DNA of 64,000 bases. Source: Verrucomicrobiota bacterium. Lineage in GTDB: Bacteria; Verrucomicrobiota; Verrucomicrobiia; Limisphaerales; Palsa-1400. Made by a program: the position numbers and the translations under genes. Every line of letters starts with the position of its first letter. Position 1 is the first letter of the stretch. Shown piece after piece: positions 1 to 64,000 of the stretch. The stretch is taken from assembly GCA_049510745.1 (NCBI GenBank), contig JBEKYR010000018.1, positions 1 through 64,000 of the forward strand, written 5' to 3'. The notes below the pieces were generated by a model that saw nothing but the letters and a program-made list of their open reading frames with translations, made no database searches and had not been told where the DNA came from.

Positions 1-14
1 TACCTGGACCTGCC

Positions 15-1475
15 ATGAACGCGGAGCGTCTGGGCACATTGGCGCGGCTTCTCCTTCATCTGGCGGTGCTGCGTCCGCTGGTCAGGCTCTATTGCGGCGT
101 GCATGTGACCGGTTCGGCTCACCTCCATGATTTGCCGCGCTTCATCCTCATTGCCAATCACAACAGCCACCTCGATGTGCTCCTGCTCTATTCCCTGCTC
201 TCGGCCCCCGATATCGCCCGGACCCACCCCGTGGCCGACGAACTCTATTTCGTCCGCCACCCCATTGTCTTTGCCCTTGTGAACTTCCTTTTTCAGCCGG
301 TTTGGATTCGCCGCGGACAGGCTGGCCGGCACGACGATCCCTTGCGGGGAATTCAGAACCTGCTTGAGCGCGGCCATAACATCATCCTTTTTCCCGAAGG
401 CACCCGGGGGCGCCCCGGTGAACTGCAGGCCTTCAAGAGCGGGCTGGGGCGGCTGGTCAGTCAGCTTCCCGGCATTCCGATCGTCCCCGTCTTCCTCTCC
501 GGCCCTGAGCGGGTCCTGCCCAAGGGGAGCTTGGTGCCGCTGCCCTTCTGGAGCCAGGTGCTGGTGGGGCCGCCCCAGTTCTGCGCTGGCTCGCCCCGCG
601 ACACGACAAGGCATCTGGAAAACACCCTCCTCGAACTGTCCCGCTCCGGGGCCGCCCGGCGCAGCCCGCGCAAACGCCGTCGCCCCGCGCCGGCGCCGGC
701 CCTGGCGGTTTTAGGCATCGACGGCTCGGGCAAGAGCACCGTCTCGCGGTGGCTGGCCCAGCGCCTCTCCGCCCAGGGCAGCGCCTGCCTGGTCAGTGAC
801 CGCCTGGAATTTTTCGAGCGGGGCGAACTCAAACCGCTTCAGCCGCTCGGCCTGGAAGAAGCGCGCGGGATGATCGGTCGCTACGCCAAGCGCGCCCAAT
901 CCCTGGCCACCTACAAGATCCCCAAGCTGGCCGAACTGGTGCTGCGCGATCGATTGCTCTCCGACGTGAACCGGTGGTACGCCCCGCAGTGGGTTGTCAT
1001 GGACGGATCGCCCCTCCTGAACATGGCGGCCTGGGCGGCTCTCTACGGCCGCGAAGACCTCGATGACGACTCCTTGGCCAAAGCCATAGCCGTCCTGGCC
1101 GGAGATGCTTCCCGCCTGTCTCGATCCGATCCTCTGTTTGATCAGATTCCTGAACTGGCCCTGATGCGCCGTCTGGGCTTGACCCACCTGCAACTCCCCA
1201 GGCTGTTGGTCTTGCTCGATCTCCCGGCCGATCTGGCCTGCGCCCGCATCGCCAGCCGCGGCGGGCCGCGCCAACCCCACGAAACCGAAGAACAGCTCGG
1301 CCGCCTCCGCGAAGCTTACCGGAGGGTCGTCCGCATCACGGCCCGGAAATGGAACGTCCCGGCGCTGGTGGTTGACGGCGCCCGCCCCCTCGACTACGCT
1401 CTGGATGAAGTCTTGCGTTTCGCCGCAGAAAATCTCGAACAGGAACAAAGCCATGGCCACCAGCCGCCGCATTGA
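15..1475 (+). CDS. PlsC-type acyltransferase fused to a C-terminal thymidylate-kinase-like P-loop domain
   Basis: NHNSHLD (HX4D) and FPEGTRG acyltransferase motifs in the N-terminal half; LGIDGSGKST P-loop and ARIASRG..HE lid-like segment in the C-terminal half. ATG overlaps an upstream stop (ATGA; ...YLDLP*). Confidence 0.8.
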   Translation: MNAERLGTLARLLLHLAVLRPLVRLYCGVHVTGSAHLHDLPRFILIANHNSHLDVLLLYSLLSAPDIARTHPVADELYFVRHPIVFALVNFLFQPVWIRRGQAGRHDDPLRGIQNLLERGHNIILFPEGTRGRPGELQAFKSGLGRLVSQLPGIPIVPVFLSGPERVLPKGSLVPLPFWSQVLVGPPQFCAGSPRDTTRHLENTLLELSRSGAARRSPRKRRRPAPAPALAVLGIDGSGKSTVSRWLAQRLSAQGSACLVSDRLEFFERGELKPLQPLGLEEARGMIGRYAKRAQSLATYKIPKLAELVLRDRLLSDVNRWYAPQWVVMDGSPLLNMAAWAALYGREDLDDDSLAKAIAVLAGDASRLSRSDPLFDQIPELALMRRLGLTHLQLPRLLVLLDLPADLACARIASRGGPRQPHETEEQLGRLREAYRRVVRITARKWNVPALVVDGARPLDYALDEVLRFAAENLEQEQSHGHQPPH

Positions 1476-2457
1476 CGTCATTGCCACCTCGATTTCCGGC
1501 TCGGTCAGCGACTGGCGCAAGGTGGACCGCATCGTGCCTCTGTTCCGGAAGCACGGGGAAGAGAATGTGCAATTGGCCGTGCTCGACTCCCACCGCGACG
1601 CCCGCGCCAAGGCCTGCGAACTGGCCCGAGCCGGCTCCACCCTCCTTATTTCGGCCGGTGGTTCGGGCACCTTCAACAGCGTCGTCGAAGGCTGCCTGGA
1701 TGCCGGGGTCGAGTTAAGCCCGTTGCGTTTGGGTTTCCTGCGCAAAGGCTCGGCCGACCTGATCGGCAAAGTGCTGGGCATGCCCGACAACATCGAAGAG
1801 GCCGTGGCCGTGTTTGTCGATTCCATCCGTCATGACCGGATCACGCCCTGCGACATCCTCCAGGCCACCAGTGAGCTGGGCCAGGGCGCGGCCCGGCATT
1901 TCGTCGGATACGGCGGCGCGGAAATTTTCGGCGAAATCCCGCACTTCACGGAAAACCGATTCATCAAATACTACAAGGGAATCCTCAGCGAGTTGTTCGG
2001 TGATCTGGGACCGTTCTTTGTCGGGACCAACCTGGTCATCCTGCGGCGGTTGTTGGCGCCGCGCTATCGCTCGCGCCGGGTTTGGGAGGTGGTGGTCGAT
2101 GGCCAATCCGTGGCCCGCGGACAGTTCCAAGCCATGATCATCGTCAACGGCGACCTGGGGCCGAACCTGCCCCTGGCCAAAGGCGTCCCCTTGGGTTCCG
2201 GCGACTTCCACCTCTTCGCCATCCGCAACCTGGGGCCGGCCCGGCTCCCGGGGCAGTTGCGGGCCGCCTGGAACGCGTCCATCCTCCAAGACCCCGCCCG
2301 CTGGGGATTGGAATCGTTCCGCATCACCCAATCGCTGGTTCTCCGGCCCGGCAACGACGAACCGTTCCCCCTCAACACCGACGGGTCCACCTTCGAATGC
2401 CGGAGAAGCGCCCGGTTCCGCATCGCCGGCCGACTCAATTTCCTGAGCCACCGTTGA
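1453..2457 (+). CDS. Diacylglycerol/lipid kinase family protein (DAGK catalytic domain)
   Basis: AGGSGTFNSVV (GGDGT-like) and LGFLRKGSADLI (GTxNxF-like) motifs, plus NTDG near the C-terminus. Start placed at ATG 1453, overlapping the upstream gene. Confidence 0.75.
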   Translation: MATSRRIDVIATSISGSVSDWRKVDRIVPLFRKHGEENVQLAVLDSHRDARAKACELARAGSTLLISAGGSGTFNSVVEGCLDAGVELSPLRLGFLRKGSADLIGKVLGMPDNIEEAVAVFVDSIRHDRITPCDILQATSELGQGAARHFVGYGGAEIFGEIPHFTENRFIKYYKGILSELFGDLGPFFVGTNLVILRRLLAPRYRSRRVWEVVVDGQSVARGQFQAMIIVNGDLGPNLPLAKGVPLGSGDFHLFAIRNLGPARLPGQLRAAWNASILQDPARWGLESFRITQSLVLRPGNDEPFPLNTDGSTFECRRSARFRIAGRLNFLSHR

Positions 2458-2564
2458 ACGGACCACCGGGGCCTGGCCAGCCGCCCAACAAGGGCCGTGG
2501 ATCTGGAGGCTTGGTTGGAAGTGCTTTCGTCCTGATCGGAACTTAAGTCATGTCCGAATGGCTG

Positions 2565-2593
2565 TTGCCATCAATCAATGGCAATGGTATTGT
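2565..2593 (+). promoter_or_regulatory. sigma70-like promoter overlapped by a palindromic operator (TA autoregulation)
   Basis: TTGCCA-17 bp-TATTGT; the palindrome TTGCCAT-N6-ATGGCAA (2565-2584) covers the -35 box; the ATG follows 8 nt after the -10 box. Confidence 0.55.
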
Positions 2594-2601
2594 AATATGG
2601 T

Positions 2602-2904
2602 ATGAAACATGATCTTGTGCCCATCGATCAGGCAGGCCGGATTGTTCTTCCAAAGAACGTGCGCCAGGAACTTGCCATCAAGCCCGGAGACACATTCAAG
2701 GTCTCAATTGAGGGCGTGGCGGTCACGTTGACGCCGAGCAAGGAAAGCGCGGGATTTGTGCGGAAGGGGAAAGCGCTTGTTTTTTCAACCGTTGGCGACG
2801 AGAGATTGAGCGCGGAAACAGCGCGGGAAATCCTGGAAACTGGCCGGGCGGAACACGATTCCCGAAGCGTCGAAGGTCTCGGCGGTCAAAAGCGCCGGGA
2901 ATGA
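2602..2904 (+). CDS. AbrB/MazE/SpoVT-family antitoxin
   Basis: IDQAGRIVLPKNVRQELAIKPGD swapped-hairpin motif; overlaps the downstream PIN gene. Confidence 0.9.
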   Translation: MKHDLVPIDQAGRIVLPKNVRQELAIKPGDTFKVSIEGVAVTLTPSKESAGFVRKGKALVFSTVGDERLSAETAREILETGRAEHDSRSVEGLGGQKRRE

Positions 2905-3338
2905 AAGTCTTCCTTGACACCAGTGTGCTCGTTGCCGCTGTGATTGAAAAGCACGCGGCGCACGAACGGGCTTTTGCCGCGCTTGAGCGCGTCCAAAACG
3001 GAAAGGATGAGGGCTTTGTTTCTTCCCACAGCCTGGCCGAGCTTTATGCAAATCTGACAAAACTTCCGCCGCCGTTTCGCCATTCACCGGAGCAGGCCTT
3101 GCTCAGCATTGAAGAGAACGTTCTCCCGTACTTTAAAATCTCAAGCCTTGTGGGCAGTGATTACAGCGCGCTGATTCGCGAAGCGGCCCTGGCCGGCATT
3201 CAGGGCGGCACCATTTACGACGCTGTTTTGCTGAAGAGCGCAAGAAAAGCGGGGGTCGATCGAATCTACACGCTGAATTTAAAGCATTTTGAAGCCGTGG
3301 CGCCCAAGAACCTCGGCCTGAAACTGCTCGTTCCGTAA
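2901..3338 (+). CDS. PIN-domain (VapC-like) toxin
   Basis: FLDTSVLV, LAE, IYDAVL and IYTLN PIN motifs. Confidence 0.9.
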   Translation: MKVFLDTSVLVAAVIEKHAAHERAFAALERVQNGKDEGFVSSHSLAELYANLTKLPPPFRHSPEQALLSIEENVLPYFKISSLVGSDYSALIREAALAGIQGGTIYDAVLLKSARKAGVDRIYTLNLKHFEAVAPKNLGLKLLVP

Positions 3339-3673
3339 CGATGCCCGGAAAAAGCGGATTCCTGGAGATGTCAGCCAACAAGAGTTCTGGGCTTCCCTTG
3401 GCGCTTTGGCGTCTTTGGCCCTTTGCGTTTTTCTGTCCTCTGCATTTTGCATTGATCTCTCGTGCTGGCGAAGACGGATTGGAAGACGAAGCCCGCAGTG
3501 AGAAAGGAAAAGAATAAGAGTTGTCTTTTCTCCGCGCCCTCTGCATCTCTGCGCGAGCCTCATGCCGGTTTAGATGCGCGATTTCTAACTTGCTTTCGTT
3601 GTGAGGGTTGGAGGCGAATCAGTGGGTGGAAGAATGCGATTACGCGGGACCCGGTTAACGTTTGACGCGCCTC

Positions 3674-3985
3674 TCATACAAGCATCATGCCAAAAGAACC
3701 GAGAAGAAATAAAAGTGCTCCAATCGCTCCAAGACCGGTACGCGAAATGAAGCTGCCTGGCTTCAGTCGAGAACTCAATCCAGCACAAGCGAGGCCAAAA
3801 AGTAAGACGAAACCACCGATAAAACTGAAAGCCGCAGAACTGCCGTCGCTGGCGAGGGCGAAAATACAAGCCATGAGAAGCACGGCGAACGAAGCGATGA
3901 AAAGAAATCGCCTGAGCCTGAGAACACCAATGACCAAAAGTGTAATTGCCGCTACAAATGGAATTGACTGGAAAACTGTGTCCAT
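3674..3985 (-). CDS. Small multi-TM hypothetical protein (cassette-like)
   Basis: Hydrophobic ORF of lower GC; ATG (MDTVFQ) lies just downstream of the attC-like site. Confidence 0.55.
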   Translation of the reverse strand: MDTVFQSIPFVAAITLLVIGVLRLRRFLFIASFAVLLMACIFALASDGSSAAFSFIGGFVLLFGLACAGLSSRLKPGSFISRTGLGAIGALLFLLGSFGMMLV

Positions 3986-3996
3986 GCGCGTCGAGT

Positions 3997-4086
3997 GGTC
4001 AACGAAAATGCTCACCGAAGCGCCGCCAAAGGCCCTGAATTGAAACCAGGGCGCAATCCGCGCGCTCGCTGGAGCAAAGGTTAGGC
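3997..4086 (-). mobile_element. attC-like integron cassette recombination site
   Basis: Minus strand: GCCTAAC (R'', overlapping the upstream stop) ... GCTCCAGCG / CGGTGAGC (L boxes with an extra base) ... central CCCTG-N9-CAGGG hairpin ... GTTGACC (imperfect R'). Confidence 0.5.
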
Positions 4087-4425
4087 CGTGTTTTCATGTG
4101 TCCGTAATCTCCGACGACGAATCACCTTAGTTAGACAAGCCGCTCCGGCGACAACCAGAAGCGCCCAAATCGCCGAAGCAACGCGAATCCAAACCAGCCA
4201 ATATGCCTCATCTGGATCGTTGGATGTGGGCGGAGCAAATGCAGTCCACGGCTGCAACAGCAGGCCGACGAGCAGCACGAGCACGCAAGCAATCGTGGCA
4301 GCAATCGTCGATTGCTTCCACCATGCCAGCGCAAGCAATCCAGCAACGACCAGAAGAACAGCAGCGATAAGGAGCAATCCGTAAAAGAACGCCGCCTCTG
4401 CCAAACCTGCCATTGCTAATACCAT
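4081..4425 (-). CDS. Small 3-TM hypothetical membrane protein (cassette-like)
   Basis: Three hydrophobic segments; its stop TAA lies inside the GCCTAAC core. Start uncertain. Confidence 0.6.
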   Translation of the reverse strand: MVLAMAGLAEAAFFYGLLLIAAVLLVVAGLLALAWWKQSTIAATIACVLVLLVGLLLQPWTAFAPPTSNDPDEAYWLVWIRVASAIWALLVVAGAACLTKVIRRRRLRTHENTA

Positions 4426-4728
4426 GTGGCCAGTATGCCCAATTCTCGGCGAAAATCGAGCATTTTCCATAATCTGTAAACAGCGAAGTAAAACAAGCAG
4501 AGCCGGAAAGTGAGCCATTCAGCTCTCCAGTTCTGCGGTTGAGTCTCGCCCGCCCCATCCATCATTTCGTCGAAGTAATAAAGCAAACCGCTTGCCGCTC
4601 CGGGAGAATCCGCCTTCTTTTTTGCCGCAAGTCCGATCGCGGCGCGAGGGGTTTCCCCCACCCTTCCGTCCAAAAATCGCAAAACAGGTTGACTCTTGGG
4701 CGGCTTTTGGGAGATTAGCCGCGTTTGT

Positions 4729-6309
4729 ATGGCCAAAATCCAACGCGCGCTGATTTCTGTCTTTGACAAGACGGGCTTGATTGCCTTCGCCCAGGCCCTG
4801 ACCGCCGCCGGCATCGAGATCATCTCCACCGGCGGCACGGCCAAGGCCCTGCGCGAGCACGGCCTCATGGTCAGCGACCTGAGCGCCTACACCGAATTCC
4901 CCGAAATGCTCGATGGCCGCGTCAAAACCCTCCATCCCAAAATCCACGGCGGCCTGCTCTATGTGCGCGGCAACCCCAGCCATGAAGCCGCCGCGCGCAA
5001 GCATGACATCAAACCGATCGATCTGGTGGCGGTCAACCTTTACCCCTTCGCCCAGACCGTCGCCCGGCCGGACGCGACCCTGGCCGAGGCGATCGAGAAC
5101 ATCGACATTGGCGGGCCGTCGATGCTGCGCAGCGCGGCCAAGAACCACGAGAGCGTGACGGTGGTGATGGACCCGGCGGATTACGCCGCGGTGGCCGATC
5201 AAATCCTGGCCGGCGGCAACACCACCCCCGAACTGCGGCGCGCCCTGGCGGTCAAAGTCTTCGCGCACACGGCCGCTTACGACGGGCAGATCGCCGCCTA
5301 CCTCGGCCAAACCTTCGGCGTCCCGGCCGCCGGACTCCCCTCCCCGCCGCCGGCGGGCCGGCCCTGGCCGCCGGTATTGCAGTTGACTCTCAACCGCGCC
5401 CTGGAATTGCGCTACGGCGAGAACCCCCACCAGCGCGCCGCCCTCTACGGCCCTTTTTCCGATTTCTTCCGCCAATTGCACGGCAAGGAGCTTTCCTACA
5501 ACAATATCCTGGACTTGACGGCGGCGGCGGCCCTGGCGGCGGAATTCGCCGGCGAAGCCCCGGCCCTGGTCATTGTCAAGCATACCAACCCCTGCGGCGC
5601 CGCCCAAGGCGCCACCCTGCGGGAGGCCTGGGAAAAAGCCCTCGCCACGGACCGCCAGGCCCCCTTTGGCGGCATCATCGCCGCCAGCCGGACCCTCGAC
5701 CTGCCCTGCGCCGAGGCGGTGGCGGAGATTTTCAGCGAGGTCATCGTCGCGCCCGATTTCGCCCCCGACGCCCTCGAACTGCTGCAAAAGAAACGGAACC
5801 TGCGCTTGCTCAGGGCGCTCAAGTGGCCGGGCAGCGGCCAGTCGGTGGAATTCCGCAGCGTGGGGGCCGATTCGCTTCTGGCCCAGGAACCGGACGGCGG
5901 GAAAATTCCGGCGGAGCAACTGCGGATCGTCACAAAACGGCCCCCGACGGAGGCGGAACTTCAGGCGATGATCTTTGGCTGGAAACTGGTCAAACACGTC
6001 AAATCCAACGCCATCGTGTTCGCCGGGGCCGACCGCACCCTGGCCATTGGCGCGGGCCAGATGAGCCGGGTGGATGCCTGCCGCATCGCCATTTGGAAGG
6101 CGCAGGAAGCCGGACTGTCGCTCTCCGGCAGCGCGGTTTGCAGCGACGCGTTTTTCCCGTTTGCCGACGGCCTGATCGCGGCGGCCAAAGCCGGTGCGAC
6201 CGCCGCCATTCAACCCGGCGGATCGGTCCGCGACGCGGAAGTCATTGCGGCGGCCGATGAGCACGGCATGGCGATGGCGTTCACCGGCGTGCGCCATTTC
6301 CGGCACTGA
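4729..6309 (+). CDS. purH: Bifunctional AICAR transformylase/IMP cyclohydrolase
   Basis: [45 protein letters not shown] and C-terminal RHFRH. Confidence 0.98.
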
Positions 6310-6341
6310 GAGCGCCCTTCTTCCTTCCCGCGTTGGCTGGT

Positions 6342-6728
6342 TCAGGGAAGCAGAGCATAGACCAGGGCCACCTGGCCGAGGCAGAGCGCGCCCAAAGCAA
6401 TCCAGGTCAGCCATTCCCGCGCCGCCAGCGAGGAGAGGCGGACCGGGCTGAGGCCGAAGCGGATTTTCACCGCTCCCAGAGTCAGCACGTCCCCGTTGCG
6501 CAGGAGAGCGCGCCGCACCGGGGTGCCGTTGACGCTGAGCAAAGCATCCGGTTCGACTTCAACGATCAAGCCGTCCTGCCGCCAGTCGATCTGAAAATGC
6601 CGGGGCCAGACGCCGGCATCGTCCAACGCCAGATCGGAGTCTTGTGACCGGCCCGCCCGAATGGGAAAGCGGGCGCTTTGGAAGGTCGTGCCCGTTCGGT
6701 TCCCGGACTGGATTTGCAGTTGAACCAT
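6342..6728 (-). CDS. FHA-domain protein with C-terminal TM anchor
   Basis: AGRS..SDL.L.D.GV...H, VNG and LRNGDVLTLG FHA pattern; hydrophobic C-terminus. Confidence 0.8.
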   Translation of the reverse strand: MVQLQIQSGNRTGTTFQSARFPIRAGRSQDSDLALDDAGVWPRHFQIDWRQDGLIVEVEPDALLSVNGTPVRRALLRNGDVLTLGAVKIRFGLSPVRLSSLAAREWLTWIALGALCLGQVALVYALLP

Positions 6729-7367
6729 TTACCAGAAACGGCGCGGAACATAAATTTTGTCCCCCGGATAAACGGGCAAATCCAGTTCCGGGCGCTTCAA
6801 CGCCTTGACGCAATCAATAATGAACATCGTGCCGTCCACCCGTGTCAACTGCACCTTTTTCTTGTTGGCAAACGGGGTGAAATCGCCGGCGGCCTGAATG
6901 GCGCCGGTCACCGTGATGGGGCCTGAGTAGAGAATCCGCCCGCCACCGCTGCCGCTGTTATTGACCTGGCCTCCGACAAAGAAAAAGCGCATCGGCGGCG
7001 TGACCGTGACGTTGATATGCTTGTACCAGGCCGGCACGTAGAGCGCCTGGATGTCATTCTGAACCTGCCCGGGCGTCTTGCCCTCAGCAGGGACGTGGCC
7101 GATGAAAGGCAGATTGATGGACCCGTCCGCCGCGATGTCCTGCTCAATGGGTTGAATGGGGTCCGGTGTCCCGCTGAGTTCCACTCTGACCCTGTCGCCC
7201 ACGCGCAAAGGACCCAGATTGTTTGTGGGCGTGGCTTTCGGCGTGGCGGAATGGTACGGCTGGTCGGCCTGCGGCTGACTGGTGTCGCACCCGGCCAAGC
7301 ACGCCGCCACCGCCAGGCCGCACAACGGATAAAGACAGCGCCGAAGATTATCGCGTAAGAGTCTCAT
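6729..7367 (-). CDS. Polysaccharide export lipoprotein (Wza/Poly_export + SLBB)
   Basis: Lipobox LAGC; LRVGD, DGSINLPFIG, GQV, AIQAAG and PGDKIYVP. Confidence 0.9.
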   Translation of the reverse strand: MRLLRDNLRRCLYPLCGLAVAACLAGCDTSQPQADQPYHSATPKATPTNNLGPLRVGDRVRVELSGTPDPIQPIEQDIAADGSINLPFIGHVPAEGKTPGQVQNDIQALYVPAWYKHINVTVTPPMRFFFVGGQVNNSGSGGGRILYSGPITVTGAIQAAGDFTPFANKKKVQLTRVDGTMFIIDCVKALKRPELDLPVYPGDKIYVPRRFW

Positions 7368-7393
7368 ATTCAAAGCCTTGCAATTAAACCGAA

Positions 7394-9550
7394 TCAATAC
7401 TTCTGCTTGATTTCGATTTTGGCCTCTTTTGCGGCCTCACTGAGTTGGACAACTGTCTGGTCTTTATGTTGAGACTGATACTCGTAATAACCGCTGTAAT
7501 AGTAGTAATTCTCATCCTGGCTCATGTTGATGTTGTTCAACACGATGCCGATCAGGTTGCCGCCCACTTTGAGAATCATCTGTTTGGCCCGCAAGGTCAT
7601 CGGCTGCGGGTAGCGGCGGTACTGGATGACTTGCAGCACCATGTCCATTTCGCTGGCCAGGATGGACGCGTCGCTCACGCCCAGCAGCGGCGGCGAATCA
7701 AAGAAGATGAAATCATAGCGGCGTTTGAGTTCCTGGATCGTTTCCTTCATTTGCGGCGACCCCAAAATGCTCATGGAACTGCTGGGCAATTTCCCGCTCG
7801 CCATAAAATCCAGGGTCGGCACTTTGGTTTTTTGAATCACCTCGTCCAACGACCGCTGCTTGAGCAGAAAGTCGGTCAGTCCCACCGTGTTGGAAACGTG
7901 CAGAACCTTGTGCAGCGTCGGGCGCCGCAAATCCGAATCCACCACCAAAGTGCGCTGGCCGTTCTGGGCGAAAACCGTGGCCAAATTGAACAGCGTGGTG
8001 GATTTGCCCTCGCCCGCGCCGCCGCTCAGCACGGAAATGGTGTTCCAGCTCTCGTTCTTGCGCGAAAAGAGCAGGTTGGTGCGCAAGACCCGGTAGGCTT
8101 CGGCATGCGGACTTTCCGTCCCCTCCTCCAGGATCACGCCCACGTTCTGGGGGATGACACCCAGCACGGGCGCCTGCAACGCCCGCTCCACGTCGTCAAT
8201 CGTCTTGACGCTGGTGTCCAGGTACTCAATGAAGAAGGCCAGGCCCAGGCCGACGATCAGGCCCACAATGATGCCCAGGGGAATTATCACCGTGCTCTTT
8301 GGGCTGACGGCCTTCTTTTCCGGCCGGCCCGGATCGCGCACCACCACGATGCTCCCCATCGGCTGGTTCTCTTCCGTCACTTCCTCAATCAGCCGCGTTT
8401 GCAGCAAGTCCCGAATCCGTTTGAGGTTTTCCGCCTTGGCTTTCTCGCTGTAATAGGGCTGGCGTTGCTTGGCCGACTGGTTCCGCTGCTGTTTGATCGC
8501 GTCTTCGTTGCGCTGAATGATCTCAAGATACGCCTTGTCTTCCTCCACCCGGGTCCTGATGCCATTGACAATGCCCTCGACTTTCGCGTCATAATCCCGC
8601 TGGGATTGATCAAGTTGCTTGCGGGCTGTCTGGTAAAGGGGGTTTTGCTCGCCGTAATCGGTCATGGCCTGGGACATCTTGTCTTTGGCTTGCGCCAGAC
8701 GATACGCATACTCCGTCAATTCGGGGTCGTTATGATTCGGGTAGGCTGTGGCGATTGCCACTCCCAACTTCTCGCGCGGGATGGCTTCCAGCTTGGCAAG
8801 AATATTGCTGTACTGACCATAATCGGCCGCCGCCGTCACTTCATCGTGCGCCCATTCCCTGAGGCTCTCGGATTCAATCGTATCGCTGATCGGGCTTTGG
8901 TCGAAGAACTCGCCGATGTTCAAATCCACCCGCAACTGATTCAGATTGCTTTCCGCCAGATCCACACTGTGCTGGGTTTCGTCCAACATTCTCTGGAGAG
9001 ACTCGATGCCCCGGCCGCGGGTGCCTTTCCATTGGTCCAGGCGCGAGCGCCGGTACGACTCGGCGATGCCATTGACAATGTTGGCCGCCAGTTGCGCGTC
9101 CGGATTCTTCACCGAAACCTCAATCAGGCTGGTCATGCGGGTTTGTTCGACCGAGATCTTGTGGGAGAGATATTCGTAGGTGTCATCCAGGGTCCACCGG
9201 CTGTAGCCGTTTTGCTGGGCCAATTTCTCGTCCAAATGCAGGCTGACGATCACATTGGTGAGGATGGACCAGGACTCAATGATCTTAAACTGGGTGGTCA
9301 GAAAATAAGGGTCCGTGCCGATCGTCAGTTGCCGGCCCTCGGCGATCGGCACCTCCGGCGTGTCCTTTTCCACCTGAATCCGCACCATGCTCGAATACTG
9401 TTTGGGCAGCCAGATCGTCAGCAGGGTGCTCGTCATCAAACAGAGCAGAAACACCACCAGAATCAGGCTCCGCCGCAAACGGATCACCCGCCAATAGTCC
9501 AGAAAATGCAGTTTTGTCTCGGTCGCTTCGCTTTGTGTTACGGCATCCAT
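7394..9550 (-). CDS. Polysaccharide co-polymerase / BY-kinase (Wzc-like)
   Basis: Two TMs flanking a coiled-coil periplasmic region; EAYRVLRTN, GEGKST, DSDLRRP, DSPP; C-terminal Tyr cluster YYYYSGYYEY. Confidence 0.93.
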   Translation of the reverse strand: MDAVTQSEATETKLHFLDYWRVIRLRRSLILVVFLLCLMTSTLLTIWLPKQYSSMVRIQVEKDTPEVPIAEGRQLTIGTDPYFLTTQFKIIESWSILTNVIVSLHLDEKLAQQNGYSRWTLDDTYEYLSHKISVEQTRMTSLIEVSVKNPDAQLAANIVNGIAESYRRSRLDQWKGTRGRGIESLQRMLDETQHSVDLAESNLNQLRVDLNIGEFFDQSPISDTIESESLREWAHDEVTAAADYGQYSNILAKLEAIPREKLGVAIATAYPNHNDPELTEYAYRLAQAKDKMSQAMTDYGEQNPLYQTARKQLDQSQRDYDAKVEGIVNGIRTRVEEDKAYLEIIQRNEDAIKQQRNQSAKQRQPYYSEKAKAENLKRIRDLLQTRLIEEVTEENQPMGSIVVVRDPGRPEKKAVSPKSTVIIPLGIIVGLIVGLGLAFFIEYLDTSVKTIDDVERALQAPVLGVIPQNVGVILEEGTESPHAEAYRVLRTNLLFSRKNESWNTISVLSGGAGEGKSTTLFNLATVFAQNGQRTLVVDSDLRRPTLHKVLHVSNTVGLTDFLLKQRSLDEVIQKTKVPTLDFMASGKLPSSSMSILGSPQMKETIQELKRRYDFIFFDSPPLLGVSDASILASEMDMVLQVIQYRRYPQPMTLRAKQMILKVGGNLIGIVLNNINMSQDENYYYYSGYYEYQSQHKDQTVVQLSEAAKEAKIEIKQKY

Positions 9551-9632
9551 AGTTTAAAAAAAAGAAAGCCAGATCGTATGCGGGAGATACGTTCCAGCCT
9601 TCTGCGCCAAAGGTCAATTTTTTTCTTTTTAT

Positions 9633-10961
9633 TTAATAGGTCGCCCGGATGCCCAAATAGACAAAGTTGCGCGTGTAACCGCGGTCTGCCAGGTCCGAGT
9701 TCAACTTGCTGTAATTATACCCACCCTCCCCCAAAAACCACGGAGTGAAGTGATACGTGGCATTCAATCCGAGGATGAAGAAAGCTTCACCTTTGCCGTT
9801 GTATCCCGGCCCGCCTCCGTTGAAGGTCGAGAATTGGGCCTGTCCCAACAGCGTGGCCATCAACTTGTCTGACACCGCATGATTGACCGACGCATACGCC
9901 GCCGTCGTGTCGCTGTCCAGCACGGGGGTATTGCCCGTCAGACCGACCACGTCCGTCGAACTGTGAGTGTGTTTCACTCCCACTTGGGCCGAGCATCTTG
10001 GCAGGTACTGGTCCGTCAAACTAACGTCCACGTACGGCGACAGTTTCGAGGTGTGGAACTTGTAATAATCCAGGTATTCCGCTCCCACCCTGGCCGAACC
10101 ATTCACATCCGGCGTGAAGCTGTGGTCCGCTCCGACATAGACAAAATCTTCATCGGTGTCGCGGATGTTGCTGTAATCGTATTTCGTCACCGGCGCGGCA
10201 TAAATGATCTTTTCCGGGCTGGTATAACCGACATTCCCGTATTCATACCCCAAAACGCCCGTCGTGTCCGGCAACGCCTTCCATCGCAAATCCACCGTGG
10301 CCAGTTGCTCCATCCGGTCCAACGAGGCCGATCGGCTGGCGTAGCTGTAAGGCGGCGCCTCGTCGCCCCCCAATTGCCGGTAGGCGTAAACGTTATTGGC
10401 GTACCCAAGATGCAGATCGAACAGTTTGGTCAACTCCGCCGTGAAATCCGCCGTGCCGGTATTGTGAATGTTGTTGCCCTCCGTGCGCAACGGCGTCCCC
10501 ACAATCGCCGGATCAATAATCGTCGGCTCCTGCGCGACCACGAACGAGTCGCTGAGCGCCATCTTGTATTTCTCGCTGAACGCGTGCTCGAACCGCCCGT
10601 TCAACTGGTGGGACTGGTCGGTGTGGCTGCCGTTTCCGTAGTACTTGAGATCGTAAATATAACTGGCCGACACCAGCGTGTCCCCGGCGGAATGGTACAT
10701 CGACGCCGAAGGGGTGACCTCCGTGCCGTAACTGGTCAACGGATGCGCGTACCCTTTGAGGGTCCCGTTGGCATTATAAACCGGGTAGGTGCTCGGCAGC
10801 GTCAGGTAGTTGTCGTCATAAAAACCGCGCAGGGATGCCGACAACGACCATGGCTTGGCCAATTCCTGAGACGTTAAACCGGGGGCGTACTGGGCCTGCA
10901 CTGAGGCCGCTCCCACCGCTATCAGTCCGACAGAAGTAATAATTTTTTTCATAAAGCTCAA
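9633..10961 (-). CDS. EPS-associated outer-membrane beta-barrel protein
   Basis: Signal peptide, alternating beta-strand pattern, terminal ...YTRNFVYLGIRATY; located upstream of wzc/wza. Confidence 0.75.
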   Translation of the reverse strand: MSFMKKIITSVGLIAVGAASVQAQYAPGLTSQELAKPWSLSASLRGFYDDNYLTLPSTYPVYNANGTLKGYAHPLTSYGTEVTPSASMYHSAGDTLVSASYIYDLKYYGNGSHTDQSHQLNGRFEHAFSEKYKMALSDSFVVAQEPTIIDPAIVGTPLRTEGNNIHNTGTADFTAELTKLFDLHLGYANNVYAYRQLGGDEAPPYSYASRSASLDRMEQLATVDLRWKALPDTTGVLGYEYGNVGYTSPEKIIYAAPVTKYDYSNIRDTDEDFVYVGADHSFTPDVNGSARVGAEYLDYYKFHTSKLSPYVDVSLTDQYLPRCSAQVGVKHTHSSTDVVGLTGNTPVLDSDTTAAYASVNHAVSDKLMATLLGQAQFSTFNGGGPGYNGKGEAFFILGLNATYHFTPWFLGEGGYNYSKLNSDLADRGYTRNFVYLGIRATY

Positions 10962-11089
10962 TCAATGTAGTCCCCGATGCCGAGGCATCATTTATGCAGT
11001 TCCGTTCAACTGCAACGAGTTCTATAGGCATTTCCAAATTTTGTCAAAAGAAAATTTTGCCTATTTTTCGACCCCCCCACCCCCCCTTT

Positions 11090-12838
11090 TTAAGGGGGCA
11101 TCCGCCACCGCGGCTGGTCGCTCAGAAATATCTGATACGGCAAAAACCCCGCCGGCGCCTTGGTTAAAGGAAAGCCGGGGGGCACCTCCCCATGCGCCTG
11201 GCATTCCATCACAAAATGTCCCCAACTGTTCGTTTTGAGCATCATTTCCGACAGAAATGGCTCGTCCGTCGTCCGCTGAGTCAAAAACACCCCTTTGACC
11301 GGCTTCAACCGGTTGACGTTCAAAAATTCCCGGTCGGCATCCAAAGTCAGCCAGACGCAGGTGCGGTCCCCATACCAGGCCACCGCCCCGGGAATATCGC
11401 TCATCATCCACTCCCCCGGCCGCACCAGCCGCGCCGTGCGCTGAACGTGCAGCGGCGAATAGGGCGAATTGGGCGCCGAACCGCGCCCCAGAAGCAGTGA
11501 CGTCACAAAAGGCACGCTCAGCACCACGATAAAGCCCCCGACGGCCGCCCCGCGCGCGTCCACCGTGCCCAAATTCAACTGATCGAGCAAGATATAAAAA
11601 AGGGCGACGCCATAGACAAAGGCCAGCGGCGCCAGCAGCACCAGCAAATTCTCCGAATTGATCTCGGGCGACTCCGCGCTCAAGTGGGTTTGGCCCAACG
11701 CCTGCACCACAAACAACAAGACCAGCGAAAACACCAAAAACGCCCGCACCCGCCCCAACGCGGCGCTGTGAAAGGGGATGAGCAATCCGACCAGGAAAAA
11801 CGCCGACACCCAATTGCCGCCAAACCGGGGCAATTCGTCCCGCCACATCTCGCGCGCGTTGGACAGAAACTTGTTGGCCACCTCCAGCGGCGACACCCGC
11901 TTCAGATCGGTCTCGGGGTTGAGCGAACGCTCCAACCGATCCCCCTCCAAGGCCGGCGTCCCCTCCGCCAGCGCGTAGCCCGCCACCCCAAAACAGGCCC
12001 CGCTCACCGCGTAATTCCGGGCCAGCCAGGGACTCATCACCACGAGAAACGATGCCACCGACGCCAGGCACAGCCTGGCCCGGACCCGCGGCGCGACCCA
12101 GGCCACAAACAGAACCACCGGCACAATCATCCAGGCGAACGCGTAGCGCGTCAGCCCGCCGATCCCCACCAGCGCCCCCGCCAGCAGGGCCAGCCCCACC
12201 CCTCCGCCGCCGGTGGAGGCCGCCCGTTCCCGCTCCTCGATCCCGACCAGGCACCACACCACCGCCAAAAAAACCACCAGCAACAACACCGTTGATAATC
12301 CCGAAACGCTGAATTTCCAGAACAGGTTCGTCCCGGCGAAGATAATCGCCGCCAGCCACGCCACCCGCGCATCAAACAGCCGCCGCGCTATCCGAAATAG
12401 CAGCACCACCGCCCCAAAGAAAAGCGCCTGATTGAACACCGCGATCCACCGTTCCGGCTGGTAAAACCAATACTGGGTGGCCGTGAACGGGAAGGGCAAA
12501 ACCTTCATCAACCCCGCCAGCAACAGCGGATAGACCGGCGGGTTGTTCAGGTCCGGCGCAGGCAGACGGACCTCCGCGGCCCCCTGCCCCGCCGCGCCGG
12601 CCCGCTGCAACAAATAGACCGACAGCGGACGGATCGACTTCGTGACATAGCCCCTGCCCTCGGACAGGTTGCGGGCCAGTTGCGCCGTCTCCATCGCCTC
12701 TTCATTGGTGAAATTCTGGAAGGCCAGCAGGTCGTAGAGGCAGGCCATGGCGATGAATCCCAGGATGGCCGCGGCCACCCGGAGCATCCGCGCCCCGGCC
12801 CCTTCTTCCCAATGGTGAATCCAATCCTGTAGCGGCAC
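11090..12838 (-). CDS. GT-C fold glycosyltransferase (ArnT/PMT, GT39-like)
   Basis: AQLARNLSEGRGY, PPVYPLLLA and PWLARN motifs; multiple TMs. Confidence 0.75.
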   Translation of the reverse strand: MPLQDWIHHWEEGAGARMLRVAAAILGFIAMACLYDLLAFQNFTNEEAMETAQLARNLSEGRGYVTKSIRPLSVYLLQRAGAAGQGAAEVRLPAPDLNNPPVYPLLLAGLMKVLPFPFTATQYWFYQPERWIAVFNQALFFGAVVLLFRIARRLFDARVAWLAAIIFAGTNLFWKFSVSGLSTVLLLVVFLAVVWCLVGIEERERAASTGGGGVGLALLAGALVGIGGLTRYAFAWMIVPVVLFVAWVAPRVRARLCLASVASFLVVMSPWLARNYAVSGACFGVAGYALAEGTPALEGDRLERSLNPETDLKRVSPLEVANKFLSNAREMWRDELPRFGGNWVSAFFLVGLLIPFHSAALGRVRAFLVFSLVLLFVVQALGQTHLSAESPEINSENLLVLLAPLAFVYGVALFYILLDQLNLGTVDARGAAVGGFIVVLSVPFVTSLLLGRGSAPNSPYSPLHVQRTARLVRPGEWMMSDIPGAVAWYGDRTCVWLTLDADREFLNVNRLKPVKGVFLTQRTTDEPFLSEMMLKTNSWGHFVMECQAHGEVPPGFPLTKAPAGFLPYQIFLSDQPRWRMPP

Positions 12839-14209
12839 TTACACGCCCTCCAATTGGTAAAGGTGCAGCTTCCGGTGCAATGTCCGCCGGCTGATCCCCA
12901 GTTTTTGCGCCGCGACCGTCCGGTTGGCGCCGCTTTCCTTGAGGGCTTTTGCGATCAATTGTTTTTCCGCTTCCGCCACCGTCAAATCTCCCTGCGCCGG
13001 CGCCCCCGCCCGCAGCTTGGCCCCGCGCAACGCCCCCGGCAGGTCCCGCACCCCGATCTTCTCGCCGCGCGAGAGCACCACCGCGTGCTCGACGGCGGTG
13101 CGCAGTTCCCGCACGTTGCCGGGCCAGGCGTAATTCATCAGGGCTTCGAGCGCGTCCGGGGTGAATTCGTTCACATTTCGCTTGTTCTCGTCCGCAAATT
13201 CTTTCAGAAACACCCGCGCCAGCAACGGGATGTCCCCCGTCCGCTCCCGCAGCGGCGGCAGCGTGATCTGCACCACCGCCAGGCGGAAATACAGGTCCTC
13301 CCGGAATTTCCCCGCCTTGATCTGCTCCTCCAGATTCTTGTTCGTCGCCGTCATCAACCGCACATCGGCCGTCAACGTCTTGTTCGAGCCGACCCGCTCG
13401 AAGGTGCGCTCGCCCAGAAAACGCAGCAGTTTTACCTGCAACGTCTGATCGATCTCCCCGATCTCATCCAGAAATAGCGACCCGCCCTGCGCCTGCTCGA
13501 ATCGTCCGATCCGCCTTTCGTGCGCCCCGGTGAACGCCCCCTTCTCGTGCCCGAACAGTTCGCTCTCCAGCAGCGTCGGCGCCAGCGCCGCGCAATGCAC
13601 CGTCACCAGCGGCAATTGGGCGCGCGGACTCAGTTGGTGGATCGCCTTGGCGATCAATTCCTTGCCCGTCCCGCTCTCCCCCAGCAACAGCACCGTCGCC
13701 CGCGTCGGCGCCACCTGCTGCACCACCTCGAACACCTCCCGCATCCCCGGCGATTCCCCGATTATGTTTTCCAGCCCGAATTTGGTCTGCAACTGCTGCC
13801 GCAACGCCGCGTTCTCCGCCTCCAGGTGCCGCCGCCGCAATGCCCGCCCAATCCGCATCTCCAATTCATCGATCTGCAGCCGCCCTTTGGCGATGTAATC
13901 GTCGGCCCCTTGTTTCATCGCTTCGACCGCCAGTTCCTCCGAGCCGTAGGCCGTCATCAAAATGCATACCGGCGGCCGCGCCAGCGATTTGGCCCGCCCG
14001 ATCAGTTTCATCCCGTCCTCCTGCGGCAGCCGGAAATCTGTCAATAATACGTCGAAATTCTGCTCCTCCAGCAGGGTCGTCGCCGCCCGCGCGTCCTCCG
14101 CCGCCCAGACCTCGTAATGGTCCTCCAGCGCCGCCCTCAATCCGTCGCGCGTCGGCTTCTCGTCATCCACGATCAGCAGCGTTGGCTTGTTCTTGCTCTC
14201 GGTGTTCAT
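12839..14209 (-). CDS. sigma54-dependent response regulator (NtrC/AtoC family)
   Basis: Receiver domain, GESGTGKE, GAFTGA, WPGNVREL and Fis-type HTH. Confidence 0.95.
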   Translation of the reverse strand: MNTESKNKPTLLIVDDEKPTRDGLRAALEDHYEVWAAEDARAATTLLEEQNFDVLLTDFRLPQEDGMKLIGRAKSLARPPVCILMTAYGSEELAVEAMKQGADDYIAKGRLQIDELEMRIGRALRRRHLEAENAALRQQLQTKFGLENIIGESPGMREVFEVVQQVAPTRATVLLLGESGTGKELIAKAIHQLSPRAQLPLVTVHCAALAPTLLESELFGHEKGAFTGAHERRIGRFEQAQGGSLFLDEIGEIDQTLQVKLLRFLGERTFERVGSNKTLTADVRLMTATNKNLEEQIKAGKFREDLYFRLAVVQITLPPLRERTGDIPLLARVFLKEFADENKRNVNEFTPDALEALMNYAWPGNVRELRTAVEHAVVLSRGEKIGVRDLPGALRGAKLRAGAPAQGDLTVAEAEKQLIAKALKESGANRTVAAQKLGISRRTLHRKLHLYQLEGV

Positions 14210-15452
14210 TGCCTGTTGTCTCGCTTCTTGCTTCTTCCAGCAGCCGCGGCTGCCGCTCCCGCAACGGCAGCCGGAGCCGGAAGGTCGTCCCCTGCCCCAC
14301 CCGGCTTTCCAACTCGATGTGCCCGCCGTGCTGCCGCACGATCCGCTGCACGATCATCAGCCCCAGGCCCGTCCCTTTCTTCTTCGTCGTGTAAAACGGC
14401 TCGAAAATATGGTTGATCTTGTCCGGCGGTATGCCGCCCCCCGTGTCCCCCACGCTGATCCAGACCGATTCGGCCGTGCTGCCGCTCTCGAGGGTCAGGA
14501 CCCCGTCCCGCGTCATGGCCTGCATGGCGTTCTTGATCAGGTTGACCAGCGCCTGCTTGATCTGCCCGGAATCCATTGGCGCCAGCGGCAGCCGCCGCGC
14601 CAGCTTGTCCTTCACGCTCAGACCCCGGTTTTCCAGCTCGGGCTGGAGCAGGTCCAGCGTCGCCCGCGCCGCGTCGTTGAGCGACCCCGGCGCCAATTGC
14701 GGCGGCGTCGGCCGCAGCGCCTGCAAAAACTGCGTGACGATGTAATCCAGCCGCGTGATCTCCCCCTTGGCCACCTCCAGGTAATGCTCCAGCCGCTGCG
14801 CTATCTCCTCCGTCTCGCCCTCCTCCTTCGCCTCTTTCCGCCCGAATCCCCGTCCCGCCCCCGGCTGCCGCAGTTTGCTGACCTGGCGCGACATCAACTG
14901 CAAATGGATGTGCAGCGCATTGAGCGGGTTGCCGATCTCGTGCGCCACGCTCGCCGCCAGCAGCGTCAGCGAATGGAGCCGCTCGCTCTCGATGGCTTCA
15001 AAGGTCTTTTGCCGCGCCTCCGTCGCGTCGTGCAGAATCAGCGCCATGCCCGAACTCCCCTTGGCCTCCCCCTCCACCGGCGCGGCATACACCCTTAGGA
15101 AACGCGGGCGCGGGTAAGTGATCTCGAACTCGTGCCGGCTCGTCTGCTGCCGCCCGCCCGGACCGGGCGCGCTCAAGCTGGCCCAATCCAGCTCCGGCAG
15201 GTAATCCGTCACCAACCGCCCCTCCGCCTGCTCCGCCGTCCAATTGAGCAACCCGGTCACCGCCTGATTGAAGTAAATGATGCGGCCATGCTCATCGACC
15301 ACCAGCACGCCGTCTTCGATGGCGTTGAAAACCGTCTCCAGGAAACTCCGCTCCCGCGCCAGCCGTTGCACCACCGATTGCAGCCCCTCGGCATCCAGCC
15401 GCGCAATGCGGCCCAGCACCCGATCAAGAAAACTGGATTTCACCGCCGCCAT
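14163..15452 (-). CDS. PAS-domain sensor histidine kinase
   Basis: PAS domain; AHEIGNPL H-box, NLIKNA N-box, DTGGG, FEPF and GTGLGL. Confidence 0.95.
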   Translation of the reverse strand: MAAVKSSFLDRVLGRIARLDAEGLQSVVQRLARERSFLETVFNAIEDGVLVVDEHGRIIYFNQAVTGLLNWTAEQAEGRLVTDYLPELDWASLSAPGPGGRQQTSRHEFEITYPRPRFLRVYAAPVEGEAKGSSGMALILHDATEARQKTFEAIESERLHSLTLLAASVAHEIGNPLNALHIHLQLMSRQVSKLRQPGAGRGFGRKEAKEEGETEEIAQRLEHYLEVAKGEITRLDYIVTQFLQALRPTPPQLAPGSLNDAARATLDLLQPELENRGLSVKDKLARRLPLAPMDSGQIKQALVNLIKNAMQAMTRDGVLTLESGSTAESVWISVGDTGGGIPPDKINHIFEPFYTTKKKGTGLGLMIVQRIVRQHGGHIELESRVGQGTTFRLRLPLRERQPRLLEEARSETTGNEHREQEQANAADRG

Positions 15453-15616
15453 AATACTATTGCATCATCGCCACTCCATCAGCGCCATTTTGGGTCATGG
15501 GTCGTTAGATTGTGGCTGGATTTCACCCGTACCCAATGGCCGACGGGGCATATTAACGGACGCACAAAGGCTTGCAAGCGGCGATTGGAAGGCGTTTGAT
15601 TCGCTTGAAAAACACC

Positions 15617-15931
15617 ATGAAACTTGAAATTAGAACGCAGGATGAAGAATTGGCCGATGCGTTTGAAAGCTCTGCGCCGTTTGGCGTTTCGGTCACGATC
15701 CGGCATCGAAGCCATCGGGGCGCGAAGGTGTCCGACGTGTTTATCGTTTCGTTGGAGTTTATCAAAAGCGCCGCAACCCCATTATTCATCAGTCTGTTTG
15801 CGGCTTGGCTTGGCAAAATAGCCAAGGATAAACCCTGCCAGATAACCCACAGGGGACGTGACGTAAAGCCAGAAGAGGAGTCGATACGACGGCTTATCAA
15901 GGAAGAGTTGGAAATAGGTAAAAACGATTAG
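15617..15931 (+). CDS. Hypothetical passenger protein
   Basis: 104-aa ORF starting MKLEIRTQ inside the cassette. Confidence 0.6.
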   Translation: MKLEIRTQDEELADAFESSAPFGVSVTIRHRSHRGAKVSDVFIVSLEFIKSAATPLFISLFAAWLGKIAKDKPCQITHRGRDVKPEEESIRRLIKEELEIGKND

Positions 15932-15940
15932 TGCCAAGCA

Positions 15941-16207
15941 TTAAAGACCTGATGCTTTTCGTAATTGAGCGGCGTTCTTTCTTGTGCGCTCGTTGACCTT
16001 TTTATCGAACATCTGAATTGCTTCTGCTCTAGCCTCTTTACCAGCAAGCCCTTTGGCTCGCTTCAACTGGATTGCGTAATCGGAAATCACAAAGTCCGCA
16101 ATCCCGTCCACCCTTGCCTGAATTATTGCAAGTTCAAGCAGCACCGTCGTTGCAAACCGCTCTGGTAACGCTAAATCACTCAGTTTCTTTGTGTTCTGAG
16201 AGTTCAT
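15941..16207 (-). CDS. Hypothetical passenger protein
   Basis: 88-aa ORF convergent on the previous ORF without overlap. Confidence 0.55.
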   Translation of the reverse strand: MNSQNTKKLSDLALPERFATTVLLELAIIQARVDGIADFVISDYAIQLKRAKGLAGKEARAEAIQMFDKKVNERTRKNAAQLRKASGL

Positions 16208-16310
16208 ATTTAATCAATTCTGTCTGTATCCATCATTGAAAGCAAGGGCAAATTCGGTTGGGGCAAATTCGGTTGGACTTTCAAAACGACGTGAGGCAAA
16301 ACAAGCCTCT

Positions 16311-16751
16311 ATGGCCGTGAAATGCCCATGCCAAAATTGCAATAATCACCTGGAATTTGACGCTAAAGACACCGGAAAAACGGTGACGTGTCCCGAATGC
16401 GGAATGGAAACCGCGCTTTTCATTCCGATCCAGCCGTCCGCCGCGCTGCCCCTCAAAGCAATTCCCGCCGCCCCAGCGCAAATGTGTGAAAAAGAGAGAA
16501 TAAGAAAGGAAACCGAATACGAAAGGGCGCGAGCGATTATTGACGGAGTGCGCACCCTCTCATACATAGGCACGGTAATTGCCGTCATTATTGCTGTAGT
16601 GGCGATTCTCTGTGATCAAATATGGGCCGGAATCGTTATCGTATGTGGCGCGGTTTCCAGCCTGGTTTTTATCATCCTTGTGAGGGAGGCCCTCCAAGCC
16701 ATTTTCGATATTGCCGATTGCGCCCTAAACCGGCATCGAAATTCAAAGTAG
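16311..16751 (+). CDS. Zinc-ribbon plus 2-TM hypothetical protein
   Basis: CQNC...CPEC followed by two hydrophobic helices. Confidence 0.65.
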   Translation: MAVKCPCQNCNNHLEFDAKDTGKTVTCPECGMETALFIPIQPSAALPLKAIPAAPAQMCEKERIRKETEYERARAIIDGVRTLSYIGTVIAVIIAVVAILCDQIWAGIVIVCGAVSSLVFIILVREALQAIFDIADCALNRHRNSK

Positions 16752-16811
16752 CCTACTACCCACGATTATGTGCCAGCCTCACCATGAAATCTGCAACCCC
16801 GGTTTTTAAGC

Positions 16812-17225
16812 ATGGATGACGAAGCATTATACCGCGCATTCGCCTTCTCGATTCGGAAAACAAACGAGAGAATTCTTGATTTAATCGAGAAACACCCTGA
16901 AATGAAGGCGTATCCGGTCCCGGCAGATTGGCGAGCGACACAAGTTTTATTGCGATCCATTGCCGGAGATTTAATGCTTTGCGCGGACTTGGATAGTGCA
17001 GTGGAAAAAATGAAGGAGGATAAAGCAACGCTGCTAGTATTAGTAGCATTAACATTAGAGGTTTCCGACGATTATAAGATACGGACATTAGAAAGTGCAT
17101 TCGCTGCATCACCAAAACAATCGGATTTTTTACCAGGATTGCCCTACGCCATGTATCTTTTGGAAGTGGCAAAAGGGTCTCCGCCGGTTTGGCGCTCGGA
17201 TTTCCATGATTTTTATTCATCCTAA
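16812..17225 (+). CDS. Hypothetical passenger protein
   Basis: 137-aa ORF ending 12 bp before the right TIR. Confidence 0.55.
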   Translation: MDDEALYRAFAFSIRKTNERILDLIEKHPEMKAYPVPADWRATQVLLRSIAGDLMLCADLDSAVEKMKEDKATLLVLVALTLEVSDDYKIRTLESAFAASPKQSDFLPGLPYAMYLLEVAKGSPPVWRSDFHDFYSS

Positions 17226-17655
17226 AGTATGCCAAGTCAGCCACAATCTAACGACCCATGACCCCATTTTGTCACACCAGCAAGCAGTAAAAAGCAACCC
17301 CACTCCTTCCGCAATCATTATCATGCGTTCTGCCAGAAGGTCTTTCGGTCTTCAAACATTGGAGACCGCGCGCCGCACGCGGGACGCGCTCACCCTTGGA
17401 TTTCAGCCAGATCAAACTCCAACCCTGTCAAAACAACGGAATGGAGCCTGCCCTTCCCCTCCGCCGCGCAATGGAGTTCGTACCGGCCATCTTTGAGCGT
17501 GAGAATTTCCAGCAATTCATTTTGGGTTGCGGCTTACCGCGCTGCGCCCTCTCGTGGCAATTCCGCCCCCCTTTTGCCCAACTCACTCATTCACTGATTC
17601 ACTGACTCGCTCATTCTCCTCCAATTCACTGATTCACTCATTCTTAAATTCGCTT

Positions 17656-18162
17656 TTTTTCCTTCCGTAGGTTTTTCGTCTTGATAGACCTGTGCTGAAA
17701 TCGAGCCAGCATGAATGAGACATGCAACAGGCAAAGTGCTCAGTGCGGCCCGCTCAACACCGGACCGTGGCTCGCAGACCTCTCCCATCGCATCTGCCAT
17801 TCGTCGCCTTGGTCCCTTTGGTCCCTTTGGTCCCATTGTCTCACCAATCAAGCCAGTCAAACCTTGGACGTTCGCCCTCGTATGCAACATTTGCCGTCAT
17901 TTGCAGGCGACAGACTTGGCGCAAAAACTCAATCCTGCACCGCTTCAAGCGCAGACGCCATCCACCGCCAGCACCGGGAACTACCCCAAGAAGCGGCAAA
18001 AAATGCCGGATTCAACCCGGAAAACGAATCGAAAAACCCGGACAAATCCGGAAATTTCCGGCCAAATCCGGGTAAATCCGGCCAAATCGGGCCAAAAAAT
18101 GAAAATCCAAAAAATACCCGGAGCCGGCGACGGCGACCGATGACGAAAAACCTCACAAGTGC
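17656..18162 (+). repeat. ~500-bp dispersed repeat, copy 1
   Basis: Colinear with 33820-34316, from TTTTTCCTTCCGTAGG to ACCTCACAAGTGC. Confidence 0.9.
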
Positions 18163-18329
18163 AAAAGGAAATGGGTCTTCATCCTTCTTCCTTCATCCTT
18201 CTTCCTTGTCCACACAAGGTTGGCCCTCCAGCCGCGCTGACCGGTGTCCAATTATTGAGATGCGCCCAATCCCAATCCCATCGCATTGCAGGATTGAATT
18301 TCTCCCCCCGCAAGGATACCAATGCCCCG

Positions 18330-19745
18330 GTGCCTTTGAAATTGTTCAACACTCTGTCGCGCTCGACGCAGGATTTTGTCCCGCTGGACCCGGCCGGCAG
18401 GCGCGTCGGCCTCTATTGCTGCGGGCCGACGGTGCATGATTTCGCCCATATCGGCAATTTCCGCACCTTTGTCTTCGCTGACCTGGTCCGGCGCTATCTC
18501 CAATTCAAGGGCTTTGACGTCCGCCACGTCATGAACATCACCGATGTCGAAGACAAGATCATCAAGCGCGTCAACGAGAGCCACACGCCGTTGCGGGAGA
18601 ATACGGCCAAATACGAAGCGGCGTTTTTCGAGGATTTCGACACGCTCGGCTGCCTGCGCCCGCACGAAACGCCGCGCGCCACCGAACACATGGCGGACAT
18701 CATCGCGCTCATTCAAAGGCTGGTTGACCGCGGCATCGCCTATCGCGCCGCGGATGGGTCGGTTTATTTCAGCATCGAGAAATACCAGGCCGGCGGCGGA
18801 CGCTACGGCCAGTTGCTCAACCTGAACTTCGATCAGATGCGCCCCGGCCAGCGGGTGGCCAGCGACGACTACGCCAAGGACGCGGTGGCCGACTTCGCCC
18901 TGTGGAAGGCGCGCGCGCCGGCGGACGGCGCCGTCTTCTGGCCCAGCCCGTGGGGCGAGGGCCGGCCCGGCTGGCACATCGAGTGCAGCGCCATGAGCAT
19001 GAACCTGCTCGGGCCGAGCTTTGACCTCCATCTCGGCGGCGAGGATTTGATTTTCCCGCATCACGAGGACGAAATCGCGCAAAGCCAGGGGGCGGGCCTG
19101 CAAACGGAGGGGCGGCCTTTCGTCAAGTATTGGTTGCACGGCGCCCACCTGCTGGTCGAAGGCAAAAAAATGAGCAAAAGCCTCGGCAACTATTTCACCC
19201 TGCGCGATCTGTTGGTCAAAGGTTTCACCGGCCGGGAAATCCGCTATTTGCTCCTCACGGCCCATTACCGGCTGCCCTTCAACTTCACCCTCGACGGTCT
19301 GCGGGCGGCGCGCGAGGCGCTGGCGCGTTTGGACGAATGCCTGGCCAAATTGCGCGAAACAGCCAGGGGCGCAACGGCGGCGCCGGACGAAAACCTCATC
19401 GGCCAGTTTACCGCCGCGATGGACGATGACTTGAACATTTCCGCCGCCTGGGGCGCGATCTTTGAATGGGTGCGCGAGAACAACCGTTTGCTGGCCGCCG
19501 GCCAGGTTACCGCCCCCAAGGCTGCGGCGGCCCTGGCGGCGTGGGATAAAATTGACGTTGTTTTGGGACTGAAGCGAGCGGACGAGTCGGCGGCGCCCGC
19601 GCCCTTGCAGGCCCTGCTGGAGCAGCGCCAGGCCGCCCGCAAAGCGAAGGACTTCAAGCGCGCCGACGCCATCCGCGACGAACTCAAGCGCAAAGGCTGG
19701 ACGATTGAAGACACGCCCAAGGGCGCCCGATTAAAACCCTTATGA
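18330..19745 (+). CDS. cysS: Cysteine--tRNA ligase
   Basis: CGPTV, HIGN, GRPGWHIECSAM, HHEDE and KMSKS. Confidence 0.98.
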   Translation: MPLKLFNTLSRSTQDFVPLDPAGRRVGLYCCGPTVHDFAHIGNFRTFVFADLVRRYLQFKGFDVRHVMNITDVEDKIIKRVNESHTPLRENTAKYEAAFFEDFDTLGCLRPHETPRATEHMADIIALIQRLVDRGIAYRAADGSVYFSIEKYQAGGGRYGQLLNLNFDQMRPGQRVASDDYAKDAVADFALWKARAPADGAVFWPSPWGEGRPGWHIECSAMSMNLLGPSFDLHLGGEDLIFPHHEDEIAQSQGAGLQTEGRPFVKYWLHGAHLLVEGKKMSKSLGNYFTLRDLLVKGFTGREIRYLLLTAHYRLPFNFTLDGLRAAREALARLDECLAKLRETARGATAAPDENLIGQFTAAMDDDLNISAAWGAIFEWVRENNRLLAAGQVTAPKAAAALAAWDKIDVVLGLKRADESAAPAPLQALLEQRQAARKAKDFKRADAIRDELKRKGWTIEDTPKGARLKPL

Positions 19746-20470
19746 AAGGATTGTTCATCACGTTCGAGGGAACCGAAGGCAGCGGAAAATCCACCCAGAT
19801 CGCCCTTCTGGCCGGACGGCTGCGGGACCTGGGCCATGCCGTGCTGCTATTGCGCGAGCCGGGCGGCACGCCCATTGGCGAGGAAATCCGCCACACCCTC
19901 AAGCACAGCAACGCCAACCACGCCATGATGGCCGAGACCGAATTGCTCCTCATGAACGCCAGCCGGGCGCAGTTGGTCCGCGAAGTCATCCGGCCCGCCC
20001 TCCAAAGCGGCGCCATCATCTTGTGCGATCGCTTCTACGATTCCACCGTCGCCTACCAGGGATTTGGCCGCGGGCTGGATTCCGCCACCGTGCGCCAAAC
20101 CATCGCTTGCGCCGTCGGCGACACCCGGCCGGATTTGACCCTGTTGTTGATGGTGCCGGTGGAAGTCAGCGAAATGCGCCGTCGCGCCCGCCTTCTGCCC
20201 GGTCTGGAAATGGTCCGCGACCGCATGGAAGAAGCCGACCGCGCCTTCTTTCAGCGGGTCGAACAAGGCTACCGAAGCCTGGCCGCCGCCGAACCGGACC
20301 GGGTGCGGACCATCGACGCCACCGCCAGCCCGACGGCCGTCAGCCAGGAAATCTGGAACCGGGTGGCGCCCCTGCTGCAGGCAGTGGAGATCGGCGGGAA
20401 AAATCCCGTCGTTGACAATGCGGCCGCTTCCGCTACCGTAACCGTTCCGAAAAAGAAACTGAGCTTTTGA
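19742..20470 (+). CDS. tmk: dTMP kinase
   Basis: FITFEGTEGSGKST, REPGG and DRFYDSTVAYQG. Confidence 0.96.
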   Translation: MKGLFITFEGTEGSGKSTQIALLAGRLRDLGHAVLLLREPGGTPIGEEIRHTLKHSNANHAMMAETELLLMNASRAQLVREVIRPALQSGAIILCDRFYDSTVAYQGFGRGLDSATVRQTIACAVGDTRPDLTLLLMVPVEVSEMRRRARLLPGLEMVRDRMEEADRAFFQRVEQGYRSLAAAEPDRVRTIDATASPTAVSQEIWNRVAPLLQAVEIGGKNPVVDNAAASATVTVPKKKLSF

Positions 20471-20477
20471 ATTGATT

Positions 20478-20750
20478 ATGCCGAATACAAAATCAGCCGA
20501 GCGACGCATGCGCAACAGCGCGCGCAAGCATTTGCAAAACCACAGCGTCAAGGCCCGCCTCCACACTCTGGAAACCGGTTACGCCGCCCTCTTGAGCGCC
20601 GGCAAGAAAGACGAAGCCCTCAAGGCGCTGCCCCGGCTCAGTTCCGCCCTGGACAAGGCCGCCAAAACCGGCGTCATCCATCGCGCCCGCGCCAACCGCA
20701 CCAAGTCGCGCCTCCGCCTCCGCCTCAACGCCGTCAAGCCGGCCGCTTGA
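20478..20750 (+). CDS. rpsT: 30S ribosomal protein S20
   Basis: PNTKSAERRMR...LDKAAKTGVIH..RANRTKSRL. Confidence 0.95.
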   Translation: MPNTKSAERRMRNSARKHLQNHSVKARLHTLETGYAALLSAGKKDEALKALPRLSSALDKAAKTGVIHRARANRTKSRLRLRLNAVKPAA

Positions 20751-20809
20751 AGCGTTCCCCGCCCTGTTTCGGGGGTTGCGGTGTCCGGTGGGGTTGTGCT
20801 ACCTTTTCT

Positions 20810-21376
20810 ATGATGAGAGCCGCTGTATTCGTCGAAAGGGATGGGATTCTGAACCACGACTGCGTGGTTGGGAACAAGCCCGTTTCGCCGTTGTCCCTGG
20901 AACAATTGGCCCCCAGGACCGAGGCCATCGAACCGCTGCGCCAACTCAGCTCGGCGGGCTATCTGCTCATTGCCACCACCAACCAGCCCAAACTTTCCCG
21001 CGGCGAATTGTCCCGGCGCGAGTTGGACCGGATGCATGACGCGCTCCGGCGCATTTTCCGCCTGGACGACATTTTCATCTGCCCGCACGATGCCGCCGAT
21101 TTTTGCCCGTGCCGCAAACCCAAACCGGGCCTCTTAATGGAAGCCGCCTTCAAGTGGCACGTCAACCTGGACCAATCGTTTGTCCTGGGCAATAAATGGC
21201 AGGATGCCGAAGCGGCGCATAACGCCGGATGCACTTCCCTGTTGATCGCCTCGCCCTGGATCGGCCAGGGCCACCACGACATCGTCCTGCCGACGCTGGC
21301 GGAAGCGGCGCAAATGGTCGCGCGCCTTCACTCCGGCCACCGCACCCTGGCGGCGGCCGGCGTGAGTTCGTATTGA
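20810..21376 (+). CDS. GmhB/histidinol-phosphatase-like HAD-IIIA protein
   Basis: ERDG (DxD-like), TNQ and CPH...C.CRKPKPG. Confidence 0.85.
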   Translation: MMRAAVFVERDGILNHDCVVGNKPVSPLSLEQLAPRTEAIEPLRQLSSAGYLLIATTNQPKLSRGELSRRELDRMHDALRRIFRLDDIFICPHDAADFCPCRKPKPGLLMEAAFKWHVNLDQSFVLGNKWQDAEAAHNAGCTSLLIASPWIGQGHHDIVLPTLAEAAQMVARLHSGHRTLAAAGVSSY

Positions 21377-21380
21377 CTCC

Positions 21381-22247
21381 CTATTGGCTTTTCGCCGGCT
21401 CCAGCGGCGGCACGTCGCTTGCCATCGGGCGGCGCATGCCGCCGGCGACAAAAATCCGTCCATCGTCGCTCGCGCGCAGCCTCGGGCGCGTCTGGGCGTA
21501 ATCATGCGTCTGGCGCGCCAGAAGGCGCCCTTCCGGGCTGATGACCGAGTAGCTGAAGGCCCTGGCCCCGGTCTGGAGAAGCACGTGTAAATTGTTGGCC
21601 CGGTCGATTTGCGCCTCGGGGTCGCTGAAGGAAAGCATCGGCGCCAGCGGGAAGACCCGCAAAGTGTTTCCGTTGTCGTCGGTCAAACGGAAGTACAGTT
21701 TCAACTCGTCCAGATAAGGGACCTTAAGCAGGCTGTAGCGGCGTATCTCCGGCCGGGCGTTGGTCACGCCAGGAGCCGGCGGCACGCCGATTTGCAGGTT
21801 GCCCAGATTCGGCAGCGCCGTGCCGTTGGCCACCGTGAAGAAGGCCGGTTTGCACGTGATTTCCTCGCCCCACTGCGCCAGTTTTATCGTCGCTCCGATC
21901 CGGTAACGGCCCGGACGCCGGAAATCAAAATAAGGCGTCGGGTTCAACTCGCGCGAACCGCTTTGGCCGGAGAGCAACGTGAACGGGCCGCGGACGGGCA
22001 TGGCGCCCAGCTTGGAGGCAATGAAATTGTGCTCCCCGCCAATGTCAAAACTGATCCACGCGTCGTCCTGGCCCAGGGTCAGCGGCTGGCCGGAGCGGTT
22101 GGTGATGCGCACTTTCAACTGCAAATCCTCGCCCGGCAGGTATTGGTCCTGTTCCAGCCGCAACTCCGCCGTCACGCCGCTGACTTGCCCCCGCGCCGTC
22201 CCGGCGACGCCAGCAAGCAAGGCCAGCAGGAAAACGACTCTCTTCAT
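21381..22247 (-). CDS. Secreted hypothetical protein
   Basis: Signal peptide; long beta-rich ORF with normal codon usage. Confidence 0.7.
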   Translation of the reverse strand: MKRVVFLLALLAGVAGTARGQVSGVTAELRLEQDQYLPGEDLQLKVRITNRSGQPLTLGQDDAWISFDIGGEHNFIASKLGAMPVRGPFTLLSGQSGSRELNPTPYFDFRRPGRYRIGATIKLAQWGEEITCKPAFFTVANGTALPNLGNLQIGVPPAPGVTNARPEIRRYSLLKVPYLDELKLYFRLTDDNGNTLRVFPLAPMLSFSDPEAQIDRANNLHVLLQTGARAFSYSVISPEGRLLARQTHDYAQTRPRLRASDDGRIFVAGGMRRPMASDVPPLEPAKSQ

Positions 22248-22375
22248 GCCGCCCAGTCTAACCGCCAGGCCGCCCCCCTATCAAGCGCCAAAACCCACAC
22301 CTTTAACTCCGCTCATTGTCTCCGCGCTGTTGACCAACTGCTCCGCGGCGTGGCGTTTATTGTTGGCTTTGTTCA

Positions 22376-22792
22376 TCATCTGGCTCGCAAGAGCGCTTTG
22401 AATCCCGCTTGTTCGAAGTGCCGGTCTTCCGTCAACGCATCCGAAATCTTCTGCTGCTGCATGATGATAAAGGACGCGCAATCCGTCAGACTCCAGCCCT
22501 TATCGGCACGATGCTCGTAAAAAGCAACGGCTTGATGAAATTGCCCACTCGTTTGCTGAACAATGGAAACGGAAGGGCTGGATTTCAACGCCTGAGCAAG
22601 TTTGCTGGCGGCCTGGCGAAACACAGCGCCTTGTCCTGCAAAAGCGTTCACCACCTCCACCAGCACCATTTGGCTCGTGACCACTTGTGCGTCGGCGATG
22701 GATGCCGATTCTTCCTGTGCTCTCGTATGCAGCGGATCACGCGGATGAACCAGTGCGATCCAGTATCCTGCATCCGCGAAGATTCGTTTCAT
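22376..22792 (-). CDS. PIN-domain (VapC-like) toxin
   Basis: FADAGYW, VLVE, WSLTDC and TEDRHFEQAGF. Confidence 0.9.
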   Translation of the reverse strand: MKRIFADAGYWIALVHPRDPLHTRAQEESASIADAQVVTSQMVLVEVVNAFAGQGAVFRQAASKLAQALKSSPSVSIVQQTSGQFHQAVAFYEHRADKGWSLTDCASFIIMQQQKISDALTEDRHFEQAGFKALLRAR

Positions 22793-23217
22793 TCTTTGAC
22801 CTTCGGCGTGCCGTACAGATAGTGATCGAGATTCTTGGCCAGATCCGTCGGCACCTTGTCCCACTCTTCCTTCGGAATGGACTCGCCTAATTCAACAACC
22901 CGTTTCCAGAAGGGCTTCGATTCCTTTCGCGGGCGCTTTTCCCCCGCCGGCCTCACCCGCAGTTGTTTCACCGAAACGATCCGCCTGAGCTTGCCGCCCC
23001 GTTGAAACTCGCCGCGCCCGCGCAAATGCAATCGCCGGCTGGCGTGCTCTCGCAGCGCTTCGGTAATCATCCCCTCCTGGACGGGCGAAAATGTTCCACG
23101 CACCCGTGTCCCGTCAGACAAGCGCAAGATGAAAGTCCCATCGTCCAAATCCGCCGCGCGGATTTCCCCGGTCAAATTCACTGGCGCAGCCGGGCCGTTG
23201 GATCGTTTTTTCGTCAT
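22789..23217 (-). CDS. Putative antitoxin with N-terminal extension
   Basis: C-terminal EEWDKVPTDLAKNLDHYLYG is typical of PIN-associated antitoxins; overlaps the toxin start. Confidence 0.7.
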   Translation of the reverse strand: MTKKRSNGPAAPVNLTGEIRAADLDDGTFILRLSDGTRVRGTFSPVQEGMITEALREHASRRLHLRGRGEFQRGGKLRRIVSVKQLRVRPAGEKRPRKESKPFWKRVVELGESIPKEEWDKVPTDLAKNLDHYLYGTPKVKE

Positions 23218-23423
23218 AATAATCTGGCCTCAGACATTACCTGCAAACGCCTCCCGCAGCAAGGCCGCAAGCAGTTTCTTGATCGCGAAAAGGAGTCGAA
23301 CTCAACATTGAGCGCGGGTGTCGGCTTCCCCCAGCATCGCAGATTCACCGGCATCGTATGCCACAATGGGATTCAGGCAAGCCTGCGCTGGCACAGACCA
23401 CCAGCATGTTTTATCTGGTCCCG

Positions 23424-23789
23424 TCAAATCACTCCTGGATTCCGCGCCAGCACGTATTCCGCGACGACCCGGCCACCTCTCAGGTGCTCCTGGATGATTC
23501 GTTCCAAAACCGCGGGCGCGCACGAATGATACCAGACGCCCCCGGGATAGACCACCGCGATCGGCCCCCGCACGCACACGCGCAGGCAGTTGGCTTTGGT
23601 GCGATAGACGAGCCGTCGCGGGCCGGCCAGGTCGAGTTCCTTCAGGCGCCGTTTCAAATACTCCCACGACTCCAGCCCGGCTTCCTTGGCGCAACACTTC
23701 GGCTCCGTCTGGTCGGCGCAGAGAAAAATGTGGCACGCATAGCGGGATAACCCCAATACCTCGGCGGCCTTTTGCAATTCGTCGGGCAT
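23424..23789 (-). CDS. Thioredoxin-like [2Fe-2S] ferredoxin
   Basis: HIFLC...CC...CLRVC..GP..VVYP.GVWY. Confidence 0.9.
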
Positions 23790-23790
23790 G

Positions 23791-25605
23791 TCAGGCCTGG
23801 TCGCTTCGGGCGGTGAGCGGCTCTTTTTTCAGGCGGCGCAGGTGTTGCGATTGCGTCAACAATTCGTTTTGCGCGGCCTCGTCCAAATCCGGCGCCGCCA
23901 GGCGCCGGCCGATGGATGCCAGTTGGCGCTCGATGTGTTTGTCACGAAGAATTTTTATCGCGCCCTCCCGCGTCGGCGAGCCTTTCAACACGCTGGCGGC
24001 ATCGGGGATGGGCCGGCTGTCGGCCAGGATTTCGGTCACCAGGCTTTGCCAGGCGGGGTCCTCCAGTTGCGTCAGCCAGGCGGCCGCGCCGGGCCACGAA
24101 TCGGCCGCGCGCAATCGCCGCGCCACGATCTCGCGCGCGACCGGATGCGGCAGCCATTCCAATTCCAAATGAGCCGCCACCCATTCGACGTGTTCGCCGC
24201 TCTCCAGAATCAGACGCAGCAGCCACCACTCCTGTTGGGACGGACGCTCGATCGGCGGGGCGGGAGACTCGCCGGCTTCCGCAGGCTCGGCGCTGGACGG
24301 GCGGGATGTTTTTCTAAACTCGTTCCGCACCGCCTCCGCCGCCACCCCCAGCCGCAGCGCGGTCTTTTGCGCGCAAGTGTCGCGCAGGACTTCGTTGCCG
24401 GATTTTTGGACGGCTTCGCCCATCGCCCGCACAATGGCGCTCCGGCCCCGGTCGCTGGCCGTGTCGTTGGTCGCGCACAACCGGTCCAGGTAATAATCGA
24501 AAAAGCCGGGCGCCTTTTCGATCAACCGCGCGAAGGCCGCCCCGCCCGATTCCTTGATGAAACTGTCCGGATCGTGCGGCGCCGGCACGCTCGCCACCCG
24601 GATGGCCAGGCCCGACGCCAGCAGGCTGTCCAGTGACCGCACGGCGGCGTTTTGCCCGGCGTTGTCGGAATCGAAGCACAGGACCACTTCATCGACGTAC
24701 CGCTTGAGAATGCGCGCGTGCTCGGCGGTCAGCGCCGTGCCTTGCGGCGCGACCACATTCTTGACACCGCCCATGAAACAGGCGATCAGGTCCAACTGCC
24801 CTTCGCAGACGACGGCGCAATGGGTGTCAAGCAAAGCCCGTTTCGATTTGTCCAATCCGAACATCACCTTGCCCTTGGTGAAAATCGGCGTCTCCGGCGA
24901 ATTGACGTACTTGGCCGTCTTCTCGTCGCCCGCCAGCACCCGCCCGCTGAAAGCGCACACCCGCCCCTGTTCGTCGCAGATCGGAAAAATGAGCCGGCCG
25001 CGAAAACGGTCGTAAAAATGCTCCGCCCCCTCCTTGCGGAGGATCAGCCCGGCCTGCTCCATCAACGCCAATTCGTAATGTTTGCCTTTGGCCCAGTTGA
25101 CCGTGTCGTCCCACGCGTCGGGCGCGTAACCGAGCCGAAAGAGTTGCGCCGCCTCGGCCGCGACGCCGCGGCGGCCCAAGTAATCGCGCGCGATGCCGCC
25201 GCCCTCGCCCGCGGCCAGCGCGCTCTGCCACCGCTGGGTGATCTGCTCGTGGATTTGGAACAACCGCTCCTTGAGGTGCCGGGTGTCCGCGCCGCCGGCC
25301 CGCTCATCCAATTCAATCGGAATCCGCGCCCGCTCGGCCAGCCGCCGCACCGCGTCCGGAAAACCGATGTTCTCGTACTCCTTGACGAACGTGAACACGT
25401 CGCCCCCCTTGTGGCAGCCGAAGCAATGAAAAATCTGCTTGTTCGGGTTGACGTTGAAGCTGGGGGTCTTTTCCTTGTGGAACGGGCACAGGGCGGTGAA
25501 ATTGGCCCCCGCCCGTTTGAGCGGCACATAGCTTCCGATCACCTCCACAATGTCGCTGGCGGCCCGGATTTGTTCGAGCGTTGCGGGAGAAAACATGCCG
25601 CCCAT
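23791..25605 (-). CDS. dnaG: DNA primase
   Basis: CPFH..KTPSF / CFGC zinc finger, [13 protein letters not shown] and FDSDNAG TOPRIM. Confidence 0.98.
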
Positions 25606-25619
25606 GGAGTGGAGCCGGT

Positions 25620-26291
25620 TTATTTTTTGCCCCCGCCCATGACTTCATTCAGCAATTGCTCTTTCTGGTGGGCAAGGGTCTCTCTTTTTTGGGCTTGCGC
25701 GGGCGTGATCGGATAGATCAGTATGGATTGGAGATTGGATTCAATCAAGCTGCCCGTAAACGACTCGAAGAGCACCGACTGCTGGATGGAGCCGTAGGTC
25801 GGAAAGCGAATATCGGAGAAATTGGTCGCCTGCATCTTTTCCGTCTGCGCCATTTCGGCTTTGGAGATGATGCGGGCGTGCATCAGAGCGATCACCACCA
25901 ACATCATGCACGCGAAGCGCACCGTCCCCGCCACCATGCCCAGATAATACTCCCACCGGCCAAATAGATCCGTGCCGCTGAGCTTTTCGCCAAACAGGTG
26001 TTTGAGGAACAAATAGACCAGATGCACCCCGAAGCCGATCAATATATACGCAAAGATATTCGACCATAGCAGGTCAAACTGGCAGTATTGACGCACCTGC
26101 ACGCTTACCGGACGGTAATACATGCCCGCCACAACCACAATGGCCACCCATTGCAGCACCGGCAATAGTTCCTGCGACATCCCGCGCTTGCGCCCCCGCA
26201 ACAGTCCAATAATGAGCCACACCACGACGATGATATCGAAATAATCGAACTTCACCCGGGCCAACTGCGGCGGCAATGCAGCCAAACACAT
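25620..26291 (-). CDS. CvpA-family membrane protein
   Basis: FDIIVVVWL..GLLRGRKRGMSQEL pattern; four TMs. Confidence 0.8.
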   Translation of the reverse strand: MCLAALPPQLARVKFDYFDIIVVVWLIIGLLRGRKRGMSQELLPVLQWVAIVVVAGMYYRPVSVQVRQYCQFDLLWSNIFAYILIGFGVHLVYLFLKHLFGEKLSGTDLFGRWEYYLGMVAGTVRFACMMLVVIALMHARIISKAEMAQTEKMQATNFSDIRFPTYGSIQQSVLFESFTGSLIESNLQSILIYPITPAQAQKRETLAHQKEQLLNEVMGGGKK

Positions 26292-26512
26292 ATTGAACCG
26301 TATCCTAGCAGTTTCCTTGCCGTTGGCGAGTCCTTTTTCACCCGCTCCCCCAACCGGGCGTCTTTCTCCCCCTTCGGATTACCATTCCTAATCCTAATCT
26401 TAATCCTAATCCTAATCCTGCCCCCCCTTTCCCAGGCCAAGACCAGGATTACGATCACGATTCCGATCAGGAACTGCCCAAAAAAGTGACACTCGCCCCC
26501 GTCAGCACCTCT

Positions 26513-28336
26513 TCAACGGCTCTCCCCCATCCATGCGCGGATGGCCCCGGCTTCGGCGTTCTGCGGGTCCAGCTCCAGCGCTTTGGCGTAATGTTGGCGC
26601 GCCAGTTTTGCCTTGTTCAGCTTTTCCGCGTACAACTTCCCCAGCAGCAGGTGGCCCCGGACTTCCTCCGGGTGCGCGGCCAGCAATTTGTCCAACTCCT
26701 TGGCCGCGTCCTCGTAGTAGCCGCGTTTTTGCAGCACCCAGGCAAACGCGTACCGCGCGTCGGCCGAGTCGCTCCGCAGCGTCAGCGCCCGGTGCAACGC
26801 TTCCAGCGCCGTCCTGCTATCCCCCGCGTCCAGCGCCGCCAGCCCAAGCGCCTGGTTGGCCTCAAAATACGTCGGATCGGCCCGGACGGCCTGCTGGTAA
26901 TCGCGCACGGCCTCGCTCAAACGCCCTTCCTGGCGTGCTTGCGCCCCTTCCTCGGTCCAACGCCGCGCTTGCGGGCGGTCGCCGGGAATGAGGATCACCG
27001 GCAAGGGATACTTGTAGCGGGCGCCCTTGGGCGCCAAAGGCGGCTCCGCCCCGGGCGTCCCGCCGCCGGGCGGCTCGACCGTCTTTGACTTGCCTGAAAA
27101 CCAGTGGAGCGGGTTGATTGCCTGCGCGAAGCTTTTTTGCGGGGGCGCGAGGGGCGGCGCAGCCACTGCCATTTCGACCGGGGCTTTGTTTGAATTGGAA
27201 GTATTGACAGGAGGGGATTGCGGGGCGGGGAAAACGACGGGCGCGCGGGCCGCCGGCGCGGGCGCCGGCGAAGGTTCCGCTGCTTTGGGCGGCGGCGTCG
27301 GTGGCGGCGCGGGCGTTGGCGCGGGCACGGAAACCGCGGCTTCCTCCGGCGGCGGCGGGCCGGTGGCCACCACCGGCGCTTTCACCGGCGGCGGTTCCAC
27401 GGTGACGGGCTTGGGCCGCGAAGGCGGCGCGTTGGTGGGGGGGGCGACATTCTGGGCCGGCGGCGCCGCTTGATGTTCCCGCGGCTCGGGCGTGATGGTG
27501 ATCCTGAGCTGCAAGTCCAATTGACGCGCCGTCTTCTCAACCTCCTTCGCGTGCGGCAGGGCCGGGTCGATCGCCAGATACTTGCGGTAGTTCTCCAGCG
27601 CTTGTCGCGGCTGATTCAGGTATTGCTGCTCCACAATGGCCAGGTTGAGCAACGCGGGCCAAAAGTGCGGATCTCGCTCCAACGCCAGTTGGAAATCCCG
27701 CGCGGCGGTTTTGATCGAATCCGCGTTGGGATACCGCCGTTGCAGTTCGATCACTCCCAAGGCGTTGGGGCCTTGCGCCGACACGCCCACCCTTTCGGCC
27801 ATCTCATAATCGTGCCGGGCGGCCTCCATCAGCACGTTGTGCTGCATCCCGCCCCGTTCCAGGGCCAGGTGATAGTGCGCCGCGCCCAATCGCAGGTAGC
27901 CGTTGACGTCCCGGGCGCGCAGCGCGACATACGTGGTCAGGTAATCAATCGCCCCAGGAAGATTGCCCTGGTCCATGCGCAGGCAGCCCAGATTGTAATC
28001 GGCGGCCACGTTGTTGCGGTCCAGCTTGAGCGCCCGCGCATAAGCCTCCGAAGCGGCGTCGAATTGTTTTGCGCCGTGATGCGCCAGACCGAGAAGGTTC
28101 CAAACCTTCGATTGCTGCGGGCCGGGCGCGGCCGTCAGTATTTGCGCCGCCTCTTTCAGCGGGCCAAGCGCGTCGGCAAACTGGCCCGCCTGCACCAATT
28201 GCTCCCCTTGCCGCGCTTCCTTCTCGCCGGGCGGGCCGCAACCCGTCAAAAGTGTCCCGGCGGCGGCGATGACGCCGAGGGTGCCGATGGCCCTCAACCT
28301 TTTTTTTGTCGTCATCATTGTCGAGGGTGGTAGCAT
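26513..28336 (-). CDS. TPR-repeat lipoprotein with Pro-rich linker
   Basis: LTGC lipobox; two TPR blocks separated by a Pro/Ala-rich segment. Confidence 0.85.
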   Translation of the reverse strand: MLPPSTMMTTKKRLRAIGTLGVIAAAGTLLTGCGPPGEKEARQGEQLVQAGQFADALGPLKEAAQILTAAPGPQQSKVWNLLGLAHHGAKQFDAASEAYARALKLDRNNVAADYNLGCLRMDQGNLPGAIDYLTTYVALRARDVNGYLRLGAAHYHLALERGGMQHNVLMEAARHDYEMAERVGVSAQGPNALGVIELQRRYPNADSIKTAARDFQLALERDPHFWPALLNLAIVEQQYLNQPRQALENYRKYLAIDPALPHAKEVEKTARQLDLQLRITITPEPREHQAAPPAQNVAPPTNAPPSRPKPVTVEPPPVKAPVVATGPPPPEEAAVSVPAPTPAPPPTPPPKAAEPSPAPAPAARAPVVFPAPQSPPVNTSNSNKAPVEMAVAAPPLAPPQKSFAQAINPLHWFSGKSKTVEPPGGGTPGAEPPLAPKGARYKYPLPVILIPGDRPQARRWTEEGAQARQEGRLSEAVRDYQQAVRADPTYFEANQALGLAALDAGDSRTALEALHRALTLRSDSADARYAFAWVLQKRGYYEDAAKELDKLLAAHPEEVRGHLLLGKLYAEKLNKAKLARQHYAKALELDPQNAEAGAIRAWMGESR

Positions 28337-28348
28337 CCGCCGCTGACG

Positions 28349-29419
28349 GTGTCAAGCGACGGTCATTTTGGTTTTCGGGCCAACCTCCTTCTTTGTGGCG
28401 TCTTCGCCCTCGGGGTGGGCGCCGCCGTTCTTTGCCCCGCGCAGGATGTCCCGCCCGGCGGACCGCCGGCCCGCGCCCGCGTCGTCACGGTGGAAGACTC
28501 CCGCGCGACCGACGCCTTCGCGGCCCGGCCCCAGATCGTCCACGAGATGCTCCGGCGCGCGATTTTGAAGTTCACCGGCAAGACCAACGTGGCCGCCGCC
28601 TGGCAATCGTTGCTTTCCCCCAAGGACGTCGTCGGCCTCAAGGTCTATTCCGAACCGGGGGCAAACAGCGGCACCCGCCCCGCCGTCGTCGAAGCCGTCT
28701 TGCAGGGTCTCCTGCAATCGGGCCTTCCGCCGACCAACATCATCATTTGGGACAAGCGCCTGGTCGATTTGCGCCTGGCCGGCTTCAACTCCCTGGCCGA
28801 CCGCTACAACGTCCGCCTCGCCGGCAGCTTCAATTCCGGCTACGACGACAAGGTCTTCTACGACAACCCCGTCGTCGGCTCCCTGGTCGCGGGCGACCTG
28901 GAATTCGACCGCGATGGCGCGAAAACCGGCCGCAAATCCTACGTCAGCCAACTCCTCACCCGCACGCTCACCAAAATCATCAGCGTTGCGCCCCTGCTCA
29001 ACCACAACGTTGCGGGCGTCTGCGGCCATCTTTACAGCGTCTCGATGGGGAGCATCGACAACACCATCCGCTTCGAAGCCGCCGCCGAACCCTTGGCCCG
29101 GGCCGTGCCGGAGGTCTATGCCCTGCCCGCCGTGGGCGACCACGTCGTCCTGTGCATCACCGACGCCCTGATTGGCCAATACCAGGGCGAACAACTGAGC
29201 CTCCTCCATTACTCCACCGAATTGAACCAGATATGGTTGAGCAAAGACCCGGTCGCCTCCGATGTCCTTGCCGTGCAGGAATTGGACCGGGAACGGCAGG
29301 CCCGCAACATCCTCTCGTTGGGCGGCAACGCCGCGCTCTTTCAAAACGCCGCCCTGCTCGAACTCGGCGTCGCCGACCCCGCCAAAATCCGCCTCGACCC
29401 CGTCCGCCCCACTCCATAG
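28349..29419 (+). CDS. DUF362-family protein
   Basis: DVVGLKV, GTRPAVVEAV and DPVASD motifs. Confidence 0.75.
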   Translation: MSSDGHFGFRANLLLCGVFALGVGAAVLCPAQDVPPGGPPARARVVTVEDSRATDAFAARPQIVHEMLRRAILKFTGKTNVAAAWQSLLSPKDVVGLKVYSEPGANSGTRPAVVEAVLQGLLQSGLPPTNIIIWDKRLVDLRLAGFNSLADRYNVRLAGSFNSGYDDKVFYDNPVVGSLVAGDLEFDRDGAKTGRKSYVSQLLTRTLTKIISVAPLLNHNVAGVCGHLYSVSMGSIDNTIRFEAAAEPLARAVPEVYALPAVGDHVVLCITDALIGQYQGEQLSLLHYSTELNQIWLSKDPVASDVLAVQELDRERQARNILSLGGNAALFQNAALLELGVADPAKIRLDPVRPTP

Positions 29420-29719
29420 CCGGAACCATGCAGTTACGTGGGGAGCGCGCGCGCCCTCGCGTGCCGTGGTTGGCGCCTCGCCAACCACATCCTGCCTCTG
29501 AGATCCTTTTCACTTTCCGGTGAAGCAGGTCATGCCACGCCAACCAGCGAGGGCGCCGGTTGGATGTACGCGATAGCGCGTGCCCTCCCCAATCCTTCTG
29601 CATCGTTCCAGCTTGGGGCTTGGGGACAAATGAATGAGTTTGGACTGGCCACTTGGCCTGTTTTCTGCATTAATCAGCGATGTCACGCTTTTCGAGCAAT
29701 TGCGGCAGCAGTCTGCACC

Positions 29720-29926
29720 ATGAAAAAGCGAACCGATTTATCTCTGACGCAAAAGGCGATGCGGGCCCTGGCTGACGCCGTGGCCAAAGTCGTCGCCGAC
29801 CATCAGCAGCACGGTCGTCCGCTCGCCGTCTGGCGGAATGGCGAAGCCGTCTGGATGTCTGTGGAAACCCCCGCCGCCCTGCGTGAAACGCCGGCGCCCT
29901 ACCGAACCAGGGAGTTAAAGGGCTGA
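29720..29926 (+). CDS. Small hypothetical protein
   Basis: ALADAVAKVVADH..GRPLAVWRNG.AVW resembles small TA-associated proteins. Confidence 0.55.
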   Translation: MKKRTDLSLTQKAMRALADAVAKVVADHQQHGRPLAVWRNGEAVWMSVETPAALRETPAPYRTRELKG

Positions 29927-30106
29927 AGGCCAAATGCTAAATGCTAAAAACATAATAATGAAAAGGATGCGTCTGAAAACGACTTTAGCCCCGAGCCTTC
30001 AGCCTTTAGCCTTTTCTGCTTGCGGCGCAGACCATTATCGCAACGCCGTGAACCAACTGCAATCGTTGCTGTATGCGGCATGACGATTGAGCCCGAGAAC
30101 TGAGAC

Positions 30107-32641
30107 ATGCCAATCCACCCGGACGCAGTTGGCTATTTGAACGACTTGGCCAAGGAGGTCAACGAACCTTGGTTTAAGATGGTCTGTGACCTTGCGGCTG
30201 TGAGCGGCGTGTCAATCTTGGACCGGCTGATGCTCGAAACACTCTTTGCCCTATATATCAGAAGGGCGAGCTACATTGGCATCAAGCCTGCCGCCGCCGT
30301 GCCTGCTGCGGCTGCCGCCGCCGCTCCAGCGGACTTTCTCGAGCAGCTTTCGGGCTTCACGAATTTCAAGCTCCTTGGGGACACACTCGAAATTAGTTTC
30401 AAGAAACGAATCACCCTAATTTTTGGAGCGAACAGCAGCGGCAAATCCAGCCTTTGCGAATCGCTGAAGGTTCTCGCGACTCCTGAGCCACCGAACCGGC
30501 CACTCCAGAATGTCCGAGCGGCAGGCGCAGCGACGCCGACGTTCTGTTACAAGTTCAAAAGCGATGCAGCGCAGCAGGCGTGGACGCCTGCCGTTGGCTA
30601 CGGTCCGAGGCGAACGACGGTCAAATACTTCGACACCGCGATTGCGACTAGGAACGTGAAGAACGCGGTTGAACCAGGGCGAGTCATTGTCCTGACCCCA
30701 TTCAGACTTCACGTCTTCGAGTGGGCAAAGTCACTGACAACGAAATTCCGCGAGGCGCTCCAACGGGCGCAACGGGACAACTCGGTAAAGCTGACCCAAG
30801 CGTTGGATGCAATTCGCACGGACTTCGCTAAGTTCAACGGCCGCCCTTTGTCAGTCATCGACGACATAACGGTCGCTGTGCTTCCGGCCCAAATCAAACT
30901 CGGCGAGGGGTTCACAGACCAAAAGCTGCTGAGTCAAAAGCAGGCTGCTGCAGCCGAGATGGAGAAGGCAGCGTCTGAAGAAGGCCTGAAGCTGCTCAGA
31001 GCAGAGCATCGTGAGTTGGAAACCTTTCTGACTTCCCTCAGCACGCTACTTACTTCAGCGGCCGGGCTGTGGGCGCTTGAACCCGCGAGCAAAGAGAAAC
31101 TTCTCGCCAAGAAACAAACAGAGCAGGAACTGCTGGCAAAGGCGCTCATCCCGATAGACGGGACGCTCGACGGCTTGCTAGATCTGCTGCGCGCCGCGTC
31201 GCCACTGTGCAAAATGGACGAGGCAGCGGGTCGTGCGTGCCCGCTCTGCAAACGCGACTTGGGCGTTCCAGAGGTTGAGTTGTTCAAGCAGTATCACGAC
31301 CTGCTCGCCGGCGAGCTGGAGAAGGACATTGCGGCCCTCAAGGGCGACATCGCCAAGGCTCTTGAGATCGCAACCGCTGTCGTCAACGTGGACCGGGAGG
31401 CGTGGGAAAAATTCCCAACCATCCAAGGGGAAGTCCTGACAGCCGCAAAGGCTGGCTCAGACCTCATTGTTGCCAGTTGCGACGTATCCAAAGAGCCGAC
31501 GACTGAGGCAAAAGCCGCGCTTGAATCGCTCAAAATTTCGGCGGCGGCATGGGCAGGACAACTGGAGTCGAAGAAGAATGCCATCGAGGCAGCCGCCAAA
31601 GGGAGACAGGAGTTGGTCAAGCAGTTGGCGAAGCTGCGCGGTGAAATCGAGCCGCGGGAGTATGCGCAAGCCATCGCCGAGAACTTGGAAAAGCTGAGAG
31701 AGGCGCACCGGATGGCGGATGAGTCAAAATTTTGGAGCGCCAAGCTTCCCGCGTTTACACAGGTGCTGAAAAGGATAACGGAGAAAGCAAAGGACGCTCA
31801 CGAGGAGTTGGTTGTAATGGACTTTGAGGCACGGTTGGACACGGAATACAAAGCTCTTGCAGAAAAAAATATGGCGGCATTTGGTGTGATGCTCGCCCGG
31901 AAGGGGACTGATGCCGCTGTGACGGTATTGCCGCAGATAGGCGGCAAGGACATCGAAGGCGTGTTGAGCGAAGGGGAGCAGCGCGTTCACGCCCTCGCGC
32001 TGTTCTTCGCCGAACTGGAAACGTGCCCGCAATCGGTCTTGGTGTTCGACGACCCCGTCTCCAGCTTCGACTATAACTACATCGCGAACTACTGCGCCAG
32101 ATTACGAGACTTCACGCTGAAGCATCCGGTCTGGCAGATTATTGTCCTGACCCACAACTGGGAGTTTTTTGTCCAGCTTCAAACGACACTGAACCAAGCC
32201 GGTCTTGACCCGCATCTGTCAGTCCAAATCCTTGAGAACTGTGCGGTCGTCGCAGATTACAGCGAGAAGATTGACGACTTGAAGAAGAACATCGAAGCCG
32301 TGCTCGCAGCGGCGGGTGAGCCATCGAAAGCAAAGAAGGAGGAGACTGCCGGAAAGATGCGGCGACTGATTGAGGCGGTGGTGAACACGCACGTCTTCAA
32401 TCACCAGCGGCATCAATACAAGCAGAAGAGCCAAGAAATCACGGCGTTTCAAAGCTTCACCAAGATTGTCGCTCTGCTCCCAGCGGAAGCGACCACACTG
32501 CGCGAGCTGTACGCGAAGTTGAGCCCTGTTGAACACGATGATCCCCGAAACTTCTACGTCAATACTGACAAAGCGATGTTCCAGACTCGTTACGACCAGA
32601 TTGTTGCGGTCGAAACTGCAATCAAGGCTCGAATCCCTTAG
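30107..32641 (+). CDS. RloC/AAA_13-like Rad50-type ABC ATPase with zinc hook
   Basis: GANSSGKS Walker A, CPLC hook within coiled coil, LSEGEQ signature, FDDPVSSFD Walker B, LTHN H-loop, and a C-terminal helical domain (MRRLIE...H). Confidence 0.8.
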   Translation: MPIHPDAVGYLNDLAKEVNEPWFKMVCDLAAVSGVSILDRLMLETLFALYIRRASYIGIKPAAAVPAAAAAAAPADFLEQLSGFTNFKLLGDTLEISFKKRITLIFGANSSGKSSLCESLKVLATPEPPNRPLQNVRAAGAATPTFCYKFKSDAAQQAWTPAVGYGPRRTTVKYFDTAIATRNVKNAVEPGRVIVLTPFRLHVFEWAKSLTTKFREALQRAQRDNSVKLTQALDAIRTDFAKFNGRPLSVIDDITVAVLPAQIKLGEGFTDQKLLSQKQAAAAEMEKAASEEGLKLLRAEHRELETFLTSLSTLLTSAAGLWALEPASKEKLLAKKQTEQELLAKALIPIDGTLDGLLDLLRAASPLCKMDEAAGRACPLCKRDLGVPEVELFKQYHDLLAGELEKDIAALKGDIAKALEIATAVVNVDREAWEKFPTIQGEVLTAAKAGSDLIVASCDVSKEPTTEAKAALESLKISAAAWAGQLESKKNAIEAAAKGRQELVKQLAKLRGEIEPREYAQAIAENLEKLREAHRMADESKFWSAKLPAFTQVLKRITEKAKDAHEELVVMDFEARLDTEYKALAEKNMAAFGVMLARKGTDAAVTVLPQIGGKDIEGVLSEGEQRVHALALFFAELETCPQSVLVFDDPVSSFDYNYIANYCARLRDFTLKHPVWQIIVLTHNWEFFVQLQTTLNQAGLDPHLSVQILENCAVVADYSEKIDDLKKNIEAVLAAAGEPSKAKKEETAGKMRRLIEAVVNTHVFNHQRHQYKQKSQEITAFQSFTKIVALLPAEATTLRELYAKLSPVEHDDPRNFYVNTDKAMFQTRYDQIVAVETAIKARIP

Positions 32642-32997
32642 TAATTTCCAAAGTTCTTGCCGATGCCCAAATCCATTACCCACCCCACCACCGCTCAATC
32701 CTTTGGCACCCTCCTGAAATCCGCGCGAGACACCGAAACAAATGCTGAAGGCGAAATGCCAAAGGCTGAAACACGATGAGCCAAAAGCCGCAGGATTTGA
32801 AGCCGGGAGCCAAAGCTGGGCGCGGGACAAAACTCTTCGTCTTGTGCCGATCAGGAAATGAAGCGGTCCCGCTGCGTGAAAACGCTCCGAGTGGGAATAC
32901 TCGCGCAGAGGCGCAAAGGGCGCAGAGAGGGAGGAAGAAAACAGTTTTTCTCTGCAATGCAATATGCACGAATCATTCATTTTCGGAAAGATTTCTG

Positions 32998-33070
32998 ACC
33001 ACGGATTTCACGGATTTCACGGATGGGAAACCCACCGCTTCTTATCCGTGAAATCCGTGAAATCCGTGGT
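32998..33070. repeat. Perfect 27-bp inverted repeat built from 9-mers
   Basis: ACCACGGATTTCACGGATTTCACGGAT ... ATCCGTGAAATCCGTGAAATCCGTGGT. Confidence 0.9.
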
Positions 33071-33206
33071 TGCATTCGTTTGGTTGCGGCTTGCCGCGCT
33101 GCGTCTTTGCGTGAGAAAAGCCTGGTTTCCTCTGTTTGGTACCCTCGCTCAACACTCGGTCCCCAGCACTCCCATCGGACATATTATGAGCGGTCTCCCC
33201 CGCCAC

Positions 33207-33494
33207 TTACCCGCCTGGTTTGACCAGCCGGAGGGCGTCCCCGACGCGGATGCGGCCCGGACGGAGGACTTCCGCCAGCACACCCTGGCGGCCGTTGCCC
33301 ATGAGCGCCCGCAAGCCGGGGGCGACGCGGTCCATTTTGTCGCACGGCGTCCGGGCCTCGTAGAAGAGCAGCAGGCCGTGGCGAGGAGCGCCGCCGCCAT
33401 CAATGATGATTTCTTCGTAATGCTTGTCCTGTTGTTGCGGAAACAAAAGCCGGCTGCCAACACGGCCCGGCCCGTTGTCGCTTTTGTCTCCCAT
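33207..33494 (-). pseudogene. MOSC-domain C-terminal fragment
   Basis: RTPCDKMD...GRQGVLAEVLRPGRIRVGD matches a MOSC C-terminus; the N-terminal MOSC region is missing. Confidence 0.6.
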
Positions 33495-33819
33495 TCACCT
33501 CAATAGACCACCCCTCTGTTAAGGCATGATTTGCAAAACACGTGAAAATTGTTAAGCCAGTGTTAATTCTGACTCACTGGTTCCTTTGCTCACTCATTCG
33601 CTTCCAACTTTCACAACGAAAACAACTTGCAAATTGCGTCGCTTAAAAAGGGCTTTCTTTGGCGGAAAAAACGCGCTGGCGCGGACGATATGCTACACCT
33701 TTTTTTGCAGTTTGTCGGTTCTTTGGGATTCTGTCCGTTGCCACTCCTGTCTATCCTCTTGTCCGCCATAGCCCTGCGACGGCGGATGCCTTCTTTCGCG
33801 GCCGGAAAATATTTTTGCA

Positions 33820-34316
33820 TTTTTCCTTCCGTAGGTTTTTCGTCTTGATAGACCTGTGCTTAAATCGGGCCAGCGTGAATGACACATGCAAAAGGCAGAG
33901 TGCTCAGTGCGGCCCGGTCAACACCGGCCCGTGGATCGGAGACCTCTCCCATCGGATCTGCCATTCGTCCCATTCGTCGCCTTGCTCCCATTGGCTCCTC
34001 GATCAAGCCAGTCAAACCTTGGTCGTTCGCCCCCATCGGCAACATTTGCCGTCATTTGCAGGTGAAAAACTTGACGCAAAAACTCAATCCTGCGCCGGTT
34101 CAAACGCAGACGCCATGCACCGCCAGCATCGGAAACGACCCCTAGAGGTGGCAAAAAATGCCGGATTCAACCCGGAAAACGAATCCAAGAACCCGGACAA
34201 ATCCGGAAATATCCGGCCAAATCCGGCTAAATCCGGGTAAAACCGGCCAAAAAATGAAATTTCAAAAAATACCGGATCAGCCAACTGCCAACGGTGACGA
34301 AAAACCTCACAAGTGC
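33820..34316 (+). repeat. ~500-bp dispersed repeat, copy 2
   Basis: Colinear with 17656-18162. Confidence 0.9.
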
Positions 34317-34502
34317 CACTGCTGTCAGAGGGATCAAGCCCTCTTCAATTACCAATTTTCAATGGCGTTCCAGAGATCCCAGTCAAGGCCAGTCAAGCCC
34401 AGCGGACGCCCGCCATCAGGTCTCCTGTGCGGACTTCCTCCTTCTTCCTTCTTCCTTCTTCCTTTCCTTGCGAAGCCCGGTCGGCAATGCCGTCAAGCAT
34501 TG

Positions 34503-35375
34503 TCAAAACAAATCTTCCGGATGATCCCTGAGCCATTCTGTCAGTCCCGGCAGGACGAACGAGAGCAACGGCTGAATTTTGGCGCAGTTCAAGGACACGT
34601 CCGCCGGACGGGCTTCGCCGCTGAATTCCCGCAACGAGCAGCTTTCGATGCGCGCCTCCAATTCGGGATGGCGGGCGGCAACCAATTGGCCGATTTGCGC
34701 GCGCGACAATCGTTCCGCCCCCGCCAGATGATACAGGCCCGGCCGCCGGCGCGCGGCCAACTCCCATACCGCCCGCGCCGTGACGGCGGCGGGTATCGGA
34801 CAGCGAAACTCGTCCAGAAACAGTTTGACGGTTTTTCCCTTCCGCCAACTCTGGCGCATTTGCTCGTTGTAGGCGCTGTTCCCCTTGGGCGTCGCCCCGC
34901 TGTTGAGCGAGGTGCGCACCACCGTGTGGCGGGGGTTCCGCAAGACGATTTCCTCCGCCGCCGCTTTTGTCTCACCATAAACGCTCAGAGGGTTGACGGC
35001 ATCGCTCTCGGAGTAGTTTCCCCTCCGTCCGTCGAAAACAAGGTCCGAGGAGAAAAAGATGAAATCGGCCTCCCGCGCCAGGGCGGCGAGATGGGCCGTC
35101 GCCTCGACGTTGATCTTCCTGGCCAGCGCGGGATCGGCCCGGCAATCGGGACTTCTTGACAGGGCGGCGCAATGAAAAATCAGGCGCGGCGCGTCCGCGC
35201 GAAAGCGCCGCTCGACCGCGGAGAAGTCTGTCAAGTCTAAATCGGAACGGGCCGGCGCCGTGATCTCAAACTGCGGCGCGTGTTCGCCGGCGGCGCGGGC
35301 GAGGTAACTCCCGATCAAGCCCCCCGCCCCGGTTATCCAGGCGCGCCCCTCCGCTTCTGTTGGGCCGCGGCTCAA
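34503..35375 (-). CDS. dTDP-4-dehydrorhamnose reductase-like SDR (RmlD family)
   Basis: ITGAGGLIG, SSDLVFDG and YGETK; start taken as the TTG overlapping the upstream stop. Confidence 0.85.
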   Translation of the reverse strand: MSRGPTEAEGRAWITGAGGLIGSYLARAAGEHAPQFEITAPARSDLDLTDFSAVERRFRADAPRLIFHCAALSRSPDCRADPALARKINVEATAHLAALAREADFIFFSSDLVFDGRRGNYSESDAVNPLSVYGETKAAAEEIVLRNPRHTVVRTSLNSGATPKGNSAYNEQMRQSWRKGKTVKLFLDEFRCPIPAAVTARAVWELAARRRPGLYHLAGAERLSRAQIGQLVAARHPELEARIESCSLREFSGEARPADVSLNCAKIQPLLSFVLPGLTEWLRDHPEDLF

Positions 35376-36280
35376 TCGATCAGGCGCCTGCTCAAGTCGC
35401 CGTAAGCGTCGATCCGCCGGTCGCGCAGGAACGGCCACTGCGTGCGCGTCAGATCGACCTCCCCCAAATCCACCGGCACCACCAGCGTTTCCTCCTGGTC
35501 AACGCTGGCCCTGGCCAGGACCCGGCCCGATGGCCCCGCGACAAAGCTCTGCCCCCAGAATTCGATGCCGTCGCCTCCCGCCGGCTTCTCCAGTCCGATG
35601 CGATTGACCGCCGCCACGAAGCAGCCGTTGGCCACGGCGTGGCTGCGCTGGATCGTTTCCCAGGCGGCGTGCTGCTCGGCGCCGTGTTCGGCCTTTTCAC
35701 TCGGATGCCAGCCGATGGCCGTCGGATAAAACAAAATCTCCGCCCCCTGCAGCGCCGTCAGCCGGGCCGCTTCCGGGTACCACTGGTCCCAGCAAATGCA
35801 GACCCCGATTTTCCCGTAAGGGGTCGGCCAGGCGCGAAAGCCCAGGTCGCCCGGCGTAAAGTAGAACTTTTCGTGAAACAGCGGATCGTCCGGAACGTGC
35901 ATCTTCCGGTAGCGGCCCAGCAACCGGCCGTCGGGGCCGAGGATGGCGGCCGTGTTGTGATAGACGCCGGCGGCCCGCTTCTCAAAGAGCGAGGCGATGA
36001 TGACCGCCCGGTGGCGCCGCGCCAGTTTGCCCAGCGCCTCGGTGCCGGGTCCCGGGATGCTTTCGGCCAGTTTGAAACAGTCGTGGTTTTCGCTTTGGCA
36101 AAAGTATTGCGAACGGAACAGTTCCTGCGTGCAGATGAGGCGCGCCCCCCGCCCCGCCGCCTCCGCGATCAGCCCGGCGGTGCGCGCGAAATTCTCCGCC
36201 GGATCCGCCGCACAGCGCGTTTGAATCAATCCAAGGACGACCCGCGCGCTCTGGCTTCTGCTGGTATGCTTCGTCTTCAA
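35372..36280 (-). CDS. Carbon-nitrogen hydrolase (N-carbamoylputrescine amidase-like)
   Basis: Catalytic E (QELF), K (YRKMH) and C (CWDQWYPE); YPTAIGW. Confidence 0.9.
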   Translation of the reverse strand: MKTKHTSRSQSARVVLGLIQTRCAADPAENFARTAGLIAEAAGRGARLICTQELFRSQYFCQSENHDCFKLAESIPGPGTEALGKLARRHRAVIIASLFEKRAAGVYHNTAAILGPDGRLLGRYRKMHVPDDPLFHEKFYFTPGDLGFRAWPTPYGKIGVCICWDQWYPEAARLTALQGAEILFYPTAIGWHPSEKAEHGAEQHAAWETIQRSHAVANGCFVAAVNRIGLEKPAGGDGIEFWGQSFVAGPSGRVLARASVDQEETLVVPVDLGEVDLTRTQWPFLRDRRIDAYGDLSRRLID

Positions 36281-36317
36281 ATTCTGGCCGGGCCGCCCGC
36301 CAACGCGGGCGGGCTTG

Positions 36318-37325
36318 TCAGGTCGAGCGCAACGCCGGCGCCGTGGGCGGCTCGATCACCGTGGTGTGGCCGCGGTCTTCGGAGTTGGGGAATTTCTGGC
36401 CGAACAACTCTTGGATGAATTTGCCCAGCGTCTCGTTGGTCGGCCCGTAGCCCTTGTGGTAAATGTAATACTCCAGGTCGTAGAGCAATTCATCGGCGTT
36501 GGCGTAGCGCTTCTGCAGATCGCGCGCCAGGGTGCGGTGCAGGATTTCGTTGAGCCGCTCGTCGATGCGCGCATTGAGCTGCGAGAAGTTGGGCAGGGGC
36601 AGCGTCATGATGCGCTCGCGCGATTCCTCCACGCTCGATCCTTTGAAAATATTGTAGCCCAGCAGCAGGTTCCCCAACACCACGCCCGTGGAAAAGATAT
36701 CCGACCGCTTGTCCGTGATTTGAAAATCGGCCTGCTCGGGACTCATGTAATCGGCCTTCCCCGCCACCACTTCCCCTTCATTGTCCTGCAAAAACCCCCG
36801 CGCCTTGGCGATGCCGAAATCGGTCAGTTTCACGTCGCCGGCAAACGCGATCATGATGTTCTTGAAGCTGACATCGCGATGGACGATGCCCAGCGTCTTG
36901 CCGGCGTCGTCGGTCTTGGCATGGGCGTAGGCCAGGCCGCGCGCCACCCGGCTGGTGATAAAGACGGCCAGTTCGGCGGGCAACACCCGCTGCCTCTCGT
37001 GCAACTGCTGGGCGAATTGCTCCAGGTTGACCCCGTGGATCAATTCCATGCAGATGAAATAAAGACCGCGCGCCTCCCCCAGGTGATAGGTCTGCACGAT
37101 ATTGGTGTGGATCAAGTCGGCCACCAGCTTGGCTTCGCCGATGAAATTCTCGATGAACTGCTTCTGGTTGGCGTAGTTCTGGCGGATGACTTTCATGGCC
37201 ACCCGCTTGACGAAGTTGCGCGCCCCCTGCTGCTCCGCCTCGTACACGATGCCCATTCCGCCCTCGAAAATCTTGCGCACGATTTCGTAGCGGAATTCAC
37301 TCTGTATGGTAAACAGGCCTGCCAC
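36318..37325 (-). CDS. Hanks-type Ser/Thr protein kinase (kinase domain only)
   Basis: EGGMGIVY, VAMK, HRDVS, DFG and YMSPEQ. Confidence 0.93.
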   Translation of the reverse strand: MAGLFTIQSEFRYEIVRKIFEGGMGIVYEAEQQGARNFVKRVAMKVIRQNYANQKQFIENFIGEAKLVADLIHTNIVQTYHLGEARGLYFICMELIHGVNLEQFAQQLHERQRVLPAELAVFITSRVARGLAYAHAKTDDAGKTLGIVHRDVSFKNIMIAFAGDVKLTDFGIAKARGFLQDNEGEVVAGKADYMSPEQADFQITDKRSDIFSTGVVLGNLLLGYNIFKGSSVEESRERIMTLPLPNFSQLNARIDERLNEILHRTLARDLQKRYANADELLYDLEYYIYHKGYGPTNETLGKFIQELFGQKFPNSEDRGHTTVIEPPTAPALRST

Positions 37326-37514
37326 GCCGACGATGTTGTTCAATTGCGCGCCCAAGTCAAGCCTCCGCTGAGCAATCTTGAAAAAAACAAGGGAATTTTT
37401 TGCCCAAAAACGCCATTTTATCCTTGCAGGGCGTGCCCAAAGCGTTTTAATAGCACGCGAAGTCGAAAGCGTTATCGACTTCAACGAGTAAACCCGATAT
37501 AGACACACACACAT

Positions 37515-37802
37515 ATGGCTAAAGCACTCTCAAAATCACAATTAGCGTCGGAACTGGCGGCCAAGTCTGGATTGACCAAAAAGGCCGGCGTCGAAATCCT
37601 GGACCATCTGGCGGCGCTGGCTTACAAACACGCCAAGAACACCTTCACCCTGCCCGGCATCGGCAAACTGGTTCTGCAAAACCGCAAGGCCCGTGTCGGC
37701 CGCAACCCGGCCACCGGCGCCACCATTCAAATTCCAGCCAAGAAAGTCGTCAAATTCCGCGTGGCCAAGGCCGCCAAAGACGCCATTCTTGGCGCCCGTT
37801 GA
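37515..37802 (+). CDS. HU family DNA-binding protein
   Basis: RKARVGRNPATGATIQIPAK.VVKF. Confidence 0.95.
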   Translation: MAKALSKSQLASELAAKSGLTKKAGVEILDHLAALAYKHAKNTFTLPGIGKLVLQNRKARVGRNPATGATIQIPAKKVVKFRVAKAAKDAILGAR

Positions 37803-37819
37803 TTCTTCCCCGTCCCTTC

Positions 37820-37851
37820 AGGCACTCTGATCTTCTCGGAGTGCCTTTTTT
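37820..37851 (+). terminator. Rho-independent terminator after HU
   Basis: AGGCACTCTGA-TCTTC-TCGGAGTGCCT stem followed by a T-run. Confidence 0.8.
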
Positions 37852-37887
37852 GTTGTCAATGAGACGCCCGGAGAGCTTGCTGGCGGC

Positions 37888-38856
37888 ATGAAAATCGCGG
37901 TCGTCGGATGCGGAGCATTGGGAAGTTACTACGGCGCCAAGCTGTGCCAGCCGGGCCGTCAGGTTCATTTTCTGCTCCGCTCGGATTTTGAGGCTGTGCG
38001 CCGCGACGGCGTCCGCATCGAGAGCGCGGAAGAATCCCTCCACGTCCGGCCCGAGTGCGCGCGGCAGCCGGGGGAGATTGGCCCGTCCGACTTGGTGTTG
38101 ATCTGCCTGAAAACGACCGCCAACCACGCTTTGCCCCACCTTCTGCCCCCGCTGGCCGGGCCTGACACCGCTTTTCTGACGTTGCAAAACGGTTTGGGCA
38201 ACGAAGCCGCCGTCGCCGCCGCCGTCGGCGCGGAGCGCACCCTGGGCGGACTGTGCTTCGTTTGCTTGAACCGTGTTGCTCCGGGCAAAATCCGGCATTT
38301 GGCCCATGGGGCCGTGGTCATGGGCGAATATGGGCGTCCCCCGCAAGCGCGCACGGAAAGGATTGCCGCCATGTTCGCCGCGGCGGGCGTCCCCTGCACC
38401 GTGGCGGCCAACCTCGAACAAGCCCACTGGGAGAAACTGGTCTGGAATATCCCCTTCAACGGCCTGGGTGTCGCCGGGGCCGCCGGTTTGCAGGCCGTCA
38501 CGCAAGGGCGGCTGGAGGCGGGCACGGCCTTGCGAACCTGTTTGACAACGAAGGACCTGCTCTCCGACCCGCGCTGGGAACAACTGGTGCGCCAATTGAT
38601 GCTGGAAATCATCGCCGCCGCGCGGGCCTTGGGCCTGGAGGTGCCCCAATTCACCGCTGACCGGCAGATCGAGCGCACGCGCCAAATGGGTGCCTACAAG
38701 GCCTCGACCTTGATCGACTTCGAATGCGGACGGGAACTGGAATTGGAAAACCTCTTCCTGGAACCGTTGCGCCAGGCCGTTCGAGCCGGAGTCCCCTGCC
38801 CGCGCCTTGCCGCCTTGTGTGCTCTTCTGCGCCAACTGGCCGCCCGCCAAACGTGA
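37888..38856 (+). CDS. panE: 2-dehydropantoate 2-reductase family
   Basis: VVGCGALG, LQNGL, WEKLVWN and S...D...GRELE. Confidence 0.85.
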   Translation: MKIAVVGCGALGSYYGAKLCQPGRQVHFLLRSDFEAVRRDGVRIESAEESLHVRPECARQPGEIGPSDLVLICLKTTANHALPHLLPPLAGPDTAFLTLQNGLGNEAAVAAAVGAERTLGGLCFVCLNRVAPGKIRHLAHGAVVMGEYGRPPQARTERIAAMFAAAGVPCTVAANLEQAHWEKLVWNIPFNGLGVAGAAGLQAVTQGRLEAGTALRTCLTTKDLLSDPRWEQLVRQLMLEIIAAARALGLEVPQFTADRQIERTRQMGAYKASTLIDFECGRELELENLFLEPLRQAVRAGVPCPRLAALCALLRQLAARQT

Positions 38857-39004
38857 ACCCGGCCGCAACCGGGACCGGGCACGAACCGAACCGGGCAAGT
38901 TTGCGATGGAATACCTTACCGCGAAAACCATAAAACACCTCACAGACACCTTCTCTAATCCGAATTAAAGTCAGGCACGTTGGCAGCGTTCAACCCCGAA
39001 CAAT

Positions 39005-39403
39005 ATGTGGATCAGAAAGTCAGCCAATGAAGTCCAAGCGGACCGTGACGCGACGCGGCGGCGAAATCTCTTGGCAGGGCTGGGCGTGCTACTCTTGTTG
39101 TGCGCCATCGTCTCCTCCCGCCCCGGTTGGAGCCATAACCCCGCGATCCGAATCTCCGCAGCCCTCTTTGCGGGCTTTCTCCTGCTGGCGTGGTATCAGC
39201 GCGCGCGCTGGAACCGGGTGCGATCGACCGTCCAAATCTGCGACCAATGCAACAAGGTCAACAGCTCCGATGGCAAAGGCGAGTGCGCCTGCGGCGGGAA
39301 GTTTAGACCCCTTGCTTCCATGAAGTGGATTGATTCGCCAGCGGATCACGCGGACAGGATTCCGACCGATCATCCCAAGGTCCTGGTGTCCGGCGCCACT
39401 TGA
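39005..39403 (+). CDS. 2-TM hypothetical protein with CxxC...CxC motif
   Basis: Two TMs followed by CDQC...CAC. Confidence 0.55.
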   Translation: MWIRKSANEVQADRDATRRRNLLAGLGVLLLLCAIVSSRPGWSHNPAIRISAALFAGFLLLAWYQRARWNRVRSTVQICDQCNKVNSSDGKGECACGGKFRPLASMKWIDSPADHADRIPTDHPKVLVSGAT

Positions 39404-39566
39404 GGCGGATGGATTTCGCCCCAGCTTTTCCCGTTTTCCTCGCTCGATGCGGTACAGGCCGGGTTTGCGCACCCCGCCGCCTTGACTTTTTTCACAATCC
39501 ACTGCATTTTCCAGGATGATGACAAGTGGGGTCCCCCTTGTAAGTCCTTTGCACGGAGAGTTTTCA

Positions 39567-40757
39567 ATGGAGAGCCAGACAGTTGCGACAGTTGTTCGTG
39601 AAGAAACCCCCACCGGTTATCTGCCGGCCCGCAGCCCTGCCGCCCCCCCGCCGCCAGTGGTGAAACCGAGGAAGAGTCTCCCAAGGCTTTTGGGCGAAAT
39701 CCTGGCTCACGGCGGGCCGGGTTATTTACAGTTTGCCATCACCAATATCTGCAATGCCAAATGCGATTTCTGCGGATTCGCCGTCGATCGGTTCGATCCC
39801 CGCCGGCGCCGCAGCGTCACCCTCCGGCAGGCGCGCGATGTCATCGACATCTGCGTCAAAAACCACATCGGCTACCTCCTTTTTGTCGGCGGCGAGCCGC
39901 TGGTCCACAGGGAGCTCGGCCAAATGACGCGCTACGCGGCCGAACGAGGCATTCATCCCATGATCTGCACCAACGGCTCCCTCTGGACCCGGCAGAACGT
40001 GCGCGCCCTGGTCGCCGACGGCTTGAGCAGCGTCATCATGTCCATCGACGCCCACGACGTGGCGCGGCACGAGAAAAACCGGGGATTGCCCGATGTTTGC
40101 CGGAAGATACAGCGGGCCAACGCGCTTTTTGCGCAGCTTGGCGTGCAAACCACCGCCAGCGTCACGGCCAGCCGCCTGATTGACCACTATGGGAAACTGC
40201 CCGATTTTCTGCGCGCCCTGGGGTTTGCCAGTTGCACTTTCAGCTATCCGCTGACCAGCCTGGCCTCCAGTTATTTGAGTTTCAGCGATTCCTCGCTCGT
40301 CAGTTACAAGACGGATGAATTGATCGAGGTCTTTGAAAAGATCAAACGGATGAAAGAACGCAGCGGCTACCCCGTGGTCAATCCGCGCGAATCCCTCACG
40401 GAGATGCAACGGCACCTGCGCAAAGAACCGGAGCGCTTTGGCTGCCTGGGCGGCCACAAGTATTTTTACCTCGATTGGAACCTCAATCTCTACCGCTGCC
40501 ACGCCTGGGACAAGCCGATGTGCAACATCTACCAGTTCGACAAGACGAAACTGATCCGGGACGGCTGCACCAAGTGCATGATTGACTGCTACCGGGACCC
40601 GAGCGTCCTGCAATTTGTGGCCGTCAGCGCCAGCGACGCCTTTCAGAACCTGAAGAAGGGCAGGCTGACCGCCGCCGCCAAAAACATCCTGGACTCCCGC
40701 AACCTGGTCTCGCTCCGCGCCGTTTGGGAAAACCGCCACTGGATCGGCAAGGTTTGA
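39567..40757 (+). CDS. Radical SAM protein (loosely HpnH-like)
   Basis: CNAKCDFC, GGEPL and C-terminal C...C...CTKCMIDC auxiliary cluster. Confidence 0.85.
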   Translation: MESQTVATVVREETPTGYLPARSPAAPPPPVVKPRKSLPRLLGEILAHGGPGYLQFAITNICNAKCDFCGFAVDRFDPRRRRSVTLRQARDVIDICVKNHIGYLLFVGGEPLVHRELGQMTRYAAERGIHPMICTNGSLWTRQNVRALVADGLSSVIMSIDAHDVARHEKNRGLPDVCRKIQRANALFAQLGVQTTASVTASRLIDHYGKLPDFLRALGFASCTFSYPLTSLASSYLSFSDSSLVSYKTDELIEVFEKIKRMKERSGYPVVNPRESLTEMQRHLRKEPERFGCLGGHKYFYLDWNLNLYRCHAWDKPMCNIYQFDKTKLIRDGCTKCMIDCYRDPSVLQFVAVSASDAFQNLKKGRLTAAAKNILDSRNLVSLRAVWENRHWIGKV

Positions 40758-40834
40758 GACAAGTCCCAACTTGACATTTATGCGGCGTTCCCCCAGAACG
40801 TCGCCCAGCGCCGGAGAACCGGCCTCATGAGAAA

Positions 40835-41056
40835 ATGAGTTTCAGCATGAATTCACTGCGCCCCGCTTGGAGTTCGTTTGTCAACCAGCAGTGGGGATTC
40901 ATTTTGCTGGAGGTGGTGGCCGGTCTCGCCATCCTCTTCGCGCTCTTCCTGCTGGTGGACACGTGCCTCGCTTGGAGAAATAAGCGGCGCATGATAAAAG
41001 AGTTTCAACGCGAACGGCAACAGATGAACGGCGACGGTCTTCCCCCCCGATCCTGA
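40835..41056 (+). CDS. Small single-TM hypothetical protein
   Basis: One TM followed by a basic tail. Confidence 0.45.
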   Translation: MSFSMNSLRPAWSSFVNQQWGFILLEVVAGLAILFALFLLVDTCLAWRNKRRMIKEFQRERQQMNGDGLPPRS

Positions 41057-41206
41057 GCAGCGCTTCCCAGGCAACTGAACGAAGCAGCGGCCAGCCACCC
41101 CTGTTCCCGCTGTTGACAAGGGGCGGCGGCCTGGATCGGCCAGGGCTGAATCGTTCCGTGACAAATTGCTTGGTTGCCGGCTCGGACAACCTTATAGTCC
41201 GTGCCC

Positions 41207-41692
41207 ATGGTTCATGTCGGCATCGGTTATGATGTGCATCCGCTGGTGCAGGGGCGCAAACTGGTCCTGGGCGGTGTGGAAATCCCGTACAGCAAAGGTC
41301 TGGACGGGCATTCGGATGCCGATGTCTTAATGCATGCTTTGTGCGACGCGGTGTTGGGCGCTCTGGGAGAGCAGGACATCGGGACGTTTTTCCCCAATAC
41401 CGATCCACGCTGGCGGGGGGCGGCAAGCAAGGTCTTTTTGCAGGAGGTCGCCCGGCAGGTTAACTTCCGCAACGGCAGGATCATCAACGTCGATGCCACC
41501 GTGATCGCGCAACAACCCAGATTGATGCCCCACGCCGCCGCGATGAAATTGAACATCGCCCAGGCCCTGGGCATCCAGCCGAAGAAGGTCGGCATCAAAG
41601 CCACCACGAATGAATTTTTGGGGTTTATTGGCCGCGAGGAAGGCATCGCCGCCATGGCCGTGGCCAGCGTGGATTTGCCGGATGAAACCTAA
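41207..41692 (+). CDS. ispF: 2-C-methyl-D-erythritol 2,4-cyclodiphosphate synthase
   Basis: GIGYDVH, GHSDADV and KATTNE.LGF.GR.EGI. Confidence 0.97.
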   Translation: MVHVGIGYDVHPLVQGRKLVLGGVEIPYSKGLDGHSDADVLMHALCDAVLGALGEQDIGTFFPNTDPRWRGAASKVFLQEVARQVNFRNGRIINVDATVIAQQPRLMPHAAAMKLNIAQALGIQPKKVGIKATTNEFLGFIGREEGIAAMAVASVDLPDET

Positions 41693-41961
41693 TGCCCAAA
41701 GCCGAAATCAGTTGGAAACGCACCACGACCGACGGCGCCACGCTGCAATGTTACGCCCAACACGTCGGCCGGCAGTGGGTCTTTTTCCGCCGCGAAAAAC
41801 GCTTCGACTGCTGGCAGGAAACGGCCCGTCCCCCGCTGGAGGATTGGCTGGCCTTGCTGGACGCCGTGCGGCGGCGCATCCACCGCCGGCTCTTGCGCCC
41901 GGAAGAAGAAGGGCGCGTGCGCAAAACCATTCTCGAACGTTTTCCCGGAACAGAAATCTGA
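41692..41961 (+). CDS. Hypothetical protein
   Basis: ORF translationally coupled to ispF. Confidence 0.65.
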   Translation: MPKAEISWKRTTTDGATLQCYAQHVGRQWVFFRREKRFDCWQETARPPLEDWLALLDAVRRRIHRRLLRPEEEGRVRKTILERFPGTEI

Positions 41962-41980
41962 AGCACCGCCCCGCCCTGCC

Positions 41981-42742
41981 ATGAAACAACGGCCCGTCAT
42001 TTTGGTCACGCCCAGCACCGAACACAAAGGCGCCGAGTTCGCCGACGCGTCCATCAGCCTCTCCAATCGCTACACCGACGCGGTCATTGCCGCCGGGGGT
42101 TTGCCGCAGGTGTTTCCCGCCACCACTTCCAAATCCGTCATCGAAGAAGCGGTGCGAAGATGCGATGGCGTGCTGATGACCGGTGGAGATGACATTGACC
42201 CGAAGCTCTATGCCCCGGATTTGCCGGAGGCGCTGGCCAAAACGGTCGGGCCGCTGGAACCGGAGCGCGACGTCTGGGAAAAGGACCTGATCGCCGAAGT
42301 TTTCCGGCAACAAAAGCCGCTCTTTGGCATTTGCCGGGGCCACCAAATGCTTAACGTCGCCCTGGGCGGCACCTTGCTGGTGGATATTCGGTCGCAGAGG
42401 CCCGACGCCTTGAACCACCACCGCATGGACCGCAAAATGGAGCCGGTGCATGAAGTGACCATCACGCCGGAATCGCTCCTGGGCAAAATCACCGGCCGCC
42501 AAACCCTGGCGGTCAACAGCACCCACCACCAAGCCGTCGGCGCACTCGCCCCGCCGTTGCGCGCCGTGGCCGAGAGCGCCGACGGGATCGTCGAGGCGTT
42601 GGAATTGAAGGAGCCGGGGCGGCAGCCGTTTCTGCTGACCGTGCAGTTTCATCCGGAGCGATTGATTGACGGCAACGGGGTGTTCCTGCAATTATTCAGG
42701 AGCTTCGTCGAAGCCTGCGTTCGGCGCCAGAAAAGCCTATGA
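41981..42742 (+). CDS. PuuD-like glutamine amidotransferase (peptidase C26)
   Basis: TGGDDIDP, GICRG, NSTHHQ and QFHPE. Confidence 0.92.
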   Translation: MKQRPVILVTPSTEHKGAEFADASISLSNRYTDAVIAAGGLPQVFPATTSKSVIEEAVRRCDGVLMTGGDDIDPKLYAPDLPEALAKTVGPLEPERDVWEKDLIAEVFRQQKPLFGICRGHQMLNVALGGTLLVDIRSQRPDALNHHRMDRKMEPVHEVTITPESLLGKITGRQTLAVNSTHHQAVGALAPPLRAVAESADGIVEALELKEPGRQPFLLTVQFHPERLIDGNGVFLQLFRSFVEACVRRQKSL

Positions 42743-44076
42743 AAGCAAAGATCATGGTGGTCGATGATACCGAAGGGGTGCGAGACCTCCTTGTCACCCT
42801 TTTGGAGCATAATGACTACGAACCACTTCCGAAAGCCAACGCGGCGCAATTGCTCGCCTCCTTCTCCGAGCCTCAGCCGGATGTCATCCTGCTGGACCTG
42901 AAATTGCCGGATGGCGACGGACTCGAGTTGTTGCCGCAAATCAAGAAGCAATGGCCCGACACCGAAGTCATCATGCTTACGGGGCACGCCACCTTCGACG
43001 TGGCGGTGGAAGCAACCAAACGCGGGGCGTATCATTTCCAAAGTAAACCGTTCGATACGAAAATACTGCTCGTTTCCTTGGAACGGGCAATCGAGCACCG
43101 GCAGTTGAGTCTCCAAACCAGTTCGCTGCGCAAGGCGCTGGCGACCATGAGCGGCGGCGCCGCGCCGGTCTTTCAAAGCCCGTCCATGAAGGAGGTGGTG
43201 CGCACCATCGAACGGATCGCGCCGAGCGACGTTTCCATTTTGATCACGGGCGAAAGCGGCACGGGCAAGGAAGTCATTGCCGACCTGATCCATAACCTCA
43301 GCCCGCGCAACAAAGGGCCGTTGATCAAGATCAATTGCGCGGCGTTGCCGCGGGAATTGATCGAGAGCGAGCTGTTCGGCTCGGTCAAGGGCGCCTTTAC
43401 GGGCGCGAACGTGGACCGGGAAGGGTTGTTCCGCCAGGCCGAGGGCGGCACGCTCCTGCTGGACGAGATTTCCGAGATGCCCATCGACACCCAGAGCAAA
43501 CTCCTGCGCGTCTTGCAGGAGAAGGAAGTCCGGCCCGTCGGCGGTCGCTCCAGCTACAAAAGCGATTGCCGCATTATCGCCGCCACCAACCGCCAGACCG
43601 AGGATGCGATCAAGGCGGGCAAATTGCGCGAGGACCTTTATTACCGCATCAGCGCCATCTCCGTCCATCTGCCGCCCTTGCGCGAGCGGCGCGAGGACAT
43701 CCTGCCGCTGGCGACGGCGTTCCTGAAGCGGTTCGACGCGCAGGCGGGCCGCAACCTCAGCGGCTTCAGCCCGCCGGCGAGCGAGGCGCTGCGGGCCTTC
43801 GATTGGCCGGGCAACGTGCGCCAATTGCAGAACGAAATCCAGCGCGCCGTGTTGATGTCGGAAGGAACTACCATTAACGAGAGCGACCTCTCCATCGCCG
43901 CCCAGGCCAGCGCCAAGGCCAACCCGGACCTGACGCTGATGGAGGCGATGGAGCGCAACGCCATCCTGCAAATGCTCAAGGACACCGGCGGCAACAAACT
44001 GGAAACGGCCAAGCGCCTGGGCATCGGCCGCCAGACGCTTTACAATAAGATCAAAATGTACGGCATCGAGGCGTGA
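42739..44076 (+). CDS. sigma54-dependent response regulator
   Basis: Receiver domain, GESGTGKE, GAFTGA, WPGNVRQL and HTH. Confidence 0.95.
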   Translation: MKAKIMVVDDTEGVRDLLVTLLEHNDYEPLPKANAAQLLASFSEPQPDVILLDLKLPDGDGLELLPQIKKQWPDTEVIMLTGHATFDVAVEATKRGAYHFQSKPFDTKILLVSLERAIEHRQLSLQTSSLRKALATMSGGAAPVFQSPSMKEVVRTIERIAPSDVSILITGESGTGKEVIADLIHNLSPRNKGPLIKINCAALPRELIESELFGSVKGAFTGANVDREGLFRQAEGGTLLLDEISEMPIDTQSKLLRVLQEKEVRPVGGRSSYKSDCRIIAATNRQTEDAIKAGKLREDLYYRISAISVHLPPLRERREDILPLATAFLKRFDAQAGRNLSGFSPPASEALRAFDWPGNVRQLQNEIQRAVLMSEGTTINESDLSIAAQASAKANPDLTLMEAMERNAILQMLKDTGGNKLETAKRLGIGRQTLYNKIKMYGIEA

Positions 44077-44142
44077 GAAAACGCGCTCGTTCCGGCCGCC
44101 GGCGGGCGATTTGTTTGCAGCTTCACGTGACCAACATATCAT

Positions 44143-44472
44143 TCAGGCTGTCTGCAATTTCTCTTTCCGTGGCAGGAAGCGGATTTCAACGCGCTTATTC
44201 ACCGCTGCCGCGATTCGTTTGAGCATCGTAAGAGAGTGCCCTTCGTAATCGGAATCTTCGAGGCGGCTAATCACCGAGGCGGTTGTTCCGATCAACTTGG
44301 CAAGCCGCTCTTGCGTCAAGCCCGCTTGCTCTCTTAGCTCGTAAATCTTCCGTGCAAGCTCATCCTCGGCTCTGGCTTGCTCGAGTTGTGCCGTGCGGTC
44401 TGGTTTGCCGTCATAATAGCGGCGATGCAGAATTTGCACCGCGTTCGATGTTGCGTTTCTCTTTTTTGGCAT
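44143..44472 (-). CDS. XRE-family HTH protein (HigA-like, orphan)
   Basis: LREQAGLTQERLA..IGT..SVISRLE...YEGHSL. Confidence 0.85.
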   Translation of the reverse strand: MPKKRNATSNAVQILHRRYYDGKPDRTAQLEQARAEDELARKIYELREQAGLTQERLAKLIGTTASVISRLEDSDYEGHSLTMLKRIAAAVNKRVEIRFLPRKEKLQTA

Positions 44473-44506
44473 ATTCACTCCTCCAGAATGAAGCTTTGAG
44501 AAAACT

Positions 44507-45319
44507 CTAATCGTGTCCGGCCCTTCGCGCGGCGCGGGCGATGCGCTCCAGTTTTGCGCGCAACAGGCCGTTGCTGGCCAGCATGCGGTACTGGCTGGCC
44601 ACGGGCAGCGGACGATGCCAGAACTCGCCGCCCGCGCATTCCAGAATCAAACCGGCGGCGGCGATGTCCCATAACGAAACGCCCGATTCAATGTAGGCGT
44701 CAAACCGGCCGCTGGCCACGTAGGCGAGCGAAAGGGCGGCCGCGCCCATCATGCGGATTTTGCGCACGCGCCGGACCAGGAGGTTGAAGACGGGCAGATT
44801 GTCGTTGACGCTTTTCTCGCTCTTGGAAAAGCCGATGGCGACAATCGCTTCGGCCAATTTCGTCCGGCGGCTGGCGTGGATGATCCGGCCGTTCAAGCGG
44901 GCCGGCCCGCCGCGGAGGCCGGTCCAGAGTTCGTCGCAAAACGGATCATAGACCACCCCGGCCACGGTCGAGAATTCGGCGTCCGGGCCGGGCCGGGTCT
45001 GCAAGGCAATGGAGACGCAGGCGTGAGGCACGCCGTAAGTGAAGTTGACGGTGCCGTCAATCGGATCGACGACCCAGCGCGCATTGGCGTTTTCATTTCC
45101 AGCCGCGCCTTCCTCGCCCAGCACGGCCGAGTCTGGAAAAGCTGACAACAAGATTTTCTCGATCACCTTCTGGCAGCGCACGTCCAATTCCAGCTTGATG
45201 TCGTGCTGGGATTGCTGGTTGATCTTTTTGGGCGAGGCCCGGTTGCGCCGCATCAGGCGGCCGGCGGCGCGGGCGGCGCGGGTGGCGCACTTGAGCGCCT
45301 TGGATGGGTTGGGGTTCAT
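44507..45319 (-). CDS. Inositol monophosphatase family (SuhB-like)
   Basis: GEE, WVVDPIDGTVNF and WDIAAA. Confidence 0.93.
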   Translation of the reverse strand: MNPNPSKALKCATRAARAAGRLMRRNRASPKKINQQSQHDIKLELDVRCQKVIEKILLSAFPDSAVLGEEGAAGNENANARWVVDPIDGTVNFTYGVPHACVSIALQTRPGPDAEFSTVAGVVYDPFCDELWTGLRGGPARLNGRIIHASRRTKLAEAIVAIGFSKSEKSVNDNLPVFNLLVRRVRKIRMMGAAALSLAYVASGRFDAYIESGVSLWDIAAAGLILECAGGEFWHRPLPVASQYRMLASNGLLRAKLERIARAARRAGHD

Positions 45320-46773
45320 TTGGCTTCCTCCACGCTCAAGCTGTAGGAGAAATGGTCAAAATAGATGTTGCCGCCCGTCCACTCCAATTCACCGCGCTGA
45401 AAATCGACATCGTCCGAGCGCATCGTTTTCTTGGGCGGGTCCAGCTCCTGGCAATGGTCGCTGTTGGCGGCCATGCGGAAGTAATCGAGGCCGCCGAAAT
45501 AGAAATCGCGCAGTTCCACCCGCTCCGGCGCTGTCAATGCGGCGCAGTATTGCGCGGCGTAGATACCCGCCCACGGGTCCACCGGCACCCAGCCGTAGGG
45601 ATCGAGCCAGATTTCCGTCCAATCATGAATGTCCTTGGCGCCGGGGAAAATGTTCCAGCCGCTCTGCCACCGGGCCGGGATGCCTTGGGCGCGGCAAAGC
45701 GTGATAAAAAGCAAGGCCTCCTGGCCGCAATCCCCGTAACGGTGCTCCAGGCAATAATCGCCGAGGTTGGTCAACGTCGAATACTCGCGGGCAAAGCTGT
45801 ATTGAATGTTCCCGCTGATCCAGTCGTAAAAGGCCTTCGCCTGCAACATCGGGTTGGTTTCCGTTCCAACGATCTCGCCCGCCAGTTTTTTAATTTTGTC
45901 GGTGAACACGACATGCGGCGCTTCCCGCGTGTATTTCGCCAGGACCGGGTCGCTCAAATCCGCCCGGCGCACCTTTTCCGGCTTGAGGTCAAAAAACACG
46001 CCGCGAGCCGTGTAGCTGTAAATGATCTGGAACTGCGTCGGCCCGTCCGGCGAGGCCGGCTGCTCCAGGAAAACCGACCGGATGGGGCTGGTTTCGGCCG
46101 CCAACGCCAGGACCGGCGCGGAATTGCTCAAGAGCCTGAATTCATCCTGAAATGGATACTGGCGCGGGATCGGCAGCCAGGCGCGGACCGTCTCCCCGGC
46201 CGGCGCCGCTTCGTGCGCCGCCGTGACGGTCATCGTGCAAACAAAACGATGCGGCAGCACATAGGGAGTCCCCTGCGCGCGCGCGGCCTGTTTGATCGCC
46301 CGGCTGATTTCCAGCCGTCCTTTCGGCTCGGGCGAATCATCCCTGCCATCCAGCAGGCGGGCCTTCAACTCCGGATGACGGAAATATAAATTTTTGACAC
46401 TCGTGTCAACAAAAAACGTCTGGCCGTCGATGACCCTGCCGTCGAACCAGCCGGCGGCCAGCCATTGCTTGAACTCCCGCCGGCGCAAGTTTTTGACGGA
46501 AGCACCCAGTTTTTTGAACAGTCCATCCCGGGTGAGCGAGTAATCGTGCTTGATGCGCCGGAGAACGTCGCGCTGGAAGGCGAGTTGTTTCTGGTCGGCC
46601 GCCGCCAAATCCGGCGCGGCGAGCGCGCGGTCCAGGACGGCCGCCGCGCGTTTGAAATCGCCGCGCTCGCGCAGGTCGGCGGCTTGCTGGAGGGCCGGCC
46701 CGGCGCTGGACGCCGCGCGGGCCATTCCGCAACCCATCAAAAAAACCGCCAGTGTGACTTTTGCGCGCCGCAT
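45316..46773 (-). CDS. Secreted transglutaminase-like protein
   Basis: GDCG..ALLF..LCRA.GIPAR, HDW and WVPVD triad motifs; signal peptide. Confidence 0.88.
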   Translation of the reverse strand: MRRAKVTLAVFLMGCGMARAASSAGPALQQAADLRERGDFKRAAAVLDRALAAPDLAAADQKQLAFQRDVLRRIKHDYSLTRDGLFKKLGASVKNLRRREFKQWLAAGWFDGRVIDGQTFFVDTSVKNLYFRHPELKARLLDGRDDSPEPKGRLEISRAIKQAARAQGTPYVLPHRFVCTMTVTAAHEAAPAGETVRAWLPIPRQYPFQDEFRLLSNSAPVLALAAETSPIRSVFLEQPASPDGPTQFQIIYSYTARGVFFDLKPEKVRRADLSDPVLAKYTREAPHVVFTDKIKKLAGEIVGTETNPMLQAKAFYDWISGNIQYSFAREYSTLTNLGDYCLEHRYGDCGQEALLFITLCRAQGIPARWQSGWNIFPGAKDIHDWTEIWLDPYGWVPVDPWAGIYAAQYCAALTAPERVELRDFYFGGLDYFRMAANSDHCQELDPPKKTMRSDDVDFQRGELEWTGGNIYFDHFSYSLSVEEAK

Positions 46774-46821
46774 GACAGGTGTCAGGCTAATGCGCCCGGG
46801 GGACGATTTCGAGGTATTTCG

Positions 46822-46944
46822 GTAATGCGTCAGTGACGGCGGGCCTGGGAATGGTAGGGTCGCCTCGCCGAGGCGACCACCCGGCAAGAACCACCCTCGG
46901 ACGGCTCGGCGAGCCGTCCCTACCATCCATCACTGACGCATTAC
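46822..46944. mobile_element. MITE with 15-bp TIR and 8-bp target duplication enclosing a REP doublet
   Basis: GTAATGCGTCAGTGA / TCACTGACGCATTAC; GTATTTCG on both flanks; two inverted GTAG-type palindromes inside. Confidence 0.85.
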
Positions 46945-47712
46945 GTATTTCGTAGTTGGCCATCTGCGGGCAGTGGATACCCCCCCTCCCCCTGTTGTTG
47001 TGGGGTTTGATTTAGTCTGATTTAGTCTGATTTAGTTTGATTTTTGGCTTGATTCGGCTTGATGGAAACCTGCTGGAAGGGGCCGGACCGGCAAATTTTG
47101 CCGGTGGAACGCCGGGCCGGATGGCGGGCGACGGGTTGCCGGCGGATCGGCTGGAGCCGAAGCCCGTCCTCCCCCATGTGATGATTACCAGTTTCATCAA
47201 ATGAGGAATTATCACGTTTTTTTGGAATATGCAAGAGCAATCTATCGAAAAGTTGTGAAGTCAGAATCAGTGAATCAGTGAGTGGGGCGATGGAGGCTGG
47301 GAATTGCCACGATAGGGCACAAAAAGAGCGGGCGGGGAGTTGGCCGAAGGGATTGACCGGGAGTTTCTGAATTTCCCGCCGGCCGCTCGATGGTTTTCCG
47401 CCGGTGCTGTCGGAAGGATTGAAAAAACGATTGTTTGAGCCGCCGCCGCGTTCGCTGAAATCAACGAGAAAAGTTAAAAACCGGGCGAGCCTATGGGTGC
47501 CTCCTGCGACAAAAGCGAACCAAACTATGGGTTGATAAACATTTCATTTTGCCTTTATTTCCCTGGTGATTAGGGCGGCGAATTCGATGTCGCGATAAAA
47601 TATGCGATTATGCGGGACTGACCTGTTTTCCGGCAGGTGATGTTTTGTTCGATGAATAACCAGCGATCAAATTTGCAGTCCACACCAACCATTTACATGG
47701 AAAAGACAATGG

Positions 47713-48870
47713 TCAATCGCGGAATGGAGCGATATGGGCGCTGTAGCGGAGTTTGGCCGAGCTAAAAAACCCGCCACATTGACTCCGGCGCGTGCAGCCC
47801 TCGCATTCTGGCATATATTCATTTTTCCAGTCCGAAATGCTCTTGCGGCTGAACTGTGTGAGCGCCGGGTCCAGGACGCACAGTTGATGATTGTATACTG
47901 AAACGGCCATTCTCGCCCGATGGAGCAGTTCGACGGCTTCTCGCAATTGAGGCTGATAATCCTTGGGGTCAATCCAGAGATCATTCAGGTTGATTTTTGT
48001 AAATCCTGTAATCTCAAGCCCCATAAGAGCGACATGGTCGCAAAACGTCAGGTTTCGGCGGATAAAGAGGGCCAAGTCGGGCAGACGTTCGTATGTGGCC
48101 TTGTGAATGACGACGCGGATTTCCACTCGCACGCCCGCGCTTTTCAAGTTGATTATGCCGCGGATAGTGTCATCGAACGCCCCGTCAGCCTGAACAACGT
48201 AGTCGTGAATCGAAGAAATGTCAGAATAAACGGGTGTTCCTATCATGAGGTCCGGGTGCGCAACGGCAGCAAGAGACTTGGCGTAGTTCAAGTCCTTGAA
48301 TTGCCTGCCGTTTGAGAGAATATGGAGCGCCGTCGAAGGGAGATAACTCTTGAAGTGTCGAACAATGTCGATGAGTTTCTGCCCTAGGAGCGTTGGCTCA
48401 CCACCGGTGAGGCCAATTGCTTTGGTCTCAGGAGAAACGAGAGGAATCATCGTCAGAATCTCGTCCGCGAGATAGGAGTCTTCGTTGTCCTTTGGCGGTT
48501 GCGAACACATCAAACAGAAGTTGTTGCATCGCTCGGTTGTAAGGAAGAAGTTATGTGGGGAATTCCTGCGATACAGCGTGCGAAGGCTGTTCCGCTTTTG
48601 ATTGAGTCTTACAATGTCCCCCTCATCCAAGTACGACAACTCCTGCTCCAACAAAAATGAGTTTCTAGGCACGGCTCCGGAAGGCTTTTCAAAGAAGAGG
48701 TAACCCGCAAAACCTGGCGGGATGTTTTCTGGTGCCTTCCGGAAAAGTAGAAATTCATTCGAACGAAGGGGGCGCACAAAATTCGGGTTCACCGTGACCC
48801 TGCGAACGGTCACTTCCGGCTCAGTGACCTGGCTCAGCGGAGAAACGCATGTAGATGACAATTTCAACAT
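47713..48870 (-). CDS. hxsC: His-Xaa-Ser system radical SAM maturase HxsC
   Basis: TERCNNFCLMCSQPP, TGGEPT, SISDWKN and CEGC...CGGFF; cluster context. Confidence 0.92.
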   Translation of the reverse strand: MLKLSSTCVSPLSQVTEPEVTVRRVTVNPNFVRPLRSNEFLLFRKAPENIPPGFAGYLFFEKPSGAVPRNSFLLEQELSYLDEGDIVRLNQKRNSLRTLYRRNSPHNFFLTTERCNNFCLMCSQPPKDNEDSYLADEILTMIPLVSPETKAIGLTGGEPTLLGQKLIDIVRHFKSYLPSTALHILSNGRQFKDLNYAKSLAAVAHPDLMIGTPVYSDISSIHDYVVQADGAFDDTIRGIINLKSAGVRVEIRVVIHKATYERLPDLALFIRRNLTFCDHVALMGLEITGFTKINLNDLWIDPKDYQPQLREAVELLHRARMAVSVYNHQLCVLDPALTQFSRKSISDWKNEYMPECEGCTRRSQCGGFFSSAKLRYSAHIAPFRD

Positions 48871-48874
48871 GACA

Positions 48875-50335
48875 TCACCATCGTACCCAGCCTTCCAGCA
48901 CCCTTCTCGCTTCGGGATCATCCTCCATCTTCTGGATTATGTACCGGAAGACACCCATGTTCTTCGTGCAAAATCCACTGAGGGCTTTGTGCCCGACAAA
49001 ATCGTGTTGCGTGGCATAATGATAGTCGGGGTCGCAACCACAGTATGGTAAGAAGGCGCACTCCTCGCACATAGGAACCGATTCCGCGACAGATTCCTCT
49101 AACGGCGTAAGTAACGCAGGAGAAGTCATCATCTGCTCATAGCTATCTTTAAGCAAGTTCCCCATGCAGAAGATTTTGTCTCCCATCTCCGCCTTCATGC
49201 GAGCCTCGTCAGAAGGATACACTTCACCGTTGTAGTTAAAAATGACCCCTGCTATGCCGATGCCCGCTGGCGATTGGAGGTTCACAAACCCCGTTCCATA
49301 AGGCGTGAGCATTTTCTGAAGAGCCAAAACCGTGTAGTATTCGACAAAGAAAAGCCCCTGCTTGTTGAGTTCAATGATGTAATCGAGGCCGGTGCGATAG
49401 AATGTTTGCCACTCGCGGGCATCGTACTCATCAAAGCACTTAGTCTTTATGGCAAACCCAAAAGGACTCAGACTGCGAAGAAATATGCCCCGGAAATCTT
49501 GCCTCACATACTCATCGACAATGTCGGTTACTCTGGTCAGACTCGCTTTGGTTGTTGTCATCAAAGCATTGACCCGGTACTTCCCCAATGCCTCCCGTGC
49601 CCGCCTTATGCCTTCTATGGTGATCTCGTAACTTTTGTTACCAGCGTTGGGCCTGTTGGTATTGTGGAGATCCTTTGGACCGTCCAAGGAAGTAGAAATC
49701 AACACGTTTTCATCACGACAGAAGTTCAAAATATCATTGTCAAGTACCGAAAGGTTGGTCGCAATCACAAACGCAAGGTTCCGCCGCTCGGTGATGTTGC
49801 GCTTATTTGCAGCAAGGACGATGTGCTTAATTAGCCCAAAATTGAGAAGGGGCTCTCCGCCTTGGAACTCGATCTTGATCGCCGGTGCCGGGCTCTTGAA
49901 AGTGAAGTCGATTGCCTTGTCTGCCATAAGGACAGTCATGTCGAAAGCGGTTCGATCCTCGCTCTGTCTGGAGACTTGGCAGTACTTGCAAGAATGATTG
50001 CACCTCAGGGTGACCACGAACATGTGCAAACCAGTGAAATCCGCAATGCGCTTTCGCTTCGTGCGCGCTTTAAGCGTGACCAAATCCATCGCGACATTGG
50101 AATCGGCGTCCTGAATGAAGTGCTTCGATTTAAGTGAATAGTAGAGCGGAGTATTTTGCGCGAGAGTCTTGTTAACGGTCGCCTCCAACTCAGGCCGCTT
50201 CAATACCTGCCATTCTCCCACCTCATTGACAGCCACATAACGCGTTCCGTCGAGACGAATGAAGCGGAAAGGAAGCAAACGATAGCCTTTTTCTGCTGGC
50301 AAGTAATGCGCTTGCTCTTTGAAAACGGCAGGCAT
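48875..50335 (-). CDS. hxsB: His-Xaa-Ser system radical SAM/SPASM maturase HxsB
   Basis: YRLLPFRF N-terminus, TLRCNHSCKYCQVS, IEFQGGEPLLN, SDEARM and SPASM-like CEEC...C. Confidence 0.93.
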   Translation of the reverse strand: MPAVFKEQAHYLPAEKGYRLLPFRFIRLDGTRYVAVNEVGEWQVLKRPELEATVNKTLAQNTPLYYSLKSKHFIQDADSNVAMDLVTLKARTKRKRIADFTGLHMFVVTLRCNHSCKYCQVSRQSEDRTAFDMTVLMADKAIDFTFKSPAPAIKIEFQGGEPLLNFGLIKHIVLAANKRNITERRNLAFVIATNLSVLDNDILNFCRDENVLISTSLDGPKDLHNTNRPNAGNKSYEITIEGIRRAREALGKYRVNALMTTTKASLTRVTDIVDEYVRQDFRGIFLRSLSPFGFAIKTKCFDEYDAREWQTFYRTGLDYIIELNKQGLFFVEYYTVLALQKMLTPYGTGFVNLQSPAGIGIAGVIFNYNGEVYPSDEARMKAEMGDKIFCMGNLLKDSYEQMMTSPALLTPLEESVAESVPMCEECAFLPYCGCDPDYHYATQHDFVGHKALSGFCTKNMGVFRYIIQKMEDDPEARRVLEGWVRW

Positions 50336-50340
50336 CCCAA

Positions 50341-50667
50341 TCAATCTTCCTCTGCAAGCGATGTGCCGGAGAATGCGTGCGCAAGGATCAAGTTCCTGAG
50401 CGGTCCTGCTTCGCGTCGAATGATCTCACGGAGGTCTTGATCCAAAAGCTCGTTGCAGAAGTCAGAGATGACCTGCTCCGGATTGTTCTTATCGTGTTTG
50501 CCGACGAAATTAAAAATAACCGAGAGAGTCGAGTCCCGGCCCGGATTGATGATGACGGATGTTCTGTCAGCGAACCTGTACGCAGCCTTCTTTATGGCTT
50601 CCATCGAATAGATCGACGTATCCAACGAAAGAACGTATCCCGATGGATCCCGAGAAATCCCATTCAT
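50341..50667 (-). CDS. hxsD: His-Xaa-Ser system protein HxsD
   Basis: IYS..AIKKAAY...F.NELLDQDLRE.I....RNLILA.AFS; lies between precursor and hxsB. Confidence 0.88.
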   Translation of the reverse strand: MNGISRDPSGYVLSLDTSIYSMEAIKKAAYRFADRTSVIINPGRDSTLSVIFNFVGKHDKNNPEQVISDFCNELLDQDLREIIRREAGPLRNLILAHAFSGTSLAEED

Positions 50668-50680
50668 GACCACAACAGGG

Positions 50681-50941
50681 TCAAAGTCCCGAAGAGTGCG
50701 AATCGTGCGAGGAGTGCGAATCGTGCGAAGAGTGTGAATCGTGATCGCGCATACCTGCACTTGCCGCTACAGGAACCGATGGCACAATGACGAATTTTTG
50801 CGGCAGAGTCAATTGTTGGGCAACTGCCGGAGAGGCGTCTGAGCCTTGTGTTGTGAGCGCATTGACTGGAACCGTGTTGAGCAGCGCGGCGCTGGCCACG
50901 GAGAGTGACATCAGAAAGCCGAATTTTGTTTCTCGTTTCAT
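50681..50941 (-). CDS. hxsA: His-Xaa-Ser repeat precursor peptide (short HxsA-type)
   Basis: 86 aa: signal-like N-terminus and C-terminal HDSHSSHDSHSSHDSHSSGL, encoded by three 18-bp repeats at 50690-50743. Confidence 0.9.
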   Translation of the reverse strand: MKRETKFGFLMSLSVASAALLNTVPVNALTTQGSDASPAVAQQLTLPQKFVIVPSVPVAASAGMRDHDSHSSHDSHSSHDSHSSGL

Positions 50942-51183
50942 ATATTTTTCTTAAACCACATCACACAGGCAATTTGCCCATACAATTGCCAATAAAACAC
51001 TTCTTTCAGTGTATAAATCGTAACCAATAAGACAGCGAAGTCAAGGGAAAAATTCAATTATATTTCTCTGGTCTTATGAAGCGAAGCGGGATGATCCCCA
51101 CCCCCGCCACTGATTTGTTTCAGCCGCGGAGGGTTCGGCGTGGCACAGGGAGTGCAGCGGGACGTGCCTGCTGTTTGCGAAAT

Positions 51184-51465
51184 TTATCCCACTCGGACGA
51201 GTTCATTCTCCGTGCGGAGGTGGCGGGTGAACGGCGTGTCGATGTCCAGATCAATCAAATCCACCGAACGGCCGGTCAAATCGCTGACGCGCGCGCCCAT
51301 GCGATAGAAAACCGACGGGGGCAGGCCGGAAACCGCCAAGTCGAGATCGGAAGCGGCATCACCCGACCCTTTGGCAGCGGAGCCAAAGACGTAAATCTCC
51401 CGTGCGCCGGCAGACTTGAGTTCGGCCGCGGCGCGCTTGATTAAAATGTCCGTCTCGGCGCTCAC
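51184..51465 (-). CDS. Minimal nucleotidyltransferase (MNT), orphan
   Basis: YVFGS.A.G....SDLDLAV and VDLIDL. Confidence 0.88.
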   Translation of the reverse strand: MSAETDILIKRAAAELKSAGAREIYVFGSAAKGSGDAASDLDLAVSGLPPSVFYRMGARVSDLTGRSVDLIDLDIDTPFTRHLRTENELVRVG

Positions 51466-51555
51466 GATTACAATTGATTGTGCGTCTTTTGAGTCTGAAA
51501 GTCAAAATATTCCCGTACCCTGAATGTTTCGGATTAGGAGTAGGACTCAATGCTC

Positions 51556-51622
51556 TCAATCTTCCGTAAAAAGATACTCCAGGTCGGACTTTGACAAGTT
51601 GCGGGCGAAGCCCTGTTCGCCG
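51556..51622 (-). repeat. Diverged duplicate of the last 67 bp of the SNF2 gene
   Basis: Matches 51680-51746 with 7 mismatches; encodes ...DLEYLFTED* versus ...DLEYLFAED*. Confidence 0.9.
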
Positions 51623-51679
51623 GACGTATTCCGCCGGCGGGACGCCGGCGGAGGCGGTCGAGACGACCGCGCTCCCAAT

Positions 51680-54600
51680 TCAATCTTCGGCGAAGAGATA
51701 CTCCAGGTCGGACTTTGAGAGATTGCGGGCGAAGCCCTGTTCGCCGAGAACGTCGGCGATGGTCTGGGCTTTGCGCTGCTGCAATTCCCAGATTTTTTCC
51801 TCGACCGTCCCCGGAGCGATCAAGCGGTAGGCGTTGACGGTCACGGTCTGGCCAATCCGATGCGAGCGGTCGATGGCTTGCGCCTCGACGGCGGGGTTCC
51901 ACCAGGGATCGTACAAAATCACAGTGCTGGCCGTGGTGAGGTTGAGGCCCGTGCCGGCGGCGCGCAAGCTGAGCAGAAAAACCGCCGGGTCGGGATCGTT
52001 TTGGAACGCTTGCATGACCTGCTGGCGGTCTTTGGTGTCGCCCGTCAGGATATGGGTGCGAATCTGGCGGGCGGCGCATTCCTTCTCCAAGAGCCTGAGC
52101 ATCCGCACAAACTGGCTGAAGAGCAGCACCTTCCGGTTCCCGGCCAGCAACGGCTCGAGCAGTTCAAACAACGTCTCCGTTTTGCCGGAAGCGGCGTCGT
52201 TGCCCACCAGGTCGGGATGACAGCAAATCTGGCGCAGGCGGGTCAAAGCGGCCAGGACGTGGATGGTGCTGGCGCGGACGCCGCGCTCGGCGACGGTGTT
52301 CATGACCTGTTCGCGGCTGCGGCGCAATTCGGCCAGGTAGAGCTTGCGTTGGGCCTCGCCCAGTTCGCAATCGCGCCGCAGCTCGATGCGGTCGGGCAGG
52401 TCCTGGGCCACTTCGCTTTTGAGGCGGCGCAACATGAGGGGGCGGAGTTTGGCGGCCAGACGGCGGCAGGCGATGCGTTGCTCGTCGCCCGCGTTTTCGC
52501 CGCGCGGTTCGTATTTTTCGCGGAACTTGGCCTGGGTGCCCAGGTAGCCGGGCTGGACGAAATCGACGATGCTCCAGAGGTCGAGCAGGCGATTCTCCAG
52601 CGGGGTGCCCGTCAGCGCCAAACGCTGGCCGGCCTGGAGTTGTTTGACCGAGACGCTGATCTGGGCGTCGGGATTTTTGATGAACTGCGCCTCGTCGAGG
52701 ATGACGACGCGAAAGTGAAATCGTTGCAGGGCCTCGAGGTCGCGCCGCAACAAGGCGTAATTGGTGACGATCAAGTCGTGTTCGGGGATTTGTCTGCGCA
52801 AATTGTGCCGCGCGGCCCCGCTCTCCAGCACCAGCACTTTGAGCATGGGCGTGAACCGGCTGGCTTCCCGCCGCCAATTGTGCAGCACCGAGGCCGGGCA
52901 GATGACCAGAACCGGCTTGCTGTGGCGATTGGCCGCCTTCATCCACGCCACCCAGAGCAACGCTTGCAGCGTCTTGCCCAGCCCCATGTCATCGGCCAGA
53001 ATTCCGCCCAATTTGTGCCGGGTCAGGTGGCACAGGAAATTGAAACCGGCCCGCTGATACGGCCGCAGCTCGGCGTTAATGCCTTCGGGCAGAGGCGTCA
53101 CCGGAATGCCGCTGAATTCGGCCAGATGGCGGCGCAGGGCCTGCCCTTCAGGCGAGTCGCCGAACCGCTTGAGTCCTTCTTCGTCAAGATGGGCCGCTTG
53201 TTCCAGGCCCAAGCGTTGCGGCACCGGGATCAGGCCATCGACGCCCAGATCGGCGAAGGTTTCGTGCGCCTCTTGCACGGCGGCGGCGTCCAATTGCAGC
53301 CAGCCGGCATCGGGCAATTTGACAAACCGCCCCGTGGCCGTCGCCAGCCGCTGCAAATCCGCCGCGGTCAACTTGACGCCCTCGGCTTCCCATTGGGCGG
53401 AAACCGAAAACCAGTCGATGCCGCTGCCCTGCAGGACCAGGCGCGGACGCAACGGGCGCGGCGCAAGGAACAAGCGATGAAAGGCCGGGTTGCCCAGGAA
53501 CTCGGCCTCCTCGGGGCGGTCGGGCCAGACGGCCGCCAATTGGGCCGGAAAATTGTCATTGGCGTCACCGACCCACACGCCGGGTTCAGGCGTAAACCAG
53601 TCCAGGCGGTGCAACCATTGCACCGCGCGCTCCAGCCGCGGATCATCCAGAATTCTCGGCCTGCCCTTCATATCGACCTGCGGATCGTCGCATTCCCACT
53701 CCTGCCCGGTCCAATGCCAGGCGCCGCCGTCGCCGTCCGCCCGCGCCTGCAGGCGCAAGCGCACCACGTCATCGACCAACTCGAAAACGAAGCGCGGCTG
53801 GGCGGTGTGGACGACACATAATTGGTCCCAATCCACCGCCGGCGCGACCTGGGTCTTGCGCAATTGGGTCAAGAGACGATGGCTCAATCTGCTGACCGGC
53901 AGCGTCTGTCTTTTCACCCACGAGTTGAGCAACTCGTCCGGGGGCGCGCTGCGCAACAAATAAAAAGTGCTCCCCACCAGCGCGATCGCCGGACGCCCGG
54001 CGAAGAATTTGACCGCGCTGAGCGGATGCCCTTCCCCGCCGGGCAAGGTCAACTGGTGCGTAAAAAACAACTCGGTGTTGATCGTTTGCAGGTGCGGCTT
54101 CAACTCCGTCAAGTGGCCGTCAAAGACAATCGGCTCGCCGCCCTGGGCCATGCGCAGGCGGCCTTTGCCGCCCCAGCGCACCAGCCACTGGAACAACTCC
54201 GTTCCGGTCAAAACAAGCGATTCCCACAACCCCTCCGGATCGGCGTGGTTCTGGGCCAGCCATTGGATGAATTCCCAGTCCTCGGCGGAGAAGAGTTCCT
54301 CCTCGTGCGTGGCGCGCGCGGCCAGATCGGCCACTTCATGGACCGTTCTGAGCTTTTCGCCCGTGCGCTGCCGCGAGACAAAAAAGGCGACCGAAAGCCC
54401 GTGCAAAGCCGAGTCTTCGCTGACCGGCCTGGGTTCGCAGGCCACGCGGATGGCGGCGCGGGGCGCGTCCAGGCGCGCCGGCGAGGAGGGGAAGTGCCAC
54501 TGTTCGAGTTGGCGGACGAACTGCTGGTCTTTCTCCGCCTGCTCGATTTCCGCAAACCGCTTCAAATTGGCGTGGGGCTGCAATTCCGTCGGCAGCGGCC

Positions 54601-54940
54601 GGTTGAAGCGCAGGAAAAGGATGGCCGTCTCCTCCAGGCGTTTTTTGCCCTGGGTGGAAACGAGGCGGGACCACCATTCGTGCGAGCCGAAGTCCTTGCG
54701 CGACAAGGACAACTTCTCGAAATAATCCTCCAGCAGCAGCCAGGCGCGCTGGGGGTCGCCGCAATTGGCGAAGATGTTGAGCAACTCGGTGCGCTCGGCC
54801 ACGGTCGCCTTGGAGTCGGAGAGTTCGCGGCGCAACTCGGCCTGCGGCCCGTAGGCCTTGGCCAGCACGGTATGGTGGGCGTCATACTTGGTCGTATTGC
54901 CCGAGGCCGTGGCATTGGTTTTGCGCGAAGTTTTAGTCAT
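51680..54940 (-). CDS. SNF2-family helicase/ATPase
   Basis: LADDMGLGKT, DEAQ, TGTPLEN, GTGLNL and QAIDRSHRIGQ. Confidence 0.96.
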   Translation of the reverse strand: MTKTSRKTNATASGNTTKYDAHHTVLAKAYGPQAELRRELSDSKATVAERTELLNIFANCGDPQRAWLLLEDYFEKLSLSRKDFGSHEWWSRLVSTQGKKRLEETAILFLRFNRPLPTELQPHANLKRFAEIEQAEKDQQFVRQLEQWHFPSSPARLDAPRAAIRVACEPRPVSEDSALHGLSVAFFVSRQRTGEKLRTVHEVADLAARATHEEELFSAEDWEFIQWLAQNHADPEGLWESLVLTGTELFQWLVRWGGKGRLRMAQGGEPIVFDGHLTELKPHLQTINTELFFTHQLTLPGGEGHPLSAVKFFAGRPAIALVGSTFYLLRSAPPDELLNSWVKRQTLPVSRLSHRLLTQLRKTQVAPAVDWDQLCVVHTAQPRFVFELVDDVVRLRLQARADGDGGAWHWTGQEWECDDPQVDMKGRPRILDDPRLERAVQWLHRLDWFTPEPGVWVGDANDNFPAQLAAVWPDRPEEAEFLGNPAFHRLFLAPRPLRPRLVLQGSGIDWFSVSAQWEAEGVKLTAADLQRLATATGRFVKLPDAGWLQLDAAAVQEAHETFADLGVDGLIPVPQRLGLEQAAHLDEEGLKRFGDSPEGQALRRHLAEFSGIPVTPLPEGINAELRPYQRAGFNFLCHLTRHKLGGILADDMGLGKTLQALLWVAWMKAANRHSKPVLVICPASVLHNWRREASRFTPMLKVLVLESGAARHNLRRQIPEHDLIVTNYALLRRDLEALQRFHFRVVILDEAQFIKNPDAQISVSVKQLQAGQRLALTGTPLENRLLDLWSIVDFVQPGYLGTQAKFREKYEPRGENAGDEQRIACRRLAAKLRPLMLRRLKSEVAQDLPDRIELRRDCELGEAQRKLYLAELRRSREQVMNTVAERGVRASTIHVLAALTRLRQICCHPDLVGNDAASGKTETLFELLEPLLAGNRKVLLFSQFVRMLRLLEKECAARQIRTHILTGDTKDRQQVMQAFQNDPDPAVFLLSLRAAGTGLNLTTASTVILYDPWWNPAVEAQAIDRSHRIGQTVTVNAYRLIAPGTVEEKIWELQQRKAQTIADVLGEQGFARNLSKSDLEYLFAED

Positions 54941-55305
54941 GCAACAATTGAAACTGGACTAAACCGGTACACCTTAATCTCGACACAATCCCCCACCCGG
55001 CGTCAACAGAAAAGCGCGTATTTTTCGACCCCCGGGAACAGGAAACATAGGGGAATGGATGAGGTTTGAATCAGTGAATCAGTGAATTAATGAATGGAAA
55101 AATGCTTTGCCTTGGTTCCAAAAGGTGGGGGCCACTCATCAATTCACTCATTCACCCATTCACTGATTCACTGATTCGCTCATTCATTTATTCGTTTATT
55201 CACTTTGTCCGGCTTGAATCTTTCCGGCGAAAGGGTAGAATCAGGGTGGAGTTCGAATCAGGCACCGCTGCCTTGCGTTGTCTGGCGGCGGGACGATTCT
55301 TTACC

Positions 55306-58218
55306 ATGAAATGCCATGTTCCGATTCGGTGTGAAGCGCCCTCACGGCGCAGGGGAAAATTGCGCGGATTTCTGGCCGCGGTCGGCGCGGTCTTGATTTT
55401 CAGCAACTCCGCCGCGCTGGCCCAAAGACAGGTGGTCCACGGGCACGTCCCGGCTGCCGCGGCCGGCCTTCGGGCCATCGGTGGGCTGGCGGACTCAAAT
55501 CGGATGGAGTTGGTCATCGGCCTGCCGTTGCGCAACAGGGAGGCGCTCACCAATTTGCTCAATCAGCTTTACGATCCCGCCAGCCCCAATTTCCACCGAT
55601 ACCTGGCGCCGGAACAGTTCGCGGAACGGTTCGGGCCAAGCGCGGAGGATTATCAGGCCGTGATGGACTTCGCCGCGTCCAACGGCTTGCGCGTCACCGG
55701 CACGCATCCCAATCGCACGCTGCTCGATGTCAGCGGGACGGTGGCCGACATCCAGAAGGCGCTCCATCTGCATCTGCGGACGTACCGGCATCCGGTGGAG
55801 GCGCGCTCGTTTTTCGCGCCGGATGTCGAACCGTCATTGGACCTGGCCGTCCCGGTGCTGGCGATCAGCGGATTGGACAGTTATATCATTCCGCATCCGC
55901 GACTCGCCAGGGCCGGCGCGCGCGATCCGCTCGCGCCGCGCCTGGGGTCGGGCTCGGGCGGGACGTATATGGGGAACGATTTCCGGGCGGCGTACGTCCC
56001 CGGCACCTCGCTGACCGGCGCGGGGCAATCGGTCGGCCTGTGGGAAGGGGACGGCTACGTCACCTCGGACATTACTTCGTATGAAAGCCAGGCCGGCCTG
56101 CCGAACGTCCCGCTGACCACGGTGTTGATCGACAGCGCCACTGGCAGCGCCGGCTCCGGCGCTTCCGAAGTGTCGCTGGACATCGAGATGGCCATTTCCA
56201 TGGCGCCGGGCCTGTCGCGCGTCATTGTCTATGAAGGGCCGAACGTCAATAATATAACAATCCCCAACGACATCTTAAACCGCATGGCGACGGATAACCT
56301 GGCCGAACAATTGAGTTGTTCGTGGGGGTTCGACATCGATTCGAACACCGAACAGATTTTCCAGCAATACGCCACGCAGGGGCAATCGTTTTTCCTGGCG
56401 TCGGGCGACAGCGGGGCGTTCACGGCGTCGGGCAACCCGGTCAGCCTCAGCCCGCCGTCGGACGATCCGTACATCACGGTGGTAGGGGCGACGACCTTGA
56501 GCACGAGCGGGCCGGGTGGAACCTGGGACTCGGAAACGGTGTGGAATTGGTTTACGACCAGACAAGGAAGCGGCGGGGCCAGCAGCGGCGGCATCAGCAC
56601 GAGCTATTTGATTCCGAGCTGGCAGGCGCCCGTCAGCATGGCGTCCAATCAAGGCTCCACCACTTACCGCAATCTCCCCGATGTGGCGATGGTTGGGGAC
56701 AACATCCGGGTGATTTATGGCGGCGGGCAGACGGGCGACTTTGGCGGGACCAGTTGCGCGGCCCCGCTCTGGGCGGCGTTCACCGCGCTGGTCAACCAAG
56801 ACCGTACCAACAATTTGCGGGCGCCCGTCGGATTCTTGAATCCGGCCCTTTACGCAATCGGCTTGGGCGCCAATTACGGATCGGCCTTCCATGACATCAC
56901 CACGGGCAACAACACCAATACGGCCACCCATACCCAATTTTTTGCCGTGCCTGGTTACGACCTCTGCACCGGCTGGGGAACGCCCACGGGCACCAACCTG
57001 ATCAACCTGCTGGCGCCTCCGGGCACCACGCCGAATCTGATCGGCGCGGCAACACTGCTGGCGGAAAGCTGCCTGCCCACCAATGGGGCGGTCGATCCCG
57101 GCGAAACGGTCACGGTCAACCTGGCGCTGACGGACCTGGCGGCGGCCAGCACCACCAACCTGGTCGCCACGTTGCTGGCCAGCGCCGGAGTGCTCGACCC
57201 CAGCGGCCCGCAGTCTTACGGCTTCGTCCCAGGCGGCGGGGCGGCGGTGAGCCGGCCGTTCACTTTCACCGCCAGCGGAGTCTGCGGCCAAACCATCCCG
57301 GCGGTGTGGCAGCTTCAGGACGGGACAGCCAGTCTGCGAACCGTCACGGTCAACTTCGCGCTTGGCGCGCTGGTTCCCGCCACCATTTTTTCACAGAATT
57401 TTGACGGCCTCACTGCACCCGCGCTGCCAGCCGGTTGGAGCACTACCGCGTCCGGCGCGCAGGTCAATTGGGTCACGACCACCGCCAGCGCCGATAGCGC
57501 GCCCAACTCGGCTTTTGCGACCGATGTCGGGGCCTCCGGGCTGGCTTACCTGACCGCGCCGGCCATTTCGATCCTTTCTTCAAATGCCCAAGTGACGTTC
57601 CGGCAGAATTACAACTTGGAGGTTGTGACGACGACTTCGCGCCATCATGGGATCGTGACGACTTTCTACGACGGCGGCGTTCTGGAGATGGCCATCGGAG
57701 CGGGCGGTTTCGCCGATATTCTGTCCGCCGGCGGCAGCTTTGTGACGGGCGGATACAATTGCACGCTCTACAGCGGGTCGGGCAACCCATTGGGAGGGCG
57801 CTCGGCCTGGGGTGGCGATTCCGGCGGATGGATCACCACCACGGTCAACCTCCCGGCGGCGGCCGCGGGCCAGAGCATCCAACTGCGCTGGGGATGCGGC
57901 ACGGACGAACTCAACGCGACATCGGTGACCGGCTGGTATGTGGACACGATTTCCCTCCGGGACGCTTCTTACGCCTGTTGCAGCGAACTGATCCCGCCCT
58001 CCCTTGACCCGGCCGGCATTGTCGTCACCGGCGCCGGGTTTTCCATTTCGTTCCAAAGCGTGGCGGGCCTGAATTACACCCTCCAATACAAGAACTTCCT
58101 CACCGACGCCCATTGGACAACGCTGCCCGCCTCGACGGTGACGGGCACGGGCGGGGCCATCCTGCTGCAAGACAACACCCATCAGTCGGCGCGTTTTTAC
58201 CAGGTTTTGTGCAATTGA
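55306..58218 (+). CDS. Sedolisin/kumamolisin-like S53 protease with pro-domain and C-terminal modules
   Basis: Pro-kumamolisin region, EVSLDIE, SGDSG, GGTSCAAP and YDLCTGWGTP. Confidence 0.93.
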   Translation: MKCHVPIRCEAPSRRRGKLRGFLAAVGAVLIFSNSAALAQRQVVHGHVPAAAAGLRAIGGLADSNRMELVIGLPLRNREALTNLLNQLYDPASPNFHRYLAPEQFAERFGPSAEDYQAVMDFAASNGLRVTGTHPNRTLLDVSGTVADIQKALHLHLRTYRHPVEARSFFAPDVEPSLDLAVPVLAISGLDSYIIPHPRLARAGARDPLAPRLGSGSGGTYMGNDFRAAYVPGTSLTGAGQSVGLWEGDGYVTSDITSYESQAGLPNVPLTTVLIDSATGSAGSGASEVSLDIEMAISMAPGLSRVIVYEGPNVNNITIPNDILNRMATDNLAEQLSCSWGFDIDSNTEQIFQQYATQGQSFFLASGDSGAFTASGNPVSLSPPSDDPYITVVGATTLSTSGPGGTWDSETVWNWFTTRQGSGGASSGGISTSYLIPSWQAPVSMASNQGSTTYRNLPDVAMVGDNIRVIYGGGQTGDFGGTSCAAPLWAAFTALVNQDRTNNLRAPVGFLNPALYAIGLGANYGSAFHDITTGNNTNTATHTQFFAVPGYDLCTGWGTPTGTNLINLLAPPGTTPNLIGAATLLAESCLPTNGAVDPGETVTVNLALTDLAAASTTNLVATLLASAGVLDPSGPQSYGFVPGGGAAVSRPFTFTASGVCGQTIPAVWQLQDGTASLRTVTVNFALGALVPATIFSQNFDGLTAPALPAGWSTTASGAQVNWVTTTASADSAPNSAFATDVGASGLAYLTAPAISILSSNAQVTFRQNYNLEVVTTTSRHHGIVTTFYDGGVLEMAIGAGGFADILSAGGSFVTGGYNCTLYSGSGNPLGGRSAWGGDSGGWITTTVNLPAAAAGQSIQLRWGCGTDELNATSVTGWYVDTISLRDASYACCSELIPPSLDPAGIVVTGAGFSISFQSVAGLNYTLQYKNFLTDAHWTTLPASTVTGTGGAILLQDNTHQSARFYQVLCN

Positions 58219-58282
58219 ACGGGTAACGGCCGCGCGCGAACGGCCGGGCGGCGGCGCGCCAACTGCGGTTGGGGCGGCTGGC

Positions 58283-59281
58283 TCACGGCGCGAAATTCGC
58301 CAGCTTGCGCGCGATCCCGGAAAGCTGCGCCTCACGGCGGTTGGCCAGGATGATGACGCTCAGCCTCTTGTCGGGAAAACGTTCGATCCGCGTGGTAAAC
58401 CCACACGTCTCGCCATGATGCCAAAGACGTCCCGCCTCAACAAACCAACCGAAACCGTAACCGTGGCCCCAGTCAGTGAAGGCCTGCCGCAACCACGACT
58501 GGCCGATCAGTTTTTCCGTGTAGAGGGCCTGGTCCCATTTGAAAAGATCGGCGACCGACGAATAAATGCCGCCGTCGCCCAGCACCGCGCTGGTCAGGCT
58601 TTGGTCTGTCAACTCGAAAACATCGCCGCGCCTGGTGTAACCCATCGCGCGGCGGGGCACGTCGGAAACGCCCGCTTCGTAAGCCACCGTGTTGTTCATT
58701 TGCAGCGGCGCAAAAACATGCCGCCGCAGGAATTCGGCGAAGGTCATTCCCGAGACGGCTTCGACCACCAGCGCCAGCAGGGCGTAGCCGCTGTTGCTGT
58801 AGCGGAACCGGGCGCCGGGCGGAAAATACGTCCTCTCCCGCCCGCGCAAAAGTTCCAGGACATCCCGGTCCTTCACCGGCGCGGTCGTGTCCGCGGGAAT
58901 CAGCTCCTCGTAGTCCGGCAAACCGGAGGTATGCGTCAACAATTGGCGGATCGTCACCCGGTGGAAGCCGGGAAAAAACCGCGGCAATTCGTCGTCCAGC
59001 GAGAGTTTTCCGCGAGCGGCCAGGAGCAAAACGCAGAGGGCGGTGAATTGTTTGGTGACAGAGGCCAGGCGGAAGTTCGTTTCGGGCGCGCAGGGCGCCC
59101 TGGTTTCCAGATTGGCCAGGCCGTAGCCCCTGGCCAGGCGGACCTCTCCGTCCCGCGCCACCAGGACGGCGGCGCCGGGGACATCGGGCCGGTTGAAATC
59201 GTCAAACAAAATGTCAATCAAGCTCACGCGCGCGGGCGATCCTATCTGAAATCGAACGGTCGGCGCCATTGCGAAAAGCAC
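58283..59281 (-). CDS. Serine hydrolase, class C beta-lactamase-like
   Basis: SVTK (SxxK), LLTHTSG, YSN and HHG; start uncertain. Confidence 0.9.
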   Translation of the reverse strand: MLFAMAPTVRFQIGSPARVSLIDILFDDFNRPDVPGAAVLVARDGEVRLARGYGLANLETRAPCAPETNFRLASVTKQFTALCVLLLAARGKLSLDDELPRFFPGFHRVTIRQLLTHTSGLPDYEELIPADTTAPVKDRDVLELLRGRERTYFPPGARFRYSNSGYALLALVVEAVSGMTFAEFLRRHVFAPLQMNNTVAYEAGVSDVPRRAMGYTRRGDVFELTDQSLTSAVLGDGGIYSSVADLFKWDQALYTEKLIGQSWLRQAFTDWGHGYGFGWFVEAGRLWHHGETCGFTTRIERFPDKRLSVIILANRREAQLSGIARKLANFAP

Positions 59282-59344
59282 CGAATTTCCCAGTTTGCGA
59301 TTGACTCCGGCCCGGCGGGACTAAACATGGTGTAATCAATTGAT

Positions 59345-59800
59345 ATGAATTTGAATGAAACTCAACGGCAGAGGGTGGCCGCCTGGATCAATGAGGGCCT
59401 CAAGCTGGCCGAGATTCAAAAGCGGCTGGAAACCGAGTTCGGGTTGCGCGTGACTTACCTGGACGTGCGGTTGCTGGTGGATGATTTGAAGCTCAAACCC
59501 AAGGACCCCCCGCCCCCGCCCAAGCCGCCCCCGCCGCCGCCAGACGAATCGGAGGACCTTTCTCCGCTCGCCTCCCCCACAGCGGGCAAAGTCAGCGTCA
59601 CGGTGGACCAACTGACGCAACCCGGCGCGCTGGTCAGCGGCAAGGTCAAGTTCAGCGACGGAAAAACGGCGGATTGGTTTCTGGATCAAACGGGCCGCCT
59701 TGGCCTGGCTCCCGCCCAGAAGGGTTACAAGCCGGCCCCGGCCGATTTGCAGGAGTTCCAGCGCGCGCTGCAAAACGAGTTGCAGAAATTGGGGCTGTGA
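59345..59800 (+). CDS. Hypothetical protein
   Basis: HTH-like N-terminus, Pro linker and beta-rich C-domain; apparently co-transcribed with pgl. Confidence 0.75.
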   Translation: MNLNETQRQRVAAWINEGLKLAEIQKRLETEFGLRVTYLDVRLLVDDLKLKPKDPPPPPKPPPPPPDESEDLSPLASPTAGKVSVTVDQLTQPGALVSGKVKFSDGKTADWFLDQTGRLGLAPAQKGYKPAPADLQEFQRALQNELQKLGL

Positions 59801-59806
59801 ACGCCG

Positions 59807-60526
59807 ATGCCGCGCCTTTTCTCCTTTCCCGACGGACAGGCGCTGGCCAGGGCGGCCGCCGGGGATTGGCTGGGCTTGTTGGAGAGATCTTCCGGCCCGT
59901 GTCTGGCCGCCCTTTCCGGCGGCGGCATCGCCCGAGATTTTTTCGCCGCGGTGACCGCGCTGGCCGGGAAATCGGGCGCGCCGCTCCAGGACGTTCACTT
60001 TTTCTGGGCCGACGAACGTTGCGTCCCGCCCAGCCATCCCGACAGCAATTTTCTGCTGGCGAACGAAAACCTGTTGCGGCCGCTGGGCATCGCGGCGGAT
60101 AAAATTCACCGGCTCAAGGGAGAATTGCCGCCCGCCGAAGCGGTCGCGGAAGGCAACGCCGGCCTGCGGCGGCTGGCGCCCAGGAGCGCGGAAGGCATTC
60201 CCATTCTGGACATCGTGTTTCTCGGTCTGGGCGAGGACGGCCACACGGCATCGCTCATGGCCAACGCGCCGGCGGCAGTGCGGGAATGCCGCGAGCCATA
60301 CGTCCACGTGGCCAACTCGCCCAAGCCGCCGCCCCATCGCATCAGCCTGACCTACCCGATGCTGGCCGCCGCGCGGGAGGTTTGGACGCTGGTTTCGGGC
60401 GCGGGCAAGGAGACGGCCTTGCGCGAGTCGATGCGGCCCGGCGGGAAAACGCCCTTCGCGCGCGTGCTGCGGGAGCGGGCGGAGACGCGAGTTTATACGG
60501 ACCTGCAAGACCTGGCGGCGGCGTAA
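59807..60526 (+). CDS. pgl: 6-phosphogluconolactonase
   Basis: ALSGG, WADERCVP..H.DSN and LGLGEDGHTASL. Confidence 0.93.
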   Translation: MPRLFSFPDGQALARAAAGDWLGLLERSSGPCLAALSGGGIARDFFAAVTALAGKSGAPLQDVHFFWADERCVPPSHPDSNFLLANENLLRPLGIAADKIHRLKGELPPAEAVAEGNAGLRRLAPRSAEGIPILDIVFLGLGEDGHTASLMANAPAAVRECREPYVHVANSPKPPPHRISLTYPMLAAAREVWTLVSGAGKETALRESMRPGGKTPFARVLRERAETRVYTDLQDLAAA

Positions 60527-60578
60527 CTCACCCTGCTTCGGCATCCGCTCGTAAATCGTAAATCCGCCCAATATTAGT

Positions 60579-61415
60579 TCACGCAAGCTGCAATTTTGAC
60601 CCTGCTCGCGTGGTGTCGTCGTGAAGCTTTAGAATGGATTGAACTTGCGGATGGACGGTGGCATTCCCGATTTGGCTGCGGAATTCGCAGGTCGCCCAGT
60701 TGAAGGAGAAAGACTGATATTGCGCCTCCCATTTTTGAAATCTCTGTTCCGCTTTGGGATCCAGCCACGGCCAGCGATCGGGTTTGCTGCGGACGCCGCA
60801 GCGCCACGGTTTTGGGGTGAGCCGGGCGCGGAAACATTTCTGGGTCTTGCAAAGTTTCCGGTAAAGCGGGTCAGCCCCCAGCGCCTCAAACACCCCGTCG
60901 GCGACATCCGAGGCCGCCTCCACCAAGCCTTGCGTCGCCAACAAACGCAATCCGGCGCGGGTTCGGTAAATCCGCCATCCCCATTGGGGATTGTTGCGCG
61001 TCCAGCTCTCGATTTGTGTCATCGCCACGTTTTGCGCGTCAACTGGCGGCTTAAAGTCTGGTTTCCCAAAAAATCTTTTGAAAAACCCGCCGAAGCCTTT
61101 TGGTTCAGGCAAATCAATATCGACAAACATCACGCGGGCGGTGTTGAGCACCGAGCAGCCGTAGGAATTGCGCGTCACCACCCCGGCGATTTCACCCGCC
61201 TCGTTCTTGATCTCCTGCAACACCTGCTCGCGAAACGGGCGGTCCGGATAATAACCCCCGTGTTTGGGTGGATAGTCCCCGGCTCGAAAACGATCCGCAA
61301 GCTGTTGGGCGGCTTGATTCGCGAGCGATTGCGCGTCGGCGATGCTTGCGGAAGACCAGCGCCAGCAAGAAAAACTTCCACTCTTTCCCCTGGCCCAAAA
61401 TTCCGGGAAATTCAT
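60579..61415 (-). CDS. Hypothetical protein (possible primase-like DxD fold)
   Basis: RNSYG, MFVDID, IYRTRAGLRL and FRARLTPKPWR blocks. Confidence 0.7.
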   Translation of the reverse strand: MNFPEFWARGKSGSFSCWRWSSASIADAQSLANQAAQQLADRFRAGDYPPKHGGYYPDRPFREQVLQEIKNEAGEIAGVVTRNSYGCSVLNTARVMFVDIDLPEPKGFGGFFKRFFGKPDFKPPVDAQNVAMTQIESWTRNNPQWGWRIYRTRAGLRLLATQGLVEAASDVADGVFEALGADPLYRKLCKTQKCFRARLTPKPWRCGVRSKPDRWPWLDPKAEQRFQKWEAQYQSFSFNWATCEFRSQIGNATVHPQVQSILKLHDDTTRAGSKLQLA

Positions 61416-61648
61416 GCCGTAAAAAATAAGATTACGACCAAGTGGCGGCAAGCCTTTTTCGCCGGGCTCGAATCGCCTTTTTTGGCTGGACCACGCATTC
61501 CGACAAAAGCGTCGATGATAATGTTCGTGTGGGCCTGGAACGTCGTGCAACCGCGCGGCACCGGAATCCTGTTTTGTCCACTGCATTGTTCCTGCACCGC
61601 TTGCCACCTCCGATTGTCCCCTTGCATCGTTTCATAGCTGACGGCAGT

Positions 61649-62545
61649 TTATGCATTTAACCGCGCAATCCACGCAGCGATTTCGTCGTGCCGCTCTTGT
61701 GTCCGAAGCTCCGAAGAACCAACTGGATACTTGTCTAGGATTCCGCTCAGAATCCGAGCCTGCACATCTGGTCTGCTCTGCGAGAGAATCTGGATGAAGC
61801 GCGCGCGTGTTGTTCCAGTGTAGCTGTCTGGATCGATGTCCAGATCGAGATCAAGGTAGAAGTCGCGGTGCTTCTGGTAGCTGAAGTCACAAAGGTAGCC
61901 AGCACTCACGCCGATGTAACGATTTACGACCTTGTTGATTTCCAACTTCGTCAATCCCCGATTGGAATCGGTGCTCGGCTCAATCGTACACCTTGCGGGT
62001 TCGCTCTGGGTGCGTGGAATCATTGGGATTGATTGAACAGAAGGCTCGCTTATTTCGACCGAGGTATCTTGCGCTGAGTTGGCTCCGAGTGGAGAGAGTG
62101 TTTCGGGTAACAGATTTGCAGCCACCGCCTCTGTGGCGACCGGTCGGCAAGCCTCGATGAGTCTCCCGTACTCTTGCTTGCTCTCTTCTTGGAGCCAGTT
62201 GATGTGAAGGAATTGCGCCAGAGAGCCTTTGACGGGGGTGCCGTCGAGTCGCAGGGGAATGAACCGACGCTCCTTGTTCAACGGGTCGCGGAAACGAAAC
62301 GTGTGGCTCTCCAATTGCGCCCACTCAGATCCGAATGCACTCGCCGACATGCAGAGCACAAGAACACGGGAGTGCTCCAACCCTTCCTCGATTTTTGCCG
62401 GAATGCTGTCGCCAGGGCGGATTTCCCAGTCATCGAACCACACGCGCAGGCCGTCCGAACGCAACCGCTCCGCGATAGTGCGAACGATTACCTTGTCCTT
62501 CGAACTGTGGCTCAGGAAAACATCGTACTGGAATTCCGCGGACAC
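61649..62545 (-). CDS. TIR domain fused to an abortive-infection-type N-terminal domain
   Basis: YDVFLSHSSKDK, VWFD and SEWAQLE (catalytic Glu); C-terminal NRYIGV..GYL.DFSY..H..FY..TTR.RF block. Confidence 0.85.
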   Translation of the reverse strand: MSAEFQYDVFLSHSSKDKVIVRTIAERLRSDGLRVWFDDWEIRPGDSIPAKIEEGLEHSRVLVLCMSASAFGSEWAQLESHTFRFRDPLNKERRFIPLRLDGTPVKGSLAQFLHINWLQEESKQEYGRLIEACRPVATEAVAANLLPETLSPLGANSAQDTSVEISEPSVQSIPMIPRTQSEPARCTIEPSTDSNRGLTKLEINKVVNRYIGVSAGYLCDFSYQKHRDFYLDLDLDIDPDSYTGTTRARFIQILSQSRPDVQARILSGILDKYPVGSSELRTQERHDEIAAWIARLNA

Positions 62546-62738
62546 GATTTGATATTAAGGCCAGGAACCCACTTGGCAAGCAATTCGCGGCCCCGTCTGA
62601 ACCGGCGCAGCCTCTGGTTTGGAATGAACCGCAAAGTTCGCAGAGATCGCAGAGCAAGAAAGATTTGCCGGCCAAAAAAACCATAACTCCTTGTCTCTGC
62701 GTTCTTTGCGCTCTCTGCGGTTAAATTCATCTTTTCGG

Positions 62739-63296
62739 TCAGGGCACTCCGGGGCACGTGCCGAGCGCTCGAGCCGCATTGACGGGTGAGTCCCAGATGA
62801 ATGATTCGGGATGGTGAGATGAGGCGTCCATCTTGCTCTCTAAATCACGGTTATATCTTGACTTCCGGATTGATTGCCGGGTTTGCAAAAGGCCCTCCCG
62901 TTCAATCCGTTGAAACAGGGTGTTTTTTGCCGCATCCCCCTCCAAACTCATTTGACTGGAAACATCCGCCTGTGGCGCGCCATCGCCGGCGCGCTCCAGC
63001 GGGCGGGAGGCTTCCACCGGATAAGCATTCGCGGCATCCTCCCACCAGCCGCTAGCGCGCCCCGGCGGGCGGGAGGCCTCTGCCCGGTTGCCGGAATGCG
63101 CCACAAAAGACTCCCCAATCGACGAATGGGCGTTTGCCTGCACGGAAATGGCCGGGGAGTTTTGCTCCGGCTTCGCGGGCGACTTCAGCGCCGGGCGGGG
63201 AAGCGATTGGGCGGGGGCGGCCGATGAATTCGTCTGTCCGAAACAAACCGGGGAAGGCACAACCAACGCCCACGCGACAAGGAGAGTCCCTTTCAT
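62739..63296 (-). CDS. Putative secreted hypothetical protein
   Basis: Signal-like MKGTLLVAWALV; low-complexity body. Confidence 0.4.
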   Translation of the reverse strand: MKGTLLVAWALVVPSPVCFGQTNSSAAPAQSLPRPALKSPAKPEQNSPAISVQANAHSSIGESFVAHSGNRAEASRPPGRASGWWEDAANAYPVEASRPLERAGDGAPQADVSSQMSLEGDAAKNTLFQRIEREGLLQTRQSIRKSRYNRDLESKMDASSHHPESFIWDSPVNAARALGTCPGVP

Positions 63297-63521
63297 AACG
63301 CGCCCCTGACGCCGGAGGCCATGTCCAAACGGACTGTCATAAGGCCCAATATACCTTTCAGCGAAATGCACTGTCAAACCCACGGCGAGCGACAGGGGCG
63401 CTGAGGGCGCATCCCGGTTTCTGGCAATCCTATGGTCGATGAGAGATCATGACTGGCCGCCGTCAGGCGGCGGCAAAGAAACCGTTGCGCCGCAACGCCA
63501 AACCGCGATAGATTACGCCCC

Positions 63522-64000
63522 ATGCTGCAAACTGTGGAGAACCCGCGGGCCTCGGAAACGCCCCCGTCTTTTCCCGCGCAATTTTTGAAGGCTTTTCGCT
63601 TCATGCTCCTGGCCCGCGTGCTGGACGATAAAATCGCCAGTTTGGGCCGGGCGGGCAAGATTCACGGCGGCGTTTTTCTCGGACGCGGGCAGGAGGCCTT
63701 GAGCGCGTCGGTCGGAATGGCCCTGCGCCGCGGCGATATTTTCGCGCCGCTCATCCGCGATGGCGCCGGACGCCTGGCTTTCGGCGAGCCGCTGCTCGAC
63801 TCCGTCCGCACTTATCTCGGCTCCGCTCTGGGCCCGATGCGCGGACGGGACGGCAACGTGCATCACGGCCGCCCCAGGGAAGGATTGTTGCCGATGATCA
63901 GCCATTTGGGGGCGATGATTTCGGTGGTAAACGGCGCGTTGATGGTGCGGCGGTTCAAAAAGATCGAGGGCGTGGTGGGAGCGGCCTGCCTGGGCGACGG
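63522..64000 (+). CDS. ThDP-dependent 2-oxoacid dehydrogenase E1 alpha subunit (partial, runs off window)
   Basis: Manual translation: MLLARVLDDK...GRGQEA...GRDGNVH...ISHLG...CLGDG (start of the ThDP GDG motif). Confidence 0.88.
   Translation, partial: MLQTVENPRASETPPSFPAQFLKAFRFMLLARVLDDKIASLGRAGKIHGGVFLGRGQEALSASVGMALRRGDIFAPLIRDGAGRLAFGEPLLDSVRTYLGSALGPMRGRDGNVHHGRPREGLLPMISHLGAMISVVNGALMVRRFKKIEGVVGAACLGD

Follow-up and report, generated by a model that had tools for sequence, protein, structure and literature searches.

What does a His-Xaa-Ser (HXS) operon with a very short precursor make, and what is the product for? The question is raised by a locus in a 64,000-nucleotide stretch of DNA from a Verrucomicrobiota bacterium (hereafter the window). 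The first-pass annotation described the role of such gene sets as unresolved, which is out of date: HXS of E. coli (hxsD-hxsB-hxsC-hxsA) is a published anti-phage system (Li et al., Nat Commun 2026; PMC13128918), which blocks phage DNA entry and is active against 110 of 113 phages. In E. coli, HxsA is processed, modified and exported to the periplasm, its cleavage depends on HxsB/C/D, and defence requires all four genes, the signal peptide, HxsA residues 23-47 and each triplet (PMC13128918). In the published model, HxsA stops phage DNA electrostatically, relying on a wall anchor and positive charge; a reviewer of the paper questioned the periplasmic exposure of phage DNA, and the paper leaves open how HxsA halts DNA entry as well as the chemistry of its modification (PMC13128918). 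Full-length E. coli HxsA is insoluble, and reconstitution was not achieved (PMC13128918). Since the HxsA of the window has neither anchor nor positive charge, the locus is a natural test of this model.

The hxs operon and its maturases

The window carries a genuine four-gene HXS operon, which spans positions 47713-50941 of the minus strand in the order A-D-B-C. All on this strand, hxsA (50681..50941) encodes an 86-aa precursor with HxsA2-like architecture, no C-terminal domain and seven short homologues; hxsD (50341..50667) a 108-aa accessory protein; hxsB (48875..50335) a 486-aa radical SAM/SPASM-type maturase with a predicted N-terminal RRE-like (PqqD-like) domain; and hxsC (47713..48870) the second radical SAM enzyme, of 385 aa, whose auxiliary cysteines lie towards the C-terminus. 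The chosen ATG starts agree with the lengths of the homologues and leave intergenic gaps of 13, 5 and 4 nt, in line with the tight operon (gaps of 4-13 bp) described earlier. Upstream, a weak sigma-70-like site (51017..51044, minus strand; about 75 nt from hxsA, across an AT-rich gap) is not significant, since four such sites were found and 3.2 are expected by chance; the promoter and terminator scan likewise gave results no better than chance level. The genome contains a single HxsB above the cut-off. Further HxS runs in its six-frame translations resemble non-coding repeat elements.

The first-pass annotation had called for a comparison with Hxs family models, and we used the NCBIfam models with their curated cut-offs. 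Its gene identities and Hxs assignment were borne out: HxsB scored 597.1 bits with TIGR03978 (cut-off 370), HxsC 392.5 bits with TIGR03977 (cut-off 267.9) and HxsD 73.9 bits with TIGR03976 (cut-off 50); HxsD also falls in the ESM Atlas HxsD cluster (score 0.95). HxsA matched four models, each below its cut-off: TIGR03979 (HxsA) with 31.2 bits (cut-off 121.65), HxsA2 (NF038296) with 20.2 (48), HxsA3 with 22 (65) and HxsA4 with 25.4 (55). Since BLASTP of the window HxsA against E. coli HxsA returned nothing significant, the kinship of these two proteins is argued from HMMs and context. The two CxxxCxxC enzymes with auxiliary cysteines reported previously are indeed present, and both the motif and the C-terminal Cys sets are invariant among 34 HxsB and 51 HxsC sequences. 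Counterparts of the essential Fe-S cysteines are kept in HxsB (C116/C119/C423/C426) and HxsC (C119/C122/C356/C359), and Tyr30, Asp76 and Arg80 of the window HxsD correspond to residues required in E. coli. Identity to the E. coli enzymes is 32% for HxsB and 36% for HxsC (over 297 columns).

In the structural model of HxsB, residues ~23-101 form three strands followed by three helices, a topology that fits a PqqD-like RRE. The ESM Atlas pointed to PqqD-bearing clusters for HxsB (score 0.90), which we treat as a lead only, and a sequence search of the N-terminal domain against the PDB found nothing significant. The best Foldseek match of the predicted HxsB structure was CteB (5WHY, E 8e-16), and structural comparison gave a Z of 28.6 with anSME (rmsd 3.5, 350 aligned) and 26.6 with ChlB. 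HxsD was considered as an RRE and rejected, as its topology in a single-sequence model (beta-beta-alpha-beta-beta-alpha-alpha; pLDDT 66) differs from that of an RRE; Foldseek with this model gave no match at E <= 0.001, the best being Rpb11-like and ACT-like (E >= 0.025).

Radical SAM modification of the HxS triplets, as proposed earlier, is in our judgement right as the likely chemistry. The accompanying read-out of -2 Da per crosslink is not an established one, because a single modification has been measured in E. coli, a gain of 8.0 Da (+8.0; C minus 4H) on the sequence SHRSS (PMC13128918). By arithmetic, C minus 4H (+7.969) amounts to one added CH2 combined with three losses of 2H. The shift also bears on the idea, towards which the first-pass annotation leaned, that the product is a diffusible RiPP of the classical kind, acting as an antibacterial or a signal and carrying His-Ser cyclophanes. 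Such a RiPP would suit the leader-core layout, the RRE-like domain and the resemblance of the HxsB fold to anSME, CteB and ChlB; His-C2 crosslinks made by radical SAM enzymes have precedent (PMC11499958), and one small methyltransferase family recurs next to eight related operons. However, HxsB reached only 52-69 bits on cyclophane-synthase models with cut-offs of 310-450 (the scores on the YhhB, GrrM/OscB, XyeB and AmcB triceptide models were 43-69), enzymes of the same clade also work on HxsA proteins bearing large periplasmic tails, the shift measured in E. coli is +8 Da, and the operon has no peptidase, exporter or immunity gene, so that we consider a diffusible RiPP improbable. The first-pass annotation was correct that no protease or transporter is encoded, but this is to be expected: the E. 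coli four-gene system is likewise without both, its HxsA has a signal peptide, and cleavage there needs HxsB/C/D (PMC13128918).

The precursor and its charge

The 86-aa HxsA runs from a signal-like N-terminus through a conserved hydrophobic leader motif to six HDS/HSS triplets and the stop codon. The signal-peptide-like segment (residues 1-28; 50858..50941, minus strand) has a basic n-region, a hydrophobic stretch and V-x-A at 26-28. Its 13-residue hydropathy maximum is 2.08, as compared to 1.81 in Klebsiella HxsA, and the tripartite pattern, as read from the sequences, is kept across a 30-sequence alignment. The leader motif (residues 50-54; 50780..50794, minus strand) lies ~15 residues ahead of the first triplet and is a candidate RRE-binding strand; its E. 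coli counterpart falls inside HxsA residues 23-47. Using a pattern that was defined after inspecting the sequences, we found the motif at -21 to -9 in 69 of 72 HxsA, versus a mean of 16 and a maximum of 28 in shuffles. The core (residues 67-84; 50690..50743, minus strand) indeed consists of the six tandem triplets claimed before, whose middle residue is Asp or Ser (HDS HSS three times), and is followed by two residues and the stop; even three tandem HxS triplets appeared in just 8 of 100,000 shuffles of HxsA.

Six His and four Asp stand within 19 residues of this core, which has no Arg or Lys; the enrichment of basic residues in the repeats, an E. coli-type trait, is therefore absent. Its calculated net charge is -3.7 at pH 7, -1.1 at pH 6 and +1.9 at pH 5, while the Klebsiella core has +3.2 at pH 7 and +5.4 at pH 6. 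The Pfam scan of the window HxsA gave no match, thus no peptidoglycan-binding domain, whereas Klebsiella HxsA matches PF01471 in the same comparison. In E. coli, mutation of this domain abolishes defence (PMC13128918).

The published mechanism could nevertheless operate here if, in an acidic periplasm, protonated His bound the incoming phage DNA, and if the anchor could be dispensed with or came from another protein. Since the core is positive at pH 5, electrostatics would be possible in an acidic habitat; at three related short-HxsA loci (L047, L060, L072) a separate peptidoglycan-binding protein follows hxsC, and nucleases of Pfam families whose members are usually secreted (SNase, endonuclease I, S1/P1) adjoin six related loci, fitting the interception of DNA outside the cytoplasm. 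Against this stand the negative charge at pH 7 and 6, opposite to the Klebsiella core, and the missing anchor gene: the window insertion holds no separate peptidoglycan-binding accessory gene, tblastn with one stand-alone peptidoglycan-binding protein from a related locus found no match in the window's genome, and none of the three accessory queries matched it. We regard protonated His as a DNA trap as quite unlikely.

The short form itself is widespread, accounting for 60 of the 73 HxsA genes in related loci. Among short HxsA, only H and S are conserved triplet positions, and the net charge of the middle residues is positive in 21, neutral in 23 and negative in 16. A net-negative charge there occurs in those 16 of the 60 short HxsA but in none of the 13 long-tailed ones, a difference that may point to two functional classes. 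The C-terminal tails of related HxsA vary (PG-binding, PEGA, YARHG, ankyrin, Sel1), and on a quick HxsB tree tail presence switches at least four times, with a change even inside the five-member clade of the window HxsB; three of its four closest HxsB relatives on this tree have short precursors. The published census of HXS (99.7% Pseudomonadota, 99.6% D-B-C-A order; PMC13128918) probably under-counts short forms, since they are the majority among the related loci.

Insertion, neighbours and distribution

The operon sits within a 4.9-kb insertion. The GC content of the four genes is 0.50-0.54 as compared to 0.603 for the genome, and their GC3 is 0.53-0.61 versus 0.76-0.82 in two flanking host genes. 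GC alone is weak evidence of insertion, because other 1-kb stretches of the 64-kb window are equally low; better evidence is that the site is empty in 8 of 30 genomes of the family. Horizontal acquisition is thus supported, whereas the lower-GC island described earlier holds for the hxs genes and not for the neighbouring MNT gene, whose GC of 0.61 is host-like. A 67-nt duplicate (51556..51622) of the 3' end of an SNF2 helicase gene, 90% identical to 51680-51746, marks the right edge of the insertion. No integrase ORF was seen in the insertion and no tRNA in the 64-kb window.

Outside the operon, 51166..51530 (minus strand) contains the orphan MNT gene (51184-51465) and a truncated HEPN-like partner, of which the first codons are left. 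Copies of this stretch elsewhere in family genomes share 77-93% nucleotide identity with it; the MNT gene belongs to an MNT-HEPN-like module native to the family and is what is left of a mobile toxin-antitoxin pair. The MNT gene had been taken to hint at a conflict or metal-handling role; the conflict part stands, while the remnant offers no evidence of metal handling.

The truncated gene and the repeat debris at the site, together with an HxsA below all HMM cut-offs, might suggest that the operon is a decaying copy whose HxsA has lost its effector tail. The four ORFs are intact, however, with invariant catalytic residues, the short HxsA is shared by most related loci and by three of the four closest HxsB relatives, and a curated model of a short form, HxsA2, exists, which other related short precursors do pass. 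Decay is therefore very unlikely.

Histidine-rich arrays bind metals, and the six His and four Asp could make the modified peptide a periplasmic or secreted binder of Ni, Zn or Cu, a reading that suits the frequently neutral or acidic short HxsA. Yet a Pfam scan of 103 downstream and 76 upstream neighbour proteins turned up no families of heavy-metal transporters, receptors or metal regulators, the adjoining MNT is a toxin-antitoxin remnant, and the patchy distribution suits conflict better than nutrition. A metal binder thus seems unlikely. An hxs operon was found in none of 60 relatives, and Hxs in 7 of 400 genomes from across the phylum, a patchiness typical of defence cargo. The Hxs locus itself is not rare. 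Among viral contigs, 25 pattern matches yielded no confirmed relative.

Full-length defence genes (GajA, IetA/IetS, HEC-05, CBASS E1-E2, a type IV restriction enzyme) adjoin some related loci. A comparison with control genes nonetheless gave no sign of defence-island enrichment: PADLOC matched 12 of 98 hand-picked and 7 of 73 unselected Hxs neighbours versus 8 of 50 ordinary window genes, and many matches were generic domains.

Proposed function and comparison with known systems

With moderate confidence, we propose that the operon makes an exported His-Ser peptide, whose leader directs its maturation by radical SAM enzymes and which protects the envelope against phages through a mechanism other than the trapping of DNA by Arg. 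HxsA would be synthesized with a signal peptide followed by a spacer, the hydrophobic leader motif and six triplets, and the RRE-like domain of HxsB, judging by fold and conservation, may bind the leader motif. HxsB and an HxsC-HxsD pair would then oxidatively modify His and Ser side chains, by analogy probably including His-to-Ser links. HxsB/C/D presumably promote N-terminal processing of HxsA, as shown genetically in E. coli, and the mature product would leave through its own signal peptide, as in E. coli, making a dedicated transporter unnecessary. The rigidified array may act on the phage ejection channel or the inner-membrane interface; arginine-based trapping is not proposed because the core is free of Arg and Lys and a wall anchor is missing. 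The conserved counterparts of all the cysteines and HxsD Tyr/Asp/Arg mutated in E. coli are consistent with this proposal, as are the HMM scores above the cut-offs, the patchy distribution, the variation in triplet middles and C-terminal tails of HxsA, and the defence genes beside some related loci. Against it, E. coli defence needs the peptidoglycan-binding domain that the window HxsA lacks, and the function may have diverged, since the enzymes are so distant from those of E. coli. The hint of two functional classes, the PADLOC rates and the positive charge of the core at pH 5 also count against it.

More tentatively, the modified His-Ser array could be the active HXS unit, a small RiPP-like effector at the envelope needing neither arginines nor anchor, with C-terminal domains as swappable localisation modules and the electrostatic model describing only one branch. 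If so, the 86-aa precursor would offer a minimal substrate with which to work out the HxsB/C/D chemistry and the true target. Protection by the window operon would mean that basic residues and anchor are not general requirements; no protection would mean that a product with a different job comes from the same enzymes.

The system had been put forward as uncharacterised. HXS as such is already known, and it is the short, acidic, anchorless effector type alone that appears untested. Our literature searches found no test of a short HxsA and no paper naming HxsA2, HxsA3 or HxsA4. With HxsA2 (NF038296) the window HxsA shares the short signal, leader and HxS architecture, but it and its nearest relatives all score below the cut-off and thus form an unmodelled sub-branch. 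A Nostoc plasmid locus is annotated in the same A-D-B-C order, and its HxsB is 64% identical. In its modelled fold HxsB resembles the RiPP maturases CteB, anSME and ChlB, and the three-residue His-initiated motifs recall the His-crosslinking triceptide synthases HtkB and HaaB (PMC11499958); HxsB differs from these maturases in falling far under their HMM cut-offs, in working jointly with a second enzyme and HxsD, and in serving a precursor with an export signal. In common with E. coli HXS are the four gene families, the catalytic and auxiliary Cys, the HxsD residues, the signal-like N-terminus, the hydrophobic motif before tandem triplets, and the lack of dedicated protease or transporter. In contrast, the order is A-D-B-C instead of D-B-C-A, HxsA has 86 aa instead of about 211-214 and no peptidoglycan-binding domain, the triplet middles are Asp/Ser instead of Arg/Ser, and the enzymes are only 32-36% identical.

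The hxs operon and its maturation enzymes

The first-pass annotation had described a four-gene operon of the His-Xaa-Ser (HXS) type, and the coordinates bear this out. The genes hxsA (50681-50941, 86 aa), hxsD (50341-50667, 108 aa), hxsB (48875-50335, 486 aa) and hxsC (47713-48870, 385 aa) all lie on the minus strand, separated by 13, 5 and 4 nt, and HxsA carries six tandem His-Xaa-Ser triplets at its C-terminal end; even three triplets were reached in just 8 of 100,000 shuffles of the protein. In the HMM check suggested with that annotation, HxsB (597 bits, NCBIfam cut-off 370), HxsC (392.5 bits, cut-off 267.9) and HxsD (73.9 bits, cut-off 50) passed, and HxsA matched all four NCBIfam HxsA models, below the cut-off in each. 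Judged by its gene families, the operon is a member of the Hxs system. An unassigned radical SAM protein (39516-40757) scored under all NCBIfam cut-offs and is unrelated to the operon as far as tested.

HxsB and HxsC, called uncharacterised in 2022 (PMC9062424), are 32% and 36% identical to the E. coli H6 proteins, which we used as reference and whose Cys numbering agrees with the study of the E. coli system (PMC13128918). HxsD had no BLAST match to H6 HxsD, and its motif residues are kept. Every Cys mutated in the E. coli study has an invariant counterpart in the HxsB and HxsC sequences; in HxsD, Asp and Arg are invariant and Tyr occurs in at least 90%. Decay of the operon has to be weighed against these retained residues, and we consider it very improbable.

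In the predicted structure of HxsB (mean pLDDT 72; 76-93 over residues 11-80), the N-terminus forms three strands followed by three helices, which we take to be the topology of an RRE, the leader-binding (PqqD-like) domain type of RiPP maturases. The top Foldseek match of the model was CteB, the catalytic part matched anSME and ChlB (Z 26-29), and similarity of the N-terminal part to PqqD-bearing clusters (score 0.90) serves as a lead. The topology of the HxsD model differs from that of an RRE, and a fold search with HxsD gave no significant match. From the model we infer that HxsB would read the HxsA leader; this would complement the published HxsC-HxsD core. HxsC binds HxsD in E. coli (PMC13128918).

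HxsA and its variation among related loci

HxsA ends two residues past the last triplet, and a Pfam search found no domain in it. Residues 1-28 read as a putative signal peptide. The middle residues of the triplets are Asp or Ser, and the computed charge of the core is -3.7 at pH 7, -1.1 at pH 6 and +1.9 at pH 5 (Klebsiella HxsA core: +3.2 at pH 7).

We analysed 85 of 91 loci (handles with L); the six omitted were four loci from the same genome, a metagenome copy with identical sequence and a distant match. Because the loci were picked by HxsB similarity (mostly 49-78%), they sample this branch rather than the family at large, and a few of them are near-duplicates. In 63 of the 85, hxsA is located upstream of hxsD-hxsB; in 18, mainly at contig ends, it was uncalled. 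Sixty of 73 HxsA proteins stop within 30 residues past the triplets; the other 13 continue into long tails, with PG-binding, PEGA, YARHG, ankyrin and Sel1 domains among others. The summed charge of the middle residues was positive, neutral or negative in 21, 23 and 16 short proteins, and in 8, 5 and 0 long ones. A quick HxsB tree (67 rows) had seven changes in tail presence, at least four of them forced by well-supported branches; the five-member clade of the window enzyme combines four short acidic precursors with one Sel1-tailed. All seven same-phylum loci have hxsA upstream of hxsB, and HxsA is long in six and short in one. The HxsA2 model was passed by 4 of 12 short precursors tested, and the closest relatives of the window protein fail it. 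One locus (L062:538-6993) encodes three HxsA paralogues with YARHG, Pro-rich and ankyrin tails. The contig of L005, labelled Bryobacteraceae, has flanks resembling what we take to be prepilin-type cassette genes of Verrucomicrobia and is possibly mis-binned.

In 69 of 72 HxsA proteins (shuffle mean 16), a hydrophobic tripeptide precedes the triplet array by 9-21 residues, a pattern set after viewing the sequences. Its equivalent in E. coli HxsA falls within residues 23-47, a segment reported as essential (PMC13128918). The short form is common in nature and catalogued in outline as HxsA2; literature searches for HxsA2, HxsA3, HxsA4, NF038296, TIGR03976 and TIGR03977 returned only PMC13128918 and its preprint, via TIGR03976.

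Insertion site and neighbouring genes

The GC content of the hxs genes is 0.50-0.54, against 0.603 for the genome. HxsB was found in none of 60 relatives (E ≤ 1e-40); of 400 further genomes from the phylum, 7 gave a match, six over the cut-off. Many of the genomes searched are incomplete. In 8 of 30 family genomes, 82-376 nt of a single contig separate the matches to the two flanking genes (transglutaminase-like and SNF2), versus about 4.9 kb in the window; in the two same-genus genomes, SNF2 is followed by other genes, and no hxs genes were seen there. The insert also carries multi-copy intergenic elements, a duplicate of the SNF2 3' end and an orphan MNT gene. The duplicate, 67 nt long (51556-51622 and 51680-51746, with a short multi-copy element between the copies), is possibly an insertion scar. 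Stacked multi-copy elements at 46822-47550, among them a palindromic unit of 123 nt and a 300-nt unit that contains tandem repeats of 10 nt, occur on many contigs of the genome (70-97% identity).

The MNT module (51166-51530) shares 77-93% identity with copies at other places in genomes of the family. In two of three fetched copies, a HEPN-like ORF, judged by reading, overlaps the MNT stop; the third (L098) has no partner. Similarity in the window stops at 51166, a few codons into the HEPN-like ORF. Since the module has copies elsewhere in the family and only the first few codons of its partner are left, the sequence identifies MNT as a toxin-antitoxin remnant, from a mobile, family-native MNT-HEPN-like pair, at an insertion-prone site. 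The MNT neighbour had been taken as a hint of a conflict or metal-handling role; a conflict role remains the favoured reading, and the MNT remnant gives no evidence for metal handling. That the product is a metal-binding peptide seems unlikely to us.

Clear defence genes adjoin some related hxs loci, and raw PADLOC rates beside Hxs operons (12/98 hand-picked, 7/73 unselected) show no enrichment over the control (8/50). In the window, an 844-aa protein (30107-32638) has a match to the PADLOC candidate PDC-S06 along most of its sequence (E 6e-44) and lies in a lower-GC stretch, possibly a second defence gene; a protein at 61652-62545 has a TIR-like-looking N-terminus and a PDC-S66 match; and a lone XRE-type HTH gene (44143-44478) is type II antitoxin-like, with no toxin ORF seen adjacent. 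Several hxs operons (L028, L035, L051, L069) have carbamoyltransferase, SxtJ-like and GDSL genes as recurrent neighbours, and a family of small secreted-looking Cys-containing proteins, lacking Pfam or NCBIfam matches among members scanned, directly follows hxsC in L034, L037, L041 and L069.

Proposed function and comparison with E. coli HXS

The role of the system had been considered unresolved, which no longer holds: E. coli HXS is a published anti-phage system that restricts 110 of 113 phages through delayed DNA entry (Li et al. 2026, PMC13128918). We give an even chance to a reading in which the Hxs enzymes would modify HxsA into a small His-Ser peptide, which would be exported and defend at the envelope through a mechanism that does not rely on Arg-DNA electrostatics. 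We favour it because the whole machinery is homologous to a proven defence system, because the distribution is patchy and horizontal, and because His and Ser are conserved and charge and tail are not. The electrostatic DNA model was put forward as likely by its authors (PMC13128918); one reviewer objected that the periplasm does not expose phage DNA (peer-review file of PMC13128918).

N-terminal cleavage in E. coli depends on HxsB, HxsC and HxsD; the mass shift measured there, +8.0 Da (C minus 4H), was located to SHRSS of HxsA (PMC13128918); arithmetically, this equals one CH2 plus three losses of 2H. His-to-Ser links in the HxsA core are plausible by analogy, and His-C2 crosslinks have precedent (PMC11499958). 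Because the shift includes an extra carbon, a small class I methyltransferase family adjoining eight hxs operons in either orientation (L018, L019, L040, L068, L078, L079, L082, L087) is a candidate tailoring enzyme. Genes for SNase, endonuclease I or S1/P1 nuclease adjoin six operons (L007, L009, L032, L063, L068, L080) and would suit a system that intercepts DNA outside the cytoplasm; a nuclease gene of this kind was also seen by eye beside L010.

The main objection to envelope defence is that E. coli HxsA cannot do without its PG-binding anchor, which the window HxsA lacks. A diffusible RiPP is an alternative that we regard as unlikely. The published mechanism might also operate at acid pH, where the computed core charge turns positive, or with the anchor in trans. 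The latter may apply to L047, L060 and L072, where short HxsA2-type precursors occur and a separate PG-binding protein with a membrane anchor lies downstream of hxsC, together with a TIGR03982 and a MauG-like protein; tblastn of the window genome, queried with a methyltransferase, a PG-binding protein and an SNase (one each), gave no match. For the window copy we consider the published mechanism quite unlikely, and still favour envelope defence by another route.

The window copy is a compact test case for the HXS mechanism. In the published census, 99.7% of systems are from Pseudomonadota and 99.6% have the order D-B-C-A (PMC13128918). E. coli HxsA requires each of its parts: the signal peptide, the five basic HxS repeats and the peptidoglycan-binding domain (PMC13128918). 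Anchor and basic repeats were both looked for in the window HxsA and neither was found; therefore, on its sequence, it falls outside the E. coli effector type. The window enzymes keep counterparts of all mutated Cys residues and the Tyr, Asp and Arg of HxsD, whereas their precursor has Asp or Ser in place of basic middle residues and lacks the PG-binding domain.
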